The translations under genes and the position numbers were made by a program. Below, piece by piece: positions 1 to 64,000 of a stretch of DNA of 64,000 bases. Below the pieces are notes generated by a model. It made no database searches and was not told where the DNA came from. It worked only from the letters and a program-made list of their open reading frames with translations. The stretch lies in the IMG/VR virus record IMGVR_UViG_3300020050_007888, positions 7,554 to 71,553 of that record; one strand, written 5' to 3'. The DNA comes from a virus. Lineage: Duplodnaviria > Caudoviricetes. How positions within the stretch are numbered: position 1 is the first letter of the stretch; the number at the start of each line of letters is the position of its first letter.

Positions 1-288
1 GAGATGCCTACATTATATTCCGTTAGCGGGAGCGCGGCATTCTATAATAAGTGTTCGCTTGGACTGGTGATTCACAGGGATAGCCAGACTTCGCAGACTA
101 TATTAAGTGTACAAAAGGTAAAGTTTAAGCATTGGGGAGAAAATGGAGAGTGTCGTCTTGCGTGGAACCGTGAGAATGGGCGTTATAATAGCGTGAATCA
201 TTATGATGATGCCAACTGGCTTATAAAAGAACAAATACAAACTAACTTCTATGAAAAAATCGAAGAACTTGGGGATGCTCCCTATTGA
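1..288 (+). CDS. C-terminal fragment of a Twinkle/T7 gp4-like primase-helicase (5' end outside the window)
   Basis: PTLYSVSGSAAFYNKCSLGLVIHRD...VQKVKFKHWGENG resembles the SF4 helicase C-terminal motifs. The frame is open back to position 1. Confidence 0.8.
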   Translation, partial: EMPTLYSVSGSAAFYNKCSLGLVIHRDSQTSQTILSVQKVKFKHWGENGECRLAWNRENGRYNSVNHYDDANWLIKEQIQTNFYEKIEELGDAPY

Positions 289-772
289 AACAACGTATAA
301 TGGAATAAAATTTCGTAGCCGTCTGGAAGCGAGGTGGGCTATGTTTTTTGATATGATTCATGTCAGATGGAATTATGAACCGGAAGGGTTTACTAATGGA
401 GACGAATGTTATTTGCCGGACTTCGTGCTATATAATGTGGCATTAAGGGATGACGCTCTGCCTGTTTATATTGAAATTAAGCCTGAGAGTTTTACTGAAA
501 GTCAATATAAGGAATGGTTTACTAAAAACCTGGTGTTATTTAACGGTACGCCGAAGCAGTTTATTTGGGGAAATTGTGATAGTAGTGGCGGTTTTCAATT
601 GTATCCGTGGTGGGATAATTGCATGAGGATTTGGAAGTGCGTAAAATGCGGAAGGATGAAAATTGAGTTTCATGAAAGAAATTATGACCACTGTGAAAAT
701 GGTTGTGATGGTAGAAATGATGATGCGGGAATGATGCGGGCAGCAAATTTAGCCGAAAGCGCAAGGTTTTAA
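251..772 (+). CDS. PD-(D/E)xK-family nuclease-like protein with a C-terminal Cys cluster
   Basis: YNGIKFRSRLEARWAMFFD...YEPEGF...YLPDF...YIEIKP has PD...ExK spacing; CVKC and CENGC lie near the C-terminus. Confidence 0.7.
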   Translation: MKKSKNLGMLPIETTYNGIKFRSRLEARWAMFFDMIHVRWNYEPEGFTNGDECYLPDFVLYNVALRDDALPVYIEIKPESFTESQYKEWFTKNLVLFNGTPKQFIWGNCDSSGGFQLYPWWDNCMRIWKCVKCGRMKIEFHERNYDHCENGCDGRNDDAGMMRAANLAESARF

Positions 773-791
773 GTATTGTTGATAACTTTCA

Positions 792-821
792 TTTGTTTTC
801 ACCGATTATTAGTTATCTTTG
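792..821 (+). promoter_or_regulatory. Bacteroidota sigma70-type promoter
   Basis: TTTG at 792-795, an 18-nt spacer, then TATCTTTG at 814-821, just upstream of ATG 826. Confidence 0.65.
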
Positions 822-825
822 CCAC

Positions 826-996
826 ATGCGAAGAAACACAAAAAAGATGGTAGGCGTACAAGCATGGATTGAGGACACTACATTTACAGAGGCAATGCTG
901 TTAGCTCAGGCAGATGATTTGAGTTTGTCGGCATGGATACGCCGCGCCATCAAGGAGAAGCTGATAAGGGATACGCCGGCGGGGAAGAAGGGATGA
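826..996 (+). CDS. Small ribbon-helix-helix-like DNA-binding protein
   Basis: VGVQAWI...AMLLAQADDLSLSAWIRRAIKEKL shows a strand-helix-helix pattern. ATG 826 follows the promoter and is preferred over 793. The stop overlaps the next start (ATGA). Confidence 0.55.
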   Translation: MRRNTKKMVGVQAWIEDTTFTEAMLLAQADDLSLSAWIRRAIKEKLIRDTPAGKKG

Positions 997-2207
997 TGCA
1001 CTTCGGACTATTTGAGGGTATAGGGGGCTTCTCGTTGGCGGCTCAGTGGATGGGATGGAAAACATATCTTACATCTGAGATTAATCCGTTTTGCAATAAG
1101 GTTTTGGATTATCATTTTCCAGAATCATACAGGCATGGAGATATTCACACATTGAACTATGAAACAATTAATATTGAACTTACAAAACGGTTTGGAACCC
1201 ACTGGAGAAATGACGACATCATCGTTACCGGTGGGTTCCCATAACTATGCCAACCATACAGCGCAGCCGGAAAGCGACTTGGAACGGAAGATGACAGGCA
1301 TCTCTGGCCGGAAATGCTTAGAGCAATTCGAGAGATTCAACCAACCTGGATCGTGGGCGAAAACGTTCGGGGCTTTACTAATTGGAACGGGGGCATGGTA
1401 TTCGACCAGGTGCAGGCTGATTTGGAAGCTCAGGGCTACGAAGTCCTCCCGTTTCTACTTCCAGCTTGTGCCGTCGGCGCACCGCATAGAAGAGACAGGA
1501 TATGGATTGTTGCCTACTCCAATGGCTTGCGAAGGTCACAAGAACATGAGTTGCAGCGATCAGAACTATTTAAGCAATCATGCAAGATCAGGTCTTCTCC
1601 CATCCCCCGTAGCGAGCGATGCGACCACGGGAGCGATAATAGGGAAGAACGATACGTTCAGAGAAACGAAAGGTCTACCGAGGAAGGTGAATCAGAACGG
1701 CAAGGACGGGAGTGTGGGATTAGGGAGGTTGGTTCAACTCCTTCCGACCCCAACCACGGGAGCCGATCACGGGACGCAGTACAAGCAGGGCGGGAGGAGC
1801 CTGAAGAATTTTATGGACCACAACGGTCTCTTACCAACACACAGAGAAGCGGCATCGAGGGGAAATTGCAGCAACAACAGAGGGAAGGGGAATTTAGAAG
1901 ATGCGATAGCGGGTATGTTGCCAACTCCAACGGCCAACTGTCACAAGGGAGGAGCGGTGAGGACAGACCCATCGAGGCAGAGCGACACGTTGGCACACCA
2001 CTTCGCAACGACTACTGGGCAAACTTCCCAACTGTCGCCCCTGTTTGTATGCGAAATGATGAGCTTTCCTTTGGATTATCTGGTATTACCTTTCCAAAAT
2101 GGCGAAACGAAAGCATAAAGGCGTTGGGCAATGCAGTAGTGCCGGCGTTAGTCTACGAAATATTTAAAGCGATTGAAAGTTATGACCCACCACCTACAAG
2201 CAGTTAG
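993..2207 (+). CDS. dcm: C5 cytosine DNA methyltransferase main chain (motifs I-VIII and X), interrupted by an in-frame TAA-CTA at 1242-1247; recoded gene or pseudogene
   Basis: Motif I (LFEGIGGF), then TGGFP-TAA-CTA-CQPYSAAG (motif IV), GENVRG (VI), PHRRDRIWIVA (VIII) and IKALGNAVVP (X). Track ORFs 933..1244 and 1314..2207 are in the same frame. Confidence 0.85.
1159..2118 (+). CDS. Overlapping +1-frame ORF, putative second methylase subunit (target-recognition repeats plus motif IX); true start uncertain (1159, 1210 or 1291)
   Basis: A 319-codon frame inside the dcm gene. It has five (L/M)LP(T/S)P-type repeats and ends QLSPLFVCEMMSFPLDY, a motif-IX-like segment absent from the main frame. 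The layout matches M.EcoHK31I alpha/beta. Confidence 0.75.
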   Translation: MKQLILNLQNGLEPTGEMTTSSLPVGSHNYANHTAQPESDLERKMTGISGRKCLEQFERFNQPGSWAKTFGALLIGTGAWYSTRCRLIWKLRATKSSRFYFQLVPSAHRIEETGYGLLPTPMACEGHKNMSCSDQNYLSNHARSGLLPSPVASDATTGAIIGKNDTFRETKGLPRKVNQNGKDGSVGLGRLVQLLPTPTTGADHGTQYKQGGRSLKNFMDHNGLLPTHREAASRGNCSNNRGKGNLEDAIAGMLPTPTANCHKGGAVRTDPSRQSDTLAHHFATTTGQTSQLSPLFVCEMMSFPLDYLVLPFQNGETKA

Positions 2208-2367
2208 AACGAGTAACGGGGATAAGCCGATGTGGTGGTTCTGCGGGGAGGTGCAGGTGGTTGTGGGTACGATACGGACTACGGTGAGAGAGGACAGCTT
2301 CGTCTATGTGATAATGGACATAGAGCTTAGTGGTGCGCTGCTGAGGTTTAGGAGTGGTTTGAACTGA
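2173..2367 (+). CDS. Small hypothetical protein
   Basis: ORF fills the gap between dcm and the GT2 gene; no recognisable motif. Confidence 0.3.
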   Translation: MKVMTHHLQAVRTSNGDKPMWWFCGEVQVVVGTIRTTVREDSFVYVIMDIELSGALLRFRSGLN

Positions 2368-2381
2368 TATAAGAGAGAACA

Positions 2382-3374
2382 ATGATAAGATATAGCCCTA
2401 CGCCCATAGAGGCAAACAAGAATGTGAGCATATTAATATGCCACCGAAATACGTTAGAGAATATCACGCTATGCGTGAGTTCTATTCTGACGCACTACCC
2501 CGATATTGAGATTCATGTATTGGATGGCATGAGTGATGACTATTCAAGAACATGGCTTAAGACAAGGGAGCAGATATACCCGCATCTGCATATCCACGAC
2601 TGGACAACGGACTATCATAGTCATGGCGTGATGATGGACCACGGTATCAAGAACGTTATCAAGACACCTTATGTATGGCTGATGGATTCGGATGTGATCG
2701 TGAGGTACAGGGTACGCCTGCCCGATGTAGAATACGCCACCGGTACACTCATGGTACAGAGTAAGAAGGGAGAGGGTTGTACACCAGGTGAAGGTGAAGA
2801 CTCCTTCCGCTACATCCATCCTTCGTGTTGTATCCTGGACAGAAGTAAGTATCAGGAGTACGCCCCCTTTACGGATCACGGTGCGCCCTGCGTATGGAAT
2901 ATGATAGAGGCGAACGAGGCGGGAGAGGTGCTGAGGGACTGGCCGGAAGGAAATGCAAGTATCCTGCATCTGTGTGGAGGGTCATGGACGACACCACGAA
3001 CAGTATGGTGGCATGATATGGGGGTGCAGACGAGACCGCTGGTGAGCTGGTTGGTTCCGATGGGGTTGACAGGACTACACCATGTACACGTAGACTCCGA
3101 AGTTGTAGTGAGAACAGATGTTGGTTTAAGCGAAGAAGATAATATTCAAATAGTAGGGTGGCTACAATTGCAGGTAATGAGCGATAATAGCTACTGGAAC
3201 CGTATGCGAGTGCGAGGCGAGTATGTGACATCACAGTACGTCAGTCATGAAGAAATCGAAGAGTTGGCTCAGTCCATCATACAGCACGGAGCGCAAGAGA
3301 CCTTCGGTCCCTTCACCCGCAGGGATGTTTGGCAGAGGAACACGACAAGGGGGAAATTATTACAACAGCAATAG
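2382..3374 (+). CDS. Glycosyltransferase, GT-A fold (GT2-like)
   Basis: VSILICHRN...EIHVLDGMSDD...TPYVWLMDSDVIV gives the GT2 N-terminal pattern with a DxD motif. Confidence 0.8.
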   Translation: MIRYSPTPIEANKNVSILICHRNTLENITLCVSSILTHYPDIEIHVLDGMSDDYSRTWLKTREQIYPHLHIHDWTTDYHSHGVMMDHGIKNVIKTPYVWLMDSDVIVRYRVRLPDVEYATGTLMVQSKKGEGCTPGEGEDSFRYIHPSCCILDRSKYQEYAPFTDHGAPCVWNMIEANEAGEVLRDWPEGNASILHLCGGSWTTPRTVWWHDMGVQTRPLVSWLVPMGLTGLHHVHVDSEVVVRTDVGLSEEDNIQIVGWLQLQVMSDNSYWNRMRVRGEYVTSQYVSHEEIEELAQSIIQHGAQETFGPFTRRDVWQRNTTRGKLLQQQ

Positions 3375-3499
3375 CAATGTTACCCCAACAATAATTTTCA
3401 CCCACCCACAAAACCCTTTCACCCAAGCACTATCTTTGGGGCGACAAGTATAGATCACTTAAACCAAACTCTTAACAACAAACACTTAAACTCAAAAAA

Positions 3500-3814
3500 A
3501 TGTTAGTCACAATCACCTCAGACGAAAAGATCAACGCAATCTTAGCCCCATTAACAGCAGCCGGTAACCCCGCATCAGTAGATGGTACTCCGGTATGGAC
3601 AGTAGTATCTGGCGACGCTACACTTGTTCCTGCAACAGACGGACTTTCTTGCTACCTTGTATCAGGATCAGTAGGCAACTCTGTTATCACTGTAACAGCG
3701 GATGCAGACCTCGGAGCAGGCGTAACCGAAATCACTGACACCATTGACTTAGCTGTTGTGTCTGCACAGGCTTCTTCACTTGGATTATCATTTGGCGCAG
3801 CAGAGCTTAAATAA
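3500..3814 (+). CDS. Small Ig-like beta-sandwich protein (possible virion decoration)
   Basis: All-beta Ser/Thr/Val-rich pattern (PVWTVVSGDATL...SVITVTADAD), an A/C-rich leader, and TATCTTTG at 3431-3438 upstream. Confidence 0.55.
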   Translation: MLVTITSDEKINAILAPLTAAGNPASVDGTPVWTVVSGDATLVPATDGLSCYLVSGSVGNSVITVTADADLGAGVTEITDTIDLAVVSAQASSLGLSFGAAELK

Positions 3815-3817
3815 GCA

Positions 3818-4132
3818 ATGAAAATCAACGTCGTACTGGACAACGCCAAGATTTACGCTGTCGATAAGATAGATGTACGTCTTGGCGAGGTCTTCAGGGT
3901 AGAGCTTGAAGATCAGGTCAGCAGGGTAGACTGGTTCAGCAACAACGATCCGGTGTTACGTATAGAAGTCAGTGAAGATGGAATGTCGGCTGTTGTACAG
4001 ACGCAGACTATCGGGAAGACGACTGTACAGTTTCAGCAGAACGGGAATGTGATACGGTTCATTGCTATTGAGATATTCGACCGCACAGCCGTGTCGTTGA
4101 ACCTCAGCTTTGGACAGCCGGAGGTGAAGTAA
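3818..4132 (+). CDS. Small Ig-like protein, paralogue of the upstream gene
   Basis: Same length (104 aa) as the upstream gene; C-termini align as AVSLNLSFGQPEVK versus ASSLGLSFGAAELK. Confidence 0.5.
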   Translation: MKINVVLDNAKIYAVDKIDVRLGEVFRVELEDQVSRVDWFSNNDPVLRIEVSEDGMSAVVQTQTIGKTTVQFQQNGNVIRFIAIEIFDRTAVSLNLSFGQPEVK

Positions 4133-4268
4133 TCACTTCATGCTCGGCGAGCCACTGACCACGTACAAGGTAGAAATAGCCAACAGTTGTGTGACTGACA
4201 TCTTCAATGATGCCTTGACGCACCTGTTGGCGCTTTCTGTATTTGGGGAGGATGAACTTTTCTCTCAT
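4104..4268 (-). CDS. Possible small SH3-like hypothetical protein
   Basis: From ATG 4268: MREKFILPKYRKRQQVRQGIIEDVSHTTVGYFYLVRGQWLAEHEV, a short beta-rich pattern typical of small phage proteins. Confidence 0.3.
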   Translation of the reverse strand: MREKFILPKYRKRQQVRQGIIEDVSHTTVGYFYLVRGQWLAEHEVITSPPAVQS

Positions 4269-4429
4269 AATTCGTGGTTGAAGCAGAGATAAAGAATATA
4301 GAAGAAGTTGGCAATATTTATCCACAAGATGATACCCAGGGCGCGGCTGACCCATGATTTATCTTTGAAAAGGAGGCAGTCGTTAATTAGGGTTTTCATC
4401 TTTCAATAGTTGATAGGGGGCATTATCCG

Positions 4430-4879
4430 TTACTTATATTCTTTATACAAAGTTATAAGTTTATCAAAGTCCACCTTAAACTGATCGAAAGTTTTTGCGA
4501 TGATGTAAATTCCACCGGCTTTTCTTACAGCCTCCATGCGTACTTTCTGTTCCGGTCTGTGCCGATCTTTCCCTACTTTCACTTCAACTGCTACTTTAAG
4601 TCCCAAGCGTAATCCATTGATTACTATGGGTAGTATAATGTCAATATCTTCGTAACCGTTGGTGGCTCCTGAAGTTACAAATATTTGTTTGTCGTGATTA
4701 AAGTTACCGGTAGTATTCACCCGTGCCGTAGCGCATCCAAGCAGTGTTGCGTAGTCCCGAATAGCCTTTGTGAGTGCATTCGTAGGTGACTGTTTATGAA
4801 TCTTCTTACTTGGAAAAGCCCTGTTCCACTGAGCTATTTGCTCCTCATCTGTCATCCATAATGGAGGTGGTTTTGGCAT
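4430..4879 (-). CDS. VRR-NUC domain nuclease
   Basis: ARVNTTG...GYEDID...VAVEVKVGKDRHRPEQKVRMEAVRKAGGIYIIA is the VRR-NUC D...EVK...Q...GG signature. Confidence 0.85.
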   Translation of the reverse strand: MPKPPPLWMTDEEQIAQWNRAFPSKKIHKQSPTNALTKAIRDYATLLGCATARVNTTGNFNHDKQIFVTSGATNGYEDIDIILPIVINGLRLGLKVAVEVKVGKDRHRPEQKVRMEAVRKAGGIYIIAKTFDQFKVDFDKLITLYKEYK

Positions 4880-4883
4880 GGGG

Positions 4884-4992
4884 CGAAGTTAGTAATAAAC
4901 GGTTTATAAAATAAACGATATATATTTGGCTACATTTGTTTATAAGAAATAGTGTTACATATTTGGCTATGTTTAGAAAAAATATATATTTG
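4884..4992. promoter_or_regulatory. Divergent Bacteroidota-type promoter region
   Basis: Plus strand: TTTG 4962-4965, 19 nt, TATATTTG 4985-4992, then ATG 5001; extra TAnnTTTG at 4921 and 4931. Minus strand: TAACTTCG 4891-4884 before ATG 4879. The 11-mer ATATTTGGCTA occurs at 4922 and 4959. Confidence 0.7.
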
Positions 4993-5000
4993 CCCTATTC

Positions 5001-5222
5001 ATGGCAAAACGCTGGATAGGGTCGTTGACGTTACAAAAGAGGGATCATACCCTTAGAATAACTGTCGATAATATTATCCTTGAGGGGAATAGCGAATACG
5101 AGATTAAGAGGAATCTGCGGAACATCACCACCGCGCTACGATATACGGATAGAAATATTGTAAAAGACAATCCGTCCCGATGGGTGGTTAGGGACTTTAT
5201 ACTATATAAGCAACTTCCATGA
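5001..5222 (+). CDS. Hypothetical protein
   Basis: First ORF after the promoter; its stop overlaps the next start (ATGA). Confidence 0.5.
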   Translation: MAKRWIGSLTLQKRDHTLRITVDNIILEGNSEYEIKRNLRNITTALRYTDRNIVKDNPSRWVVRDFILYKQLP

Positions 5223-5740
5223 CCATCAAGACCTACACCATCGAAGAAGGGCAACACTACTGCAACGGCAGTCAGTTTGCAACGATCAACACTAAGAAGA
5301 TGAACTTCGAGGCGAGGTTGCATCCGAACTGTTGGTATGATCCCGATATGTTTCCTTCATGGCATTTAAATAAAGGATGGGGTTGGAGCACAGATTTGTT
5401 TAACCGGTTCAGCAACCGGTGGACGTGGAGACCCTCTACAGAGAAGTGGAAGTTTGAACTCTACGCTTATCCGCATATCAACGGTACTTGGGTAAGGCAA
5501 GACAAGCTACGCAAGGACTTGCTTGGCATAGTGGAGGCTGACGAACTGTTCTTGGGGAGCATCTCTTTGACCGACTACGAGGACCCGTTGGAAAACGAGG
5601 CTACATATAATATAGGTATGAATACGGTGGTGCGCCACTATCCAACAAGGCCATCAACAGGTTGGAGACAGAGATTTTACTTTGGCGGGAAGCCTGTAGC
5701 ACCGTGGGCAATGTCAGCAGAGATCGGATATGAAATATAA
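5219..5740 (+). CDS. Aromatic-rich beta-sandwich protein, possibly lectin or polysaccharide-lyase-like
   Basis: Trp/Tyr-rich, with NKGWGWS...WTWRP...ELYAYPHING...YFGGKPVAP; translationally coupled into the GT operon. Confidence 0.4.
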   Translation: MTIKTYTIEEGQHYCNGSQFATINTKKMNFEARLHPNCWYDPDMFPSWHLNKGWGWSTDLFNRFSNRWTWRPSTEKWKFELYAYPHINGTWVRQDKLRKDLLGIVEADELFLGSISLTDYEDPLENEATYNIGMNTVVRHYPTRPSTGWRQRFYFGGKPVAPWAMSAEIGYEI

Positions 5741-6692
5741 GGTACTTATTGTTTCTGATAGCACAAGCCTTCCGATGGACTACTACCGGTCGGTGATGCC
5801 TTTTCAGTATTTAGACTGCGAGTACGATGTGGTGAAGACCTCTACGGAGATAGATTGGAGTATTGTGATACAGTACAATGTACTTTTCATGCAACGCCCA
5901 AGCAGTCAGACGGCATATAGTATCTGGACAACAGCTAAGATTTGTGGACTCAAGAGATGGGTGGACCATGATGATATGCTCTGGGGCGTGAATAGTGATA
6001 GTCCGGCGTGGGAGCATTACAAGGACAAGGAAGTGCAGGAGTATATCAAGCAGTTCATTGTGGAGGCGGATGTGGTGACTGTTAGTACGCCACGGTTAAA
6101 AGAGGAGTTAAGAAAGCTCACAGGAGTTGACGCTGTTGTGGTCCGTAATGCTGTGGTGCAGAAGAATGACATTCCGTATAAGAATTATAAGAAGATACTC
6201 TGGAGAGGGAGCGAAACGCACCGCATGGACCTGCTACTTGAAAGAGAGGAGTTGGTGAACTTACTTCAGGCGAATCCGGAGTACAAGATTATCTTTTTTG
6301 GTATGCAACCGTGGTTTATCACGCCATATATAGACAACTGGATTCACGCCGGATTCACCGATCTGACGACTTACTTTGAGATGATGAAGCGCATTGAGGC
6401 TTCGTTTGCCTATATCCCACTTGGCGATACCACTTTCAACCATTGCAAGAGTGACATAGCAGCACTTGAGGCTATCAATGCGGGGATGCTTCCGGTGGTA
6501 ACGCCAGGCATGACTGAGTTTGAACAGTACATCATGAAAGGGTGCGATACGGTCAGTTGCACAGAATCTTTAGAGTGGTACATGAGGCAGGATAGCGAGG
6601 ACTTGGAGAGTTGGTTTAATGAATTAAAAGATAATCTTAGAATGCTTGAAGATGAAAATAAAGTAAGGGAGGCTGTTTTATGCGGGTTGTAG
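5730..6692 (+). CDS. Glycosyltransferase, GT-B fold (GT4-like)
   Basis: YYRSVMPF, DHDDMLW, ADVVTVSTPRLKE, KILWRGS and FNHCKSDIAALEA are typical of phage GT-B enzymes. Confidence 0.75.
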   Translation: MKYKVLIVSDSTSLPMDYYRSVMPFQYLDCEYDVVKTSTEIDWSIVIQYNVLFMQRPSSQTAYSIWTTAKICGLKRWVDHDDMLWGVNSDSPAWEHYKDKEVQEYIKQFIVEADVVTVSTPRLKEELRKLTGVDAVVVRNAVVQKNDIPYKNYKKILWRGSETHRMDLLLEREELVNLLQANPEYKIIFFGMQPWFITPYIDNWIHAGFTDLTTYFEMMKRIEASFAYIPLGDTTFNHCKSDIAALEAINAGMLPVVTPGMTEFEQYIMKGCDTVSCTESLEWYMRQDSEDLESWFNELKDNLRMLEDENKVREAVLCGL

Positions 6693-7480
6693 TACACACA
6701 CTTGGGTATAACACCCACGGCATGATACGGGAGACGGGGAGGCTGTTACTTGAACAGAACCCTGGGGAGCATTTCGAGTATGTCATTGCCGATGCAGGTT
6801 ATCCGTTAAAGGACATGGAAGACACAGGTTCGCTCCGGTCCATGCAGGAGAACAGCGATAAGATAGAGGAGTACGCAAAGGAAGTTGGGGCGAGTTACTT
6901 GTATCTGAAGAACAAAGGAGTTAGCGGTAACTGGTCACAGATATTTGACTACGCTTGTTTGGGTGAAGGGGATGTGCTCATTGGTGCCGATCCTGACGAG
7001 AGACCCGTGAAGGACGGATGGGTGAAGGCAATTGCAGATGTGATGGCGGCAGACCCGAAGATCGCGGTATGCAGTCTTGTGATGGCGGAGCAGTCAGAAC
7101 TACTCAAGGACCCTAAGTTCATTGACGAAGAGAGGGTAGTTGCAGGACATAGGGTAATGTACATGAAGGGCTGTATGAATTGGGCGTTGATTGGACTCTC
7201 CGGAACATTCATCAAGCGATGTGGTGGGGTGCCGGTGCCAAGTAACGCTCCGATGTACGGATGGATTGAAGGAGCCTGTTGGGACCCGATGCGGTTCATG
7301 GGGATGCGATATGTGGTACTACTCGACTACGAGGTGGTGCATATAGCATCACACCCGCTTGCTTCTCAATGGAAGGTATGGGTAACAAGTAAGGCATACG
7401 ATTTAGGTATAGGTCAGATCACCTTTGAGCACTGGCTGTCATTAACGGAGGAAGAGCGCAATGGAACCAATCAAGGATAA
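6680..7480 (+). CDS. Glycosyltransferase, GT-A-like
   Basis: RVVVHTLGYN...YVIADAG...NKGVSGNWSQ...ADPDE (DxD)...WVKAI...DPKIAV. Confidence 0.65.
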   Translation: MRVVVHTLGYNTHGMIRETGRLLLEQNPGEHFEYVIADAGYPLKDMEDTGSLRSMQENSDKIEEYAKEVGASYLYLKNKGVSGNWSQIFDYACLGEGDVLIGADPDERPVKDGWVKAIADVMAADPKIAVCSLVMAEQSELLKDPKFIDEERVVAGHRVMYMKGCMNWALIGLSGTFIKRCGGVPVPSNAPMYGWIEGACWDPMRFMGMRYVVLLDYEVVHIASHPLASQWKVWVTSKAYDLGIGQITFEHWLSLTEEERNGTNQG

Positions 7481-8375
7481 GAATATACTCATCACCGGTG
7501 GCTGTGGCTTTGTGGGCGGGCAGCTTGCAAGGTATTTTGCTAAGGATAACTACGTGACTGTAGTGGATGATTTACGGTATAAGAAGTTTATTCCTGAAAG
7601 ATTTCACCATTTGATGATACCGGAGAACTGCCGCCTTATAGACGGTCCTATGTGCCGCGCTCCGCTACATGATATTGATATTGTCATTCACGCGGCGACC
7701 GTCAACATCATCGACTCTATGACTAATCCAAAGGGGTGCATGGACGTGAACTGGTGGCAGAGCGTAGAACTCTTTGACAGGATCGGTTACGATACGCAGA
7801 TTGTCTACCTGAGCACAAGTAGTGTTTATGGCAACGCCACGGTGTACCCTACTCCCGAAGTGGACAGGGTGAACTGCACCAACTACTATTCGATTAGCAA
7901 GCACTTAGCCGAGATGTATTTGTTGCAACGCAGAAAGGATGCTTGTGTAGTGAGGTTAAGCAACGTCTACGGAGAAGGGCAGATGCCACATAATCCGTAT
8001 GCGGGAGTGATGAGTAAGCTGTTTCGGGCGAAGATCAGAAAGGAGTTATTTGTCCTCTATGGTGACGGGCAAACCACAAGGGATTATACCTATGTAGGTG
8101 ATGTGATTTCGGGCGTGGAGGCTGCTATAATTAAAGGCGTGAGAGGGGTGTATAACATTGGTACCGGAATAGAGACGACCACATCGGATTTGACATGGAT
8201 GATGGGTGTGGAAGTGGTGGTGTCAGAACCAAGAAGCATAGATAATATCCTGCGCCGGAGTATAGATGCTAAGAAGTTAATGATGGATACAGGGTGGAGC
8301 GTGAAGGTAGACTTGAAGGAAGGCTTACGCCGGCAGGAAGAATGGTTAATGGAGAATGGGATATTTGATAAATGA
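7461..8375 (+). CDS. NAD-dependent epimerase/dehydratase (extended SDR, NDP-sugar modifying)
   Basis: ILITGGCGFVG (GxxGxxG), YLSTSSVYG, YSISK (YxxxK), RLSNVYG and RDYTYVGDV. Confidence 0.93.
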   Translation: MEPIKDKNILITGGCGFVGGQLARYFAKDNYVTVVDDLRYKKFIPERFHHLMIPENCRLIDGPMCRAPLHDIDIVIHAATVNIIDSMTNPKGCMDVNWWQSVELFDRIGYDTQIVYLSTSSVYGNATVYPTPEVDRVNCTNYYSISKHLAEMYLLQRRKDACVVRLSNVYGEGQMPHNPYAGVMSKLFRAKIRKELFVLYGDGQTTRDYTYVGDVISGVEAAIIKGVRGVYNIGTGIETTTSDLTWMMGVEVVVSEPRSIDNILRRSIDAKKLMMDTGWSVKVDLKEGLRRQEEWLMENGIFDK

Positions 8376-8500
8376 GTTATTCGGGAATGCCGAACGACTG
8401 GACCGAAGTACATACAAAGAAACTATCAGCAAGTAAACTGACAAATAATTATTTTAGCCATGTTGAAAAAGTAGTTAAATTGGGGCATAGATTTGCATAA
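8372..8500 (+). CDS. Possible 42-aa ORF not in the track (MSYSGMPNDW...LGHRFA)
   Basis: ATG overlaps the epimerase stop (ATGA) and the frame stays open to TAA 8498-8500. Confidence 0.25.
   Translation: MSYSGMPNDWTEVHTKKLSASKLTNNYFSHVEKVVKLGHRFA
8462..8495 (+). promoter_or_regulatory. Probable promoter of the head operon
   Basis: TAGATTTG at 8488-8495 with TTG about 22 nt upstream; a second TAAATTTG lies at 8508-8515. Confidence 0.45.
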
Positions 8501-8522
8501 AACAACTTAAATTTGTCAATTC

Positions 8523-8978
8523 ATGGCACGATCACTCACCCTTACCCAACGCAAGTTCAATGGAATAGATAATGCTGCCAAGCAGGTAGGCATTATATCC
8601 GAAAGGGTACTCAGTATGGCTGCGGCCGAGTATGTAATAAACGGCAGCACCGTAACAGGAACGCTGCTCGAATATTCCACCGGAGACAACAGTTTGCCTG
8701 CTCAGATATTCGTAACGCAAACGGCGGCGAATATTCAGACATCTATCAATACTGCCAACACCAGTAACAACATTGATAGCATTACCGTTACAAAGAAAAA
8801 TTCTGACGGCACCACGCAAACGCTATACCTGCCACCAAGCAGAATCTACGCCTTTTACTCTCACCCTGACACCACCTTCGACTCATTATTGATGTACGAA
8901 GACGTGGCGTTAGATCAGGTGATAGCGATCAAGGCGGATCAGACTGTAGGTGCGCTTGTAGCTGCGCTGAATGCCTGA
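8523..8978 (+). CDS. Head-associated structural protein with an internal two-domain duplication
   Basis: Halves resemble each other (SLTLTQRK..LLEYS..TQTAANIQTSIN versus SITVTKK..LLMYE..DQTVGALVAALN). First gene of the head operon. Confidence 0.45.
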   Translation: MARSLTLTQRKFNGIDNAAKQVGIISERVLSMAAAEYVINGSTVTGTLLEYSTGDNSLPAQIFVTQTAANIQTSINTANTSNNIDSITVTKKNSDGTTQTLYLPPSRIYAFYSHPDTTFDSLLMYEDVALDQVIAIKADQTVGALVAALNA

Positions 8979-8992
8979 TAAAATACTAAACT

Positions 8993-10075
8993 ATGCAACA
9001 AGGTAGTACCACATTACAGCAAGGGGCTTCGGCTTCTCAAGACAGTATTACATTATCGCCGGAGGCTTCTGCTTCTCTTGGACTAACGCCATTTCATATA
9101 CCTGAGATGGGGGGCACTGAACCAGCCCCAGTACAACAAGAGGCTCAAGGCTCTGGCGAACCAGTTATACCCCAACAGTCCGGTTCTCCGGATGCTCCAC
9201 AGGCAACACCCGCGCCTACACCTACAGTACCCGACTTCAAGGCGATCTTTGGAGACGAGTACGACAACGAGGAAAAGGTAAAGGGGGTACTCAAGGAGTA
9301 CGGAGAATTAAAAGGCAAACTCACAGAATACGAGCAAAAGGTGGCCGATTTGGATCACGACAACGATTACATCAAGTCGCTCCGTACAGCTATTAAGAAT
9401 GGGCGTTCACAGGAATCTCATGATAAGGTCTACTACTCTGACCCTACCAAGATGACTCCTGCCGAGAAAGTAGCCTTACAGATGCAGTGGGATGACGGCA
9501 TAGATGCTGCGACAGCAAATAAACTCGTCAACTACAAGTATAAGTTAGGTGAACAACATGACGTGGATGATCCCGATGTGGATATGGCACGAACGCTCCT
9601 TGAAGTAGATGCGAAAAAGGCAGAGAAGTTCATTGAACAGCACCGGCAGAGAGAGTCTGCGCCGGTAGTCGATGATAGCCTACAGAAGCAGATACAGGCA
9701 TGGACACCAATTGTACCTTCTATTGCTTCTTCGGTAGCAGAGATCACGATCCCAGGCTCAGACTATAAACACAAGGTATCCTCCGACACCATCAAGGCGG
9801 TCGAGAAGTTCCTTGTAGATTTTGTCTCAGACGAAGGCGTGGAGGTGGATATTAACAATCCGCAGGCTAAAGAAGAATTACACCAGATAGCTCAGAAAGA
9901 GATATGGTGGAGAGAGAAGGAGAATATTATGAAGGCGATGCACACGGAATGGGAAAAGGCGGAGATCAGAAAGAAATCCGTAGTACCTCCACCTCAAGGC
10001 ACACAGCAGGTATCGCTCACCTCCGAACAGGAGAATGCGAAGATACTTGCTAAAGCACTCAGAGAGGGAGTTTAA
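8993..10075 (+). CDS. Putative capsid scaffolding protein
   Basis: Disordered Q/P/A-rich N-terminus and an acidic helical body, directly upstream of the major capsid gene. Confidence 0.6.
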   Translation: MQQGSTTLQQGASASQDSITLSPEASASLGLTPFHIPEMGGTEPAPVQQEAQGSGEPVIPQQSGSPDAPQATPAPTPTVPDFKAIFGDEYDNEEKVKGVLKEYGELKGKLTEYEQKVADLDHDNDYIKSLRTAIKNGRSQESHDKVYYSDPTKMTPAEKVALQMQWDDGIDAATANKLVNYKYKLGEQHDVDDPDVDMARTLLEVDAKKAEKFIEQHRQRESAPVVDDSLQKQIQAWTPIVPSIASSVAEITIPGSDYKHKVSSDTIKAVEKFLVDFVSDEGVEVDINNPQAKEELHQIAQKEIWWREKENIMKAMHTEWEKAEIRKKSVVPPPQGTQQVSLTSEQENAKILAKALREGV

Positions 10076-10097
10076 CCTCTAAACACACAACAATAAA

Positions 10098-11549
10098 ATG
10101 GCAAATGCTTCATCAGCGGTAGTAGAGTTACCATCGAGTAAACTTCTCTCTACCTTCAATATGTGGAAGCCCGATGTGGCTTCTGAATTATTCCCTGTTC
10201 TTGGAGATCAGGGATTGTCAACGTTCCGCAACCTGCGTAACTTAGGCATGGTGTTCCCTGTAACACAGGACGAAAGAACAACCTACTCTCAGGATTATAT
10301 TGCAAGCACGATTGCTACCGGCGGAGCTATCAGCACCGTATCGGCACCGGACGGAACGTATTCGTTCACGCTTGCATCTGTGAGTCCAAACAACTCCTTC
10401 TTAACATCGGCATCGACTACTCCGTATTCTTCGGCTACGTATTACAGTCCGGTTCAGTTGAATCAGCGTATTGCGTTTCCGACAACAACCCCAGGTGGTA
10501 TTCCTTTCACCGTGTATAACATCACAGGTGGCGGAACCAACGCGGTAACAGTATTTGTGAAGCAGGCTGACCTCACTCAGACTTTCACCCCTGGCGACTA
10601 CGCATCCGGCACAGAACTTATCATCCCTGGCAATGCTTGGGCTGAAGGTACCGATCAGCCTGATGGCGTTCAAACTAAGCCTTATGAGGATACCGAGTAT
10701 GCTCAGATCATCAAGACCACTTACAAAATAACTGGTACTCAGATGGTTAATGGTTTGTGGTTCAAGCCTATCTACGATTCAAGCGGCGGCATGATTGCCT
10801 ATGACGTTATCGGTCGTAAGGATGCAGAGTACATGCACGAACTGGCAATGTGTAACGCCCTGTTGTTTGAGCGTCCTACTACAAACGCAACCTTCGTTGG
10901 TTCAAACGTAGAGAACACAAAGACAACTGAAGGATTGGTACCCTACGCACAGCGTCGTGGTTTGACTCTTCCTTACACTACCGGCTCGTTCTCTCCTGCG
11001 ACTTTCGATCTGATTGACGCGTATCTGGATTCTCAGTTTGCACCGGAGTACCTTCAGTTCATGATGGGTATTGATCTGGACAACGAGAAGGATAATGCTA
11101 TGAAGCAGTATCTTCAGAACACTATGCAGGCTTACGAAGACAGCAAGACTGTAAGTGACCTGTTCAACAACAACCCAGGCTTGGCTATCGGAGTAAACTT
11201 CCGCTTGTTCAAGAAAGGATACCGTACTTACTGCATGACCCGCGTTCCTGAGTTCAGCCACGCGAAGACATGGGGTGTGAATGGTTACAACACCAAAGGA
11301 TTAGGTCTTGTGATTCCAATCGGTCAGCGTAAAGACCTCAAGAGTGGTAATCCTCTTCCTTACTTTGGAATGGGCTACCGTGAACTTGCAGGATACTCAC
11401 GTATGGCTGAGGTGTGGACAACATCAGGTGCCGGTAAGGACACTCCGAAGGTAGTCACCGGTGACTACTCTCAGATCAACCACCGTTCTCACATCATGGC
11501 TTGCCACGTTGGAGGAAATCAGATGGTAGTTCTGAACCGCACAGCATAA
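10098..11549 (+). CDS. Major capsid protein (HK97-like, Bacteroidota/crAss-like type)
   Basis: 483 aa; GNAWAEGTDQP...YAQIIKTTYKITGT...TTEGLVPY pattern, biased codon usage, position after the scaffold gene, and a following terminator. Confidence 0.8.
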   Translation: MANASSAVVELPSSKLLSTFNMWKPDVASELFPVLGDQGLSTFRNLRNLGMVFPVTQDERTTYSQDYIASTIATGGAISTVSAPDGTYSFTLASVSPNNSFLTSASTTPYSSATYYSPVQLNQRIAFPTTTPGGIPFTVYNITGGGTNAVTVFVKQADLTQTFTPGDYASGTELIIPGNAWAEGTDQPDGVQTKPYEDTEYAQIIKTTYKITGTQMVNGLWFKPIYDSSGGMIAYDVIGRKDAEYMHELAMCNALLFERPTTNATFVGSNVENTKTTEGLVPYAQRRGLTLPYTTGSFSPATFDLIDAYLDSQFAPEYLQFMMGIDLDNEKDNAMKQYLQNTMQAYEDSKTVSDLFNNNPGLAIGVNFRLFKKGYRTYCMTRVPEFSHAKTWGVNGYNTKGLGLVIPIGQRKDLKSGNPLPYFGMGYRELAGYSRMAEVWTTSGAGKDTPKVVTGDYSQINHRSHIMACHVGGNQMVVLNRTA

Positions 11550-11564
11550 TTGAATTGAAACCAA

Positions 11565-11598
11565 AAAGGGAGGGTACAGGTTGTACTCTCCCTTTATT
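11565..11598 (+). terminator. Intrinsic terminator after the capsid gene
   Basis: AAAGGGAGGGTACA-GGT-TGTACTCTCCCTTT stem followed by ATT. Confidence 0.75.
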
Positions 11599-11611
11599 AA
11601 ATAATCTAACT

Positions 11612-12577
11612 ATGCCACTATTAGTAGACGGGAAACCGTATGAGATGACTCTTGAGGAGCGCGAACGATTTTCAAGAGATATTATTTACCATGTTCCTTT
11701 GGATGTGGTAAGAGACGACCATAAGAATAAGAAACTGTCAGTCCCTACAGGATGGGGAATTGAGTGTCAATACGTTATGTTTGACCCAAAGACGAAGAAG
11801 CGACAACAGGTTGTGTATTACGAATCTTCGTTTTTTGATGATTCTCGCAAGCGCGATGTGTACGCACCAAGTCATTTTATCCTTCCTCCGACCGGACACT
11901 TAAAAGTGTATTCGGCAGAGGTGGAAAAGAATTGGTTTTTAATGAATCACCCAGGGAACTTCCAAAATCCGGTACGTAACCATGAATCGCGCCCGTATGC
12001 AAGGGTGCTCATTCAGTTTCATACCCATGACCCGAACGAGAAAGCCAAACGCCGTCAGGAGCGTACAGCGTATCTGTACAAGGTACTTGGATATGTGCAA
12101 TCGGGTCTTGCGACTTCGTGGAAGTATCACGAACTGGTCAATGCCTGTGAGGTATTGGTACAGGAAGCGGGTATGCGTTCATTGCCGTATGACCTGTTGA
12201 ACTATAAAGAATTTAATGAGGAAGAGCATGAGGTGTTAAGGGCAGCGTTGGCGGATGTTGCCTACAATGATGCCTTATGGGTTTATACAAGACTGATTGA
12301 GGGTAAGCATACGCGTATCGCGGAATACCTCAGATTGGTGAAGAATACCGATCAGACCGGCTTTGGCTATGACAATAAGAACCATAACTTCTTCTTCAGG
12401 GCTGAGGACGGAGAGAATGAGAAGGGCGAGAAGAAGTACAAGAAAGGTATCTTTATCAATGTTCCGGATAAGAAGGACCCTGATAAGTTCCTGTTCGATT
12501 GCTGCCTCACTACCCCAGGTTTCTTTGAGCGCATCATTCAAATCGTAGAAGAAAGCAAGCAGAAAGAATTAGCGTAG
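11612..12577 (+). CDS. Hypothetical phage protein downstream of the capsid gene
   Basis: Long ORF; ATG 11612 is preferred because the 11501 extension runs through the capsid terminator. Confidence 0.7.
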   Translation: MPLLVDGKPYEMTLEERERFSRDIIYHVPLDVVRDDHKNKKLSVPTGWGIECQYVMFDPKTKKRQQVVYYESSFFDDSRKRDVYAPSHFILPPTGHLKVYSAEVEKNWFLMNHPGNFQNPVRNHESRPYARVLIQFHTHDPNEKAKRRQERTAYLYKVLGYVQSGLATSWKYHELVNACEVLVQEAGMRSLPYDLLNYKEFNEEEHEVLRAALADVAYNDALWVYTRLIEGKHTRIAEYLRLVKNTDQTGFGYDNKNHNFFFRAEDGENEKGEKKYKKGIFINVPDKKDPDKFLFDCCLTTPGFFERIIQIVEESKQKELA

Positions 12578-12660
12578 TGGGGCGTGTCTCTTGGTAACGA
12601 AGACAGGGGTTCTAATATTGCCCTTCGTAACCCCACCACATTATTTCGTTCTCCTCCCAC

Positions 12661-12690
12661 CCCCGACTCCTCATCGGGGGCTTTTTATTT
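12661..12690 (+). terminator. Intrinsic terminator
   Basis: CCCCGA-CTCCTCA-TCGGGG hairpin followed by GCTTTTTATTT. Confidence 0.7.
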
Positions 12691-12751
12691 TCACCCCCTT
12701 AAAGAATTGATATAATGAAGTATTATTTTTACAAGGCAAATTTCAACTATA

Positions 12752-14341
12752 ATGGCACTTACTACGGTATCCACTCAGCTAACGCTGAACAATATAACAC
12801 AACAGATTGTAGTACTTGACACGACGGATTATGCCGGACAAGGGGTGCTACTTGACGGATCACAAACAGTTCTTGGCTATATTACTGTCACCGTTGAGAG
12901 CGCAACCGGCACTTCGACAATATATTCTAATGGTACAGATAGCGTTACGCCGGATATTAATGCGGTAGTCTCTCTTTACAATACTATTCCAATTACCCTT
13001 CCAAGAGATACAGATGGCAATATTTTAGCAGGGAACTATACCATTACTTACAGCGTGGTAGTAGATGCAGGAACGCCGGTAGTAGCATCTCAGAGTTTTG
13101 TTTATGATATGGAGATGCCGGAAGTATGCTTGTCCGTAACTATCAACTGCGGATCATCCATTGTTACTTCCTACGATGAGACCGACTATGGCACCTACGC
13201 TACGGTAATAAGCAGGGTTCATACGCTGTATCCTCCACCATCATCTCCGCTGAGTAATACGGTAGGTACTACAGCAATTTTAACAGCCGGTCCAAATATC
13301 TATGATAATACATGGACACAAGGTGTTGCAACAACTGTTACATATACTTTTCCCAACGGGCTTTTAGCGGTACTTCTGATCGAAGGAACGCGGGAATTTG
13401 AAGTGGTCTGCGATCTTGGACTGAGTAAACTTCTGTGCTGCATCGACAAGCTCGGAGATAAAGCAAAACGTCTCGACTGCACCAATATAGCACAGGCGAG
13501 TATCTTCTTTCAGGATACGTGGGGTCCAACCCTTGCAGCAATGACTAAGTACTTGGCTGCAATCTCAAGTGGCACAAGTGCATTGGCTGACAAGTATTAC
13601 GCAGAGATCATCACCGTATCAGGATGTGGTGACGACTGCGGATGCTCTGACGACAGCCCACAGCAGATCGTTCCGGCGGTAGGTAACGGCTCCACAACGA
13701 TAGTAGAGAGTCCCGATGGAAGCATCACGGTGGTTCCGGTAGTAGTGGGGTCAACAGTTACATATCAGATTCAGGTAAGTTCTGCCATTCAGAATCTTAT
13801 CAATACGTTTTACAATGTGACTATCACCACGACTACTCCTTCTGACATTCAAATTATTCAGAGTGGTGTTGTTCCAAACCGCAACTATGAGATCAACTTT
13901 CTTGGAGGATCAAGTGCGATCAACCACCAAAGTTCACGCCTTGTCATTGACGGGTCTTCCTTAGCCGGAAACTACTTAGATTTAACTGTAACAAGTCAGA
14001 TTAATACCGGTACTTTGATAGGTAACTTTGCCTCTCAAACTTATTTACTTGGACAGAACGTTCCAAACGTAATAGGTGATTGGGCCATCATTAAGATCAA
14101 CGGAGTTCTTGCAACGGGCACTACTCCGCTGAATATTACGGCTCAAATCAATAAAACAAATTCTTCGCTCAGTTACACCAATCAGAACAACTTAGATTGC
14201 AGGCTACTTTATGTAGATAACACTACAGGAGAGATAACACTTATACTGTACAACCCATTAACTGGTAGTTCATATCGTCTTGGAGACCTCACAGCAGGTA
14301 CATGGGACTTAATTCACATTTCATTTAACGTATTCGCATAA
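12752..14341 (+). CDS. Virion structural protein (Thr/Ser/Val-rich beta domains, central Cys cluster)
   Basis: Beta-rich composition and LLCCID...GCGDDCGCSDD; first gene of the tail block. Confidence 0.6.
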   Translation: MALTTVSTQLTLNNITQQIVVLDTTDYAGQGVLLDGSQTVLGYITVTVESATGTSTIYSNGTDSVTPDINAVVSLYNTIPITLPRDTDGNILAGNYTITYSVVVDAGTPVVASQSFVYDMEMPEVCLSVTINCGSSIVTSYDETDYGTYATVISRVHTLYPPPSSPLSNTVGTTAILTAGPNIYDNTWTQGVATTVTYTFPNGLLAVLLIEGTREFEVVCDLGLSKLLCCIDKLGDKAKRLDCTNIAQASIFFQDTWGPTLAAMTKYLAAISSGTSALADKYYAEIITVSGCGDDCGCSDDSPQQIVPAVGNGSTTIVESPDGSITVVPVVVGSTVTYQIQVSSAIQNLINTFYNVTITTTTPSDIQIIQSGVVPNRNYEINFLGGSSAINHQSSRLVIDGSSLAGNYLDLTVTSQINTGTLIGNFASQTYLLGQNVPNVIGDWAIIKINGVLATGTTPLNITAQINKTNSSLSYTNQNNLDCRLLYVDNTTGEITLILYNPLTGSSYRLGDLTAGTWDLIHISFNVFA

Positions 14342-17034
14342 TGGCAAAAGGCATTCAAGATTTAGGTGACAACTTAGGTTATCTATATAAAACACTTCCC
14401 GATGGTGTTACCATCCTCACTACCGAGCGCAATACGCAGGACGGCGCAAGGGCAATGCGAGTCAATGGACTTGTCAACGCTCCTCTTGCAGCAAGCAGAA
14501 GTGCGGTTGGAACCATTACCGTAACAAGTAGTGGAGGTGCGGGGGCGATCACAGCGATCAATATTGCAGCGGTCAATCAGATTGGCGCAAATATCAATGT
14601 GGTGTCAGCGGTAACATCGGTAGTGGCAGCTCAGATTGCAGCAGCGATCAATGCCTTTACTCCTGGTAGCGGTGACAACTACACAGCGCAAGCGGTAGGT
14701 GCGGTAGTGTATGTGTTCAGTTCCCCTGGGGCTGGTAGCGCAAGCAACGGACTCACCATAACCGTATCTGTAACCGATCCAAGTATCGTGACTACAACTA
14801 CTAACTTCACCAACGGAAGTAGTGAAGCGGGAGTGTACGACTCACAGATGGGATACCGGTACTGGATTGATGCAGATTACGGGTCTGAAGGAACGCCAGG
14901 GGCGGGAACAGCAACACCAACAGTCTTAACCTACGCTCTTGAGATCACCGAGTATATGACCATGCGTGGCTTCCAAACGGGAGTTGGCACGTTATCACTT
15001 ACCGTAGCTACAGATGCTCTGACAACTGTGGAAAGGTTTTGTGCGATCACTCAGATCGTAACTACGAATCAGGGAGGTGCGGGTACAGATAACTTAGAGT
15101 ATATCAACCCTACTAAGTTTGTAGAGGGCGATATTGTATTTATAAGAAGCACCTCTGCTTCTCAGGTATTAACGGTCATTGACGCTGCAAATGCGACTGT
15201 GGCAAGCAATCCGAATATCTACTTGACGGATGAAAACAGTTTCATCATTCAGCGAAACAAGGTATTGATGCTTCGCTATACTTTTGACAATACGCTTGGT
15301 GGAATATTCGTGGAGATGTCAAGGAGTTTTACAGGAGGAATCGTTTCACTTACAAGAGCTTCTTTGCTTACGTTGATTAGCAGCAATAGCATTGATATAG
15401 ACCAAACATATTACGTAACAGACGTGGGTGCGGATGGTATTTTACTTACAGGCGTGGAGTCAGATCAGGTGTCTTCTATGGCATATTTAATTGCGATCAA
15501 TCCCGACTATCAAGATGTTTCAGGTGATTACGGTGGAACATGGTATGCCGGAATGGGTGTGCCAACTATCAATAAGCTATATGCCTACAACGGCATCATG
15601 TATAACAGCGATACCGCAGCGGTAGGCACGGCTCCCGATGGTGATACTGTCAACTGGACAGCGATAGCATTGACAGACCCACGCTATGTAAGAGAAGTGG
15701 ATTATATCGGATATGATTTAGCGAACAACTTTATCAACTACAGAGAGGATAAAAGGGGGAATAAGGTGAGTCAGTCGTATCAGGGATTCTTGGTTATAGG
15801 AGCTAATGCTATAAATGAGTTTCAGTGGGGTAACGACAAATGTTATAACAATACTGTTACCAACGCTCTTGCTGTTTGCGCTAATCAGGCGAATGAGTTT
15901 TATGGAAACACCATTGTTAATGGTGGAGGATGGGCTTCAGAAACAACAACGTCAATGGTTGTAAGCAATAATTATTTTAATAATTCTATAAGCTCCGGAG
16001 ACACCTACACTAACTTTAAGGATAACGTGTTGAATTACGTTTCCATGTCTGGAAATACCGGAACTAATTTCACAAATAACACTCTTGATGGTTGTACAAT
16101 TACAAACAATACAACTACTAATATCACTTATTGCACAGGATATGTTTCGATAACAAGTAACACAGGATGTACGATAGCCACAAACTCAGGTGCTAAAAAC
16201 TGGGTGGGTGTAACGATCAATAACTTAATTGATGCTAATGCAGATTGCAGTATTTCCGGCAATAACTTTGAGATGGGTACTATCAATAACAACGATGGTA
16301 TTACAGTAGCCTATAACAAGGTATTAAACGGGTACATTCAAAACTGTGTAAACAACAATTACCCCGCATTGCCGGCTGCAAGCTGCTTGATTTCTCAGAT
16401 AGAAATTAAGAACGAAGCAAAAATTGACAGCATTTCATGGAACACAGCAGGTAGTATTCAAAGAGGTGTAATCAGCGGTAACTATGGACAGATTGTCGAT
16501 GTACTGTTTGACAGTTCTGTTGCTATTGCCACGGTATCTGCAACGCAAACAGGAATAGATCAGTTTGATCTTGATGGACTGACGATTGATGGTAACGGCA
16601 CTGCACTGAGCTTCCAGACAAATACCACATCAGGCTTTGGTTCTCAATACGGATATGTAAGCATTAACAACAATCAAAGTGCGGCATGGGGCTTTTTAAA
16701 TATGGCTTCGGCAAGTATTTTTGCTGCGGGAGTGCTAACAATTCCAATTGAAAACAGTCATGCGGGCATATTGTACTTATACAACTGCGCAGGTCAAAAT
16801 GTGACAGAGATCATAGTTAATGCCAACATCAAAAATTTAAAGAAGTTTCCGATCACATTCAGGTGGATACACGGGGCGGGTACTGTAACCTTTACTCCGA
16901 ATGCTCGCCCATTGGCGGGTAACGAGTTTGGTTCTGATGCCGGAGCCGAGGTGCTTACTGCATTAGGTGACAGTTACACCTTAGAGTTTATCGGAGGCAA
17001 CTTCTATAAGAAATACAGTTCAATCATCTTGTAA
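14341..17034 (+). CDS. Tail fibre/spike-like protein with a probable beta-helix region
   Basis: 897 aa with Asn/Thr/Gly-rich repetitive strands (FKDNVL, FTNNTL, ISGNNF); lies in the tail operon. Confidence 0.65.
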   Translation: MAKGIQDLGDNLGYLYKTLPDGVTILTTERNTQDGARAMRVNGLVNAPLAASRSAVGTITVTSSGGAGAITAINIAAVNQIGANINVVSAVTSVVAAQIAAAINAFTPGSGDNYTAQAVGAVVYVFSSPGAGSASNGLTITVSVTDPSIVTTTTNFTNGSSEAGVYDSQMGYRYWIDADYGSEGTPGAGTATPTVLTYALEITEYMTMRGFQTGVGTLSLTVATDALTTVERFCAITQIVTTNQGGAGTDNLEYINPTKFVEGDIVFIRSTSASQVLTVIDAANATVASNPNIYLTDENSFIIQRNKVLMLRYTFDNTLGGIFVEMSRSFTGGIVSLTRASLLTLISSNSIDIDQTYYVTDVGADGILLTGVESDQVSSMAYLIAINPDYQDVSGDYGGTWYAGMGVPTINKLYAYNGIMYNSDTAAVGTAPDGDTVNWTAIALTDPRYVREVDYIGYDLANNFINYREDKRGNKVSQSYQGFLVIGANAINEFQWGNDKCYNNTVTNALAVCANQANEFYGNTIVNGGGWASETTTSMVVSNNYFNNSISSGDTYTNFKDNVLNYVSMSGNTGTNFTNNTLDGCTITNNTTTNITYCTGYVSITSNTGCTIATNSGAKNWVGVTINNLIDANADCSISGNNFEMGTINNNDGITVAYNKVLNGYIQNCVNNNYPALPAASCLISQIEIKNEAKIDSISWNTAGSIQRGVISGNYGQIVDVLFDSSVAIATVSATQTGIDQFDLDGLTIDGNGTALSFQTNTTSGFGSQYGYVSINNNQSAAWGFLNMASASIFAAGVLTIPIENSHAGILYLYNCAGQNVTEIIVNANIKNLKKFPITFRWIHGAGTVTFTPNARPLAGNEFGSDAGAEVLTALGDSYTLEFIGGNFYKKYSSIIL

Positions 17035-17840
17035 TGATAAACGTCAATGAGGTCAAACAATATGCGGAGTTCCTTGCGAGGAAGAATCAAAGCGGGGGTG
17101 CTTTTACTCCTGTTCAGTTTAATCTTGCTATTCCCTTTGTTGTTCGTGATATTGTCAGAAAATATTATGGCGTACCTGAGCAGTATAGCCCGCAGATGCC
17201 GCAGGGTCAGATCGGGTATGAAGTGACTCAACTTGTCAAAGACTATTTGAGCAACTTGCGTCCGACTGTAACCCTTACAATAGACAGTACCGGTTACGCT
17301 CCTCTACCATCCGACTACCTTCACAAAACTTCGTGCAGGTACCGTATCAGCACTACAACTAAGGTGGATAAACTATTACTTCCAACGGGAGATGATGACT
17401 GCGCTTGTGATGACGACAGCGACAACCCCACTATTCAACTTGGGAAGGATGCTGTTACCAACTTAAAGACAACAGACCGCTGGGTACCGGTGCAGATACT
17501 TACCGACACTCAGTTTGATTGGGCGGCAGCAAGCTCCATGAGGGAGCCAACAAAAGACTTTCCGATAGCAAGGATGGAGTCATCACTTAGAATGAGATTC
17601 CTGCCAACTGATTTAGGTCAGGTGGAGTTGAGCTATATCCGCTATCCGGCACGTCCTGTATGGGGATATACCACAGCGGGAGGCTTTGATACGTATGATT
17701 CCAATACAAGTACAAACATTGAACTACCTGAAATTTGCGCTACCGAGATAGTGTTAATGCTTCTCAATAAGATTGGCATAAGTATCAGGGAGCCACAGTT
17801 AATAAACTACGCAGACCGTCAGCGACAGGCGGGTTCATGA
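17034..17840 (+). CDS. Putative tail adaptor/ring protein
   Basis: YAPLPSDYLH...VELSYIRYPARPVWGY...NIELPE pattern of podoviral tubular proteins; lies upstream of the nozzle gene. Confidence 0.6.
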   Translation: MINVNEVKQYAEFLARKNQSGGAFTPVQFNLAIPFVVRDIVRKYYGVPEQYSPQMPQGQIGYEVTQLVKDYLSNLRPTVTLTIDSTGYAPLPSDYLHKTSCRYRISTTTKVDKLLLPTGDDDCACDDDSDNPTIQLGKDAVTNLKTTDRWVPVQILTDTQFDWAAASSMREPTKDFPIARMESSLRMRFLPTDLGQVELSYIRYPARPVWGYTTAGGFDTYDSNTSTNIELPEICATEIVLMLLNKIGISIREPQLINYADRQRQAGS

Positions 17841-17841
17841 T

Positions 17842-18480
17842 ATGTTGACCAAGAGACAGATAGCGGAGGTTATCATCATTCAGAAAAGCGGGGGGCGACC
17901 TTCGAGTGAGAATAATATTGACCAAAGGGATGTGTATGCAGTAGTGGATCAGATCGTAGCTCAGATGATTGCTACTGACATTGAACTGCAACTGCGAGGC
18001 AAGAGAAACTTTTCTATTGACAGCACATGGACAAAGACATTTCCAAAGGTCATCATTCAGTATGACAAGACGCTTGGGTGCTGCTACATTGATCTTCCGG
18101 CAAGCAGAATTGCAGCTTCGGGAGATAGAGATATTTGCATGGTGACATGGCCGCAGTCATTAGACCATCCATTCCCGATGATGGCACAGAGCAGTCAGTC
18201 AGCATGGAGTAACTTGGAGGCTGCATTCTACGGAGAGAGAGTATATAGCTATTATCCCGATGGAGAGCGTTTGATATTTAACAAGATGCCGCGGAGGTTT
18301 AAAGGTCAGAAGTTGCTCGTTACAATGGTAGCCGGCATTGATGGCTACGGTCCTGACGAGACGCTACCGATTCCGGAGAAGTTCGCCCAGGATGTGATCG
18401 AGCGCACCGCAAACTTCTTTAACGTGCAGATTGCAACAAGATCGAAAGTTACTAACGATACAAACGTAAATACGAAATGA
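17842..18480 (+). CDS. Putative tail ring protein
   Basis: CYIDLPASRI...YSYYPDGERLIF...LPIPEKF; coupled within the same operon. Confidence 0.5.
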   Translation: MLTKRQIAEVIIIQKSGGRPSSENNIDQRDVYAVVDQIVAQMIATDIELQLRGKRNFSIDSTWTKTFPKVIIQYDKTLGCCYIDLPASRIAASGDRDICMVTWPQSLDHPFPMMAQSSQSAWSNLEAAFYGERVYSYYPDGERLIFNKMPRRFKGQKLLVTMVAGIDGYGPDETLPIPEKFAQDVIERTANFFNVQIATRSKVTNDTNVNTK

Positions 18481-19226
18481 AGACATTAAGCTACGTTGTG
18501 TCAATGGTACAGGTGGATAGGGATGATTACAGTCCCTCTTCGCTATTAAAGTACGGGCAGTACGCTATCAATACTTTTAAGGAATACATTGCCTTCGCCT
18601 CTAATCCAACGGTAGAGGTGATGTATGCAACCCCGAATGACATTGGATGCGTGGATATGCCACAGGATTACGAGTACTACTTAAAGATAGGCTTGCTTAT
18701 CAACGGCAGGGTGTTCACACTCACGGTCAACAAGGATATGCCATTCAACAGAAGGTGGAATGACTGCGGGGTTGAACTCAACGATGGAGAGATTCTGACT
18801 ACCGACTTCCTGTTTGGATATGGCTGGCAGTACGCAACTCCTTTCGCCGGACATTACCGTGCGGGCAACTACGTAGGAGAGATGTATGGACTTGGCGGAG
18901 GATTTAACAACGCCGGATATTTTCGTGAAGACTGGACCTACCGTAGAATACAGTTTGCCAATATGCCATTCAGCCCTGTTGTTATCGAGTACGCAAGCAA
19001 TGGAGTGAGTATGCAGTCTATCATTGATGACACAGCGATAGACGTGATCCGCTATGGCATTCACCATCAGTTGTCGTTATTCAATGGGACGCAAGCCGAT
19101 CAGGAACGCTACGGTGCAATGCTCACAAGGGCTGTAGATTTATACACTTTCAGAAGGACTTGTCCTACGATGGAAGAATATTTTGACGAACTTTACCGAA
19201 CTACAAAATCAAGTCCTAAGAGATAA
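18477..19226 (+). CDS. Putative tail ring protein
   Basis: VDMPQDYEYYLKIG...VVIEYASNG; coupled between ring and nozzle genes. Confidence 0.5.
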   Translation: MKTLSYVVSMVQVDRDDYSPSSLLKYGQYAINTFKEYIAFASNPTVEVMYATPNDIGCVDMPQDYEYYLKIGLLINGRVFTLTVNKDMPFNRRWNDCGVELNDGEILTTDFLFGYGWQYATPFAGHYRAGNYVGEMYGLGGGFNNAGYFREDWTYRRIQFANMPFSPVVIEYASNGVSMQSIIDDTAIDVIRYGIHHQLSLFNGTQADQERYGAMLTRAVDLYTFRRTCPTMEEYFDELYRTTKSSPKR

Positions 19227-22200
19227 TGTATTCTACCCCACAAGATGCAAGAGTTTTGTCAGGCGTTATGGATCAGGAGAGCGCAGCATGGGCTGTAGCA
19301 CCTGAGAATACGCGCTATGTTCTTAATCTTGTGAACGTGCTGAATCAGCAGCAGGGATCATGGACTAATATCAGAAGTACATTAGAGATTATCAACCCGT
19401 ATTTAAAGGGCGGCACGAATAAGTGCATTGGAGCTTTTGAAGACGTAAGAGATGGAAGCATCATCTATTGTGTGTACAACAGTAATGGTTATCATGCGAT
19501 ATTTCGCTGGTATAGCAATATCGTTGGTGCTACCAACGGAGTGATCGAGAAGGTATATCAGGTAGCGTTCCCAACGGGATACACAAACTATTATCCTAAT
19601 CCTTTAGGGTGGACACCTGAGAGTTTGATTACCGGTATTACCCTTGTCGATGATTTGTTTTTGATTACCGACTACAACAGAAGCCCAAAGTGCATTAATG
19701 CTAAAAGGGCAAATCTGACGGGCAAGCGCAAGGAGTTTAACCTTTACTTTAATACGAATCTTTTAGTACCTACGGTATTTGCTATCAGCACTTATACGCA
19801 AGGGAGTCCTTTGCCGACACAGACAATAGGATGGGCGAGTAACAACCTATCTCTTGCCAACATCATTGATAATTGCATGGTAGCGTATAACAACAATCCT
19901 ACATTCGGATTGGCTGCCAAGTTTGAAAATAAAGGCAATTACATTCATGTAACATTACTTGGAGAAGGTGAGCAATATCATATCGGGCTTACATCATCTG
20001 CGCCTACGTGGGGTGGTATATTGGTAGCGGATAATTTCTATCCTGACTACGTACCACTTCCGGAGTCTCCTGAGCCAATGAGTGAGCAGTTAATAGAGAG
20101 GGTGAAATATCCTCCACTGTGTTCACCAACAGCAAATTTTCAGGCTAACGGAAACGCTGGTAACTTTAATGCTCAGATAGCAAATGTAACGCTACAGAAC
20201 AGTGTTCAGCCTGGGCTACCACCATATAGCTATTACACATGGTATTACTACAGCGGATTATCTGTTATTTCTGATCCGGACGGGTATATAAATGCAGGTG
20301 GAACCAATCAGTTGACAGGAACCTATAGTGTATTTTCAGGATATATCGTAAATAACAATCCATTTCCTATTACGGTATTGTTCACTGTGGAACTTGCGAT
20401 TACCGTAAGTGGCTTTGCTCAGGGAAGTGTACCTGCAAATCCTTCGTGGTTATTCTATCTAAGTACACAGACAAACAGCAGTATTCCTCCAAGCAATGCA
20501 CAGTTATTGTGGCAATGGACTAACGCCTATGCAGGTGGTCAAACATATAATATCACTGCTACAGTACAGAGGACTATACAGCCAACAGAGCAGGTAGGTT
20601 TGTTTGCTACAAGTACAGGCTTAGAAGGAAGCTATACCGGAACCATCTTTGGTAGTGTATTCACAGCCGGCAACAATAACTTTTTATCTGACACATACCC
20701 CCGCTTCAGGGCGAAGTACATCTACAAGGATAATCAGCAGAGCGTATATGGTGCGATCAGCGACACTATTGTTCCTTTAAATGCAGGTCAGAACGAGATA
20801 TTGGTGGACTTCACTGATCCACGCTTAGAAGACACAGATTTAGTCAGCGATATAAAGAATGTGGTTCTTGCAGTGAGTAAAGATAACGGCACGACATGGT
20901 ATGACTTTGCAACCTTAGAGCAATGGGAGTTTGCGGGCGTTGGAAAACAAACGTATATCTATCGGGGTGTTGAGGCTTTGATACCTGTTGCTTCATCAGA
21001 GGCGATATTGTTATACCATGACGTGCCATTACTCAGCGAGTCTCAGGAGTACATTGATGACAGAGTGTGGGATGGAGGACTGGTAAAAGGCTACGATACT
21101 ATTCCTATTGACTTAGATATTGAAGTACTCTTCGAGGACTTGACTATTGATCCTCTGTATAGTTTCACCCTTATCGAGCCACCTGCAAGCGTTACTTATT
21201 GGAGACGTGGATGGAGAGGTTATATCGGCATAGCATACTATGATGATGCGGATAGAAAGACAGCGGTGTGTATTGATCCTAACAACAGCATGGTGTCAAT
21301 TCCATACTACAATGAAACCGAGACGCTGAATCCCGCATACTTACGAATCTCTATCAATAACGCTGCCCCAGAATGGGCGACAAAATACAGGTTCGTGCGG
21401 TCACAGGATATGTCACAGAGTTCATACCTGTTATGGTGTGCGGATGAGTTAGAGTACGTGAACGAAGATGACAGTATCATAAGCCCTACTCCGGTAGCAA
21501 GCACCAAGTATATTCGTATTGGCATTGACAATGTATTGTTCTATACCGACAAGATTTATAAGGGGTCGAAGATTGAGTTCACCTATGTTGATGGAGACAT
21601 GATACGCTTTGTGATGAACACATCGGGAGTCTACTTTCAGGAGAACGACTATGTGATAGCGAAGGTAGAAACTACCTATGTGTACGTGGCGTATGATGGA
21701 AGCATTGGACTTGCAAGTGGATCATCACCTGCATTGGCGCAAGGGGCTATGATTGAGTTTTATTCACCACGACCACAGGTTGAGAAGCCACTGTATTATG
21801 AGTTTGGAGAATGCTTTCAAATTGAGCCACGTACCGACAAGGGAATCACCGGCAAGGTTCATACAGGGAATATCACAAATCAAGTATGGGGTCAGTCTCC
21901 GTATATTGCAATTGGCGCAACTCCGGCAACAAGTGATTTGAAAACAGGCGATGTATGGTTCAGAAACAGAAGGTTGTTTTACAACACATCTACAATCCCT
22001 GGGTACGGAGAGCGAACGCGCTTCATCTCTTCTCAATACCCATCCGACTTTACCGATCAGCCACATGATAACAACGGCAGGGTCAACTCAACGGACGCAT
22101 TAGGTAGAACCGTTCTCGATACCGGAATATGTTTCAGCGATCAGTATGTGACCGGAACAAGGATCAATGGACTGAACGCTGTGCAGCCTGCAAACAATAA

Positions 22201-23509
22201 GGTCTTCTCTACTCAGTATGGAAGGCTGAATAAGATGCAGGTTATCAATAACGATATTCTCAGGTTGATATTTGGCAACGGATTTCAGTTAAGCATATAC
22301 GTCAATCAGGGCATTATTCGTCAGAGTGGAGGAGCTGGCAACATAGTCTCTGTATTGAATGAGGTGGCTGCCAATAGCCACATGATACAGCGTACATGGG
22401 GAACAACAAACCCTGAATCTGTGGTGATTAATGACGAGGGGGATGTTCTTGGCTATGATGAGATCGAAGGATTGTGCTGGATGAGTGCGGGCAACGGCAC
22501 GGTGGATATTAGCGCAAACTACATGGCAAGTACATGGCATGGCTACGGAGAATACCGCAGAAGGCTTGACAGGAAACAGTCGTTTGCGCCTTCTGTCTAT
22601 GACTTGGAAAAGGATTTGTATGTGGTGAGTCTGAATGCACAGCCAGATAAGGTGGAGGTGTTGCCTTCGCTGAATATTAAGCTACCGAACTTTATCGATG
22701 TGTCTGCAAGCTTTAACATTGTTCTTACTCCTAATAATCAGGTAATTTACAATGGTGTAAGTTCATCAAATAATTGGTATGGAATATTGCTTCAGTGCTT
22801 GGTTCCGCCGGGATTCACTGTAGTTCAGGAAGACGATGGTAGCGTAACTATAACAGCCCCCGATGTAGCAACCTATCAGGGTAGTTCTCTTGTCATTGCC
22901 GTGACTTATTTCGGAGAGCGATTTATATACACCTACCCTTTCACGGGAGGTCAGATAGCGGGAGAACTTGCGCCGTTTAGTGCTGTCACCCTTGCTTACA
23001 GTAAGAAAAGAAGGGGATGGATCAACTACTTTAGTTTTAATCCGGAATACTACGGCAGGCTTCGCAATCAGATTGCAGGGTTTGTTGATGGAAGGTTCCA
23101 TCTCCATGAGGCGGGTGTTGGCTACAATAACTTCTACGGAGTACAGTACGGAAGCCTGCTTCAGTATATGGCAAACAAGGATTATCCTAAAGTAAAGACA
23201 ATGAACTCATTGTGGTACAGGGGTAAGGGTAGTTGGGGAGCGAAACTACGCAACCCTGCAACGGCAAGCTATCCGTGGGGACAGGAAACAGAGATGACTC
23301 CGCTTCACTTTGAGTTGCAGGAGGATGGCTACTATTCCAATGTACTGAAGAATAAATTAGACCCACGCTTCCCAAGTACCGATCAGGCGTGGGTAAACGG
23401 AGAAGATATATCGGGAGACGCACCACAAGTGGAGTTGTACAACGATGAAAATACTGAGGTGCGGTTAGATACGGTAAAAACATTATACCTTTATAGCGAA
23501 AATTCATAA
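19226..23509 (+). CDS. Tail nozzle/stabilisation protein (P22 gp10/T7 gp12-like)
   Basis: 1427 aa; N-terminal GVMDQES...PENTRYVLN and propeller-like blades; C-terminal TLAYSKKRRGWINYFSFNPEYY...FYGVQYGS...KVKTMNSL. Confidence 0.7.
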   Translation: MYSTPQDARVLSGVMDQESAAWAVAPENTRYVLNLVNVLNQQQGSWTNIRSTLEIINPYLKGGTNKCIGAFEDVRDGSIIYCVYNSNGYHAIFRWYSNIVGATNGVIEKVYQVAFPTGYTNYYPNPLGWTPESLITGITLVDDLFLITDYNRSPKCINAKRANLTGKRKEFNLYFNTNLLVPTVFAISTYTQGSPLPTQTIGWASNNLSLANIIDNCMVAYNNNPTFGLAAKFENKGNYIHVTLLGEGEQYHIGLTSSAPTWGGILVADNFYPDYVPLPESPEPMSEQLIERVKYPPLCSPTANFQANGNAGNFNAQIANVTLQNSVQPGLPPYSYYTWYYYSGLSVISDPDGYINAGGTNQLTGTYSVFSGYIVNNNPFPITVLFTVELAITVSGFAQGSVPANPSWLFYLSTQTNSSIPPSNAQLLWQWTNAYAGGQTYNITATVQRTIQPTEQVGLFATSTGLEGSYTGTIFGSVFTAGNNNFLSDTYPRFRAKYIYKDNQQSVYGAISDTIVPLNAGQNEILVDFTDPRLEDTDLVSDIKNVVLAVSKDNGTTWYDFATLEQWEFAGVGKQTYIYRGVEALIPVASSEAILLYHDVPLLSESQEYIDDRVWDGGLVKGYDTIPIDLDIEVLFEDLTIDPLYSFTLIEPPASVTYWRRGWRGYIGIAYYDDADRKTAVCIDPNNSMVSIPYYNETETLNPAYLRISINNAAPEWATKYRFVRSQDMSQSSYLLWCADELEYVNEDDSIISPTPVASTKYIRIGIDNVLFYTDKIYKGSKIEFTYVDGDMIRFVMNTSGVYFQENDYVIAKVETTYVYVAYDGSIGLASGSSPALAQGAMIEFYSPRPQVEKPLYYEFGECFQIEPRTDKGITGKVHTGNITNQVWGQSPYIAIGATPATSDLKTGDVWFRNRRLFYNTSTIPGYGERTRFISSQYPSDFTDQPHDNNGRVNSTDALGRTVLDTGICFSDQYVTGTRINGLNAVQPANNKVFSTQYGRLNKMQVINNDILRLIFGNGFQLSIYVNQGIIRQSGGAGNIVSVLNEVAANSHMIQRTWGTTNPESVVINDEGDVLGYDEIEGLCWMSAGNGTVDISANYMASTWHGYGEYRRRLDRKQSFAPSVYDLEKDLYVVSLNAQPDKVEVLPSLNIKLPNFIDVSASFNIVLTPNNQVIYNGVSSSNNWYGILLQCLVPPGFTVVQEDDGSVTITAPDVATYQGSSLVIAVTYFGERFIYTYPFTGGQIAGELAPFSAVTLAYSKKRRGWINYFSFNPEYYGRLRNQIAGFVDGRFHLHEAGVGYNNFYGVQYGSLLQYMANKDYPKVKTMNSLWYRGKGSWGAKLRNPATASYPWGQETEMTPLHFELQEDGYYSNVLKNKLDPRFPSTDQAWVNGEDISGDAPQVELYNDENTEVRLDTVKTLYLYSENS

Positions 23510-23511
23510 CC

Positions 23512-24255
23512 ATGTCATTAGCAGCCGTAGCAGCATTAAAAGCGATACCCGCAGCCTATCAGTTAGGAACGGGAATAGTGCAAGGAGTCCGAGCAAGACG
23601 TATGGCAAAGAACGCCAAGCGTCCCGTGTACGAGATTCCAAAAGAGATTCTGGACAATCAGGGTATTGCAAAGCGGGCGTATGGTGCAGCGTCGATGTAC
23701 GGGATGCCAGGGCAGGGGCGTATTCAAGCCGGTATGGATCAGCAAACAGCGGGATCAGCCCGTAACATTGCCATGAGTCAACAGTCTCCTTCGGCGCAGT
23801 TAATGGGATATGCTGCTTTAGATCAGAACAGCAAGAACGCACAGAACAATTTAGGTATTCAGTCAGCGCAGTTTCGTCAGGGAAACATGGACAGAACAAG
23901 AGGAGGCTTAATGAATGCCAATCAGATTTTAGCGCAGTACAAAGACAAGGCTTATGATAAAAATAAAGAGAGGCCATTCGAGGCAACGATGGCGGCTATT
24001 TCAGCCTTACGTGCGGGTGCGATACAGAATATTTATGGAGGATTGAATGCCGGTGCTGACGTGGCAGCGGGAGCGATAAGCAGGTCGCCACAGAAGACGA
24101 CAGGTGGTGGAGGTGGTATCAGTACCGGTCAGCCTAACAACTTCGGTTCATATTATGGAGATGAAATATCTAAATTAAGAAGTCTACCGCAGTTTGCAAA
24201 TATGCCTGACGATCAGTTTTACTCAATCTTTGGAGAGCAAGGGATTCCAAAATAA
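23512..24255 (+). CDS. Putative ejection (DNA pilot) protein
   Basis: Amphipathic Ala/Gly N-terminus (AAVAALKAIPAAYQLGTGIVQG) and a Q/A/G-rich helical body, directly after the nozzle gene. Confidence 0.6.
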   Translation: MSLAAVAALKAIPAAYQLGTGIVQGVRARRMAKNAKRPVYEIPKEILDNQGIAKRAYGAASMYGMPGQGRIQAGMDQQTAGSARNIAMSQQSPSAQLMGYAALDQNSKNAQNNLGIQSAQFRQGNMDRTRGGLMNANQILAQYKDKAYDKNKERPFEATMAAISALRAGAIQNIYGGLNAGADVAAGAISRSPQKTTGGGGGISTGQPNNFGSYYGDEISKLRSLPQFANMPDDQFYSIFGEQGIPK

Positions 24256-24260
24256 CAACT

Positions 24261-25679
24261 ATGCAAGACCCATCATCATACGTATATCAAGGCAGGGATA
24301 ACACCGGCGCTGCTACTATTCTACGTGACCCGTTTGCTGACTATGACAGAGCGAGAGCACCGAGAAAGAATCCGCTGTTGGATAGTTTGGGTAGAGATAT
24401 TCTAACTTTAGGAGGTAAGGCGCATCCTAAAGATCGTCCTGCATTAAATAAAATGACAGAGGGTTTTGTTAAATTGTATAGTAAGGCGAAGGCAGATAAC
24501 GCAAGTATTGATGCCAACCCTGAAATTTTCAATGAATTAATAACTGCAAAACAGGCATTGACCGACTACACTTCTAAAAGTATTGAGGACTGGAAGACAG
24601 AAAAAGCATGGAGAACACAAATAGCTTCACGTCCCGATTTGTTTGAGGAAAATGCAAGCGGATCAATTGATGCGTGGCTTGATAGCGGTATTGACAGGTC
24701 TTCACTTCCTCCTGTAAAGAAAAAAACCGAATCTGATTTTGTAAAATACTTTCAAGGAAAGGGTGATGAAGTTTATGGCATGGAGTCATATAAGAATGCA
24801 GATGGAGAGTGGAGTTCACGATCTGTATTTGCAGGCGAAAAAGTTCCTGGCGCATGGACAGCAATCAAAGATGCGAACATGAATGATCCTAAGTTTCAGC
24901 AATTTTTAATGGTGGCTGAATCACGGGCAAAAGAAAATGCGGTGTTGCAAGGTGTAGACTATGATATGTTGAGCGCAGAAGAGCAGGCGCAGCTTATTGA
25001 CGCTACAGCACTTGATTTGTTTACAAAGATTAAGAAGACAAGTAAGAGTACAAAATCCGCCGGTGGTGCAGCCCCTATTGACAAAGTAGCTGAACGTGCC
25101 AAGACAAAAGCAGCAGCGAAGAAAGTAGAGTTATCAAAACCTGTCGCACGTATTGTAGCCAAGCCAACCAAAGGAGGTAAGATTGTGAAGAAGGGGCAAG
25201 GCGAAGGCGACGACTACAACGTAGGAAAGCAGTTGCTATATCCTATTGTAAATGCAGAGACAGGCAATCCGGCAGACAACCAACTCATGATATTCGAGGG
25301 AGGAAAGCAAGGAAGACCGCAGCGCATAGAGAAGTTTGAAGGAGATGACCCAATACTGGTCATAGCAACAGGCAAGGATGATGAACTACAAGAGGTGGAG
25401 ATACCACTTACGGCAGCCAATAGAAAGAAACTTGAAACGGAGTACGCCTTTGATTGGGATGTGGTGAGTAATGATCCGACTGTCAAGAAGCAGTTAGATG
25501 CTATTGACTGGAACAAGATAACAGAAGAGGATTTGAAAGAGGCATTAGGAAAAGATGTTTCACCAACTAATAAAGCGAGGTTGCGTAAGGCGATTGAGAA
25601 GAGGAGAGGTGGGAAGAAGGCATCCGCGCAGACACAAAGCGCAGCCGAGAAGTACAAGGAAAAATACGGTCGTAAATAA
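24261..25679 (+). CDS. Putative internal virion/ejection protein
   Basis: Charged helical 472-aa ORF between the pilot protein and the giant protein. Confidence 0.5.
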   Translation: MQDPSSYVYQGRDNTGAATILRDPFADYDRARAPRKNPLLDSLGRDILTLGGKAHPKDRPALNKMTEGFVKLYSKAKADNASIDANPEIFNELITAKQALTDYTSKSIEDWKTEKAWRTQIASRPDLFEENASGSIDAWLDSGIDRSSLPPVKKKTESDFVKYFQGKGDEVYGMESYKNADGEWSSRSVFAGEKVPGAWTAIKDANMNDPKFQQFLMVAESRAKENAVLQGVDYDMLSAEEQAQLIDATALDLFTKIKKTSKSTKSAGGAAPIDKVAERAKTKAAAKKVELSKPVARIVAKPTKGGKIVKKGQGEGDDYNVGKQLLYPIVNAETGNPADNQLMIFEGGKQGRPQRIEKFEGDDPILVIATGKDDELQEVEIPLTAANRKKLETEYAFDWDVVSNDPTVKKQLDAIDWNKITEEDLKEALGKDVSPTNKARLRKAIEKRRGGKKASAQTQSAAEKYKEKYGRK

Positions 25680-25681
25680 TA

Positions 25682-28600
25682 ATGGGAAAGAAGCGTACAT
25701 TTAGAATTGACAATGATATTGTTGATATTCCTGTAGAGGAAGTAGATGTATTTTTGAAAGAAGTCCCAAGTGCAAAAGAGGTGCAGTCGTTTTTAATTGA
25801 CAAAGACACCGTTGATATTCCCATTGAAGAAGTAGAAGTCTTTAAGAGCGAAGTGCCTGACGCAAAGCCCCTCTTCACAGAGGATGCAGACACAACAGAT
25901 GCTCCCATGACACCACCAATGGCAACAGGACGGGATAATCCGGATGAGGATTTGCCCTCTGTTACACTTGAAGAAGGTGGAGAGGTGTCGCCGGTGGTGA
26001 AGATTGATAAGAAGATGCGTGATGTGTTCGTAGATCATGCTACTAAGTTGCCAGATAATATTAAGTTAGATGGCACACGGAGCAATATATTTATAAGTCA
26101 ATTTTCAAAACGTACAGGAGTAGATAAGCGAGCCTTGCGTAAGATATTCAACGAAGGCATCATGGCTGATGAGCAGTTCAAGCAACTGCAAAAGCAATAC
26201 GAGCAAGACCCTGATAACACAGATGTATTATATCAGATCGGTGGATTATTAAATGTACTTGGGAGACACGACCTCGCATACGAAGCCTATGATGCCTTAG
26301 AGGGGAAGCTATATAAGAAGGGAGTAGAGGAATATTCTGATCCGAATAATCCGAATAAGAGACCTGATTACGTTCAACAGAGGCAACTTCCTGCGATTGC
26401 GGGTATGGCATACACAGAAGAACTGAGGGGAAATAAAGACAATGCACAGCGATTAAAGAAGATTGCAGAGCAATACGGATATTCGGGGCAGGAATTTACA
26501 AGTGTTGGTGATGGAAGTTATCAGCAACCAACAAACCCTACACCTTCTACATACGGATTTTCAGGTAAGAAAGGTGGAGATAGTTTGCCTACAAAAGAGT
26601 CTGAGTACTTAAATATGATTGCGGATGGCGTAGGTCAAGTAACTCTTATTAAGCCTATGTCTGAAATGGTTTCACATGGACTTGATAAAGTGGCAAAAGG
26701 GTTGAATGCACCACCATCATCTGCTACAGAAGGCATAGGTATTCCATCTGCAAACCGAACATTGAATCTTGTTACAGGACTTGTCGAAACAGCTATGGGA
26801 GTAGCAGGTATGACCACTCCTGCGGGAGCAGTATTCGGACTTCCGTTCATGCAAGTGCAGAATAGTTTACCTCCTGATGTAGTAGAGTGGATGATGCCTG
26901 TAAGTAAAACTATTCAGGAGTATTATAAACAGCAAGGACAGGAAGTACCCGATTGGGCTACTAATGTTGCCGTTCTTTCAGATTTTGCTGTTATGGCAGG
27001 GTTGCTACATGGCGTTGGGTCGGCAGGTCAAGAAACTCTTGCTAAGGCAAAAAGCAATGCCATAGGAAAGCAAGTAGGCAAACTAATGAGTGATATGCCC
27101 CTTGAAGAAGTCTCTCAGACCCTCAACCACATCGAAGGCAAGATTCAAGAACTTGGAGGCGTGGAGCAGTATGTGGCAGAGCGAACTAAAGTACTTCCTG
27201 AGATAGCGAAACGTGCAGAGGAAATCAAGCAGGACATAAAACTTGAACAGGATTCACAGATCGAAGTAGAACCCTACGAACCAACACCACAACCTAATTC
27301 ACTTGCAACTGTCAAAGACGGAACCTCTGTAATGATGGATGGCAAGGAGGGGATTATTGAGAGAGGAGATGATGGTACATGGTATTTCTTAGACGATGAA
27401 GGCAAGTCAACACAGATAAAGGTAGAGGATAAGTATAACCCTACAGAGCCTCTGACAGAACTTGGAATACAGGTAATGCCGGAAGTATCACCACAGCAGA
27501 TTGCAAGGGCTATGGCGGATGCGGAGAGAGTAGGTGATACCAACTATAAGGGTAAAGAATATTTTGTGTCTATTGATAGAGTAGGTAACGAGAATCCCAA
27601 TGGAGACTTTGTACTACGCAGAATGCCTGATGGCACTTTGAAAGATGTGTTTGATTCGCATCCCGATCCTAAGTTTGCAAAAGAGAGAAAACTTGCAATC
27701 ATTAATCAATTCCTCGCAGAGAAAGGTCTACCTTCCCGTAAGAAGTTGACAGAGGTGGGGAAGAAGGCTGCGGAGAAGCCAGCAGAACCTGTCGTGGAAG
27801 AGATAGTAGAGCCAATTGCAGAGAAGCCTATTGAACCTATCGTAGAGGAGCCAATCATAGCAGAACCCGCAAAGCCTGAACCGATCAAAGAAGCACCTCC
27901 TGTTGAAGCAGAGGGGATAGCCGCTACTGAAGACGCCGTAACGCCTGAAGTAGTGAAGAAAGCCTCCAAGCCAAAGGAGGAGACAAACAGAAATACAGTA
28001 TTATCAGATGTAGATAAATACAATAGCCTACCTAAGAAAGAACGCCAAACGGTAGGAGCTAATTTGTTTGCTAAGATAAAATCAGAGGGAAAGAAATTAG
28101 GATGGGATGTCTCCTACAATGATAAGGGTGATATTATCATGCTTAATAAAAAAGGCAAGAGGCAGAAGAAATCTCCTGTTAAAATGACAGAAGACGAAAG
28201 GAATATAAAATTAGAGAGGCAAAAAAATTGGAGAGAAGCGATGGGCGCATCACCAGTTGATATTCGACATGGCGTATTACAGTTCTTGCTTAGAGGTGGA
28301 TCGTTTAATTATAAGGCATTAGACGCTTACGTAGGATATAAAAATCCAAGCGAATACCCTGCGTTTATTAGGAGTGAGAAGGGTATGGCAATGGATGATT
28401 TTTATACACTTCTTAAAGAAGACATGCCAGAATTAGAGCGCATGGACGATCATGAATTTGGTAATCTTGTAGGAGATGTAATATCTGAATTTGGAGATAG
28501 AACTTCTATGCACGATGCTATTTTAGAGTATGCCGGAGAAGGTTCTGAATGGCGTAATTCAGGATTAGGATTTGAAAGTAAAGAGCATTATCTAAGAGAC

Positions 28601-31600
28601 TTAGAAGGTCGTATGGAGGCTGCAAGAGAGAGGGAGGAATTGCAGGCAAAGGTAGACGAGCAGGATTATGTTCGTGCAATGGAAATGGCTGAATCACTTA
28701 CAGACGCAGAAGTGGATCAGATGATGAAAGATTTAGACAATAACTTTCCTAAAACAGAGGAAGAAATAAATACATTCTATGAAGAAAACGGATTCCCAGA
28801 GGATGTTGTTGATCGAGAGATTGGCGACACTCCAAGCATTAAAGAGGCAGGCGAAGACCTCGAAGCCATCAGAAAAGACCTCGAAGAAAGAGAAAGAGAA
28901 AAATCAATAGCCCAGGCAAAAGATGACGTACTGCAAGCCAAGAAAGAGTTAGAGATAGAACGCAAGCGCGTTGATGAAATTCTCAAAGACGATCAGCAGG
29001 GTGATATATTTGGAAAGAAAGAAGCATCTCCATTAGATGTGCGTCCCGAGCAGAAGGCAAGAGAAAAAGCATTAAAGCAAGCACAAGACAAGTACGATGA
29101 TGCTGTAAAGAATCTCAAAAAAGTATCGCCTAAAGAAACTGTTGAATTAACGCCGGAACTGCCGAAGGAAGAAAAGCCTGTAGTAGAAGTTGGCGAACAA
29201 TCTGAGGTAGGCTCCAATGCTACATTTGAACATGCAGGACAATCAAAGAGAGGTGTCATCACGGAGATTACAGATACAGGATACATAATTGAGGATGGTA
29301 GCGGAAGAAAATTTCCGGTAAAGAAGGAGAAGGCGACGATTGTAGAGATGAAGCCTATTGAAACGCTGCAAGCAGAGGCTAAGGGGAATGAGTTTACAGA
29401 AATGTATGGTGCTGATTATTCACCAGGGGGAACTGTAGGTACTCAAGTTCCTGTTGGCGGTCAGCCCTCATATTCACCATCACAAACTGCTAATATTGTC
29501 AATGGTGGAGGAAGAGTGCCTGTTGATCCGATAAGGGGAGTGAAGCCCAAAAAACTCAGAGATATTGTTTTTGATGTTACAAGATCGCTAAGTTCAAGAT
29601 TAATATATTCTATGTCTGGCAGAAGAAAGGCATTAGGATCATATAGCCCATCGTCAGGTGGCATGAAAGTTAAATTTAACAACGACTTAGATACAATAGC
29701 GCATGAGTTAGGGCATCTTCTTGATGACAGGCACGGTATATTACCGGAGGCAGAGAAGAGTAGTAATTGGAGTACGATTGAGTCAGAGTTAATGCAGTTT
29801 AGTCAGCATGGAAGTAAGCCTCCATCTTCACTTAATGCGGCACAGGCAAAGCGATATACTCTTGGAGAAGGCGTGGCTGAATGGGTAAGAGCATATCTTG
29901 TAAATCCAATAGAGGCTAAACGTTTAGCACCGGAGTTTACAAAACTGTATGAAACACATATTCCATCAGAAGTAAAACAGAAAATATCTGACTTTGGAAC
30001 TGATATAAGAACTTTCGCAGGCGCAAGTGAACACGACATGATTATGTCAAATGTGCGTATGCAACCGGATGCGAAACAAAATTTTATCAGTTCATTATTA
30101 AAGCCTAAAAAAATTGGAGGGTCGGAATTTACAATAAGCCCACTTGATCGTCTTGCTGTAAACTTTTGGAACCCATTAAAAATAACAGACAAAGCCTTTA
30201 AAATAGCTACTGAATTGCATGGCAAGACCGCAAAAGATATTGCTTACGGCGACAACCCTCATATCCTTGCACGTCTGCTATTAGGTGCGGGAGAGAAGTT
30301 TATGGATTTTGTCAAGACCGGACTACGTGATGCTCAGGGAGAGTTGATTATAGACCCTGTTACCGGAGAGTATGTCAGTCTTGATTACATGCTTAAAGCA
30401 TTTGATTCTACTACTGAAGGAACATTGATGGCAGAAATGGAGCGAGCGGCTTCATATATGATAGCCGAACGTACCGTTGAACTGGCAAAAAGATTTGACA
30501 GGGAGTCTGGTTTATCTGGTATTGGCGGTGGCTTGGCTACAGACTTATCCGTGGCAAAAGGGAGGCTGTTAGAACACAATAATTCAAGCCCCGCTGAAAA
30601 AGCAAGGATTGAAGAGGCGACAAGAAGGTATCGCTTAATAGGTGATGCGACTCTTAGGTATATGGTTGAGAAGGGGCGTATGCACTACGATACTTATAAG
30701 TTAATTAAAGATAATAACTTGCAGTATGTTGCCATGAAAAGAATCATGGAAACAGAGCCAGGGGGAGATTACAACTTTGTTTTTAAATCCAGTTCAGGTA
30801 AATTAGGGATAAAAAAAGAAGTTGTAAAATCAATTCAAGGAAGCTATAAGACAATAGAGAACCCGTTCTCTTCCTTAATGGATGATATTTATAAAATAAC
30901 AAAGGAGTCTGATCGCAATGATTTTATGAGAGCCTTTGTTGAACCATTGTTTTCAAAGAGAGGTATGTATGATGGTACGGTAAAAGAGCTTGCCGACATT
31001 GGACAAGTTGTTCCTGAAGGTACTAAAAACTCTATAGTGGTTTATCTTGATGGCAACCCTGTTAGTTTTTTATTTCACCCTGATATTCACAAAGGACTTA
31101 CTGCATTTGATAACGTAATTAATTTACCTGGGGTTGTAACCGCGCTACCTAAATTACTACGATGGACTGTAACCCACTTTCCTGTATTTGCAGCTAAAAA
31201 CTGGATGAGGGACGTACAACAAAGAGTGATAGTTAGCGGGAGTGGCATCAAGACTTTGTTTGGAAATAAAATGGACCGCCATAATTTAGCGGCAGCGGGA
31301 GGATTGAACTCCGGTTTTTATTTCAGAGATCAATCCTATTATTATGATTTAATGGGAGAGGCGATTAGCCGTGTCTCTAAGCAGAATAATTCAATAGTAA
31401 TTAATCCTAAAAAATTCGGACGTTACTGGGATAAATACACGGACTTACTGCAATCTGCCGAAAGAGCAAATAGGATAGCTGAATACAGGTCAGCGTTTAA
31501 GCAGGCTAAAAAAGAGGGGCATAGTGATTATGATGCAAGCGTTTATGCTGCCTATAGATCAAGAGACTTGCTTGATTTTTCATTTCAAGGAGAGCAAATG

Positions 31601-32707
31601 AAATGGATTAATCAGATTATCCCATTTAGTAATGCAGCTATTCAGGGACTTAGAAAAGCGTCTTTAAGTGCTAAAGCAAATCCGAAAGCGTTTGCAGCAA
31701 GACTGGCTTTATACTCTGTTGTACCTACATTGGCAGAGTGGGCTTGGAATCATAAAGATAAAGAAACTGCACAAGAATACGAGAACCTGCCTTCCTATAA
31801 AAGAGACTTGTTCTATAATTTTAAAGTAGGAAATGTTTTTGTTTCGGTTCCTAAGCCCTATGAAATTTCATTGATGGGAGCAAGTGTAAGCAGGGGATTA
31901 AGCCAAATGAATGGTAATAAAAAAGCATTTGATGGTTATTCCGGTACTGTAGCACAATCAATGATGCCGTTTAATGAGTCTAATATTTTGGGACCAATGC
32001 AAACATTAGGCGAAGCTATTACCAATAAAGATTTATTCAGAGATCAGTATATAGTTCCTGTATATGAAGAGAACTTAGATATGAGATTTCGTCATACAAA
32101 CAGAAGTAGTAGAGTAGGACAGCTAACTTCAAAGGGATTAGACGCAATTGATATTGAGGTCGACCCAAGAAAGATAGATTTTGTTATTAAAGACTTGTTT
32201 TCGTATTTTGGTAAAACAGGATTGAAGCTGTCTGACTTGGGTAAAGGCTCAGGAACAAATAAATTTGATGTTACGGATATTGGATTTTTAACATTGCCGC
32301 CAGGTCCTACAAGTAAAGCATACATGGATTTGCAAGAGTATGCTAAAAAAAATAATTTAATTCGTAGTAAGGACTACAAAGACATTTCGGCACTAATAAC
32401 TGATTATTACAATGCTGACAACGATGGTAAAGAAAGAATAGGGAAACAAATAATTAATGAGTCTAAGGCATTATTAGAAAAATTTGAAGAGCAGGGTAAG
32501 GAATTAGGGGACTTCTATGATTTAAAATCAGACGCAATTAAATATGAACTCACTAAAGATGATGATTATCAGAAGTTGTTAGACAAAGTTTCCTCATATA
32601 AAAAGGATAAGTCGCCGGAAAAACTAAAAAAGATAGAAGAAAGAACAAGTAAACTTCGTGATAAGTGGTCCGCTAAGGGGTATGAGCCTTCAGATTCGGA
32701 GAATTAA
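25682..32707 (+). CDS. Giant internal virion (polyvalent-type) protein with a zincin-like HExGH domain and an LPD38-like C-terminal region
   Basis: 2341 aa; TIAHELGHLLD...EGVAEWVRAY; C-terminal SRDLLDFS...QIIPFSNAAIQG...KRDLFYNF...VPKPYE; P/E/V-rich linker. Confidence 0.7.
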   Translation: MGKKRTFRIDNDIVDIPVEEVDVFLKEVPSAKEVQSFLIDKDTVDIPIEEVEVFKSEVPDAKPLFTEDADTTDAPMTPPMATGRDNPDEDLPSVTLEEGGEVSPVVKIDKKMRDVFVDHATKLPDNIKLDGTRSNIFISQFSKRTGVDKRALRKIFNEGIMADEQFKQLQKQYEQDPDNTDVLYQIGGLLNVLGRHDLAYEAYDALEGKLYKKGVEEYSDPNNPNKRPDYVQQRQLPAIAGMAYTEELRGNKDNAQRLKKIAEQYGYSGQEFTSVGDGSYQQPTNPTPSTYGFSGKKGGDSLPTKESEYLNMIADGVGQVTLIKPMSEMVSHGLDKVAKGLNAPPSSATEGIGIPSANRTLNLVTGLVETAMGVAGMTTPAGAVFGLPFMQVQNSLPPDVVEWMMPVSKTIQEYYKQQGQEVPDWATNVAVLSDFAVMAGLLHGVGSAGQETLAKAKSNAIGKQVGKLMSDMPLEEVSQTLNHIEGKIQELGGVEQYVAERTKVLPEIAKRAEEIKQDIKLEQDSQIEVEPYEPTPQPNSLATVKDGTSVMMDGKEGIIERGDDGTWYFLDDEGKSTQIKVEDKYNPTEPLTELGIQVMPEVSPQQIARAMADAERVGDTNYKGKEYFVSIDRVGNENPNGDFVLRRMPDGTLKDVFDSHPDPKFAKERKLAIINQFLAEKGLPSRKKLTEVGKKAAEKPAEPVVEEIVEPIAEKPIEPIVEEPIIAEPAKPEPIKEAPPVEAEGIAATEDAVTPEVVKKASKPKEETNRNTVLSDVDKYNSLPKKERQTVGANLFAKIKSEGKKLGWDVSYNDKGDIIMLNKKGKRQKKSPVKMTEDERNIKLERQKNWREAMGASPVDIRHGVLQFLLRGGSFNYKALDAYVGYKNPSEYPAFIRSEKGMAMDDFYTLLKEDMPELERMDDHEFGNLVGDVISEFGDRTSMHDAILEYAGEGSEWRNSGLGFESKEHYLRDLEGRMEAAREREELQAKVDEQDYVRAMEMAESLTDAEVDQMMKDLDNNFPKTEEEINTFYEENGFPEDVVDREIGDTPSIKEAGEDLEAIRKDLEEREREKSIAQAKDDVLQAKKELEIERKRVDEILKDDQQGDIFGKKEASPLDVRPEQKAREKALKQAQDKYDDAVKNLKKVSPKETVELTPELPKEEKPVVEVGEQSEVGSNATFEHAGQSKRGVITEITDTGYIIEDGSGRKFPVKKEKATIVEMKPIETLQAEAKGNEFTEMYGADYSPGGTVGTQVPVGGQPSYSPSQTANIVNGGGRVPVDPIRGVKPKKLRDIVFDVTRSLSSRLIYSMSGRRKALGSYSPSSGGMKVKFNNDLDTIAHELGHLLDDRHGILPEAEKSSNWSTIESELMQFSQHGSKPPSSLNAAQAKRYTLGEGVAEWVRAYLVNPIEAKRLAPEFTKLYETHIPSEVKQKISDFGTDIRTFAGASEHDMIMSNVRMQPDAKQNFISSLLKPKKIGGSEFTISPLDRLAVNFWNPLKITDKAFKIATELHGKTAKDIAYGDNPHILARLLLGAGEKFMDFVKTGLRDAQGELIIDPVTGEYVSLDYMLKAFDSTTEGTLMAEMERAASYMIAERTVELAKRFDRESGLSGIGGGLATDLSVAKGRLLEHNNSSPAEKARIEEATRRYRLIGDATLRYMVEKGRMHYDTYKLIKDNNLQYVAMKRIMETEPGGDYNFVFKSSSGKLGIKKEVVKSIQGSYKTIENPFSSLMDDIYKITKESDRNDFMRAFVEPLFSKRGMYDGTVKELADIGQVVPEGTKNSIVVYLDGNPVSFLFHPDIHKGLTAFDNVINLPGVVTALPKLLRWTVTHFPVFAAKNWMRDVQQRVIVSGSGIKTLFGNKMDRHNLAAAGGLNSGFYFRDQSYYYDLMGEAISRVSKQNNSIVINPKKFGRYWDKYTDLLQSAERANRIAEYRSAFKQAKKEGHSDYDASVYAAYRSRDLLDFSFQGEQMKWINQIIPFSNAAIQGLRKASLSAKANPKAFAARLALYSVVPTLAEWAWNHKDKETAQEYENLPSYKRDLFYNFKVGNVFVSVPKPYEISLMGASVSRGLSQMNGNKKAFDGYSGTVAQSMMPFNESNILGPMQTLGEAITNKDLFRDQYIVPVYEENLDMRFRHTNRSSRVGQLTSKGLDAIDIEVDPRKIDFVIKDLFSYFGKTGLKLSDLGKGSGTNKFDVTDIGFLTLPPGPTSKAYMDLQEYAKKNNLIRSKDYKDISALITDYYNADNDGKERIGKQIINESKALLEKFEEQGKELGDFYDLKSDAIKYELTKDDDYQKLLDKVSSYKKDKSPEKLKKIEERTSKLRDKWSAKGYEPSDSEN

Positions 32708-32755
32708 TTTCCTCTACCCTTAAATACAAATCAAAAACACTATAATTTAGCACCA

Positions 32756-33295
32756 ATGGGACAGACAGTAATATTAACGGCTACTAACTATGGTGGGCTT
32801 GTATCGGGAAAGAATTACAAGATGGGTAACTTTTGTTTTAATTATCCTGTAACCGAAACTGTTTTTGAGATAACTATACAAGATGGCAGTAATATAATTC
32901 AGGCATCTGAAGGGTTTCTATCGCTCCTCCCAAGTAACGGTGTGTCAAACAAGCCCATTTATCCATTTATAGCATCTGTCAACGGCATGATCTACGAAAT
33001 AGATTATGTCATTGATGATAACAATGCCGTATTAAAGCAAACCTGCACAGCAGATAAAGTGCAGGGCGGGGCTTTTTATGGCATCTTATTAACTCCCGAC
33101 ACGCCTTCTTTAAGGCATACCTATCTTGCAGCTACAGGTTTTACTCCTGCTAAAGCGGTAGTTTGTTACAACAAATATTCAGCCTTAACAATAGATGTTA
33201 GCCCAACGATGAAGGAGGACTTTTTTAGTGAGCCATTTGCAATAGACCTTCTTACAGGCAGTGGGGCGCAAACAGTAATGACATTAATTTATTAA
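32756..33295 (+). CDS. Hypothetical protein (tandem paralogue 1)
   Basis: Aligns by eye with 33308..33868. Confidence 0.6.
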   Translation: MGQTVILTATNYGGLVSGKNYKMGNFCFNYPVTETVFEITIQDGSNIIQASEGFLSLLPSNGVSNKPIYPFIASVNGMIYEIDYVIDDNNAVLKQTCTADKVQGGAFYGILLTPDTPSLRHTYLAATGFTPAKAVVCYNKYSALTIDVSPTMKEDFFSEPFAIDLLTGSGAQTVMTLIY

Positions 33296-33307
33296 GCTCA
33301 GAAGACA

Positions 33308-33868
33308 ATGACAAATCTAATTATAACAGACTCTAATTATCAGGCGGTAAATAATCAGGTGTATTCCACAGGCGGTAATTATGCCTGCAACTATCCCGTT
33401 TATCAGGGATGGACAGGGAATACCATTGATAGTGTCGCAGGAGATTATTTTATAACGGCATCAGGTGGACTCTTAGACCTTATTGCAGGAGGCTATGAAA
33501 ATGGCAATACGCCTGCGTATCGGTACATAGTGTGTAGGACAGGTGAAATATTTGAACTTGACTATATTATTAGCGACACTTCTGCAAAGCTAAAACAGCC
33601 TGCTGCTTATGGTAATAATGGCATGGACGCATTCGTAGTTGATTACAGAGCGCAACCTGTAGTGAGGGAAACACTTTTAATGGATATTGGATCAGGCGGG
33701 TTCGGGCTTGCTGCTGTACAGGTATTTTTAGTATCAGGACTAAATCAAATAGACGTATCGCCTAACTACGATACAACGATGGGATCAGAGCCGTTTTTGG
33801 TTGATATTATTACCCCTGGCGGGAATCAATTAGGAGTAAACATAATCTTTGAATCATATAATACATAG
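33308..33868 (+). CDS. Hypothetical protein (tandem paralogue 2)
   Basis: Shares NYPV, ASxGxLxL, GxIxExDYxIxD, LKQ, IDVSP and SEPFxxDxxT with the upstream gene. Confidence 0.6.
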   Translation: MTNLIITDSNYQAVNNQVYSTGGNYACNYPVYQGWTGNTIDSVAGDYFITASGGLLDLIAGGYENGNTPAYRYIVCRTGEIFELDYIISDTSAKLKQPAAYGNNGMDAFVVDYRAQPVVRETLLMDIGSGGFGLAAVQVFLVSGLNQIDVSPNYDTTMGSEPFLVDIITPGGNQLGVNIIFESYNT

Positions 33869-33904
33869 TAATATCAAGATAAGAATTATCCCAATGCAAC
33901 ACAG

Positions 33905-36900
33905 ATGAAAAATATAATAAAAACCCTATTTACGCTCACAGCCGTTATGATTATGACGGCTGTTTGTGCATTAGCACAGATCACACCATCGGTGTACTAC
34001 ACTTTCGACTTAGCAAATCCTCTTGCGCCGGCGACAGGAGCAACCAACCTGAACCCAACAGGGGCATACACTATTAACTCAGGTGGGCTTGTTGAAAGCT
34101 ATGTGACTGTCAACAGGGCTGTCAACCAAGCGTTGATCGGGCAACAGGTATCTGTCACCAATCAGATAACAGTAGAGTTCCTTTGGAAGCCAGAATATGG
34201 GTGGGACGAGAATAGAGACCCGATACTATTTAGTATAGGCAATGTATATGCGCTGTTTAAATGGCCGGAGATATGGTGGTACACTACTACAAATGGAGTA
34301 GAGGATAATTTTAGGATAGACCTTCAGCGTTATGGCAGAGGGTCATGGTCATACTATGCAAAGAACTGGCATCACTTGGTATTTAGTTTCAATGCTGCGT
34401 CAGGGTCAAAGCAGTTGTTTGTGGACGGCTTCTGTCCTGCGGGATTCAACAAAGGCATAGCAGGTGGAACTATTACAGGAGGCACAGCACAAGCGATATA
34501 CTTAGGAGACAATACTTCATTCCGTAACGGTAGTTTTAGCTTTGATGAGGTAGCGGTGTACAATCAAGCTATGGCAGCTAATCAGGTGTACAAGCACTAT
34601 CAGGATGCGCTTTCAGGGAATCACTATACACTATCAACAGCAACGCCACCGGCAACACCGTCTGTTACCGCACCGTTGGATGTTCTTGAGTTCCCTATAG
34701 GGTATGTTCTTGGAAGCACAACAAGTAGCGGGGTGGCTACATCAGCATATCAGCAGATGCGAACATTCCCCCGACCTCGGTACAGGATAGGAACCGATGC
34801 ACCAAAGAACTTCAACTGGATGCAGCTTGACTACATGGGAGGGAACTATCAGCCCGACTACACCAATGCTATGATGCGGGACACTTCCGCTGCTATGAAT
34901 ATTGAACTTGCTACCAATTGGAATCATTACTTCTTGGTGAACGGTAACTTCAACTCTACAGATTACACTGATACGACAACGTGGGAAGGCAGGATGGTGG
35001 CAATAAGTAATCGTAACAAGCAGTTCAAGACTGGAATCATCAGCCTTTACAATCAACTTAACCCAAGAGATTTCTTTCCGTTTTGGCAGAATCAGGATTA
35101 CTTCAGGAGTCAGAACTGCCCCGCAAACAACTACATCAACAACGGATCAGGAGGATTCTATCAGCCCAACGGTAGTGTAGGGTCGTTCAGATACCGTTCA
35201 CCGGCATCACCACTTGACAGTATTAAGATTGACGCATCGACATTCAGAAGGAAGTTTCAGTTCTTGGCGAATGCTATGACAGATACGCTTGATCTTATCA
35301 ACGATAATGATGAGGTGCTAACATACTTTGATTCAACGGTACTACGTCAGGACCCTGCAATCATAGCAGGTATGGCAGGTGCGGGGTTTGGTAACGCTAA
35401 TCAGTACGCCTCTTTTAAGTTTGCGAATATGTGGGAGGTGATTAAGGACAGTATAAAGAGTATTCCTGCGTTCGATTCTACAGGATTCACTGTTTACATC
35501 ATCGAAGGACTGGATGGAAGTGTAGCGTTTCAAGGAGGTATTGTTTCAAGATACCTGCTTAGTAAGTACAAGGAAGTCAACGAAGACCCTGTGTTCGGGG
35601 CAACGACAACTTTTAGTTTCTACCCGCGCTATCCGTGGAACTGGCGATACTGGACAGGTGCATGGGTAGGGCTTCAGCCGTTCTATGAATCACGGACAGT
35701 AGAGACGAATACAAACATTAAGTACACCACTCCATTTGTTGCCTGCGGATGGAATGTAAATGAAGAGCTTAATATGCGTCCTGCGCAATGGCTTGGCATA
35801 CTCAAGGTGCTTGGCATGACAGGATCGAGAATGTTCTACTCCGGCTATTTCAATGAGGCGTTTGACTATAATCCACCTAATCCTCCACCCGCTAACCCGA
35901 AAGGGTATGTATGGCAGGCGGTAATGCCGGCGTATGCGCAGTCAGCTTGTGATTGGGTGATGGACAACACCTATGGCAATGATACGCTAATGGCAGGAGA
36001 TGTGCCTATCAACTATCAGTCTCCGGTATCAGCAGGATGGAGATTCTATTCCGGCTCAGAAGAGATACAGACTATCATCCGTAAGCGTACCGGTAGCGAG
36101 CAGTACGCAATAGCAACAGCCTATGTGAACTCCTCTAATATGTCAGGGGCAACACCTCTCACAGACACAGCAGTATTTATATTAGCAGGAAAAGAAATTC
36201 AACTTCAGACAAGGAGACAGGGTAGCGTATATTGCTTGGACCTGAATAAAGACACCGCAGTTATCATTCAGTATGACGGCTGGCATCAGTATGAGCATCC
36301 TCAGCGTTGGTCACAAGACTTATATGTAGAAGCAGAGCACTATGGAAAGTATATCTCGGAAGAAGAAGACGTGCGAACAATACCTTATCAGTCTTCAGCT
36401 TCCTCTAACCTTTCATTCTTCAATACCACCACCTTCCTTACGTGGAGAGATAGCGCGTCATACAGCAGAGATACACTGAGCTATCAGGTGAATATACCTT
36501 CAGACACTACGCTATGGCTATGGGTACGTGCAAGGAGTTTGAACGGTACATCGGCAGGATTCTCAGCCCGAATGGATAACACAGGGGCGTTCACGCAGAA
36601 CAATATTGTAGATACAGCCTTTAAATGGTACAGAATTGATGGCAGCTTAGATACAATGAAGTGGGTGACTGTAGCGGATGGGTTTCATACTTTAAAACTA
36701 TACCCGACATCAGCACGGACGGAAATAGATCAGTTCTTGCTTACCAACAATAGGAATACAATTCTACCAGAAGGAGTGCCTGGGACATCTGACCCATGCA
36801 CAACAGCGTTCGTACCTACCGTATCTCCGTCTGGACCCGTCACTCAATGTGGTGGCACAGTAGTACTCCTTGCAAGCGCAGCCAACAACTACGTATGGAG

Positions 36901-38335
36901 TACGGGAGCGACAACGCAAAGTTTGACCGTATCTACATCGGGCAGTTATACAGTGACAGCAACCAACGGAGCAGGATGTACCGGAACAAGCGCAGCGGTT
37001 GTTGTAACAATCAACCCTTCGATCAGTTCAAGCATAAGTTCAACGGCAGATATTTACTGCGGGACCAATATCACTCTGACTTCATCGCCGGCTACTTCTT
37101 ATCTGTGGAGTACGGGAGCGACCACATCGACTATCTCTGTTACATCAGGCACGTTTACCGTTACTGTAACGAACGCAAGCGGGTGCACAGCATCATCATC
37201 TAAGGTGATTGCAGCAGGAGCACTACCAACAGCGAGTATTAGTCCCGCAGGAACAACGACTCAGTGCGGAGGAACGGTAGTGCTCACGGCAAGTCCGAAT
37301 ACCTCTTACTTATGGAGCACCGGTGCGGCTACTCAATCTATCACCGCATCATCGGGAACCTATACTGTAACGGTGACAAGTGCTACAGGGTGTACGGCTA
37401 CAAGTGCTGCCTCAACGGTGGATATAAACACCCCAATCACGGCAATCATTAATCCTCCTTCGGCACAGACCTGTGGCGGGAACGTGACATTAACAGCAAC
37501 TTCAGCTACATCGTACCTATGGAGTACCGGCGCAACGACACAGAGTATCAGTCAGGGCGCGGGAACATATACCGTGACTGTAACAAGCGCGGATGGTTGT
37601 ACGGATGATGCTTCAGCAACTATTACCACAGCAGCGGCAGCAACGGCTACTATCACGCCTAACGGAAGCGTATCGCAATGTGACGGAACTGTTACCTTAA
37701 CATCATCGGCGGGATCGGGCTACCTGTGGAGTAACGGGGCAACAACCTCAACTATCAACGCATCGACAGGAACATATCGCGTAACCGTTACAACGGTAAG
37801 CGGATGTACCGCTGTTAGTGCTGCAACAGTAGTCACAATCAATGCAAGTCCTACTGCATCTATCACCGGAAGTACGGCTATCTGTCAGGGAAGCACATCT
37901 ACTCTAACAGCAAGCGGAGGTGGCACATACCTATGGAGTACAGGAGCAACGACTACTTCGATCACAACAGCGACCGCAGGAACATTCACTGTAACTGTTA
38001 CTTCAAGTAGTGGCTGTACTGATACTGATAATGAGACTGTTACAGTTCAAGTATGTAACTGCGTGGAGTCGGATACATTGTATCCATCTCAGATAGGAAG
38101 GTTCAGGGCAATAGTGAATTGGGGTGCTGTTCCAACGGCAACGCATTACATCTTAACCGTGACCGATCAGAGTGATACTACTAAGACGCAAACGCTGACA
38201 TGGGGATCGAATACTACACAGGTGCTTGTAAAATTCCTTACGCCATCGACTACTTATAAGGTGACGCTGGCTCCGTACTGTGGTATCGCGGATGCAACGG
38301 AGTCTGTTATGTATTTTAGTACACTTCGACCGTAA
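33905..38335 (+). CDS. Signal-peptide protein with a LamG/ConA-like domain, six Ig-like YxWSxGAxT repeats and a C-terminal FN3-like domain
   Basis: MKNIIKTLFTLTAVMIMTAVCALA|Q; WHHLVFSF...QLFVDG...FDEVAVYNQAM (LamG); repeats; AIVNWGAV...FLTPSTTYKVTL (FN3). Confidence 0.8.
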   Translation: MKNIIKTLFTLTAVMIMTAVCALAQITPSVYYTFDLANPLAPATGATNLNPTGAYTINSGGLVESYVTVNRAVNQALIGQQVSVTNQITVEFLWKPEYGWDENRDPILFSIGNVYALFKWPEIWWYTTTNGVEDNFRIDLQRYGRGSWSYYAKNWHHLVFSFNAASGSKQLFVDGFCPAGFNKGIAGGTITGGTAQAIYLGDNTSFRNGSFSFDEVAVYNQAMAANQVYKHYQDALSGNHYTLSTATPPATPSVTAPLDVLEFPIGYVLGSTTSSGVATSAYQQMRTFPRPRYRIGTDAPKNFNWMQLDYMGGNYQPDYTNAMMRDTSAAMNIELATNWNHYFLVNGNFNSTDYTDTTTWEGRMVAISNRNKQFKTGIISLYNQLNPRDFFPFWQNQDYFRSQNCPANNYINNGSGGFYQPNGSVGSFRYRSPASPLDSIKIDASTFRRKFQFLANAMTDTLDLINDNDEVLTYFDSTVLRQDPAIIAGMAGAGFGNANQYASFKFANMWEVIKDSIKSIPAFDSTGFTVYIIEGLDGSVAFQGGIVSRYLLSKYKEVNEDPVFGATTTFSFYPRYPWNWRYWTGAWVGLQPFYESRTVETNTNIKYTTPFVACGWNVNEELNMRPAQWLGILKVLGMTGSRMFYSGYFNEAFDYNPPNPPPANPKGYVWQAVMPAYAQSACDWVMDNTYGNDTLMAGDVPINYQSPVSAGWRFYSGSEEIQTIIRKRTGSEQYAIATAYVNSSNMSGATPLTDTAVFILAGKEIQLQTRRQGSVYCLDLNKDTAVIIQYDGWHQYEHPQRWSQDLYVEAEHYGKYISEEEDVRTIPYQSSASSNLSFFNTTTFLTWRDSASYSRDTLSYQVNIPSDTTLWLWVRARSLNGTSAGFSARMDNTGAFTQNNIVDTAFKWYRIDGSLDTMKWVTVADGFHTLKLYPTSARTEIDQFLLTNNRNTILPEGVPGTSDPCTTAFVPTVSPSGPVTQCGGTVVLLASAANNYVWSTGATTQSLTVSTSGSYTVTATNGAGCTGTSAAVVVTINPSISSSISSTADIYCGTNITLTSSPATSYLWSTGATTSTISVTSGTFTVTVTNASGCTASSSKVIAAGALPTASISPAGTTTQCGGTVVLTASPNTSYLWSTGAATQSITASSGTYTVTVTSATGCTATSAASTVDINTPITAIINPPSAQTCGGNVTLTATSATSYLWSTGATTQSISQGAGTYTVTVTSADGCTDDASATITTAAAATATITPNGSVSQCDGTVTLTSSAGSGYLWSNGATTSTINASTGTYRVTVTTVSGCTAVSAATVVTINASPTASITGSTAICQGSTSTLTASGGGTYLWSTGATTTSITTATAGTFTVTVTSSSGCTDTDNETVTVQVCNCVESDTLYPSQIGRFRAIVNWGAVPTATHYILTVTDQSDTTKTQTLTWGSNTTQVLVKFLTPSTTYKVTLAPYCGIADATESVMYFSTLRP
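36800..38040 (+). repeat. Six tandem coding repeats of about 75 aa (approximate bounds)
   Basis: YVWSTGATT, YLWSTGATT, YLWSTGAAT, YLWSTGATT, YLWSNGATT and YLWSTGATT, each followed by GxY/FTVT...GC. Confidence 0.85.
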
Positions 38336-38372
38336 ATTAATTGGTTACAACAACAATAAAACCCAACAAACT

Positions 38373-38675
38373 ATGCAAGTACTAAGAATCAAAAACATCG
38401 AGACGTTCAAAAGCGAAACGAACGGTCAATTCTACTTCAACCTCCGTGGATTAAACGGCAGAGTAGTTGTTCCATCGGAAGGCTACACGCGTAAGGCGAA
38501 TCGTGACAAGACGGTTGATCTTATCAACTCATCATTGCTGCGCCCTGTTCCGGTTGTAGAGCGTCCGGCGCGGGCATTGGTGAACCGGCCTGCTGCTCGG
38601 AAAGTCGTGGCGGGATTTGCCCCTGCGAAGAAGAAGGCTGCTCGTTCGGTGAAGCAGGCGCGTCCAAAGGCGTAG
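38373..38675 (+). CDS. YegP/DUF1508-like protein with a basic Ala/Lys/Arg tail
   Basis: FKSETNGQFYFNLRGLNGRVVVPSEGYTRKANRDKTV resembles DUF1508; ATG 38373 follows an A/C-rich leader. Confidence 0.7.
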   Translation: MQVLRIKNIETFKSETNGQFYFNLRGLNGRVVVPSEGYTRKANRDKTVDLINSSLLRPVPVVERPARALVNRPAARKVVAGFAPAKKKAARSVKQARPKA

Positions 38676-40938
38676 TCCTTGCTATCTCAAGATTGTAATT
38701 AAAAAGGGCTGTGAATCTTTCTTCACGGCCTTTTACTCTTATTTGCTCAAGGGCAGATTCACTCTTCAGTTTCTCAAGCAACGCCTTAGCCTCTGTCATC
38801 ATCGCTTCGGTAGCGCGTTTCTCCTGTTCAACAGCTTTCATGTTCTCGCCGTTCATCTGCATGTTGCGATCCTGAAGTGCCATCTGCTCCTGCTTGGCTT
38901 GCTCCTCACGGTACATAATCCACATCTGAGCGTACTTTAACTGACCCCTTTCAAGGCATTGAAGCACGAACATGAAGTCACCGAAACTGATACCGGCTTG
39001 CCCCTGCTTGTTGGCTTTCAAACTATCGTTGGCAACACCTAAGATGATTTCTCTTTGAGTGTCGTCAATGAGCATTTCACAGTTAGTGCTTATCACCTTG
39101 CTTCCAATATCTCCAAAGCTCAGGCGAACGATTTCGGCTATACCTCCATCGCGTTCTACCATCTCTGAAATATCTCCCGATGCGGTACGCAGTTGCCATC
39201 TCAGGCATAGGTTATTAAAGTTGCGGTTCTTGACACGCTTGTAACCGGAAAGGATGGGACGCAATGTATCCATCATGCTTGCCTCGGCGATCTTGGCGAC
39301 TCCTACAAGTCCATCACCTGTAGGCGTAGTGCCATCGGGACCACGACCAATAGCGGTCAGTTCTCCAAGAGTACCAATGTGCATGTTAAAGGTAGCGATG
39401 AACTCATTGAGAATAGGTCCAAGTCCACCTGGCATATTCTCTACCGGTGCTACCTGATTATAAACAGGTCTTCCGTTGGCATCCATCTGCGCCTTCCATA
39501 TCACATCACCCGTAGTTCGATATACCTTGAGCACGTCAAAGTCCTTGCCTCCCATCTTCATGCCCTGCATACTTCCCCACTCCACCTGAATACCAGCGGG
39601 AGCAGCCTTCGCCCAAGCGTTTCTGAACTTCAGAACAGCGATCTGCATGTCGTCAATAGTGGATACGCAACGCGAAGTCAAACTCCTGTCTGTGATACGG
39701 TAGATAGAGTAGCTTGACTTGGGACGGTTCTGTGCATCAAAAATCTGATTGTACTGATAGCCGTAGTCTTTGATGATCTTGGTTCCGATGATCCACTTGC
39801 CTCTGTATCTGCGGGCATACTTATTTGTCTCGTATCGGTTACTCTGCTTCTTCTTATCAACGCCAAAGGGTAGCTTGAATGCTTTCTCCTGACCATCACG
39901 AAGGGTGCGGTACTCGAAAGTATAAGTGTTGAATGATTCAAAGTCCATGTCAAGGACAGGCACTCTGAATAAAGAAAGCCTGCTGTAGTCCTGAACACCA
40001 AAGCGGTTCCATTGTTGGAAAGCGGGGTTGCCAAGTGCTCCGGCATACGCCTTCACGCATTCATTGATTTCTTCATCGGTAAGCCCCAGGTCTTTGAGTT
40101 CGCCCATTGTCATGAACCTGATCTCAGCTACATCGGAAATGTTGGTGAAGGCATTGTCTCTTGTGCTACCTACAATCAGAAACTCAGGGTCAACATACCG
40201 TGACATCGGAATACCACTAACAGTATCAGTATAGTCCTGACAGGCAATCATACCAATATCCACGGCATCTTCATCCATCCGGTTACGAATCTCCTCCCAC
40301 TCGGACATCTTTGCGCTCTTAAACAGGTACTTCTCAAGGGCTACCTCCACAGCAAGTCTGAAGCTCCCCATTGAGGCAAGCATCTCCATCTCTTCAAAGG
40401 ACCGTGGCATGATAGGGAGTGGCGACTGCTCAGGGTCTTCCATATCCTCTATGCCGGCAGCCTCTTTGATTCCTGCAATGAAGTCTGCTTCCTTCATCTG
40501 CACCCAAGTCTTGTACTTGATTAGTTTACGCTCATACTCACTACCTTCATCCAAGCATTGTACGGAAACAGCGTAATCGAATTTACGTAATGTGCCAAGC
40601 ACCTTCTCTCTGTACTTGGTGTAGATAGGTACGTTATCCCAAGAGATGTTGTAGAATCCTGTCCTCTCTCCCGTTTTCGGGTCCAAGGGGTCAAGGATAT
40701 TCATATATTTGGTGGTGGGTTGTCGCCCTTGAGCATACGCTCTGAGGTTAGCGTATTCCTGTGATGCGGAAGCGGGGATATAACTATCGCCTAAAAGCCA
40801 CATGCTGAAAAGGTATTCAGCCTTTCGGATGAACCAATCTTTATTATCTACTTTACTATCAGGGTTGATATTGTCGTCAACATTAGGGAACTCCCGTTTG
40901 TTGTACTTATCGGTAAATTTAAGGTTGTCCAGTTTCAT
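38524..40938 (-). CDS. Portal protein
   Basis: 804 aa directly downstream of terL; LRAYAQGRQP...ISWDNVPIYTKY...SRYVDPE...coiled-coil and Q/P-rich tail, resembling Bacteroidota/crAss-like portals. Confidence 0.8.
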   Translation of the reverse strand: MKLDNLKFTDKYNKREFPNVDDNINPDSKVDNKDWFIRKAEYLFSMWLLGDSYIPASASQEYANLRAYAQGRQPTTKYMNILDPLDPKTGERTGFYNISWDNVPIYTKYREKVLGTLRKFDYAVSVQCLDEGSEYERKLIKYKTWVQMKEADFIAGIKEAAGIEDMEDPEQSPLPIMPRSFEEMEMLASMGSFRLAVEVALEKYLFKSAKMSEWEEIRNRMDEDAVDIGMIACQDYTDTVSGIPMSRYVDPEFLIVGSTRDNAFTNISDVAEIRFMTMGELKDLGLTDEEINECVKAYAGALGNPAFQQWNRFGVQDYSRLSLFRVPVLDMDFESFNTYTFEYRTLRDGQEKAFKLPFGVDKKKQSNRYETNKYARRYRGKWIIGTKIIKDYGYQYNQIFDAQNRPKSSYSIYRITDRSLTSRCVSTIDDMQIAVLKFRNAWAKAAPAGIQVEWGSMQGMKMGGKDFDVLKVYRTTGDVIWKAQMDANGRPVYNQVAPVENMPGGLGPILNEFIATFNMHIGTLGELTAIGRGPDGTTPTGDGLVGVAKIAEASMMDTLRPILSGYKRVKNRNFNNLCLRWQLRTASGDISEMVERDGGIAEIVRLSFGDIGSKVISTNCEMLIDDTQREIILGVANDSLKANKQGQAGISFGDFMFVLQCLERGQLKYAQMWIMYREEQAKQEQMALQDRNMQMNGENMKAVEQEKRATEAMMTEAKALLEKLKSESALEQIRVKGREERFTALFNYNLEIARTTPLDAPASPNEQPSSSQGQIPPRLSEQQAGSPMPAPDALQPEQGAAMMS
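38701..38738. terminator. Hairpin with U-tracts on both strands, inside the portal coding sequence
   Basis: AAAAGGGCTGTGAA-TCTTTC-TTCACGGCCTTTT, 25 nt after the DUF1508 stop. Confidence 0.55.
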
Positions 40939-43900
40939 CTTGAATATGTGTCTCCTTCGTATTTGAAGCGTTGATAGTAATTAAGAATATCGGGTTCGAC
41001 GTTAGTTGGCTCCTCGTATATGAAAGACATGTCCCCGGCACCGATGAGTGCATAACCTGTGGCAACAGACAAGTCATAGTCTTGTAGGTCATCGACAAGT
41101 TCTTTCCACTGGGAGAGTAGTTCATCGTGTTTTTCTCGGAGGGCATGGTGTTCAATATAGGATTGGATGACGGAAAATATCTGCTGAACCTGCTTGACGT
41201 GGGTATTCTCCCCTGGTTCTTTGGCATACTTGCCCGTCATTGGGTCAAATTTATAGTATAAATAGCCTCCATATCCGCGTTGCTGAAAATAGTCTGCAAG
41301 GAAGGTGACGTTCATCTCAGGGTACATCTCGCATCCAAAATAAACGCACATCATAATCATATCCTCACCGTAATCCTCTTTGGTAGGCGGGCGGTTGCTA
41401 TAGGTGCACACAAATCGGTTCGACTCCCATTGAGAAGTGTTCTCTTTGTTTGAATCTACTGCACCATCGTACTTGTAAAATACCGCTCCGGCACCATCCG
41501 AACGCTTTGTCTTCTTGGTCTTATCGAACTTGAAGGGGTCACCTCCGGCTATGAATTTTGTTTTGTTGGCAGGGGACTTCACACCGTTCTCGTCAATATA
41601 CATTCTATTGGCGTGGGAGGGGTCTTTGAAGTTCCAAGTAATGAACCACCTGCCGTTATCACATGGCACCCATCGTACTTTACTATCCGGTCCTGCAATC
41701 CACTCAAAGTTCCCTTGAATCTTATCGGGATTCCCGTTGCGGTAATAGTCCAATCGCTCCTCGATCTTCAGTAAATTAAATATACACTGACGGGCAGAGG
41801 TCTTCCAACAATCGGCGTAGTGAAGAGGATATTGTCTGCACTCCTCGATATATCCTGCGATGTCTCCTGCATCACGTTTTGACTCTCTCTTGTTGATTAG
41901 ATACCGCTCTATTGCAGCTTCATTAGCATTGCCAAACTTGTCAATAAAAGGCTTCTTGGTAATAGGGTCTATCCCTTCCATGCCTTCTTTAGCAGATTGA
42001 AATAAAGTATACAAACCCGATTCGGTCATGCCGTTGGCATCCCTTTTATGATAATCAGAGGCATCGCAAAGTTTCTTAAACATCTTACCACCACCTCTAT
42101 CCATCTCTCCTGTGGTGGAGGTGTTTATCATCTTGCCTTTGCGTGAAGTCCCCCTCTCGATATTGGTAAGGCATGGTATCTGAACTCGGACGCGTTCGTT
42201 GATGTCGATCTCAACAGTATTATGCGTTACAGTGAAATCGCCTAATAAGAACAGGTGGTCTTTATCTAAAGTAAATCCATAGTAATCTCCCTCACCCTTT
42301 TCAACTAATTGAAAACCTACGTGTTGAGGATTTCTTCTGTTTTTATTGGTACTATCTACTGGCATTTTTTTCCGATCAACCTGACAGGGAATTTCAGACA
42401 GGTTATTACCATAAATAGTTATTCTAAAGGCACTCCCTTTAAAACCTGTTGACTTTATAGAAGTTTTTTTCTCCTTTAACTTGGTGTAATATCCCAGAGA
42501 TTGACACAGAAAAACTATTTGTTCAGACAATTCTTTTCTAACCTGAACAATTTCATAATAACCGTCAGATCGGTGTCCATCAGTATCTATTAATCCGGCT
42601 AAAAGTTGAAGCCTAACCGCTCTTGAGTTTATGAGATATTCTTTCGGAATATGTTTATTAGACTCAAGATTGTGATCTCTTAGTAAATTCAGAAAATGAT
42701 TGCTACGTCCTCTTATACCAGTGCTAATATTATAGTTTGTGCTCCCTGATTTGCGTTTATTATGATGCTCGCTTAGATGAAGTCCATAAGGCTTAATAAT
42801 GGTGTCAATTTTATTAAGTATCGCAGTATCTGTATTGCAAATATTTATTGAAGCACAATTTGAACTACCATCGCCAAGCCATACACCCAAAAGATAAGGG
42901 TCAATAGGGGTAGATACAGAAGGAAAATCAATATCCACCCTGTATTGAACTAAGTGTTTTTGGCGCAACTTGCTTAATTGCAAGTAGTCTTTTACGGAAA
43001 TATTAATTACATCTCCTTTCTTAACGCCTTTCCAAAGGTGCATAGACGTTGCGCTTTTCAAACTTAATATGTGATGTTGATTACATCCCCATGAATCTCC
43101 TTTATTGGGAATAACATCATACATTGTATCTCTTCCTCGGCCCAAAGACAGAACTGTTCTTGAAGTGCTATCAGGACCCATCACAAGGTCACCAACTACA
43201 ATATCTTGAACCATTTTTACGCTTCCGTCAAACATTAAAATAGGCGTATTTATACTGAAACATTTCCCAGGCTCATCGTTATGTATCAACCACCTCTTTG
43301 TACCATCATAAGAAGTCACTCCTGAGTCTTTGTAATCAATAAAACTATTCAGTGCAGGCTGATTCCTGTCGAGGTTCTGCTTGGAGGTAGGCGAAAAGAA
43401 CCTGATCTCCTTCCATGTATTGTTTCCTGAGTCGGTGACGGGCTGAAAGAAAAACGGGACGGTTCGGAACGGCTCATAGGTGTTCATAAAATGAACCTCT
43501 TCGGCATGTTTCTCATCCTTACTTTGCAGTCCGGCGGTGAAGTAGGGTTGGGACGAGGCACAGTCGGCTTTTATCCCGCAAACTTTTATCGTAGCCCCTA
43601 CCCTTCGAGGCTTTGGGTTGTTGAATCCAAAACAGTTGTCGTCTTCATAAACCATGTGCCAAAACCAAAACCACCGGCGGTCATAGTTCCTGTAGTCGGG
43701 AGGCGCACCATCTATGGGCCACCATTGGAGTTGCCAGTAGTGATGCCCTGTTATCATCGTCGGCACCCCATTGTTAAAAAACCAAAACCCATTCTCTCTT
43801 CGCTCCCACTCTTTCTCTATGTAGTCAATCTCCTCACGGTAATAGTCAGAGTCTTTCTCCAAAATCTTCATCTTCAGGCGGGGAGTAAGCTCATTGCCCT

Positions 43901-44111
43901 CCTCGTCCTTCTGCATGTCATTAATCTTCTGCAACTTAGCAGGTAGTGGCTTATGCCTCCAAAACTGTTCATGCGGTGGCAGTCCGTAGCCTTCTATCGT
44001 TTCAAGCGGTGGAGGATCAGGAGGCCGGTATTCTATTGGAATAAGGTCTTTATCCTCGTTCCACACCATCACCTCTTCATGAGGCTTGTAAGACTTAATG
44101 TGCTTTGACAT
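40935..44111 (-). CDS. terL: Terminase large subunit containing an intein
   Basis: PKPRRVGAT (Walker A region), HNDEPGK (Walker B region), INTSTTGEM, AGGDPF...DGAG...YPEMN...YDLSVA (RNase H-like nuclease). Confidence 0.9.
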   Translation of the reverse strand: MSKHIKSYKPHEEVMVWNEDKDLIPIEYRPPDPPPLETIEGYGLPPHEQFWRHKPLPAKLQKINDMQKDEEGNELTPRLKMKILEKDSDYYREEIDYIEKEWERRENGFWFFNNGVPTMITGHHYWQLQWWPIDGAPPDYRNYDRRWFWFWHMVYEDDNCFGFNNPKPRRVGATIKVCGIKADCASSQPYFTAGLQSKDEKHAEEVHFMNTYEPFRTVPFFFQPVTDSGNNTWKEIRFFSPTSKQNLDRNQPALNSFIDYKDSGVTSYDGTKRWLIHNDEPGKCFSINTPILMFDGSVKMVQDIVVGDLVMGPDSTSRTVLSLGRGRDTMYDVIPNKGDSWGCNQHHILSLKSATSMHLWKGVKKGDVINISVKDYLQLSKLRQKHLVQYRVDIDFPSVSTPIDPYLLGVWLGDGSSNCASINICNTDTAILNKIDTIIKPYGLHLSEHHNKRKSGSTNYNISTGIRGRSNHFLNLLRDHNLESNKHIPKEYLINSRAVRLQLLAGLIDTDGHRSDGYYEIVQVRKELSEQIVFLCQSLGYYTKLKEKKTSIKSTGFKGSAFRITIYGNNLSEIPCQVDRKKMPVDSTNKNRRNPQHVGFQLVEKGEGDYYGFTLDKDHLFLLGDFTVTHNTVEIDINERVRVQIPCLTNIERGTSRKGKMINTSTTGEMDRGGGKMFKKLCDASDYHKRDANGMTESGLYTLFQSAKEGMEGIDPITKKPFIDKFGNANEAAIERYLINKRESKRDAGDIAGYIEECRQYPLHYADCWKTSARQCIFNLLKIEERLDYYRNGNPDKIQGNFEWIAGPDSKVRWVPCDNGRWFITWNFKDPSHANRMYIDENGVKSPANKTKFIAGGDPFKFDKTKKTKRSDGAGAVFYKYDGAVDSNKENTSQWESNRFVCTYSNRPPTKEDYGEDMIMMCVYFGCEMYPEMNVTFLADYFQQRGYGGYLYYKFDPMTGKYAKEPGENTHVKQVQQIFSVIQSYIEHHALREKHDELLSQWKELVDDLQDYDLSVATGYALIGAGDMSFIYEEPTNVEPDILNYYQRFKYEGDTYSR
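42219..43262 (-). mobile_element. Intein of 348 aa with a LAGLIDADG homing endonuclease
   Basis: Starts CFSINTPILMFDG after DEPGK and ends YGFTLDKDHLFLLGDFTVTHN before Thr; internal LLGVWLGDGS and LLAGLIDTDG; visibly AT-richer than its flanks. Confidence 0.93.
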
Positions 44112-44119
44112 TATCAGCT

Positions 44120-44887
44120 TTATAATGATAATTGGTATTGGCTTTTATAAATAACCCATCGTTTTTCTTGGTCATTATAGTGCTCTTTATCTATTTCTAT
44201 TCCAACAAAATCATTAACACCATATCTATCTGCTGAAATACGACTACTCCCGCTACCTAAATGTGTGTCAATAACTTTCATGCCCTTAAATCCAAATTCT
44301 AAAAAAATCTTATCATATAGTAAAGTAGGTTTATGGCAAGGATGTATGCGTTTTTCGTTTAATTTTTTATTCCCTTGCTGTGTCATTGGTTCGCTTAGAC
44401 TTTTTGCTTGGCACATTCCAGCCCATAATAAAGGCAATTCCATTTCGTAATCAATCATTGAGCAATAAGCCAATTCATATTTTTTGAAACTCATGCCTTC
44501 AGCAACACCTTTGTTCCATTTTATTCTGCCATTCCCTACGCCAATCCAATTCACATATTCAATTCCAAATATTATCTGATGCTTTGAAATCCTTTTTAAT
44601 TCATCAAAATATTCTTGTGGAGGCGGTTCTTTATCCCAATCTTTAAAATTGTGTACTTTTTTATTTGTATTTCCATTTAATCGACTTCCATTTTTTTGCC
44701 TTACAGTTGTTTTCACTTCTTTTAAGAAAGCCATGTTTGCCACATCTATCCCATAAGGAACATCGCATACTGCTAAATCAAAGTAGTTGTCTGGAAATCT
44801 TGGTAAAATATTTTTATAGTCATCATTAAAAACAACGCTACGACTAATCGGGTCTAAGTTAATGTAGGTGGGCTGTGCTTGTATCAT
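44120..44887 (-). CDS. N6-adenine/N4-cytosine DNA methyltransferase (beta-class order)
   Basis: FDLAVCDVPYG (motif IV variant) precedes HPCHKP and VIDTHLGSGSS (motif I). Confidence 0.85.
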   Translation of the reverse strand: MIQAQPTYINLDPISRSVVFNDDYKNILPRFPDNYFDLAVCDVPYGIDVANMAFLKEVKTTVRQKNGSRLNGNTNKKVHNFKDWDKEPPPQEYFDELKRISKHQIIFGIEYVNWIGVGNGRIKWNKGVAEGMSFKKYELAYCSMIDYEMELPLLWAGMCQAKSLSEPMTQQGNKKLNEKRIHPCHKPTLLYDKIFLEFGFKGMKVIDTHLGSGSSRISADRYGVNDFVGIEIDKEHYNDQEKRWVIYKSQYQLSL

Positions 44888-45573
44888 ATTTTCTTCTCCT
44901 TTCGGGCTTTGGCTCTTAACTCTGGGGTAAGCATTAACCGTTTTCGCACTTCTTCAAGGACAAGCCTGTAGAGGTCTTGCTGAAGGTAGGTGTTAGTATC
45001 TCTCAGAAAGTCGGAGGCAAGCTGCGATATATCCGCACTCATATCCTTCAACTGCTTGTACAGGTCTCCTCTGATCTTTTCTCCCTGTAATAAGTCTTTC
45101 CCCTCCATGCTTACAAAACTATTGATCTGACGTTGCTTACGGTAGAACGCCTCCCACGCTGTAACAAGCATCACATATTCAGGAGAGTTGAAAAGGGACG
45201 CGAAGTCGATGATGGCGTAGTTGATGCTGTCCTTCTTCCCGTTAATAATGTCATAATATTCGGTGTCAAAGATGGTGGTGTCTGGGTTATAAGTGAATCC
45301 GGCAACAGCCCCACACCATGACTTGCGCTTGAAAATATCTGCAATCTGAGTTTGCGCCGGAGAGTTACGGTCGTAACACAAACAGATGTATTTTATGATC
45401 TTATTGGCATCTTTAGGATAGTCTTTTTTTATGTCCTGAAATGACTTGAATCGTGCAAGCTCAATGAACTGATCCAGAAAGGGTTTGCTCTGATCGGCAG
45501 TCATGACGTTGAACTTCATGTGGCGATAATCCTGCGGTCCAAACGGGTATTGATCTATGACAGTCAGGCTCAT
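44884..45573 (-). CDS. Hypothetical protein in the packaging operon (small terminase subunit possible but unsupported)
   Basis: Coupled between the GroES-like gene and the methylase; helical C-terminus. Confidence 0.5.
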   Translation of the reverse strand: MSLTVIDQYPFGPQDYRHMKFNVMTADQSKPFLDQFIELARFKSFQDIKKDYPKDANKIIKYICLCYDRNSPAQTQIADIFKRKSWCGAVAGFTYNPDTTIFDTEYYDIINGKKDSINYAIIDFASLFNSPEYVMLVTAWEAFYRKQRQINSFVSMEGKDLLQGEKIRGDLYKQLKDMSADISQLASDFLRDTNTYLQQDLYRLVLEEVRKRLMLTPELRAKARKEKKI

Positions 45574-46250
45574 ACGATCACATAGTTAATGTTTTTACGT
45601 CTAAGGCGATATAATGTCCGTCCTTTGTCTAAAATCTGATGCAGAGGATATTGAAGTTCAATAGCATAGCGAGAGTCGAAGTGAATGCGATCACCCACCT
45701 TCAGGTCAGCATCCGGCTCATAAAAGTCTTGATCGAATGCCTGAGCGTACTGTTCCACGGGGCTTCCGATATAGCGGATAGTTCCGTACTGCTTGCTCTT
45801 CATGGATTTAATATCTAAAGTGGTTTCCAGTCCCGCTTTGAGAACTGCTTGCACCTGCTCGTCTACGGTAGCGTCATCCGCCTCAACAATAACAATACCG
45901 TTTACAGGAACCACTTCTTCCCCTCGGATAGCCACGTAGATGCTGTCATAGCGAAGGGGGTAGCATCCGTTAATAGGAACGAAATCTTTTCTTAACGTAT
46001 CCTCTGCTTTATAGTCAAAAATAATGCGATCACCGACTTTCACCTCGATAGGCACTTTGTAGAGCGCAGAGGAGGGATTCTTGGGATCGTAGAGCAACTT
46101 TTCACATACTGCCTCTACTACACCTGAAGTGACGGAGTGCATGTATGGCTCCCATGCTGTGACGAGCTTTAACTTCTCACCATTAGACATGAGGATTTCA
46201 TCATTGTCACGGTCGAACCGGACAAGGACATGATTGTAGGGAACGCGCAT
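45570..46250 (-). CDS. Co-chaperonin GroES-like protein with two tandem domains
   Basis: PYNHVLV...SGVVEAV...VKVGDRIIF and PVNGIVIV...YGTIRYIG...LKVGDRIHF. Confidence 0.8.
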   Translation of the reverse strand: MRVPYNHVLVRFDRDNDEILMSNGEKLKLVTAWEPYMHSVTSGVVEAVCEKLLYDPKNPSSALYKVPIEVKVGDRIIFDYKAEDTLRKDFVPINGCYPLRYDSIYVAIRGEEVVPVNGIVIVEADDATVDEQVQAVLKAGLETTLDIKSMKSKQYGTIRYIGSPVEQYAQAFDQDFYEPDADLKVGDRIHFDSRYAIELQYPLHQILDKGRTLYRLRRKNINYVIV

Positions 46251-46281
46251 AGTTTATTTTTGGGTGCATAGATTAACTTAA

Positions 46282-46300
46282 CAAAAGTACATTAGTTTTG
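46282..46300. promoter_or_regulatory. Back-to-back divergent -7 boxes
   Basis: TACTTTTG on the minus strand (46289-46282) and TAGTTTTG on the plus strand (46293-46300) in the 54-bp gap between divergent operons. Confidence 0.6.
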
Positions 46301-46304
46301 CTAC

Positions 46305-46757
46305 ATGCTGATAACCCTTGAACGTCAAATATTCACAGATTTAAGCACAATAGGTCGGCTCACCATTCAGGGGCAGTCCTGGTGGACTATTGAAGACTTC
46401 GATAGGGGGCTTAATCAGGACATGGAGGAAAGCGAAATTTTAGCCAAGAAGGTGTATGGCAAGACAGCAATCCCTTATGGTGTGTATCCGGTTTGGATCA
46501 CAAGAAGTAACCGCTTCAGCACAGCAAAGAAGAATGTTTTTACGCCTCAGATTATGAAGGTAAAGGGCTTTGCGGGAATACGTATTCATCCGGCGAATCA
46601 CGCCTCACAGTTAGAAGGTTGCATTGCCCCAGGGAGAACTAAGGGTATAGATGCTGTTTACAACAGTCGTCCCGCCTATTCAGAAATACTCACAATACTC
46701 AACGAGGTATTCAAAGAAGGAATATCCGTTGACATACAAATAATTAAGCATGTTTGA
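46305..46757 (+). CDS. DUF5675-like protein, putative endolysin
   Basis: LERQIFTDLSTIGRL...TAIPYGVY...GIRIHPANHASQLEGCIAPG (HxxN...GC). Confidence 0.7.
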   Translation: MLITLERQIFTDLSTIGRLTIQGQSWWTIEDFDRGLNQDMEESEILAKKVYGKTAIPYGVYPVWITRSNRFSTAKKNVFTPQIMKVKGFAGIRIHPANHASQLEGCIAPGRTKGIDAVYNSRPAYSEILTILNEVFKEGISVDIQIIKHV

Positions 46758-46822
46758 ACAACCATCACCGGAACTCATAGAAGCTATTGAGCAGATGTAC
46801 GGACTAATACCAGAGCCACCTT

Positions 46823-47137
46823 ATGCCAACGCAGAATGAAGAAATGTTCTCAGCGGGATTCGCGTATGCTGAGAATGTACTAACGTTTAACTATGTAGCA
46901 GGAATGTTAATCGCTGCTATCGCTGCGCTAAGTGGCGCGTTAATATACGTATGGAAGTATCAGAATAAAGAAAGAGAGGTTACACGCGAGCAGTTCAAGG
47001 AGATGCACAAGGAGATGGTGGAAGTAGTGAAGGGGAATAAGGATGCGTATCATGAACTAAAGACAGAGATTCAATTATCGAGACAGACTATGAGTACTAT
47101 TCAAGACATACTAAAGGACATCAGGGCAAACGCATGA
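46823..47137 (+). CDS. Single-TM membrane protein with a coiled-coil tail (holin-like)
   Basis: Hydrophobic YVAGMLIAAIAALSGALIYVW followed by a charged heptad region. Confidence 0.5.
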   Translation: MPTQNEEMFSAGFAYAENVLTFNYVAGMLIAAIAALSGALIYVWKYQNKEREVTREQFKEMHKEMVEVVKGNKDAYHELKTEIQLSRQTMSTIQDILKDIRANA

Positions 47138-47475
47138 ATCTACCTGTAGTGATTTTGTATGTTTTGTATTTACTTGACCTGCTTGTGCTGTTTAGCGGAT
47201 TAGTGTACGTGTTCTACTGTTTGATAGCAAGTAAGTACTATCATAACGCATACCTGAATGGTACACGATTGAAGGTAGCATTTATATTGCCGTTCTTAAT
47301 GATATTCTATGTAGGGAGTGACTGCTATCATAGCTATCTATTTAATGAATCAACGATGTGGAATACAAGTGATGCTTCGATGTGGGATAAGGCGTTCAGA
47401 CAAGGGGTATCTCTTGTCACTTCACTTGTAGCGACACTATTAATCACCGGTTACGACTTCGGAAATAAAACATAA
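47134..47475 (+). CDS. Multi-pass membrane protein
   Basis: Three hydrophobic segments; coupled to the upstream gene. Confidence 0.5.
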   Translation: MNLPVVILYVLYLLDLLVLFSGLVYVFYCLIASKYYHNAYLNGTRLKVAFILPFLMIFYVGSDCYHSYLFNESTMWNTSDASMWDKAFRQGVSLVTSLVATLLITGYDFGNKT

Positions 47476-47480
47476 AACCA

Positions 47481-47789
47481 ATGAACACAAGAAAAATTTA
47501 CCAAACTGAGGACGGCGCGATCCTCGATATGCCAAACACAGGACTACGATTTCGCATACGGGATCAGTATGTTGTAAAAACATCGGAAGAGGTGCAAGAC
47601 TTAATTGAGATTCCATTTGACACCACAGCGCAGGCGTTGATACTTAACGCTATCTCTAATCTTGGCACAGGCATAGAGGATGGCAGTATCCCGCAGGAAC
47701 CTGGCGTAGTAACAGACTATGATAAACTCTTCCTGATCCAAGAGATCATCGAAGAAAAAATGGAAGATTTTGATGGACCTGAAAGCTGA
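47481..47789 (+). CDS. Acidic hypothetical protein
   Basis: ORF with an AAACC-ATG leader. Confidence 0.5.
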
Positions 47790-47796
47790 TACTACC

Positions 47797-49335
47797 ATGA
47801 GAAAAAACATCTATCAATTAATGGCAGCGATGATGCTGCTACTGTCTGTTACTATCGGGGCGTTTGCACAAACACCCGCTATTGGACCTGACAGAACTTT
47901 CCGTGGCGGTCCACCTACATTACTCAAGCCGGATAAGTTCACCAAGCACGACACCTATCGTGATACGATCAACAAGATTTCGTACAAGTGGAATGGGCTT
48001 ATCAGGTATGTTCCGGAAGATCAGATGGCGGGTCCACAGGGGATTCAGGGCATACCTGGAATACCGGGGCTGAAGGGTGACAAAGGAGATCAGGGCGTTC
48101 AAGGTATTCAGGGAGTTGCAGGACCAATCGGACCGGCAGGACCGCAAGGAATACAAGGCGCAACGGGAGCTACCGGAGCAACAGGACCACAAGGTCCGGC
48201 AGGTCCACAAGGTCCGCAAGGACCAGCGGGAAGTGGAGGATCAGGCACATTCAATTCAGGTCGCACAAAGTTCGTGGCAACAGAAGCGGAATTTAGATCA
48301 GCGGTTGCAGGAATTGTAAACGATCAAACCCGTGCGATCTTCTGTACGCAGGACATTCGGATAACTTCCTCCACGCCTTTTGAACTACCTAAAGTACCGG
48401 GCGGAACTTCCACGAATCAAAATACAGTCATTGAAATCAACCTATGCGGTAACAGTATATTTGACAATTCACCTTCGGGACTTCCTTATATCATCGGGAT
48501 GCAGCCTGTAGATCAGACTGAAGCCATGAACATGGCAAACCGCCCACGTACCTATAATATTCACGGTGGTAAGATCGTGGGCAAAGGAACGGGGACAGGT
48601 TACTTAATCGACTTAGCCTGCTCACAACGTTCTACTGTTTGGGATATGCACTTAGAGAACTCTACCAACGGAATCCGTATGGCTTTCTGTATGTTTGGAA
48701 CGATTCACTCTATTACTTCCAACGACATCAGAGGTATTGTAATTGAACCTACACGGGGTAAATGGTCAGGTAGCGGTAACAACCTTTGCAGTTCAAACCA
48801 ATTCAAAGTGATGAACGTTCGTGCATTTGTTTACGATGGATCAACAGCTATTATATGGTCAGAGGCTTGTAGTGGGCATGAATATCAATTAATTACAGGG
48901 GAAGGCGGATTTGCAAGTTATGGAATTATGTGGAATTATAACGGAGCCAATGAAGTGAAGAACGGTCCGTATATCAAACTTTGCCATTGGGAAGGAACAG
49001 TAGAGGCGCAGTTCTCTGTTGCATTTATCTACATCAGGCAGGGCGGAGGATCAACAACTGTCATCGAGGGAACAAACCACCAACTATTTGCTGCTACTCG
49101 TAGCCCTCTTATCTGGGTGCAAGGTGAAGGCTCAGGAAATACAGTAAAAGTAAACGACCTGCGTTGGCTTCTGAACGATTCAAAGTTTCAAAGTACAGGT
49201 CAGAACTTCTGGGAGTTCAACGGATGCTACGATGGTGGCAATCTACTTAGTCAAGCACGATGGGTTGGGACTATACCGAATGGAGTGAGCACTTACAACA
49301 ATGGCACATCTCTTATAACAGTAAAACGACCATGA
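47797..49335 (+). CDS. Signal-peptide collagen-repeat protein with a probable beta-helix C-terminal domain
   Basis: [24 protein letters not shown]|Q; 22 Gly-X-Y triplets; beta-helix-like strands downstream. ATG 47797 is preferred over 47770. Confidence 0.8.
48031..48228 (+). repeat. Collagen-like (Gly-X-Y)22 coding repeat
   Basis: [21 protein letters not shown]...GPQGPQGPA. Confidence 0.95.
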
Positions 49336-49718
49336 TACTATTCGAGCAATACATGGATTCGCCCTGGGTGATGATGATACTTGGACTCGTAGCCCATCTA
49401 TCAGTGAAGGCTATGCGGGCGAAGGACACCACAAAGCGTAACGAAGAAGGATGGAACGCAGCACGGTTCTCAAAGGACTATCTGCTTCCATTCATCTTCA
49501 GTGCAATCGCATCGTTTGTGTTCACCGCTATCTCTATTGATAAAGGATGGCCGATATGGGCTTCCTTCTTCATGTCGTATGCTTCTTCCTCTGCATTGTA
49601 TAACATCTATCCGGTTATCACCAACCCTCAACTATGGACCGGAATAGCCGGATATTTCACAAGTAGAATCACACAAACGCCACCGAAAGACACTCCACCT
49701 GACAATGAACAGCCGTAG
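49332..49718 (+). CDS. Membrane protein, holin-like
   Basis: Three to four hydrophobic segments; ATG 49332 overlaps the upstream stop. Confidence 0.5.
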
Positions 49719-50280
49719 CTTAGTTACTATACAATGGGTTATCATCGGCATACTGATCTTCGCATATTTCACAAAGCAAAATGATTGCCCGCCTGTCCAA
49801 CTTCCTCCTGCGTCACGCCATATTGAAGTGGTGGAGGGAAAGGATACGACAAGAGAGCAAACGGTACCGGCAGTCAAAGCTCCGAAAAAATATAAGGACT
49901 TTCTTGTGGCACCTAAACCCAACGTTGCTACACTCGACAGTAGCGTGGTGGATAGCGGTTATATTTATCTTGCTAATCTATCGGATAGTAATATCAGTAT
50001 TGATGTTGCCATTCCTGTGAATAACTGTAGCGTGGATAGCGTTCAGATTAAGTATAAGACTAAGACCGCATCTACCATTCACATTACAGATAGCATTCCG
50101 TATCCTATTTACCTACCCTCCTCCACTAAGCAACTTTTTATAGGCGTGTTTGCCAATGCTATTACCGATATTACTGCCGGTGCACAGGTTGGATATATCC
50201 GAGGCAATAAACTTTGGTCCTACGGTTACGACCCTTTTGAAAAGTCACATCGGGTAGGGCTGATGTGGGGGATAAGATAA
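49705..50280 (+). CDS. Membrane-anchored exported protein (spanin-like possible)
   Basis: N-terminal TM helix and a C-terminal beta-strand pattern ending GLMWGIR; last gene of the lysis-like block. Confidence 0.45.
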   Translation: MNSRSLVTIQWVIIGILIFAYFTKQNDCPPVQLPPASRHIEVVEGKDTTREQTVPAVKAPKKYKDFLVAPKPNVATLDSSVVDSGYIYLANLSDSNISIDVAIPVNNCSVDSVQIKYKTKTASTIHITDSIPYPIYLPSSTKQLFIGVFANAITDITAGAQVGYIRGNKLWSYGYDPFEKSHRVGLMWGIR

Positions 50281-50283
50281 TAC

Positions 50284-50344
50284 TATTGAGTGTCAATACG
50301 CTACATTCTTAGGCTTGTCCGTGCTATATAAATGGCTATATTTG
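50284..50344 (+). promoter_or_regulatory. Promoter with a candidate operator palindrome
   Basis: TATTGA-GTG-TCAATA at 50284-50298; TTG 50315-50317, 19 nt, TATATTTG 50337-50344; ATG 50350. Confidence 0.65.
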
Positions 50345-50349
50345 TACAC

Positions 50350-50571
50350 ATGAAAAAAAAGAATTACGTGCATATTGCAGCGGGCGACTATCCGGCATTT
50401 CGGGTAGCGGATGAGCAGATGCACAAGATTGAGAGAATAAAAGCTCACGGTGGAGGTCGTAGTGCTGCCTCCATAGTTCGGGAGGCTATTGATAGTTTAT
50501 ATGAAAAATACGAGGTCGAAATGACCGATAAAACAAAGAGGATAAAATGGACGAGAAAACAAACAGCGTAG
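50350..50571 (+). CDS. Ribbon-helix-helix-like regulator
   Basis: PAFRVADEQMHKIERIKAHGGGRSAASIVREAIDSL; first gene of the recombination operon. Confidence 0.55.
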   Translation: MKKKNYVHIAAGDYPAFRVADEQMHKIERIKAHGGGRSAASIVREAIDSLYEKYEVEMTDKTKRIKWTRKQTA

Positions 50572-51476
50572 CGGTAGCGCAACAATCAGTAGTAACCGCC
50601 AAATCTTTATTCGCAAGGGACGAAGTAAAGAAAAAGTTCGAGGAAATGATGGGTAAGCGTTCCGCATCATTCATCACATCTGTATTGCAGATTGTGGCAT
50701 CAAACAATTTACTTGCAAAGGCAGAACCTAACTCAGTTTATCAGGCTGCGGCTATGGCTGCAACACTTGACTTGCCGCTAAACAACTCGCTCGGCTTTGC
50801 TTACATCGTGCCGTATAACCAAAAGTACAAGGACGCAAGCGGGCAGTGGCAGACTAAACAGGTAGCGCAGTTCCAGTTGGGGTACAAAGGCTACATTCAA
50901 CTTGCGCAGCGTTCCGGACAATTCAAAACCCTTGCATCATGCCCGATCTATGACGGACAGATTGTAGAGCAAAATCCACTTACCGGATATGTGTTTGATT
51001 TTACAAAACCATCTACCGGCAAAATAGTAGGTTACGCTGCATACTTTGAACTGGTGAACGGATTTCAGAAGATGATGTACATGAGTATCGAAGAAATGAA
51101 AGCTCACGGTGCGAAGTATTCAAAGACGTTTAGCAACGACAAGGGACTTTGGAATACCGACTTTGACGCTATGGCGAACAAGACTATTTTAAAACTCTTA
51201 CTCTCTAAATATGCACCACTATCTGTAGAGTTGCAGAATGCTGTTGTAGCAGATCAATCTACTGTCACGAATCATGAGACCGTTGAAGTTGAATACGTGG
51301 ACAACGAACCAACGGAAGTAGACAAGGCAGAGGAAAGAATGCAGTTATTGATAAATGACTGCACGACACTTGAAGAGTTGAACGCTCTTAACAAGGATAT
51401 TCCTGCTTCTTTACGTGGAATCTTCCAACAAAAAGTAAGCGAACTTTCGCCTGTTGCACAAGCAAATGCAAAATAA
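50547..51476 (+). CDS. recT: RecT/Redbeta-family single-strand annealing protein
   Basis: AAMAATLDLPLNNSLGFAYIVPY...AQFQLGYKGYIQLAQRSGQF...GYAAYFEL...MANKTILK. Confidence 0.92.
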   Translation: MDEKTNSVAVAQQSVVTAKSLFARDEVKKKFEEMMGKRSASFITSVLQIVASNNLLAKAEPNSVYQAAAMAATLDLPLNNSLGFAYIVPYNQKYKDASGQWQTKQVAQFQLGYKGYIQLAQRSGQFKTLASCPIYDGQIVEQNPLTGYVFDFTKPSTGKIVGYAAYFELVNGFQKMMYMSIEEMKAHGAKYSKTFSNDKGLWNTDFDAMANKTILKLLLSKYAPLSVELQNAVVADQSTVTNHETVEVEYVDNEPTEVDKAEERMQLLINDCTTLEELNALNKDIPASLRGIFQQKVSELSPVAQANAK

Positions 51477-52173
51477 TATCCTATTCAGGTGTTCTTCTCT
51501 CGGTCACATCATGACTGAGCCGAAAGTAAAAACAGAGACTATTTCTGAATCTGCAAAGGCGCACCTCATTGACGTATTCGTTGCTGAAAAGTACGGAAGG
51601 CGTTCGGATATTGGCAACCGTTATACGATCAAAGGAACACTTGTAGAAGAAGATTCTATGACTTTGTTTAGTCGTGTAACAAAGAGGTTCTACGTGAAGA
51701 ATGAGGAAAGTTTGGCAAACGACTACATTAAAGGAACACCGGACATCATCACCTCTTTAGAAATAGAGGATATGGAGATTGTTGACATAAAATCATCATG
51801 GGACATCTTCACCTATATGCGGGCTAAGTTTAAGAATGACATCAAGAAACTTTACTATTGGCAGTTGCAGGGCTACATGGCGTTGACCGGAGCTAAAAAA
51901 GCCCGACTTGCTTACTGCCTTGTAAATACTCCCGATCAACTTCTTGAAGATGAGAAACGCAAACTCTGGTATAAGATCGGACAGCCGGATAAAGAGTCTC
52001 CAATGTGGCTTGATGCGGTTCAGGAGATTGAAATGTCATGTATCTATGATGATATTCCTATGCACGAAAGGTTGCATCAAATATCATTCGAGCGTAACGA
52101 TGCGGATATTGAGAAACTTTACAACAAGGTGCTACAGTGTCGTGAATGGATGAACGCAAATCTCTACAAATAA
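51466..52173 (+). CDS. YqaJ/lambda-exonuclease-like nuclease
   Basis: FRCSSLG...KGTLVEE...KGTPDII...VDIKSSWD...YYWQLQGYMALTG; adjacent to recT. Confidence 0.85.
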   Translation: MQNNILFRCSSLGHIMTEPKVKTETISESAKAHLIDVFVAEKYGRRSDIGNRYTIKGTLVEEDSMTLFSRVTKRFYVKNEESLANDYIKGTPDIITSLEIEDMEIVDIKSSWDIFTYMRAKFKNDIKKLYYWQLQGYMALTGAKKARLAYCLVNTPDQLLEDEKRKLWYKIGQPDKESPMWLDAVQEIEMSCIYDDIPMHERLHQISFERNDADIEKLYNKVLQCREWMNANLYK

Positions 52174-52175
52174 AT

Positions 52176-52472
52176 ATGACTATACAGTTCACACCTGACG
52201 AGCTTGACAAGTTATTAAACGATGTTATAGCTAAATCATTTGACAATGTTGTGCCGTTCATGAAATGTATCTGCAACAATAAGCGGAGCAAACGTTGTCC
52301 AAAACACAACTACATTCAGGTCAGTACAAACATTATTAAAAATTCCTACCTTCGGATAGGAGAACGAATATTGAACGACCAAAACAACAAACGACAACCA
52401 TTAGAACTATCCGGTACTACCGGAACAATAACCCCAATAGACCATGCAAGTAAAACTATTACAAATCCTTGA
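52176..52472 (+). CDS. Hypothetical protein
   Basis: ATG 52176 after the exonuclease stop; contains CICNNKRSKRCPKH. Confidence 0.35.
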   Translation: MTIQFTPDELDKLLNDVIAKSFDNVVPFMKCICNNKRSKRCPKHNYIQVSTNIIKNSYLRIGERILNDQNNKRQPLELSGTTGTITPIDHASKTITNP

Positions 52473-52788
52473 TGATGTTTCAGGCAATTCCAACGGTAAT
52501 GACTGGAGAAGAGTAAAGATTCTCACTGAAACATTTGGTGAATACTCACGTAAGATAGCGTTTGACAGCAAATCTAAGGCTGTATCTGACCAGATGGCGG
52601 GCATTCCAATAGGTTCAACCATCGAAATCGAATACGAACCACATTCCCGTGAATGGCAGGGCAAATGGTACTCCGATCACAAGGTATGGAAGGTATCTGT
52701 GGTAGGACAGGCGACCACTGCATCCACGCCTATTCAGCCTAATCCGGCGGCTATGGACAGTAACACCGCTGACGATCTGCCATTCTAA
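52444..52788 (+). CDS. DUF3127-type single-stranded DNA-binding protein
   Basis: VSGNSNGNDWRRVKIL...YSRKIAFD...IEIEYEPHSREWQGKWYSD..VWKV, with an acidic tail ending DDLPF. Confidence 0.85.
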   Translation: MQVKLLQILDDVSGNSNGNDWRRVKILTETFGEYSRKIAFDSKSKAVSDQMAGIPIGSTIEIEYEPHSREWQGKWYSDHKVWKVSVVGQATTASTPIQPNPAAMDSNTADDLPF

Positions 52789-52901
52789 TGATTTACTTAA
52801 GTGGGATAGTGCTGTTCTTTCTTCTCTACGGGGAGTGGAGACAGTATAAAAAGAACAAGGGCCGACGCTAATCGACCCCCGTTTTGTAATCTAAACTATG
52901 C

Positions 52902-52936
52902 AAGGGCGAAGGTATATCCTTCGCCCTTTTATTTTG
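52902..52936 (+). terminator. Strong intrinsic terminator
   Basis: AGGGCGAAGG-TATAT-CCTTCGCCCT followed by TTTATTTT. Confidence 0.8.
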
Positions 52937-52978
52937 GGGGCAAGCGAAAATAATGTTCTCCCTTTATATCTTTACCCT

Positions 52979-53611
52979 ATGAATAGAGAACAGGTTGTAT
53001 CAGAGGACTATCAGAGTGCTGATTTTCCTTCACTTACAGCGTTGGCGGGCGTACAAGCCCTTGATATGTCTACGGGCATTCTCTACAAGCAAACAGCTAT
53101 TCCCTATGGCAAGGCATACAGGGAGGTAGGGAAGTTTTACTATCAGCCCCTTACTCCGGCCGGAGGTTCTGTCAATAGCGTCACCGGACTTGATACCGAC
53201 AATACCGATCCTGCTAATCCTATCGTTCAGATTTCTGTGGATGGGAGTACGATCACGGGAGATGGCACCCCTGGGAGTCCACTTGTAAGTGCAGGAGGAG
53301 GCGTACCCACTTCACGGACAATCTCAACTACATCTCCGCTTACAGGTGGTGGCGATCTATCCGCCAACAGAACAATCGCTATACCGCAAGCTACCTCACT
53401 TGTCAGCGGGTATTTATCGAATACTGATTGGGCGGCTTTTGATGGTAAACAGGCGGCACTTGGTTTCACGCCGGAGAATGTAGCGAATAAGGCAACAGAC
53501 TTAACCTCTCCGGACAATACAAAGTACCCGACTACTCTTGCGGTCAGTACAGCAATAGCGAGCGCAATAGCAGCAAACGATCCTATACCTTTAATAATAG
53601 CACTTGGATAA
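52979..53611 (+). CDS. Tail-fibre-like protein
   Basis: VTGLDTDNTDPANP, ITGDGT, RTISTTSPLTGGGDLSANRTI, GYLSNTDW...FDGKQAALGFTPENVANK are fibre-shaft-type motifs. The start follows the terminator. Confidence 0.6.
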   Translation: MNREQVVSEDYQSADFPSLTALAGVQALDMSTGILYKQTAIPYGKAYREVGKFYYQPLTPAGGSVNSVTGLDTDNTDPANPIVQISVDGSTITGDGTPGSPLVSAGGGVPTSRTISTTSPLTGGGDLSANRTIAIPQATSLVSGYLSNTDWAAFDGKQAALGFTPENVANKATDLTSPDNTKYPTTLAVSTAIASAIAANDPIPLIIALG

Positions 53612-54177
53612 TGGCAAAAGTCTTAATAGGAGTTGATTATGGTAGTTACACCTTCGATGCTTCGGCAAAGCAGGTGACAATAGAATTGGACGAGGGAGTT
53701 CCTTCGTTGGAGGCATTGTTAGTTATTACCAATGTAACCGACAATGTTATTATATACAATTTTGCAAATCCCTTACTTGGAGGAACGCTATCGGGAAGCA
53801 CGTTCACTCTGACGTATGATACTACGGCGATGAGTGATACCGATGATCTTCAGATATGGTATTATGTATCTGACGCTATGGCGGTAGCGGATAGTCAATT
53901 AAAAGAGGTTTCCGATGCGCTGAAGATACTGATGAATATCATTGGTAGTAATTCGACATTGCCGGATGCTTCGGGCAGGGTGAGAATATTACTGGATGCA
54001 ATCTCAGCGAGCTTAACGCTTGCTACAGTTACCACAGTAGGAACGGTGAGTTCAGTGACATCTATAACTACGCTTGCAGGCCAGACAGCTATTGGCGGGT
54101 GGTTTGCAACGAATCAAGTACCATCGACAATGCAGATTCCTGTTAATCAGTTAAGATCAAACATATTAATTACTTAA
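53611..54177 (+). CDS. Fibre-associated hypothetical protein
   Basis: YTFDASAKQVTI...LLVITNVTDNVIIYNF...TLTYDTTAMSDTDDLQIWY; Thr/Ser-rich tail. Confidence 0.55.
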   Translation: MAKVLIGVDYGSYTFDASAKQVTIELDEGVPSLEALLVITNVTDNVIIYNFANPLLGGTLSGSTFTLTYDTTAMSDTDDLQIWYYVSDAMAVADSQLKEVSDALKILMNIIGSNSTLPDASGRVRILLDAISASLTLATVTTVGTVSSVTSITTLAGQTAIGGWFATNQVPSTMQIPVNQLRSNILIT

Positions 54178-54181
54178 AATT

Positions 54182-55585
54182 ATGGCAACGGTAGTAAATC
54201 TTAGAAAGATAGTTGACAGGAAGCTCTGGGAGATGTGTGCGCCGTCTCCATTGAATACGGGTGCAGGTCAGTTTGTGGCTGGTGCTGTTCAGCACTGCCA
54301 AACGAAGTTATTGGTTGCAAATGCAACCACGCATTATTTATATGATCCCAGAGAAGATGGTTTTATTCAGATTCCATCAGGGGCATTGGCGGGAACTTTT
54401 GGAGCCGGAGCATGTGGAGCTGCTGTTACAGGAGGGCCATCGGGAACAGCTACGGCGGGGACGGCAACGACACTGACAACAAACCTGACTATTGCCAGAG
54501 ATTTGAGAGGATATAAGATTCATATTACGGGAGGTCCTGGAGCCGGCGATATTTTAGATATTACCTCAAATACAGTTGGGGCGAATGCTGTTATTACAGC
54601 AGCTTTTTCGGCAACGATAACATCATCATCGACCTACAGACTGCTTACTCCCAGGTGGTATGTCATTTGTGCCGGTACGCTGGCTGCAAACAGTTTCAAG
54701 TATTATGACTATGCGCTCAATACATGGACAGCGGGGTTACAAACGGGATTGCCAGCAACGATAAATACCGACAGTGTTTTGGTAGCTACTCCATCAATGA
54801 CAAACGGAGCTTTTGTCTCCTTCGCTACCGGTACGGCAACGGCTGGTGGGGCGAGTACCCTGACTGATGGAGGAAAGACGTGGACAGTAAACCAGTGGAC
54901 AAGCTATCAGATACGCATCACGGCAGGAACCGGACTTGGACAGTTCAGGACGATTGCCTCCAATACGGGAACGGTGATTACTGTAAGTGCTGCATGGACA
55001 ACAACACCGGATGCCACCAGTGTTTATACTATTGAAGGCTGTGATGATTTTCTTTATTACAGTGGATCTGGAGGTACGGCAGTAGCGAGATACAGCATAA
55101 GTGCGAATACGTGGTCGGCAATGGCTGTACGGACATCAGCAGGTGCGGGGATGTCAATGGTCTGGGTTCATAGAGTAACAGATGCGTTATGGACCAACGA
55201 AAGCGCAATCCTCAATGGCAGACGGATCTATTCGTTTCGTGGTATTGGCGGGGCTGTGATTGACTACTATGACATTCCATCAAACACTTGGACAAGTGGT
55301 ATCACTTATTCTCCGGCAACGGAGGTCTTTGCCACGGGAAGTAAGTATATTTATGACAACAAAAACTCAATTTACATTCAGATCAATGCTACCGGAAGGT
55401 GGATGAGATATGATATAAATAAGAATGCAATGGAGCCGTGGTGTACTATGATTTACACACAGTCAACAGCGGTAACAGGAAATACGGGCTTTCTGGTAAT
55501 TTATACTGACGGAGGAACGGAATTAAAGTGGGTGTACATGATTTTAAATACGTCAACAGTTATGCTCCGGTGCTTGGTAATATAA
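54182..55585 (+). CDS. Kelch/beta-propeller-like protein with two repeated beta inserts
   Basis: GTATAGTATTLT...ITGGPGAG and GTATAGGASTLT...ITAGTGLG repeats; blades such as YDYALNTWT, YSISANTWS and YDIPSNTWT. Confidence 0.6.
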   Translation: MATVVNLRKIVDRKLWEMCAPSPLNTGAGQFVAGAVQHCQTKLLVANATTHYLYDPREDGFIQIPSGALAGTFGAGACGAAVTGGPSGTATAGTATTLTTNLTIARDLRGYKIHITGGPGAGDILDITSNTVGANAVITAAFSATITSSSTYRLLTPRWYVICAGTLAANSFKYYDYALNTWTAGLQTGLPATINTDSVLVATPSMTNGAFVSFATGTATAGGASTLTDGGKTWTVNQWTSYQIRITAGTGLGQFRTIASNTGTVITVSAAWTTTPDATSVYTIEGCDDFLYYSGSGGTAVARYSISANTWSAMAVRTSAGAGMSMVWVHRVTDALWTNESAILNGRRIYSFRGIGGAVIDYYDIPSNTWTSGITYSPATEVFATGSKYIYDNKNSIYIQINATGRWMRYDINKNAMEPWCTMIYTQSTAVTGNTGFLVIYTDGGTELKWVYMILNTSTVMLRCLVI

Positions 55586-55962
55586 CCATCGGCGACATAT
55601 CACATTGTTCTACAGGACCAACTATTCACGCCTGTAAGTATCCCTGTTTTGCAAAGAGTGGAGCAACAGACTATTTGGTTCACAGGAAAGGGCATCACCT
55701 GTATCTGAATATGGTGGACACGCAGATCGACCAGGAATATTTTGACTACATGATACGTAGGTGTCGTGACTTCTACGAGCAATATCCCTCACTAACCATT
55801 CACTGTAACAAGGGAGTGTCCCGAAGCCCATCCATAGCCCTACTGCTTCTGTTTCCTGCATTATCTATACATGAGGCTATGGTAGAGATGCGCAAGATTT
55901 ACCCCGCCTATAACCCTTCTATTGGGGTGTTGAAGAATGTCTACGACACTTCGAGAAGCTGA
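55528..55962 (+). CDS. Dual-specificity/tyrosine protein phosphatase
   Basis: LTIHCNKGVSRSPSIA is the HCxxGxSRS catalytic loop. Confidence 0.85.
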   Translation: MGVHDFKYVNSYAPVLGNITIGDISHCSTGPTIHACKYPCFAKSGATDYLVHRKGHHLYLNMVDTQIDQEYFDYMIRRCRDFYEQYPSLTIHCNKGVSRSPSIALLLLFPALSIHEAMVEMRKIYPAYNPSIGVLKNVYDTSRS

Positions 55963-57546
55963 GTGTGGACTGGTACGATCTTGTGTGTACCGGTGATGAT
56001 GTTGTCAAGGGTGATAAGCCTCTCTGAGATGCTGTCTCTACAGGCTACAAGTTCTTCACGCAGTCCTTTACGGTGCCTGTAGGTTAGCCTGCCACGCTCT
56101 CCCGACCAGAAATCTATTCTCCGGACAGTATCAAGATACGACTCGAATAACTCGTCACGCTCGTTGATGTAGGATTGTTTGGTTCTCATGCTAACGCCTC
56201 CTTACAGGCTTGGATTAGCCCTTTAGCCTCCTTAATAGCAGTATCTATGTGGGTTTCCCTGTCTCTTGCATAAATCCTACTCGCCACATCGACAAGCATT
56301 TTGAGGTCGTCTTGGGAGGGGGTGGGTTCTTCGATGAAACGTTCATCATAATCTGATGCTACTCCTTTTTCAAATTGATAATAATATATCGTACCTTTTG
56401 GCAATGCCTTAAATTCTTCTTCTGTTAGTTTTTTCATGTTGTTAGTTTTTAATAAATGGGTACTCTTGCTTACAACACAATTTCCCCATCTATGAATAAT
56501 GCCTGATGGAAGTTTAGCCACCTCTGATTCATAATATTTAAAACCCGTTACTACTCCTATCTTATTCCGTAGAATTTAAGAAGGCACTGACAGTCTTTAG
56601 TACTATATCCATACAAATCAGTATCAGTTTTTTGGCACTACTCTGGATTTGATGCGCTTCTTTCTACTCAGGTGAAGCACTCGACCTGTATTTAATCTTG
56701 TTGGAATATGAATATCGTTAGAATATCCGAGGTACACGACTCTTCCACTAATGTCGGGGGGTGTTTTTGTCAATGAACAATAAATTCCGATATGTTTTCC
56801 CACATAATAATATCTTGTTATACCTGATATAATCTTTGGCTCTATCATTTCCCCTCCCTTATCACCTTAACTTCCTCCTCAGTCAGCCCGTGCTTTGCAA
56901 TGATGTCCTGCGCTGTGGGAGGGGTGTAGGGGGTGCAGTCTGATGCAGGGCAATAAACCATAGAAGGAAATGGTTCAATATACAATTTATGCTCTATTTC
57001 ATAGCTTTGAAATGTTTTCACTTGGCCTTTCCACATAAACTTATCCCCCTTATTCAACTTCATCCACCACTCCTGCTTTGGATGGAGGGAGTATTTTGAG
57101 TGCAGGTGTTGGGCGATTTGCTTAATCTCATCAATTTCCTTAATTGGTAGTGTCTTTAATTCCCTTTCCAACTCCTCCACACTCGGCAGGGGTTCTTTTG
57201 AGGGTGTGCCGTAGTGGTTAAATACCCAATCCCACGACTGCTTACTATCAGCGATACCTCTAAACTCCTTCGGCATCTCCTTCGGCAACGGAACTAAAGG
57301 TGATGGGAGGGTGGAGTTGTATTCTTGGATAAGTTTTTGTACAGATGATAAGTACATCTTATTAAATTTTCGTTCCCATAGGTTAGTCATCCTCTCCTCA
57401 TCTATCTTCATCGGGTTGAAGTCGGGGAGTGACGACAATTCTCTTTCTAAATCTCGAAGGTCGCTGCCTATGTCGTATTGCAATTTATTTACAGCCTTTT
57501 CTTTAATAGACTTTACTCGGTCAATTATTTGTTGTTTGGTTTTCAT
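55941..57546 (-). other. Run of small hypothetical genes (55941-56189, 56186-56437, 56624-56848, 56845-57546)
   Basis: Head-to-tail minus-strand ORFs, several with ATGA coupling; no motif recognised. Confidence 0.5.
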
Positions 57547-57557
57547 GGTTGTTGGTG

Positions 57558-57800
57558 TTACTGTTTAAACTTATATCCTTTGTAGTCCTTTTCAATCTGC
57601 GCCTTCAACCTCTTTATCTCATCGTCCATCCTGATGAGTTCGGTGCGCATTTGTGGGGCGAGGGTGATTAATGTATCATCACTATAATTGGACTGATCTT
57701 TTATGTACAGCATTTCTCCTTCTGAATGTACACCATACATATCAGCGTGCCACTCCCCCTCTGTCGGAGTGAGGGATTTAAGTTTTTCGATTAGGGGCAT
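57558..57800 (-). CDS. Hypothetical protein ending IEKDYKGYKFKQ
   Basis: LTPTEGEWH...TLITLAPQM pattern of small phage proteins; shares its 3' end with 58655..59038. Confidence 0.55.
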   Translation of the reverse strand: MPLIEKLKSLTPTEGEWHADMYGVHSEGEMLYIKDQSNYSDDTLITLAPQMRTELIRMDDEIKRLKAQIEKDYKGYKFKQ

Positions 57801-58039
57801 GTTCTATCAGGGTTTTCAAGTTTGGCTATCCTCGTTTCAAGATATTCTATTTTCTCCCATAAATCTCGAAACTCTTCTTCGCTTGATGATCTTTGTTGTT
57901 CATGTAATTTTCGCTCTAAATCTTCTATCTTTTTTCGATTGTGACGATTATCAATTTCATTACATTGTGACATCTCTGCATTTAGAGCGTCATTAATATC
58001 AGGATAATACTTTCCGTATAAATCGAATCCTCCTTTCAT
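57791..58039 (-). CDS. Coiled-coil hypothetical protein
   Basis: Heptad pattern (IEDLERKL, IEYLETRIAKLE). Confidence 0.5.
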   Translation of the reverse strand: MKGGFDLYGKYYPDINDALNAEMSQCNEIDNRHNRKKIEDLERKLHEQQRSSSEEEFRDLWEKIEYLETRIAKLENPDRTCP

Positions 58040-58047
58040 GTTGTTAT

Positions 58048-58626
<579 letters not shown>

Positions 58627-58654
58627 TTAATTATTTCCCCGCTTGGGTGGGTGG

Positions 58655-59038
58655 TTAATGTTTAAACTTATATCCTTTGTAGTCGGCTTCAATTTTTCTG
58701 TTTAGCACTTTTATTGTTTCCTCCAAAGTCTTAACGTGCTCCTCCAGCTCCCTTATGCGAGTATCACGGGAGGCGATTGCGGGTGAGGCGAGGGAGCGCA
58801 TCCATTTAGCACCTTCTCTAAACTGCTCTAACATGTGATGGTATCGCATGGCATGTGAATTACCTTTGCATGACACCTTAGCTTGCTTGTTCACCACATC
58901 ATCCCCCGGCAACTCATCGCATTGGGAGCGGTATTCTTCTAAAAGATTCATAATAAAGAATGCAGTTTTATCTTCATCTAAACAGGATATGCGGTGAAAC
59001 CTTAACTGCTGAATTATTTTGTTTTTAAGTTCTGTCAT
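58655..59038 (-). CDS. Hypothetical protein ending IEADYKGYKFKH
   Basis: FREGAKWM and a coiled-coil C-terminus. Confidence 0.55.
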   Translation of the reverse strand: MTELKNKIIQQLRFHRISCLDEDKTAFFIMNLLEEYRSQCDELPGDDVVNKQAKVSCKGNSHAMRYHHMLEQFREGAKWMRSLASPAIASRDTRIRELEEHVKTLEETIKVLNRKIEADYKGYKFKH

Positions 59039-59199
59039 GATGTCCTCCCCCTTACCACCGCAATAAACAGCGTTATTAAGCCTCCACAGGCTATTAAGAA
59101 TCCGATTGCACCAACTCTGTCATTGCTGGCTTCATTCGCCATGTAAGCCCCTCCTACCATCAGGATGAAGGCGAGGGCGATTAGTTTGTAGGTTTTCAT
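59035..59199 (-). CDS. 54-aa two-TM membrane protein not in the track
   Basis: MKTYKLIALAFILMVGGAYMA...AIGFLIACGGLITLFIAVVRGRTS; its stop overlaps the next ATG. Confidence 0.6.
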   Translation of the reverse strand: MKTYKLIALAFILMVGGAYMANEASNDRVGAIGFLIACGGLITLFIAVVRGRTS

Positions 59200-59203
59200 T
59201 TTG

Positions 59204-59398
59204 TTATTTTAATAAGTCTTGTACACTTCTCGGACTCTTGTAGCCCATTATCACGCAAATCTCTCGAATGGAATAACCCTGATCTCTAAGGCTCTTTGCA
59301 TGTTTGCGCTTCATGTCCATGTCTTTCCGCATACCGTGAGGACGCTTAATGTTTCCTGTGCCGTGACATATCGGACAGCACCATACTCCTATACTCAT
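59204..59398 (-). CDS. Small protein with a CxxCxGxG zinc knuckle and an HTH
   Basis: CPICHGTG and LRDQGYSIREICVIMGYKSPRSVQ. Confidence 0.6.
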   Translation of the reverse strand: MSIGVWCCPICHGTGNIKRPHGMRKDMDMKRKHAKSLRDQGYSIREICVIMGYKSPRSVQDLLK

Positions 59399-60295
59399 CC
59401 TCTATAAGTTTTAACACTCCCATCAGGAAGCACCGTCCTGCTCACCCCCTTCGCTATCGGGAGAACACCTGTCTGATCGTAGTCGTTGAAGTACTTGCAC
59501 CGGGCTGATCTGATAGCCTGTATCAGATTACGGTCGTGGAAGGTGCGGTTCCACTTGGTGGTGCTTAGGTTTCTGTTCATGATGTTGTAGTATTAACGGA
59601 TAGTCCTTGTCGAATTTGTTCTATTTGCGCATCAGATAGCATCCCAATTGCCCCCTCTACAATGTCTTTAAAATCTTTCATTTCTAAAACAAGAAGTTGA
59701 ACTTTAAATAAATTGTAGTCGGTAAATTTCTCTTCAACAATTGCTTTTGGGTGTTCCTTCATTATTTTATCAGACAGTTGAATCACCATCTCCCTTACTG
59801 CCATTGCCTCTACTTCCTCTTTTGAAATCCTCATATTATAAAGGGTTTCGTTAGTTATTTTCCATTGTCCTTTATACAATGAGTTACCTAACTTAAATCT
59901 CTGAAGTAGTTTGTTTATGTAGTCCATAGTTGCGGTTCATTTGATTAGTAGTATTTCTTCGTTGATGCCGTCCCAGAATGTACTATCAGGGATATGTTTT
60001 GATTGCTCCAAACTAAACGACATAATAATGCTCTCGTGATTATCAAGACAATGGGACAAGTGTCGTGGACGTTCAAATTCAATATTCTCCACAATCATCT
60101 CCCGTATCGGGGATGGGATGTGACGTAGTTTTTGTTTTAGGGTTTTCATGGTTGATTCATTTTTATAACAGATTCGACAACTGTTTTTATTAGTTCGATG
60201 GCATACTTACTATTGTCCACATAATTTAGATCGCATTGTTTAAATGGAAGTTCCACCTCAATCTCCCTGCTTCCGTGTGTTACTTTTATTTTCAT
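59395..60295 (-). other. Small hypothetical genes (59395-59580, 59577-59927, 59937-60149, and unlisted 60146-60295)
   Basis: Coupled minus-strand ORFs; 60146-60295 (MKIKVTHGSREIEVEL...) is ATGA-coupled at both ends. Confidence 0.5.
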
Positions 60296-61098
60296 GGTTT
60301 CTTCTCTAAGTAATCTTTAAATACTTCTTCTATCGGCTTAGGCTTCCATCCCACTCTATGCACCGCCATCGGGTACCACTTCTTACCGGATGGCATCATC
60401 TGTCCGTTGCTGTTGAGTACTTCCGCAATCTGCTTCATGCTCTTGCCCTCCTCCTTCATGCGAACGATTAGCTGACGTGTAGAGTAGTCAAACTTCATTG
60501 CCTGCTCCTTCCTCGCCTCCCCTCCTAAGAGGTGGTTGTCGCTTACATCAAGCACTTCCTTGAGCTTCTTGCTCTGAGCAGGCTCCCACCCTCTTGCTCT
60601 TTTAGCTGCGAGGGCTGCCTTAATCCTTCCCCTGATGATTCCAAGCTCATACTCTGCGAACATAGCCATGATACCGAACATAAACAGATTCATGCCAGGG
60701 ATGTCACAGCATACCAAATCATAGGCGTTGTTCCTTACCTTCATCGCAAACTCCGTATCTCTTGCAAGTCTGTCGAGCTTCGCTGTTATCAGTATAGCCT
60801 TCTCGGTCTTGCTCAGTAGCACCGCTTCCTCTAACTTCTTGCGGGTTCTACGGCTGCCGGACTCTACCTCTACAAACTCAGCTATAATCTCGGCATCCTT
60901 CACGTATGATGCTATGATCGCCCGCTGTGCCTCTATGCCTAATCCTTGCGCCCCTTGCTTCTTGGTGGAGACACGGAGGTAGGCAATGTATCGAGGCGGT
61001 CGATCTTTTTCTGAAGCTGGCGTATGTACGCCCTGTCCCTGCTGTTGAGTTGTTCGCGGATGTTGATCTCTATCACCAACTCTTTGATCTGATTCCAT
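60292..61098 (-). CDS. Serine recombinase (resolvase/invertase family) with a C-terminal DNA-binding region; start uncertain
   Basis: YIAYLRVSTKKQ (catalytic Ser), EVESG, KLDRLARD, AEYELGIIRGRIKAAL, and IAEVLN...GKKW...VHR. Confidence 0.9.
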   Translation of the reverse strand: MESDQRVGDRDQHPRTTQQQGQGVHTPASEKDRPPRYIAYLRVSTKKQGAQGLGIEAQRAIIASYVKDAEIIAEFVEVESGSRRTRKKLEEAVLLSKTEKAILITAKLDRLARDTEFAMKVRNNAYDLVCCDIPGMNLFMFGIMAMFAEYELGIIRGRIKAALAAKRARGWEPAQSKKLKEVLDVSDNHLLGGEARKEQAMKFDYSTRQLIVRMKEEGKSMKQIAEVLNSNGQMMPSGKKWYPMAVHRVGWKPKPIEEVFKDYLEKKP

Positions 61099-61121
61099 AG
61101 TGTGCGTTGTTTAGCATTCAT
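60939..61121 (-). CDS. Small helical ORF overlapping the recombinase start
   Basis: MNAKQRTLWNQIKELVIEINIREQL... reads as an amphipathic helix and follows an intergenic leader. Confidence 0.5.
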   Translation of the reverse strand: MNAKQRTLWNQIKELVIEINIREQLNSRDRAYIRQLQKKIDRLDTLPTSVSPPRSKGRKD

Positions 61122-61136
61122 TGTTCATGTATTGGT

Positions 61137-62452
61137 TCATAGTTCAAGTGGATATATCGCCCTGTCCATCTCCCTGAGCTTTCTCATGTCGTTTGCCATC
61201 TCCTCTACCTTGTCCCACTTGTCTTCTCCAAACCTCTCCTTGTTGATTACCTTGTTGGTGTAATACTTCCTTGCAAGGTTGGGGTCATTGGTGAAGAGTG
61301 GCTTCACTCCTATCCATGATACGAAGTAAGGCTTGAAGTGCCCTCCGGTGTGGAGGATATAGGTCTTGAATGGACTGCGGTCCACGTTGTCCGCTTTGTA
61401 TGTGCCGGCGTTGGGGTTCATGCTACAGTTAGTGTTGTTACGTGAAAGAAGTCCCAAGCCTTATAAAGGTTAATGACAGAACCAATGGTACGAATACGTA
61501 TCGTAGTCCCTTCGTCACTTATTTCTTGTATTCCATCTCGCATTATACATATACTGCCAGCATCTCGATGCAGAAATATACTGCCATCGCTTACCTCCAC
61601 CTTTGTTGCAATCCCTTCTAACAGGGTGTAGTCTATTTCAGTCATTTCTCTTTAAGTCTTTACATTCATCTTGGAGGTCCTTGTTCTCATCAGTAAGCCT
61701 GTCAACTTCGTTTTCCAATATTTGTATCTCCTCCATTAAGGCATCCATAAGGCTGTCAAGTTCGCTCTTTATGTTGTCAATCCTTCTTAATAGTTGTTTG
61801 TTAGTCATAGTCCATCTGATCTAATTGTTCTTGAATATCTTTCTCTGCAAGGCGTAGAAGTTCTTCTTTGTCGTAGGTGAAGGTGATGGACCTTGCCGGT
61901 GGTGTTACATCATCGCCCTCGCACTGGCTCACATATACCTTCACGGGTATCTCGATCTCTACGCATACTGTTGTTGTGTCGGGGGTGCGTATCATCCCTT
62001 CACCTCCCCACACCACCGGCATATATAACACTCTCCTTTCCCATACAATTTACTTGTATCGAAGATCGCTGTTACCTTCTGAGTGTCGGTGTTGCACCCA
62101 GGGCACTTCGCTCCCTTGTAATACTCTACATACTGATAGTTGTGGAGCTTGCGCCCAATGCTTCCCGCTAAGTCTGCTGCTATCGTCCTCGCTGTGCGTA
62201 TCGCGTCTTTCTTGGTCGCTGCAATCGCATAGCTGCCTGCTTCTCCCTCTCTATGAATGACGTTATATACCCTTTCTCTCCGTTCCATTGTTCTCTTTGT
62301 AGTGCATCCGCTTCGTAGGGTGTCAGCCCCATCGCGAATAGCTGTTGTCTCTGTTCTGTGGTGTCCGTTGCTGACCGGACGATCTTATTCACTGCTTGCA
62401 TGAACTTCACGCGCTGCGAAGGGTTCATGGTTCTTAGAAGGCGGTCGGACAT
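61137..62452 (-). other. Small hypothetical genes (61137-61421, 61418-61645, unlisted coiled coil 61638-61808, 61801-62031, Zn-ribbon-like 61992-62288, 62180-62452)
   Basis: Overlapping start/stop coupling; 61638-61808 reads MTNKQLLRRIDNIKSELDSLMD...; 61992-62288 has CPGC and CYICRWC. Confidence 0.5.
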
Positions 62453-62454
62453 TA

Positions 62455-63015
62455 CTACCCCTCCTCTTCTTCCTTCTGAGTGAAGTCTGCAATAAACTCC
62501 TCGTCTGTTGGTAGGCTGGCAATAAAATAACTCTTTACAAATTTAACAGGATAATACTTTCTGTCCAGAACGGGCGTGTCATCGCTGGTATAACCAAAGA
62601 ATCTTTCAGTTTCCGCCAATGGCTCCTTATTAAACCCTTCATAAACTTCAAATGTACCCTTATCCAAGTCTATTACGTATGTCCATTCGTTCATCAGGCT
62701 GTCACCGGCGAAGGCTTCACGGTTAATTAACTTTGTCGCACTCCCATTGTAGACAAGTTCTAATATCTCGGCTCCTCTGTCTCTGCTTAGGTATGAGTGC
62801 GTCTTTTGCCAGTCGCCTTTATTTATTTCTTCCAACTCCTGTTCTGTCAGCCATTCTAACGCATCCACCTTCTCTTTAAACTTCACTATATCCGCATCTC
62901 TTAAAAAGTTTAATGCGGTTACTCCTTGACCTTCTGGGTAGCCATCCCATTGACCGTACTGCGCTACTTTTGTTTTGCCTTCACTGATTACCATTGTTAA
63001 ATTTCTCGTTCCCAT
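62455..63015 (-). CDS. Phage hypothetical protein with a QYGQWDGYP motif
   Basis: MGTRNLT...AQYGQWDGYPEGQG...EWTYVIDLD resembles a recurring phage family of unknown function. Confidence 0.6.
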   Translation of the reverse strand: MGTRNLTMVISEGKTKVAQYGQWDGYPEGQGVTALNFLRDADIVKFKEKVDALEWLTEQELEEINKGDWQKTHSYLSRDRGAEILELVYNGSATKLINREAFAGDSLMNEWTYVIDLDKGTFEVYEGFNKEPLAETERFFGYTSDDTPVLDRKYYPVKFVKSYFIASLPTDEEFIADFTQKEEEEG

Positions 63016-63051
63016 TGTGTTTTGTTTGTTAGTTGTTAGTATTGTTATGTA

Positions 63052-63909
63052 TTAGAATAAACTTGCTTCAAACAGTGGCTTGTCCTTGTCCCTCTGCGGC
63101 CCTGTTGACAGTCTATCCTCAAGCATCCCATCACTCACGGGCTGTGCTAACGTCTGCGCTGCCTTGCTCCCTCTGCTATATATGCGTATCACCTGCATAT
63201 CCTTATAGCGTTTCTTGAGCGTTGCCAGGCACGTTGCAAGGTCCCCTTCCATTCTTAGTGTATGCACCTGCGTTCCGTTGGGGTGCGTTACCATTCTTAT
63301 TGTGTGCTTGTTCATGGGTTGGTCCTCCCTTGTCTCTTATGTATCATCCTTACTACTCCTTCATAGATGTATAGCATCGCATAGAATCCGGCTATACATA
63401 GTCCTGCTGTTGTGATTGGGTTCATATCCTCTCGTATTTATAGTTCTCCTCATCCTGCCACAACTGATCTGCGAAGAGTAGGGCTGTGATGCGGTCTTGG
63501 TTGTCTTGTTGTATGGTGGTATTTATCCCACCCATCCACCACCACAGACTGCAATCGTATTCTTCACGCTCTTCTGCTGTTGGCATGAAGAAGTCTATAA
63601 AAAAATCAGATGGAATGCCAGGAAGGTTTGAACAGCACCCCCTTACCTCCTTCATGTTTTTAGCTATACTCTCTGCTAATTCTCTGAATGGTGTTTTCAT
63701 AGTTCTATGGGTGTCAACTCTTCGCACCAGAAGCAATCGGTCGTTCCGTCGCTTAATTTAACTCTCAGGAATAGGTCGTCCTTCCATTCCTCTACTTCTC
63801 TCTCCACAATACTGTCAATGATTCCCGTCTGCCCTAACTGCTCCGGCAATACTGTGTCATCACTTGCGCTTGTTACCTTGTTAGCTGCCATTTGCGGGCG
63901 ACAGTACAT
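63052..63909 (-). other. Small hypothetical genes (63052-63315, 63422-63736, 63697-63909)
   Basis: Continuation of the minus-strand small-gene array. Confidence 0.45.
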
Positions 63910-64000
63910 ATCTCGGCATTAGTTCCCCTTGATGCTTTTCTACTCCTTTAAAAACAAGTGTTTTGTTTTCAATTAGCGGACGTATCACTTCATGCCTAAC

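What the first reader, a model, noticed from the sequence alone, without database searches (positions are those of the whole stretch)
1230..1262. In-frame TAA-CTA wedged between the catalytic Pro and Cys of an otherwise intact C5 methylase
Seen: GGT GGG TTC CCA TAA CTA TGC CAA CCA TAC reads GGFP-stop-L-CQPY, and both halves are in one frame. The extra sequence is exactly 6 nt, so it preserves both this frame and the overlapping frame, which reads through it (SHNYANH). No other disabling lesion is visible in either frame. The insert can also be read as AACT flanked by AT..AT. Known: the PC dipeptide of motif IV carries the catalytic nucleophile, and T4 gene 60 is the precedent for translational bypassing. 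Inference: options are (a) a programmed two-codon hop or readthrough that throttles methylase output, (b) a footprint of an excised element or a recent inactivation, or (c) an assembly artefact. A precise 6-nt error at the active site seems less likely than (a) or (b), but this is unproven. A +1 slip at CCA_T would instead join the N-terminal part to the overlapping frame.
Basis: partly seen in the sequence, partly recalled or inferred. Interest (0 to 1): 0.85.

Follow-up and report, generated by a model that had tools for sequence, protein, structure and literature searches.

The report
Conserved stop inside methylase catalytic motif
A phage DNA-methylase gene, like at least 50 distinct relatives, keeps a stop codon plus one proline-like codon between its catalytic proline and cysteine while both halves stay under purifying selection, so ribosomes must get past the stop, most likely by a six-base hop, which no published report describes in a natural gene.

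Summary
In detail: GGT GGG TTC CCA TAA CTA TGC CAA at 1230-1253 reads GGFP-stop-L-CQ. The Cys aligns with the catalytic Cys81 of M.HhaI.

It is neither an assembly error nor a fresh pseudogene. The same stop-plus-one-codon insert sits at the same place in 64 loci (51 distinct sequences) from viral, metagenome and genome collections.
- Every insert starts with a stop: TAG 21, TGA 16, TAA 14.
- On a tree of 47 such genes the stop changed identity at least 16 times and never became a sense codon.
- The second codon is always YYN. It is a proline codon in 27 of 51.
- The 22 codons just after the insert evolve under frame-A purifying selection as strongly as in uninterrupted relatives (pN/pS 0.22 against 0.27). 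The N-terminal part and the C-terminal motif X tail do too.

So the stop is passed in frame. The best reading (0.55) is a +6 "stop-hop": peptidyl-tRNAPro leaves CCA, re-pairs on CTA and resumes at TGC, which restores GGFPCQP. Readthrough is the main rival. No RNA or protein data could be obtained.

The gene also holds a nested +1-frame chain, as in M.EcoHK31I.

This scan has noted stop-hop candidates in other phage methylases on other DNA. A 2016 review says no natural stop-hop is known.

The parts
993..1241 (+). Alpha chain, 5' coding segment (83 codons): motif I LFEGIGGF up to the Pro of motif IV (GGFP)
   Evidence: Translation. PF00145 E 1e-05. In insert-bearing relatives the 40 codons from motif I on have frame-A pN/pS 0.35 with pS 0.84.
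1230..1235 (+). GGT GGG, a purine-rich Gly-Gly stretch 3 nt upstream of the Pro codon. The second Gly codon is GGG in 50 of 51 insert-bearing genes.
   Evidence: Uninterrupted relatives mostly use GGA here. Its function is unknown; a Shine-Dalgarno-like stimulator is only a guess.
1239..1241 (+). CCA, the catalytic-motif Pro codon and proposed take-off codon
   Evidence: Across insert-bearing genes the codon is CCG 33, CCT 11, CCA 5, CCC 2.
1242..1244 (+). TAA, the conserved in-frame stop
   Evidence: 51 of 51 distinct homologous inserts start with a stop. The stop changed identity at least 16 times on the tree and never became a sense codon. TAA is also the commonest true terminator in the window: 25 of 50 long ORFs.
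1245..1247 (+). CTA, the extra codon and proposed landing codon for peptidyl-tRNAPro
   Evidence: This codon is always YYN. It is CCN in 27 of 51 and identical to the Pro codon in 12. Position 2 changed at least 13 times, always C<->T.
1248..2207 (+). Alpha chain, 3' coding segment. It starts at the catalytic Cys codon TGC (proposed resume codon) and runs through motifs VI, VIII and X to the TAG stop at 2205-2207.
   Evidence: PF00145 E 8.7e-28. Residue 1 aligns with M.HhaI Cys81. First 22 codons: pN/pS 0.22 in frame A against 1.38 in frame B. Motif X tail: pN 0.29, pS 0.78.
1159..2118 (+). Nested +1-frame ORF (beta chain, 319 codons) with LLPTP modules and a motif-IX-like end. It reads through the insert as Asn-Tyr.
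   Evidence: phrog_1008 E 1.7e-20. A nested +1-frame ORF of mostly 200-380 codons is open in nearly all of 80 related viral loci, while the third frame within the gene is mostly open for only 30-60 codons. The C-terminal block has pN/pS 0.36 in frame B against 0.79 in frame A.

Best explanation
The gene encodes the catalytic (alpha) chain of a two-chain phage cytosine-C5 DNA methyltransferase. Its partner (beta) chain is encoded in the +1 frame inside the same gene. A clade-wide six-base cassette, one stop codon plus one YYN codon, sits between the codons of the catalytic Pro and Cys.

The proposed mechanism has these steps.
1. A ribosome translating alpha arrives with peptidyl-tRNAPro on CCA in the P site and TAA in the A site.
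2. Most ribosomes terminate there and release an 83-residue N-terminal fragment.
3. A fraction do not terminate. The peptidyl-tRNAPro lets go of CCA, moves six bases and re-pairs on CTA (C:G, U.G, A:U with an NGG anticodon).
4. The next codon, TGC, is decoded as Cys, so nine bases give one amino acid.
5. The product carries the normal GGFPCQP motif with no extra residues.

The cassette would therefore act as a built-in attenuator of alpha. It would also explain its own persistence. A mutation of the stop to a sense codon would put two residues into the active-site loop and would be purged.

What is shown: the cassette, its recurrence, the invariance of the stop, the YYN rule, and frame-A purifying selection on both sides. 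What is inferred: that the passage is a hop rather than readthrough, the tRNA pairing, the low efficiency and the attenuator role.
For: 1. The cassette recurs at exactly this place in 64 loci, 51 of them distinct. It was found by protein similarity (read) and by DNA patterns that left the six bases free. All 51 start with a stop: TAG 21, TGA 16, TAA 14. No methylase with a two-codon sense insert was found.
2. On a tree of 47 insert-bearing genes the stop changed identity at least 16 times and never became a sense codon. Over the same changes the overlapping beta codon moved freely among Asn, Asp and Ser.
3. The extra codon is always YYN: CCN in 27 of 51, identical to the Pro codon in 12, otherwise CTN, TCN or TTA. 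Matched codons flanking a stop is the design of the synthetic 'stop-hops' described in PMC5009743.
4. Position 2 of that codon changed at least 13 times, always C<->T. The beta residue it encodes there ranges over H, Y, R, C, L, F, P and S, so beta does not explain the rule. C or U can both pair with G of a tRNAPro anticodon; this last step is inference.
5. Translation continues in frame A. The 22 codons directly after the cassette have frame-A pN/pS 0.22, against 0.27 in uninterrupted relatives, and frame-B pN/pS 1.38. The motif X tail beyond the beta stop has pN 0.29 at a saturated pS of 0.78. The N-terminal part has pN/pS 0.35. The extra codon is a canonical start codon in none of the 51 inserts, and the window has no canonical start between TAA and the Cys codon.
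6. No suppressor or altered code is involved. The whole 71.5-kb contig has no tRNA gene. All three stops end long ORFs here.
7. Near-identical contigs all carry the insert, so it is stable and not a fast switch.
Against: There are no RNA, ribosome-profiling or protein data.

In this window the landing codon CTA matches the Pro anticodon only through a U.G pair at the middle position. One relative has TTA.

No stimulatory RNA structure is predicted around the site (z +0.6 and +1.5).

From memory, synthetic stop-hops are inefficient, of the order of a per cent. It is unclear whether that is enough enzyme.

C<->T at position 1 of the extra codon is synonymous in beta, so only position 2 is informative. 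Shared ancestry inflates all counts. The patterns fixed the flanking codons, so the sample is one part of the family.

Sequence alone cannot separate a hop from readthrough. If the cassette arose by duplication of CCN-TGY, that origin would also bias the extra codon towards CCN.
Confidence: 0.55

Rival explanations
1. Programmed stop-codon readthrough. A near-cognate tRNA decodes the stop and the extra codon is translated. This gives a low level of alpha with two additional residues (for example Gln/Tyr/Trp plus Leu/Ser/Pro) between Pro and Cys.
For: It explains frame-A selection downstream equally well. The base after the stop is C in 44 of 51 and T in the rest; from memory, C is a weak termination context in E. 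coli. A C-terminal Pro is a poor substrate for termination (memory); PMC5009743, says only that proline is a poor donor and acceptor in peptide-bond formation.
Against: All three stops are used about equally and interchange freely. UAA in particular is rarely read through (memory). If the two-residue insertion were tolerated, single-base stop-to-sense variants should exist, yet 0 of 51 do. That includes TGG, which the TRR pattern would have caught. The translated extra residue would be Pro, Leu or Ser, which are chemically unrelated. The YYN rule then has no obvious reason. No uninterrupted relative has any residue between Pro and Cys.
Confidence: 0.2
2. A +1 frameshift at CCN-stop into the nested frame, as in prfB. 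It would fuse the first 83 residues of alpha (SAM-binding motif I) to the beta chain, and that fusion would be the selected product.
For: A stop in the A site and a G-rich stretch 3 nt upstream resemble the prfB site (memory). The +1 frame is open and coding across the site.
Against: It does not explain frame-A selection on the 22 codons just after the site, where frame B has pN/pS 1.38. It does not explain selection on motif X either. Beta has its own ATG upstream of the site in genes with and without the insert. The best +1 slip codon, CCC before T, is the rarest at the site: 2 of 51, against 15 of 60 in uninterrupted relatives. CCA, CCG or CCT cannot re-pair on CAT, CGT or CTT.
Confidence: 0.08
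3. There is no recoding. Alpha is truncated at GGFP and catalytically dead, or works as separate pieces. The 3' part would be kept for other reasons, such as overlap with beta or an internally initiated non-catalytic protein.
For: This is the default reading of an in-frame stop. Much of the 3' part is overlapped by a coding frame. In-frame Met codons exist downstream (WPEM).
Against: The segment between the stop and the first downstream Met is constrained in frame A, not frame B. The tail beyond beta is conserved at saturated synonymous divergence. The stop itself is conserved through at least 16 changes, which a dead gene does not need. Insert-bearing lineages are old: the window's nearest relative is 74% identical over the core. 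A chain cut between Pro and Cys has no start codon for the second piece.
Confidence: 0.1
4. A DNA-level explanation: an assembly or sequencing error, the footprint of a mobile element, or a slipped-strand ON/OFF switch that removes the six bases in part of the population.
For: The cassette could have arisen as a tandem duplication of CCN-TGY followed by TGY to TGA (inference from forms such as CCT TGA CCA TGC). The tree needs several gains or precise losses: 8 by parsimony, at least 3 forced.
Against: The feature appears in dozens of independent assemblies from different samples (35/36, 51/52, 71/73). The inserts share no sequence beyond stop+YYN, so they are not a common footprint. In the window the two hexamers CCATAA and CTATGC match at only 3 of 6 positions, which is too little for slippage. 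Groups of near-identical contigs all keep the insert.
Confidence: 0.07

Closest known systems
Synthetic 'stop-hops' in E. coli (Weiss et al. 1987, as described in the review PMC5009743)
   Same: Matched or pairing-compatible codons flank a stop codon. Nine bases would give one amino acid. [quoted passage not shown]
   Different: Those were engineered constructs. The review states that no natural occurrences are known. Here the site is natural, conserved across at least 51 distinct genes, sits in a catalytic motif, and its landing codon is often only wobble-compatible (CTN, TCN).
Phage T4 gene 60 translational bypass (50 nt)
   Same: There is a take-off codon with a stop immediately 3' of it, a matched landing codon, and resumption at the next codon. 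The gene is a phage gene.
   Different: The gap is 6 nt rather than 50 nt. No take-off stem-loop is predicted. No nascent-peptide signal has been identified. The tRNA would be tRNAPro rather than tRNAGly. Efficiency is unknown.
Streptomyces phage phiHau3-type terminase bypass candidates (PMC10732093)
   Same: A short-distance candidate bypass in a phage gene, proposed to be regulatory (abstract).
   Different: There a rare UUA sense codon is the slow codon and the reading frames differ. Here a stop codon is the slow codon and the hop is in frame.
M.EcoHK31I, a heterodimeric C5 methyltransferase
   Same: A second chain is encoded entirely in another reading frame inside the alpha gene. [quoted passage not shown] The layout here is the same.
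   Different: In M.EcoHK31I alpha is said to hold the target-recognition domain. Here alpha's variable region is unconserved low-complexity sequence, and the LLPTP modules lie in beta. M.EcoHK31I has no reported in-frame stop. Homology of the two beta chains was not tested.
prfB (RF2) +1 programmed frameshift
   Same: A stop codon in the A site acts as the pause, and a G-rich stretch lies 3 nt upstream of the P-site codon (memory).
   Different: The outcome needed here is in frame, since frame A is the one under selection. The P-site codon cannot re-pair at +1.

Membership tests
Cytosine-C5 DNA methyltransferase (PF00145) | Significant match to the family profile | tested here: met
   Both halves match: E 1e-05 (993-1241) and 8.7e-28 (1245-2204), both above the cut-off. 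phrog_363 gives E 1.1e-44.
Cytosine-C5 DNA methyltransferase (PF00145) | Contiguous catalytic Pro-Cys dipeptide in motif IV | tested here: not met
   At DNA level the Pro and Cys codons are separated by TAA CTA. The Cys aligns with M.HhaI Cys81. The dipeptide would be contiguous only in a hop product.
Cytosine-C5 DNA methyltransferase (PF00145) | Motifs I (FxGxGG), VI (ENV), VIII (RxR) and X (GNAxxP) present in one frame | tested here: met
   LFEGIGGF, GENV, HRRDR and GNAVVP are all in frame A and are invariant or nearly so in the alignment.
Translational bypassing / stop-hop | [quoted passage not shown] | tested here: met
   CCA TAA in the window. A stop is present in 51 of 51 homologous sites.
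Translational bypassing / stop-hop | A landing codon that can pair with the same peptidyl-tRNA, directly 5' of the resume codon | tested here: inconclusive
   The codon is CCN in 27 of 51 relatives and identical to the Pro codon in 12. In the window it is CTA, which pairs only with a U.G at position 2. It is always YYN. Actual pairing was not measured.
Translational bypassing / stop-hop | Both flanking ORF parts are in use (purifying selection on both sides) | tested here: met
   pN/pS is 0.35 upstream, 0.22 directly downstream and 0.37 in the tail.
Translational bypassing / stop-hop | A protein product that lacks the residues of the gap | not testable with these tools
   This needs mass spectrometry or a reporter assay. 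No expression data could be reached.
M.EcoHK31I-type two-chain methyltransferase | A second chain encoded in another frame wholly inside the alpha gene | tested here: met
   The +1 ORF 1159-2118 lies inside 993-2207. It is conserved in nearly all of 80 related viral loci and annotated as a nested CDS in Paenibacillus phages.
M.EcoHK31I-type two-chain methyltransferase | Beta supplies motif IX and is under its own selection | tested here: inconclusive
   The conserved end ...QLNPxFVxEMMGFPxxW... looks like motif IX. It has pN/pS 0.36 in frame B against 0.79 in frame A. It has no Pfam or PDB match.
M.EcoHK31I-type two-chain methyltransferase | Both chains are required and bind each other | not testable with these tools
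   The complex prediction could not be run.

The most novel reading that the evidence does not exclude
This would be a natural, family-wide programmed in-frame 'stop-hop'. Peptidyl-tRNAPro hops six bases over any of the three stop codons to rebuild the catalytic Pro-Cys of a phage DNA methyltransferase. It would be one instance of a wider phage habit of placing stop-plus-matching-codon cassettes inside catalytic motifs of methylases. Such cassettes could serve as expression attenuators, or as sensors of release-factor or tRNA state in the host.
Probability: 0.5. Interest if true: 0.9.

Novelty: new variant of a known kind. Interest (0 to 1): 0.85.

Why it matters
Translational bypassing is known from very few natural genes. 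The 2016 review PMC5009743 states that in-frame stop hopping has been shown only with synthetic constructs and that no natural case is known.

A site conserved in dozens of phage genes makes the question directly testable. It has a simple nine-base core (Pro codon, any stop, YYN codon) and an easy read-out (cytosine methylation). One can ask what makes a ribosome hop rather than terminate, which tRNA pairings suffice for landing, and whether phages use this to set enzyme dose or to sense the host's translation state.

There is a practical consequence too. Gene callers and pseudogene filters will mis-annotate these methylases as broken. The nested second chain is missed or called 'hypothetical'.

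Tried and rejected
- Complex prediction of alpha-N, alpha-C and beta: the machine was unreachable five times, so there is no result.
- Suppressor tRNA or altered genetic code: no tRNA gene in the window, in the rest of the contig or in three related loci. TAA, TGA and TAG all end long ORFs. Rejected.
- Stimulatory RNA structure: folds of 1205-1330 and 1228-1290 are no more stable than shuffles. A small GGUU/AACC hairpin idea was dropped, because relatives with CAG CC instead of CAA CC cannot form it.
- Other stop-hop sites in the window: a scan for long same-frame ORF pairs separated by one stop found no other site flanked by matching codons.
- Exact 23-mer of the window in viral contigs: no other copy.
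- Pattern with TTT for Phe: about 109 hits, none in a methylase.
- Representative prokaryote genomes: only two true hits, both on MAG contigs, so the host remains unknown.
- Pfam and PDB sequence searches for beta: nothing. The ESM Atlas gave only viral 'hypothetical protein' clusters.
- One search was run in the wrong frame by mistake and is not used.
- An early idea that CCC is strictly avoided as take-off codon was weakened: 2 of 51 have it.

Full report
THE OBSERVATION. The window reads GGT GGG TTC CCA TAA CTA TGC CAA CCA TAC at 1230-1259. Frame A from 993 to 2207 translates to a cytosine-C5 methyltransferase with one interruption...IIVTGGFP*LCQPYSAAGK.... Pfam PF00145 matches both sides. 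The Cys after stop+Leu is the first aligned residue of a match that begins at the catalytic Cys81 of M.HhaI. The closest cultured relative, Bacteroides phage BS-TP4, has GGFPCQPFS with no extra bases. The window is part of a 71.5-kb IMG/VR viral contig.

IT RECURS. A protein-based search gave 80 related viral loci. Five of them (L029 and L030 are duplicates of one sequence) carry the same two-codon insert at the same place, and the insert starts with a stop in all five. They are L021 (CCG TGA TCG TGT), L029/L030 (CCG TAG CTG TGC), L034 (CCA TGA TCA TGT) and L060 (L060 was picked up in the pooled count).

I then scanned with DNA patterns that fixed only the flanking codons and left the six bases free.
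- Viral contigs: 18 methylase hits.
- A capped metagenome scan: 12.
- A second viral scan with CAG CC as the 3' flank: 27.

Two narrower scans, which required T-R-R at the first inserted codon, added three more.
- A GGA-flank viral scan: 1.
- Representative prokaryote genomes: 2, both on MAG contigs.

Pooled, 64 loci and 51 distinct 180-nt contexts carry a two-codon insert in a methylase context. In all 51 the first inserted codon is a stop: TAG 21, TGA 16, TAA 14. Chance hits of the same patterns outside methylase genes start with a stop in 3 of 130 cases. This excludes an assembly error.

THE STOP IS SELECTED. On a tree of 47 distinct insert-bearing genes, built without the insert, the stop changed identity at least 16 times and never became a sense codon. 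Its first base is the third base of a codon in the overlapping +1 frame (CAT, CGT or CTT). For CGT and CTT that position is four-fold degenerate, so the other frame does not hold it. Its last two bases are the first two of the next +1-frame codon, which moved among Asn, Asp and Ser. That residue is therefore not tightly held either, yet GGY (which would make TGG in frame A) never appears.

BOTH SIDES ARE TRANSLATED IN FRAME A. Three measurements support this.
- The 22 codons right after the insert (CQPYS.AGKR.G..D.R.LWPE). Variation among 26 insert-bearing genes is concentrated at frame-A third positions (0.52, against 0.20 and 0.16). Frame-A pN/pS is 0.22 and frame-B pN/pS is 1.38. The 61 uninterrupted relatives give 0.27 and 1.26.
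- The last 20-30 codons of alpha, which lie beyond the end of the nested ORF and carry motif X. pN is 0.29 while pS is saturated at 0.78.
- The N-terminal part from motif I on. pN/pS is 0.35 with pS 0.84.

Insert-bearing genes are old and diverse. The window's nearest relative is 74% identical over the core. Most insert-bearing genes form one deep clade and a few are scattered. The extra codon is a canonical start codon in none of the inserts, and the window has no canonical start between the stop and the Cys codon. The conclusion is that ribosomes reading frame A get past the stop and stay in, or return to, frame A at or just before the Cys codon.

NOT AN ALTERED CODE. There is no tRNA gene anywhere on the contig. 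TAA is the commonest terminator of long ORFs in the window (25 of 50), followed by TGA (15) and TAG (10). Different relatives use all three stops at the site.

HOP OR READTHROUGH. The extra codon is always YYN: CCA 12, CTG 10, CCG 9, CTA 6, CCT 4, TCA 4, CCC 2, TCG 2, CTT 1, TTA 1.
- In 27 of 51 it is a proline codon. In 12 it is the very codon that precedes the stop, for example CCG TAG CCG TGC.
[quoted passage not shown] The same review says of natural in-frame stop hopping that 'no occurrences are known'.
- Position 2 of the extra codon changed at least 13 times on the tree, always C<->T. This base is the first base of a +1-frame codon whose residue ranges over H, Y, R, C, L, F, P and S. 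The nested protein therefore does not explain the restriction.
- C and U are the two bases that can pair with G of a tRNAPro anticodon. This step is inference.
- A hop also explains why the stop never mutates to sense. Such a mutant would insert two residues at the active site.
- Under readthrough a sense mutant would simply make more of the same protein, and some should be seen. None is, among 51.

For these reasons I put the hop at 0.55 and readthrough at 0.2.

The weak points are as follows. No product has been seen. The window's CTA needs a U.G pair in the middle position. No RNA structure stands out. Shared ancestry inflates the counts. An origin by duplication of CCN-TGY would by itself favour CCN.

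OTHER RIVALS.
- A +1 slip into the nested frame does not account for frame-A selection after the site. It is not needed either, because the nested ORF has its own ATG upstream in all groups. The slip-prone CCC is the rarest take-off codon.
- A dead or split alpha is contradicted by the selection data.
- A fast DNA switch is unlikely, because near-identical contigs all keep the insert.

CONTEXT: A TWO-FRAME GENE.
- The +1 frame is open from 1159 to 2118. It carries five LLPTP-like modules and a motif-IX-like end, and it matches phrog_1008.
- The same nested ORF is open in nearly all of 80 related viral loci, mostly for 200-380 codons, while the third frame within the gene is mostly open for only 30-60 codons.
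- Paenibacillus phage records annotate it as a second, nested methyltransferase CDS.
- Selection switches along the gene. The 5' overlap is held in frame A (0.38 against 0.76). The 3' motif-IX-like block is held in frame B (0.36 against 0.79).
- This is the layout published for M.EcoHK31I (PMC2836561). Binding of the two chains could not be tested here.

EARLIER NOTES OF THIS SCAN. I looked these up after I had formed the hop reading (note). They describe stop-plus-matching-codon inserts in catalytic motifs of other phage methylases on other DNA, and the two-frame gene architecture. They agree with this report but are not independent evidence.

VERDICT. It is a conserved, selected, in-frame stop cassette that must be recoded. 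It is best explained as a natural +6 stop-hop by tRNAPro. That makes it a new natural variant of a known kind of recoding, and it needs a reporter and mass-spectrometry test.

Noticed in passing
window 1159-2118 (+1 frame inside 993-2207): A nested second reading frame with LLPTP modules and a motif-IX-like end. It is conserved in nearly all of 80 related viral loci. Purifying selection switches from frame A (5' overlap) to frame B (3' block). The layout is that of M.EcoHK31I alpha/beta.
   Followed up: yes
L034:706-1494 (= L099), L114, and L226 (alpha 3' part): Some insert-bearing relatives carry an in-frame HNH-endonuclease-like block (motifs such as HHxDYDKPL...CxxCH, or DHINRNRxDNRxxNLR) inside the alpha chain. 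It lies either between motifs I-III and motif IV or just before motif X. These may be domesticated or homing nuclease insertions.
   Followed up: no
window 1233-1235 and the same codon in relatives: The second Gly codon before the site is GGG in 50 of 51 insert-bearing genes, while uninterrupted relatives mostly use GGA. With the same flanks, a GGA pattern found 1 methylase hit against 18 for GGG. It may be a functional G-rich element 3 nt upstream of the take-off codon, or only shared ancestry.
   Followed up: partly
L021, L029, L085, L090-L094, L160, L233: about 150 nt upstream of the alpha start: Many insert-bearing loci share a conserved stretch just 5' of the alpha start. In the alpha frame it reads like ...CIxMFGKxKK...IFTT*... 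and contains stops. It may be a neighbouring gene in another frame or a conserved leader.
   Followed up: no
L032, L064, L079 (relatives without the insert): In these loci frame A is cut short (126-286 codons) while the nested frame B is as long or longer (289-353 codons). They may be frame swaps, frameshifts or true pseudogenes within the same family.
   Followed up: no
window 2382-3374: The gene directly downstream of the methylase matches glycosyltransferase family 2 (PF00535, E 1.8e-08).
   Followed up: no
window 251-772 and 826-996: Two small ORFs upstream of the methylase have no Pfam match. The first has a nuclease-like N-terminal pattern (…FRSRLEARWAMFFD…) and a Cys-rich end.
   Followed up: no

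Follow-up and report, generated by a model that had tools for sequence, protein, structure and literature searches.

M.EcoHK31I of E. coli HK31 (target YGGCCR) is a C5 cytosine methyltransferase made of two polypeptides, in which the beta gene lies wholly inside the alpha gene in another reading frame (Lee, Kam and Shaw 1995, PMC306636, as described in PMC2836561 and PMC3404938). In that enzyme, alpha also holds the target-recognition domain and beta supplies only motif IX. A second natural two-subunit enzyme, M.AquI (CYCGRG), is split so that the variable region and motif IX are supplied by a chain other than the one carrying motifs I-VIII, with motif X also on the second subunit (PMC3404938). 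The two M.AquI genes lie side by side rather than overlapping. The multispecific methyltransferases of the Bacillus phages SPR, phi3T and rho11s, on the other hand, are single chains whose variable region is built from several tandem units, differing in number and kind between relatives, with each unit conferring one target. On the translational side, phage T4 gene 60 bypass is linked to the mobA homing-endonuclease element, and synthetic in-frame stop-hops have been described in E. coli (PMC5009743; bioRxiv 10.1101/2022.08.31.505936). According to PMC5009743, no natural case of the latter is known.

Here, a locus combining features of these systems was analysed in a window of 64,000 nucleotides from a virus of the Caudoviricetes (IMG/VR record IMGVR_UViG_3300020050_007888, positions 7,554 to 71,553). 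Positions refer to this window and all features lie on its plus strand. A first-pass annotation had described about 960 nt open in two frames, with a methylase in the main frame lacking motif IX and five LLPTP repeats followed by a motif-IX-like end in the +1 frame. This observation was confirmed, with every feature found where it had been placed. The main frame (993-2207, 'alpha') contains FEGIGG of motif I (1011-1028), GGFP-TAA-CTA-CQP (1230-1256), GENV of motif VI (1356), RRDRIW of motif VIII (1488) and motif X GNAVVP (2127-2144), but no motif IX. The +1 frame is open from 1156, with an ATG at 1159 and a TAA at 2116-2118, giving a nested ORF of 319 codons ('beta', 1159-2118). The third frame has about 40 stops over the same span.

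Alpha consists of an N-terminal part of 83 codons (993-1241), ending in the GGFP of motif IV, and a C-terminal part of 319 codons plus stop (1248-2207). Both parts match Pfam PF00145 above its gathering score of 22, with 25.6 bits (E 1e-5) and 98.1 bits (E 8.8e-28), respectively. The C-terminal part comprises CQP, GENV, RRDRIWIVAYS (1488-1520), about 165 codons without conservation in the alpha frame, WANFPT...GITFPKWRNESIKAL (2016-2126) and motif X. The uninterrupted catalytic Pro-Cys of this family is not encoded, as motif IV is split by TAA-CTA, and would be restored only by a 6-nt hop. In the AF2 model of the homologue at locus L003, whose alpha is intact, residues 1-165 and 334-366 are confident while residues 180-333 are disordered. 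Foldseek matches this homologue model to M.HaeIII (1dct) and M.HhaI at E values of about 1e-12, but over about 165 columns only. The large-domain fold is predicted from a homologue rather than from the window's own chain. The variable region of alpha, disordered in the same model, is off-frame filler, as the first-pass annotation had suggested.

Next, it was examined whether the double openness could arise by chance. With the alpha protein held fixed, the +1 frame stays open in 2.25% of synonymous resamplings of 1248-1520 and in 3.7% of those of 1158-1241. With the beta protein held fixed, the main frame stays open across 1501-2115 in 0 of 20,000 resamplings, with 14 stops expected and none seen. 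Chance is thus excluded. Frequent stops in the +1 frame of homologues had been named beforehand as a finding that would speak against the overlap, but both frames are open in 91 of 91 complete related loci, while the third frame has a median of 14 stops. Codon-position entropy indicates that the frame under selection switches from alpha to beta and back to alpha. A beta ATG lies 19-24 codons before motif IV in nearly all of 86 loci, although no obvious Shine-Dalgarno sequence precedes the ATG at 1159 when judged by eye. Beta matches phrog_1008 (E 1.7e-20), and 1357 relatives were found at E<=0.001 among clusters built at 90% identity, as well as 1340 representatives of 50%-identity clusters.

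These data all but rule out that the +1 ORF is a non-functional by-product of the sequence and base composition of alpha. It is true that the region is purine-rich and that the N-terminal similarity of beta is partly forced by the conservation of alpha. However, in the variable region the third position of the +1 frame is the most variable and alpha is not conserved. In addition, the 1340 clusters match the beta part alone, the second repeat module is 80% identical across relatives that are about 45% identical overall, and all lengths of the insert described below keep the +1 frame. The +1 ORF is therefore a real, conserved coding frame.

The N-terminal segment of beta (1300-1485, residues about 48-108) is predicted to fold as two helices and a hairpin (AF2 pLDDT 65-81) and is encoded on the same bases as alpha motifs IV-VIII. 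Four-fold sites of alpha are less variable here (1.44 against 1.84 bits, p 0.015), with the lowest values where beta has the near-invariant residues F70, C85 and Q102/L103. It is followed by five LLPTP-headed modules (1504-2028), where the third position of the +1 frame varies most. These are M1 (1504-1590, GLLPTPMACE), M2 (1591-1734, GLLPSPVASD), M3 (1735-1824, QLLPTPTTGA), M4 (1825-1911, GLLPTHREAA) and the first part of M5 (from 1912, GMLPTPTANC). Relatives carry one to five LLPTP motifs (4, 35, 44, 22 and 15 of 120 proteins, respectively). As single-linkage clustering lumped nearly all modules into one group, each module was searched separately, showing that M1 to M4 occur in 4, 50, 9 and 41 of 119 relatives in mosaic combinations. 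M2 is both the best-conserved module and the best predicted one (pLDDT 80-87). The repeats are therefore modular, as proposed. That they are separate target-recognition units, or that the enzyme is multispecific or anti-restriction, is not shown by these data. As in the Bacillus phage enzymes, the variable region is built from tandem units that differ in number and kind between relatives, but here the units lie in a separate overlapping gene.

The end of beta, QLSPLFVCEMMSFPLDYLVLPF (2029-2094), is present in 112 of 119 relatives. M300, M301 and F303 are invariant, most other residues of the segment are nearly invariant and the third position of the +1 frame again varies most. The conserved pattern QLxPxFVxEMMGFPxDW resembles motif IX, but this identity rests on motif resemblance only. 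Pfam searches with beta and with 72 relatives gave no family, a PDB sequence search with the beta profile gave no match and hhalign of this profile against E. coli Dcm gave a probability of 0.6%. Beta alone is also poorly predicted by AF2 (mean pLDDT 58, pTM 0.28). Foldseek against the PDB returned no match at E<=0.001 and a wide VIA-align search gave a best Z of 3.4, so no fold can be named.

The alpha frame is interrupted at 1239-1250, which reads CCA (Pro, proposed take-off codon), TAA (stop, 1242-1244), CTA (proposed landing codon) and TGC (catalytic Cys), with a 6-nt insert at 1242-1247. The intact relative L002 reads CCA TGC at this site. This stop does not seem to result from decay, since 61 of 66 related protein clusters (61-86% identity) end at the same GGFP. 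Twelve loci with DNA sequence, the window included, carry a Pro codon directly followed by one or more stops, CCN or CTN and then TGC. The insert is 6 nt in ten loci, 9 nt in one and 15 nt in one, so that the beta frame is always kept, and all three stop codons are used. In eight of the 12 loci the proposed take-off and landing codons are both Pro, while the window and three others have CUA or CUG, which can pair with the Pro anticodon only through a central G-U pair. A suppressor tRNA was rejected as an explanation, since the window has no tRNA gene and relatives use all three stops, sometimes two in a row. A relay through a short third-frame ORF (ATG 1247 to TGA 1292, overlapping the beta ATG at 1291) was also rejected, because this ORF follows from the conserved codons of alpha and its start is not kept in relatives.

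Directly upstream of the insert, an RNA hairpin is predicted at 1194-1239, with 12-bp arms at 1194-1205 and 1228-1239. The 3' arm is formed by the T-G-G-F codons and ends at the first base of the take-off Pro codon. In the window, the fold is at -36.8 kcal/mol (z -2.95). Insert-bearing loci fold at -24 to -31 kcal/mol, compared to -11.0 +/- 3.6 kcal/mol for 94 intact loci. Across the alignment, 99.1% of cells are paired, two pairs are compensatory and 0 of 500 shuffles match, indicating a covarying hairpin specific to insert-bearing loci. The insert also looks mobile. An HNH_3 endonuclease gene lies directly upstream in 6 of 14 insert-bearing loci against 0 of 76 intact loci, the insert-bearing loci are polyphyletic and one locus (L027) is a chimera joined exactly at the insert. 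No HNH gene lies beside the gene in this window. The upstream ORFs of the window were rejected as cassette parts, since they have no homologue beside other insert-bearing loci, and ORF 251-772 has only a weak endonuclease hit (phrog_945, E 8.7e-4).

The absence of an HNH gene, as after decay, together with an in-frame stop in the catalytic motif and the tie of the insert to a mobile HNH cassette, might suggest that alpha is a dead gene killed by a selfish element, with only beta, or nothing, still working. This is considered very unlikely. Across eight insert-bearing loci of about 50% divergence, alpha downstream of the stop keeps Cys, ENV, RxR and motif X, and its third positions vary most (0.357 against 0.235 and 0.149), consistent with purifying selection. 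There are no other lesions, and the hairpin is kept by compensatory changes.

Another possibility, raised in the first-pass annotation next to a recoded chain, is that the stop at 1242 terminates translation and that the enzyme assembles from three pieces, an alpha-N of 83 aa, alpha-C and beta. C5 methyltransferase fragments can indeed complement each other (PMC3404938) and gene callers find the 83-aa piece in 61 clusters. However, no in-frame ATG, GTG or TTG lies between the stop and the M at 1314, which is past the catalytic Cys, and the cut would fall inside the catalytic Pro-Cys loop. The Pro, stop, Pro/Leu pattern, the double stops in two insert-bearing loci (L031 and L046) and the hairpin are also unexplained by plain termination. 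Three polypeptides are thus unlikely, and less likely than a recoded alpha chain.

The selection pattern by itself also fits a single polypeptide made by two programmed frameshifts, from alpha to the +1 frame after motif VIII and back before motif X, giving the canonical order of motifs I-VIII, variable region, IX and X. In this clade, a switch back near 2090 would give a canonical IX-X spacing, and rare database proteins (P0193 and P0234) join PF00145 motifs and the beta region in one chain. However, P0193 lacks motif X and P0234 lacks motif VIII, as frame-fusion errors would. Such frameshifting does not explain why alpha stays open through about 600 nt of filler, nor why beta stays open, with a conserved ATG, for about 340 nt upstream of the supposed shift. 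Moreover, the alpha strand IWIVAY after RxR and the first GLLPTP of beta use the same bases, so one chain cannot hold both, and no slippery site was seen on inspection of the sequence at either junction. This reading also seems unlikely.

Taken together, the best explanation, held with moderate confidence, is a two-chain C5 cytosine methyltransferase encoded by one stretch of DNA. In this view, alpha would supply the catalytic large domain (motifs I-VIII) and the motif X helix, joined by a disordered linker that is only the off-frame reading of beta. Beta would start at its own ATG upstream of motif IV and supply a small N-terminal fold, a variable region of LLPTP-headed cassettes and a motif-IX-like end, the parts that in one-chain enzymes form the small DNA-reading domain. 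Ribosomes would probably hop from CCA over TAA to CUA, restoring GGFP-CQP, and a hairpin refolding behind the ribosome probably helps. The insert would belong to a mobile cassette that elsewhere lies next to an HNH homing endonuclease gene. The analysis shows that both frames are conserved and selected, and that the insert, the hairpin and the apparent mobility of the cassette are real. Translation of both chains, their assembly into a methylating enzyme, the hop itself and DNA recognition by the modules are inferred from sequence and structure prediction.

The interpretation given in the first-pass annotation is thus only partly supported. The analogy with M.EcoHK31I fits, as a second, conserved chain is nested in another frame of the gene of the first. 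Different from M.EcoHK31I, the whole variable region, about 175 residues in five modules, and an extra N-terminal fold are in beta, whereas the variable region of alpha is not under alpha-frame selection. As in M.AquI, the variable region and the motif-IX-like end are in a chain other than the one carrying motifs I-VIII, but motif X is in alpha here rather than in the second subunit. The layout is also shared by over a thousand sequence clusters, while a literature search for a published description of this widespread layout found only the M.EcoHK31I papers. As in T4 gene 60, a proposed take-off codon is followed at once by a stop, with a 5' stem-loop. A candidate landing codon, matched in eight of the 12 loci and at best near-matched in the window, and an apparent link to an HNH homing endonuclease and cassette mobility, seen in part of the insert-bearing loci, would also fit this system. 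However, the gap is 6-15 nt rather than 50 nt, stays in frame as in the synthetic stop-hops, and lies inside a doubly coding stretch, so that its length is held to multiples of three. It is possible, though still tentative, that the insert is a natural, programmed in-frame stop-hop. It would sit in a stretch of about 50 nt carrying three layers of information at once: the codons of alpha, the codons of beta and the hairpin that drives the hop. The gap length, forced by beta to be a multiple of three, would then be a natural read-out that beta is translated, and the LLPTP cassettes would be exchangeable DNA-reading units that reset the targets of the enzyme.

If the two-chain reading is right, a large class of phage and prophage cytosine methyltransferases (over a thousand sequence clusters) is mis-annotated as single genes, with their DNA-recognition subunit hidden in the +1 frame. 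This would change how their specificities should be predicted and how they should be cloned. The locus is also a long, ancient and well-supported same-strand overlap in which two folded segments, as predicted, share the same bases, and such cases are rare. The insert offers a compact natural candidate for ribosomal stop-hopping tied to a selfish endonuclease, with a built-in constraint provided by the overlapping frame. Finally, the cassette-like modules suggest a route by which phage methylases change targets.

In the window (bases 7554-71553 of a 71.5-kb IMG/VR virus record), the frame starting at 993 reads a C5 cytosine methyltransferase, here called alpha. Its motifs are FEGIGG (1011), GGFP, then CQP, GENV (1356) and RRDRIWIVAYS (1488), followed by about 165 codons of charged low-complexity sequence, WANFPT...GITFPKWRNESIKAL and GNAVVP (2127), with the stop at 2205. 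Pfam PF00145 matches both sides of an in-frame TAA at 1242. This stop is part of a 6-nt insert, TAA CTA, wedged between the catalytic Pro and Cys codons, whereas the intact related locus L002 reads CCA TGC at the same place. The +1 frame holds a 319-codon ORF, here called beta (1159-2118), with five LLPTP-type motifs and the ending QLSPLFVCEMMSFPLDYLVLPF, exactly as described in the first-pass annotation, whose observation is confirmed. The third frame has about 40 stops. Upstream, positions 1-288 encode the C-terminal end of a primase/helicase-like protein (phrog_18375, E 1.7e-6), cut by the window edge. Directly downstream, a family-2 glycosyltransferase (PF00535, E 1.8e-8) is encoded at 2382-3374, and a weak PF00535 Pfam hit also follows the methylase on the contig that carries the database protein P0137. 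Next, two adjacent 104-codon ORFs at 3500-4132 have similar ends (...SLGLSFGAAELK and ...SLNLSFGQPEVK) and look like tandem paralogues.

The double openness is not due to chance. When synonymous codons were resampled using the window's own codon usage with the alpha protein fixed, beta stayed open in 2.25% of the trials for 1248-1520 and in 3.7% for 1158-1241. With the beta protein fixed over 1501-2115, alpha stayed open in 0 of 20000 trials, with fourteen stops being expected and none seen. Beta also belongs to a large family, matching phrog_1008 at 1.7e-20, with 1357 relatives at 36-63% identity, none with a Pfam domain, and 1340 clusters at 50% identity for the repeat part alone.

Next, 107 related loci were collected. 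Frequent +1-frame stops among homologues, set beforehand as evidence against the reading, were not found: in 91 of 91 loci with a complete alpha, the +1 frame is open from motif IV to the edge of motif X, while the third frame has a median of 14 stops there. In a more distant group (FAGAGG...MWPTP), the two ORFs are nearly co-extensive. Nearly every locus has a +1-frame ATG 19-24 codons before motif IV, often right after the stop that opens the frame. A single chain made by two frameshifts explains neither the end-to-end openness of both frames nor this conserved start. The rare database proteins P0193 and P0234 do hold PF00145 motifs and the beta region in one chain, but P0193 lacks motif X and P0234 switches frame before motif VIII, so they look like frame fusions and not true one-chain enzymes. 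In L013 (190-300) and L016 (1233-1340), two of the related loci, a run of Gly codons lies right after motif IV, and in L013 the alpha N-part continues in frame into beta at this run. Locus L019 differs from L018 and L020 by one base. These may be assembly errors or slippage-prone tracts.

Codon-position entropy over 75 loci showed that the third position of alpha is the most variable through motifs I-VIII and again at motif X. In the variable region and the motif-IX-like segment, the most variable position is the first of alpha, which is the third of beta. The variable region of alpha is therefore indeed off-frame filler, as the first-pass annotation had proposed, and beta is the coding frame there. 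Where the N-terminal part of beta overlaps alpha motifs IV-VIII, both frames appear to be constrained. The four-fold sites of alpha are less free there (1.44 bits against 1.84 before beta starts, p 0.015), with the strongest constraint where beta has near-invariant F70, C85 and Q102/L103. AF2 predicts this segment of beta (residues about 50-110) as two helices and a hairpin at pLDDT 65-81. Two folded segments therefore seem to share the same bases.

The predicted alpha structure of an intact homologue (locus L003) is confident for residues 1-165 and 334-366 and disordered for 180-333. It matches M.HaeIII and M.HhaI at E about 1e-12, but only over the roughly 165 columns of the large domain. 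Among the fold matches are also PDB 3g7u and 3lx6, two structural-genomics entries for prophage 'putative DNA cytosine methylases' of E. coli and Shigella, whose genes may be of the same two-frame type and whose structures may show the disordered filler. Beta alone is predicted to fold poorly (pLDDT 58), with only the N-segment and the second repeat module, M2, exceeding 70, and it matches no solved fold. None of the profile methods used ties the end of beta to motif IX, so this assignment rests on motif resemblance and on its position just before motif X.

Among 120 relatives, the number of LLPTP motifs is 1 (4 proteins), 2 (35), 3 (44), 4 (22) or 5 (15). The window's modules M1-M4 occur in 4, 50, 9 and 41 of 119 relatives, respectively, in mosaic combinations, and no relative has all four. 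M2 is 80% identical in proteins that are about 45% identical overall. The N-part and the motif-IX-like end are nearly universal (92 and 112 of 119). The cassette-like build is therefore real. That each cassette reads a DNA target, as in the multispecific Bacillus phage enzymes, remains an inference, and the interpretation in the first-pass annotation, which took the repeats as possible target-recognition units, is partly supported.

The stop at 1242 is conserved. A search with the 83-residue N-fragment found 66 clusters, of which 61 (61-86% identical) end at the same GGFP. In 12 loci with DNA, the insert reads Pro codon, one or two stops (TAA, TAG or TGA), sometimes AAA AAA, then CCN or CTN, then TGC. 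The insert lengths are 6 nt (ten loci), 9 nt and 15 nt, always multiples of three, so the frame of beta is kept. An enzyme assembled from three pieces, as considered in the first-pass annotation, is less likely since the part of alpha after the stop has no start codon. Downstream of the stop, alpha keeps all catalytic residues and its third positions vary most among insert-bearing loci, from which it is inferred to be still translated.

The insert is preceded by a 12-bp hairpin (1194-1205 with 1228-1239) ending at the Pro codon. The 57 nt before the insert fold at -24 to -31 kcal/mol in all insert-bearing loci, against -11.0 +/- 3.6 in 94 intact loci. The stem is kept by compensatory changes that alter the amino acids of alpha (H, R or L), with 99.1% of cells being paired and 0 of 500 shuffles doing as well. 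This covariation, together with the continued selection downstream of the stop, contradicts the possibility that alpha is dead.

The insert also appears to be tied to a mobile element. An HTH-HNH_3 gene lies directly upstream in 6 of 14 insert-bearing loci and in 0 of 76 intact ones. In L026 (1365-1820), L031 (1080-1511), L033 (976-1401) and L107 (1092-1523), these HTH plus HNH_3 (PF13392) endonuclease genes of 142-152 aa end at or overlap the start of insert-bearing methylase genes, and they are 63-73% identical to each other. Insert-bearing loci are polyphyletic. Locus L027 (1700-2100, compared with L064 and L071) is a chimera: its first 83 codons, hairpin and stop insert are of the window's type and its part before the insert is only 59-61% identical to intact human-gut-metagenome (gut-phage) genes, while from the Cys codon onward it is 98-99% identical to them. 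A 20-residue remnant of an HNH C-terminus lies just upstream. The N-part, hairpin and insert therefore appear to move as a cassette whose junction is the Pro|Cys site. In this window, no HNH gene remains nearby. The 173-aa ORF at 251-772, with a FRSRLEARWA-type N-terminus and a Cys-rich C-terminus, matches phrog_21138 (unknown function) strongly and an endonuclease family only weakly (8.7e-4), and has no counterpart beside other insert-bearing loci.

The arrangement matches the logic of T4 gene 60/mobA and the form of the synthetic stop-hops, although the proposed landing codon in this window is CTA (near-cognate). According to PMC5009743, no natural stop-hop is known. The openness of and selection on both frames, the cassette-like build of beta, the conserved insert and the covarying hairpin follow from the sequence comparisons, while the production and pairing of two chains, the motif IX role, target recognition by the modules and the hop itself are inferred. 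Taken together, the best reading is a two-chain enzyme of the M.EcoHK31I kind. Here, beta would carry the whole variable region plus an extra fold and alpha would be completed by a stop-hop over a mobile insert, and the multiple-of-three rule for the insert would follow from this combination of a two-frame layout with a hop cassette.

Follow-up and report, generated by a model that had tools for sequence, protein, structure and literature searches.

A probable translational hop over an in-frame stop at the active site of a phage C5 methylase, and its link to HNH nucleases

The C5 methylase frame at 993–2207 (+ strand) contains a single in-frame stop, placed between the catalytic Pro and the catalytic Cys. 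The question is whether this gene is broken, or whether its two halves are still joined into one enzyme, and if so how. The window analyzed is a stretch of 64,000 nucleotides, bases 7554–71553 of a single 71,553-base contig. The phage genome (71.5 kb) carries capsid, terminase and RecT-like genes, and its host group is probably Bacteroidota.

The first-pass annotation had read TAA CTA between the two catalytic residues with both halves in one frame, and re-reading of the junction confirmed this: GGT GGG TTC CCA (1230–1241), TAA (1242–1244) and CTA (1245–1247), then TGC CAA CCA TAC. Both halves match Pfam DNA_methylase. The N half of the alpha chain (993–1241, +; 83 aa) runs through motifs I–III to GGFP (E 1e-5), and the C half (1248–2207, +; E 8.7e-28) has the catalytic Cys, encoded by the putative resume codon TGC, and motifs VI, VIII and X, with ENV, RxR and GNAVVP all retained. 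An alternative reading of the insert as AACT flanked by AT..AT was dropped, as this pattern is not conserved in relatives.

A +1 ORF overlaps the alpha chain at 1159–2118 (+, start ATG 1159 or 1210), and as previously claimed it is open across the 6 nt of the insert. It matches phrog_1008 DNA methyltransferase (E 1.7e-20) and resembles a beta chain. In M.EcoHK31I, too, the alpha gene contains the beta chain in another frame (PMC2836561). Judged by its motifs (I, IV, VI, VIII and X in alpha), the methylase of the window is an EcoHK31I-like C5 methylase with overlapping alpha and beta chains. The overlap fits the known layout and so is nothing unusual; what stands out is the insert, and an interrupted motif IV is not described for M.EcoHK31I.

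The insert is not confined to the window. A search in which the six positions separating the Pro and Cys codons were left free found 89 loci, 77 in IMG/VR and 12 in GTDB. In all of these the stop comes first (77/77 viral, 12/12 GTDB; TAA, TAG and TGA are all used), which is far beyond chance, and 88 of the 89 inserts end in a YYN codon. Stop plus one codon thus recurs in homologues aligned at this junction. When only the upstream side was fixed in the pattern, eight stops were found, and YYN and CQP came after every one of them; conservation on the downstream side is therefore no mere product of the search filter. A search for 3-nt inserts at the junction found none. A pattern for 6-nt stop inserts with Gln and then a purine-initial codon gave zero matches; it was too strict, and such genes were recovered by the HNH search described below. 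A set of candidate 25-nt inserts proved to be chance matches upstream of normal genes.

Among the 80 closest relatives by C half, the insert was absent in 72 and present in 6. The junction CCA TAA CTA TGC, identical to that of the window, occurs in other samples (L005, L062, L076), and wastewater contigs of related phages have CCG TAG CTA at the same junction with no gap listed. A single contig carries two methylase copies (L051, L059), one with the insert and one without. Carriers in GTDB include Bacillota, Bacteroidota and CPR bins as well as the isolate Muriventricola aceti, though a bin made up of small contigs is no proof of the host. Because the window is one metagenomic contig, and a search for a same-strain contig across its junction found none, the window's own bases rest on that contig and the insert could be an assembly error. 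The recurrence in more than 120 distinct sequences from many samples largely refutes this, and the artefact once proposed as an option has been rejected; such an error now has almost no probability.

Inserts at the junction have lengths of 6, 7, 8, 9, 10, 12 or 15 nt, starting with a stop and ending next to the Cys codon. Many of the longer ones contain two stops, and 19 break the frame. The last codon of the insert is YYN in 117 of 122 sequences and 71 of 75 junction types; the five non-YYN codons all follow CCG, and each keeps two exact matches to it. YYN codons would be those readable by a GG anticodon pair through Watson-Crick or G.U pairing. Stop-codon readthrough to give GGFP-X-L-CQ is highly unlikely. 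Inserts of 6 nt keep the frame, and the codon between stop and Cys is often Pro, as readthrough would allow, but none of the 89 two-codon inserts is all sense, and double stops and frame-breaking inserts occur. The use of all three stops argues against codon reassignment, and the window has zero tRNA genes, hence no suppressor tRNA.

We consider that the insert is a programmed short translational bypass, or stop-hop, with a probability of roughly 78% as judged from the sequences. With peptidyl-tRNA-Pro on the putative take-off codon CCA (1239–1241, +; preceded by GGG TTC) and TAA (1242–1244, +; interchanged with TAG and TGA in relatives) in the A site, Phe-Pro would slow termination. Part of the ribosomes would unpair, slide 6 nt, re-pair at the putative landing codon CTA (1245–1247, +) and resume at TGC, yielding the normal GGFP-CQPY active site, while the remaining ribosomes would stop at 83 aa. 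The landing site would be the first codon pairable with tRNA-Pro. Work on pheL has shown that Phe-Pro-stop hinders release and weakens pairing in the P site (PMC3082878). Three features of bypassing were found in the inserts: the stop lies directly 3' of the take-off codon (89/89); the landing codon is pairable with the take-off tRNA and lies directly 5' of the resume codon; and the gap length is independent of frame (4–15 nt, 19 non-triplet). In the window the CCA to CTA pair is imperfect, in the YYN class by wobble only, with position 2 a G.U pair with tRNA-Pro.

Variation among the inserts also fits a re-pairing rule. Landing codons depart from the take-off codon at positions 1–2 by 35 transitions and 4 transversions, against 19 and 20 at position 3 (p 1.6e-4), and the excess of transitions exceeds mutation bias. 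Mapped on the tree, the inserts show at least 31 changes of stop identity, 38 of the landing dinucleotide and 21 of length. Landing positions also overlap the beta frame, which may add a constraint.

The most direct evidence comes from HNH-methylase fusions whose stop is displaced from the Pro by one or two codons. Here the last insert codon tracks the new take-off codon: CAG|TAA|CAG, CAA|TGA|CGG, TGC|TGA|TGC, TGT|TAGC (4 nt) and TTC|TGA CTAC GTC (10 nt). Skipping each of these inserts restores GFPCQ or GSPCQ. This co-variation is predicted by bypassing and not by readthrough, a fixed splice site or a +1 slip. Of the options that the first-pass annotation had offered, the two-codon hop is thus strongly supported, by this co-variation and by the landing rule, and readthrough is not, given the double stops and the lack of sense inserts. 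In one further HNH-linked gene, L283, AGA replaces the stop, possibly acting as a slow sense codon.

At take-off, GGS-TTC-CCG is favored, which may be a signal or merely the conversion tract of the element, and CCC is avoided (2/71, versus 21/72 in controls). The latter bears on a +1 slip at CCA_U, by which the N half would continue into the beta frame. A +1 shift is known at CCC_UGA (PMC5009743), but slip-prone CCC is the codon avoided and the fusion would be without the catalytic Cys, so the slip at CCA_T suggested earlier is disfavored and has as little claim as an assembly error. No support was obtained for an RNA hairpin at the junction or on either side of it; junctions are less structured than controls (folding z +0.63 versus −0.13).

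Removal of the insert at the RNA or DNA level, by a micro-intron, slippage or excision, would likewise restore PC. However, the ends are not fixed, an exact repeat is absent in most members, no conserved structure is present, and removal gives no reason for an in-frame stop. We regard it as very improbable. Against the hop itself stand the non-YYN landings, a sense codon before the stop (three junction types), the lack of a hairpin, the wobble pair, and short C halves in some genes. The sense-codon cases are the Pro-X-stop-Pro junctions of L263, L293 and L335 (X = Arg, Gln or Ser), which do not suit a simple take-off from the codon that precedes the stop.

Alternatively, the methylase could be dead or decaying, broken by an HNH element, with the matched codon a duplication made on insertion and no hop. 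The window has lost its HNH, exact codon repeats in some members resemble duplications, and some insert genes have short C halves. Selection argues otherwise. Pooled dN/dS in the window clade was 0.09 for motifs I–III, where there is no overlap, and 0.22 for motifs IV–VIII, compared with 0.13 and 0.17 in insert-free genes. Between the window and its nearest relatives pN was 0.10–0.27 and pS 0.45–0.93 (0.19–0.27 and 0.67–0.93 in the N half). The calculation on both sides of the junction that had been called for thus shows purifying selection on both halves, though very recent decay of the window copy alone is still compatible with it. In addition, the stop changes identity yet remains a stop, the landing-codon spectrum is unlike free drift, and HNH genes of the window clade have their own stop, so they do not need that of the methylase. 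A strict motif filter was passed by 75 of 105 insert C halves and 69 of 71 controls; the filter itself caused most of the failures, and about eleven insert genes (about a tenth) have short C halves. Decay is an unlikely explanation overall.

Termination followed by re-initiation, giving a split enzyme, or a stop whose chief role is translational coupling to the beta chain, is quite unlikely as well. Split methylases exist, CTG or TTG stands at the landing position in some cases, and a beta-frame ATG or GTG shares bases with the stop in several inserts of 7 and 10 nt. Against this, none of CTA, CCN and TCN is a start codon, downstream of the stop no Met is reached until after the catalytic Cys, and insert-free relatives keep beta without a stop. 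Coupling to beta could be an added role of the stop and not its main one. In L184, L194, L275, L281 and L284, which have 7- or 10-nt inserts, the stop overlaps the beta-frame ATG (ATGA or TAATG), and this suggests translational coupling. The idea that frame-breaking inserts occur only where there is no beta ORF proved wrong, as beta often starts at or after the insert.

What the insert is for is suggested by the neighboring genes. An HTH-HNH domain lies in frame between motifs III and IV in 29 of 108 insert genes and in none of 87 insert-free genes; most of these domains have their own ATG plus a ribosome-binding or promoter-like site. When the search was anchored on the HNH, nearly all methylase-linked copies bore the insert, and the HNH-adjacent methylases without it have a non-GGFP motif IV (e.g. 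AGTPCQ, GSAPCQ). Among 150 representatives (50% identity), a manual count found 41 methylase-HNH fusions that end at motif IV and none that continue as an intact methylase. Overall an HNH adjoins 63 of 103 insert genes and 0 of 65 controls (Fisher p 5e-19, a value inflated by relatedness; on independent tree pairs the association was not significant, with too few pairs). In L027/L260, L262 and L265 the HNH lies in a different frame inside an open methylase N half, and in L260 it is fused to the beta chain, with long dual coding. Neither HNH matched a cultured phage in INPHARED over most of its length, nor did the upstream HNH of the window clade at E 1e-15, and a structure search in PDB gave no match.

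In the window clade the HNH takes a second form, a free-standing HTH-HNH_3 gene directly upstream of the methylase with its own stop. Of the clade's insert genes, 42 could be assessed, and 31 of them have it, including those of the nearest relatives, L042 and L021. Two clade members, L131 and L146, lack both insert and HNH and have the control-type GGA codon before Phe. The window genome has no HNH gene beside its methylase. It does have the element TAnnTTTG (814–821, +), which we take to be a Bacteroidota-type promoter; in 19 of 28 relatives it stands directly before the HNH ATG. The best reading is that the window phage kept insert and promoter element and lost the nuclease. The slot of the upstream HNH gene is occupied by a 56-aa ORF (826–996, +) whose stop overlaps the methylase start (ATGA). 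By eye it is ribbon-helix-helix-like, and it follows the promoter element from which relatives would express the HNH; a Pfam search with it gave no match.

The insert therefore most likely belongs, on this sequence evidence, to an HNH homing-endonuclease element. It would break the conserved motif IV DNA target of the HNH with the protein unchanged, since translation would erase the mark. By analogy with the MobA element of phage T4, the insert is probably a self-immunity mark that protects motif IV DNA from the nuclease, and this suits the gene neighborhood better than the throttling of methylase output proposed earlier. The suggestion of a mobile element as the source of the insert thus held up in its tie to the HNH, and failed as an excision scar or recent inactivation, the insert being a maintained cassette. 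If this is true, homing nucleases have one more means of residing within or next to conserved genes, in addition to introns, inteins and gene splitting.

To our knowledge, natural bypassing is known from very few systems. The closest is T4 gene 60 with MobA, where the bypass insert prevents cleavage by its own nuclease and persists once that nuclease is lost (bioRxiv 10.1101/2022.08.31.505936). The methylase inserts share with it a take-off codon, stop and matching landing codon, an HNH beside the interrupted gene, and a bypass that survives nuclease loss. They differ in gap (50 nt in gene 60, 4–15 nt here and 6 in the window), in take-off codon (Gly versus Pro), in the gene interrupted (a topoisomerase gene versus a C5 methylase active site), in the take-off stem-loop, for which no counterpart was found, in their wobble-matched landing, and in having two unrelated HNH domains in several layouts. 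They work like gene 60/MobA but are not members of that family. Synthetic E. coli stop-hops, reviewed in PMC5009743, likewise decode nine nucleotides that include a stop as a single amino acid; the methylase inserts are natural and conserved, and that 2016 review knew of no natural in-frame stop-hop. The terminase bypass of Streptomyces phage Hau3 (PMC10732093) and the Magnusiomyces mitochondrial byps are also short inserts skipped at a slow A-site codon, but there the slow codon is a sense codon, rare or unused, accompanied by predicted structure, and the Hau3 paper mentions no homing nuclease. Our literature search found no paper describing an HNH-linked methylase stop-hop insert.

The balance is even on a broader proposal: that these inserts form a widespread natural family of minimal, structure-free stop-hops (4–15 nt) with wobble-only landing in several bacterial phyla, which lets an HNH mark the methylase active site as self with no change of protein and, once the nuclease is lost, stays on as a control of methylase output at translation. 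Phage methylases annotated as truncated ORFs that end in GGFP may in many cases be active after all. The more than 120 natural variants, which differ in stop, gap length and landing codon, amount to a set of mutants already at hand for working out how peptidyl-tRNA re-pairs.

Several other genes in the window were observed. An ORF at 251–772 (+), two genes upstream of the methylase, has a weak nuclease-like match to phrog_945 (E 9e-4) and is not an HNH. The region 50547–52173 (+) holds a RecT gene plus an unclassified neighbor, and 60292–61098 (−) encodes a serine recombinase. An N6/N4 methylase (44120–44887, −) is uninterrupted. Near it, a large terminase-like gene (40935–44111, −) contains an intein bearing a LAGLIDADG-type homing endonuclease (Pfam Hint, Hom_end), a second homing element of this phage.
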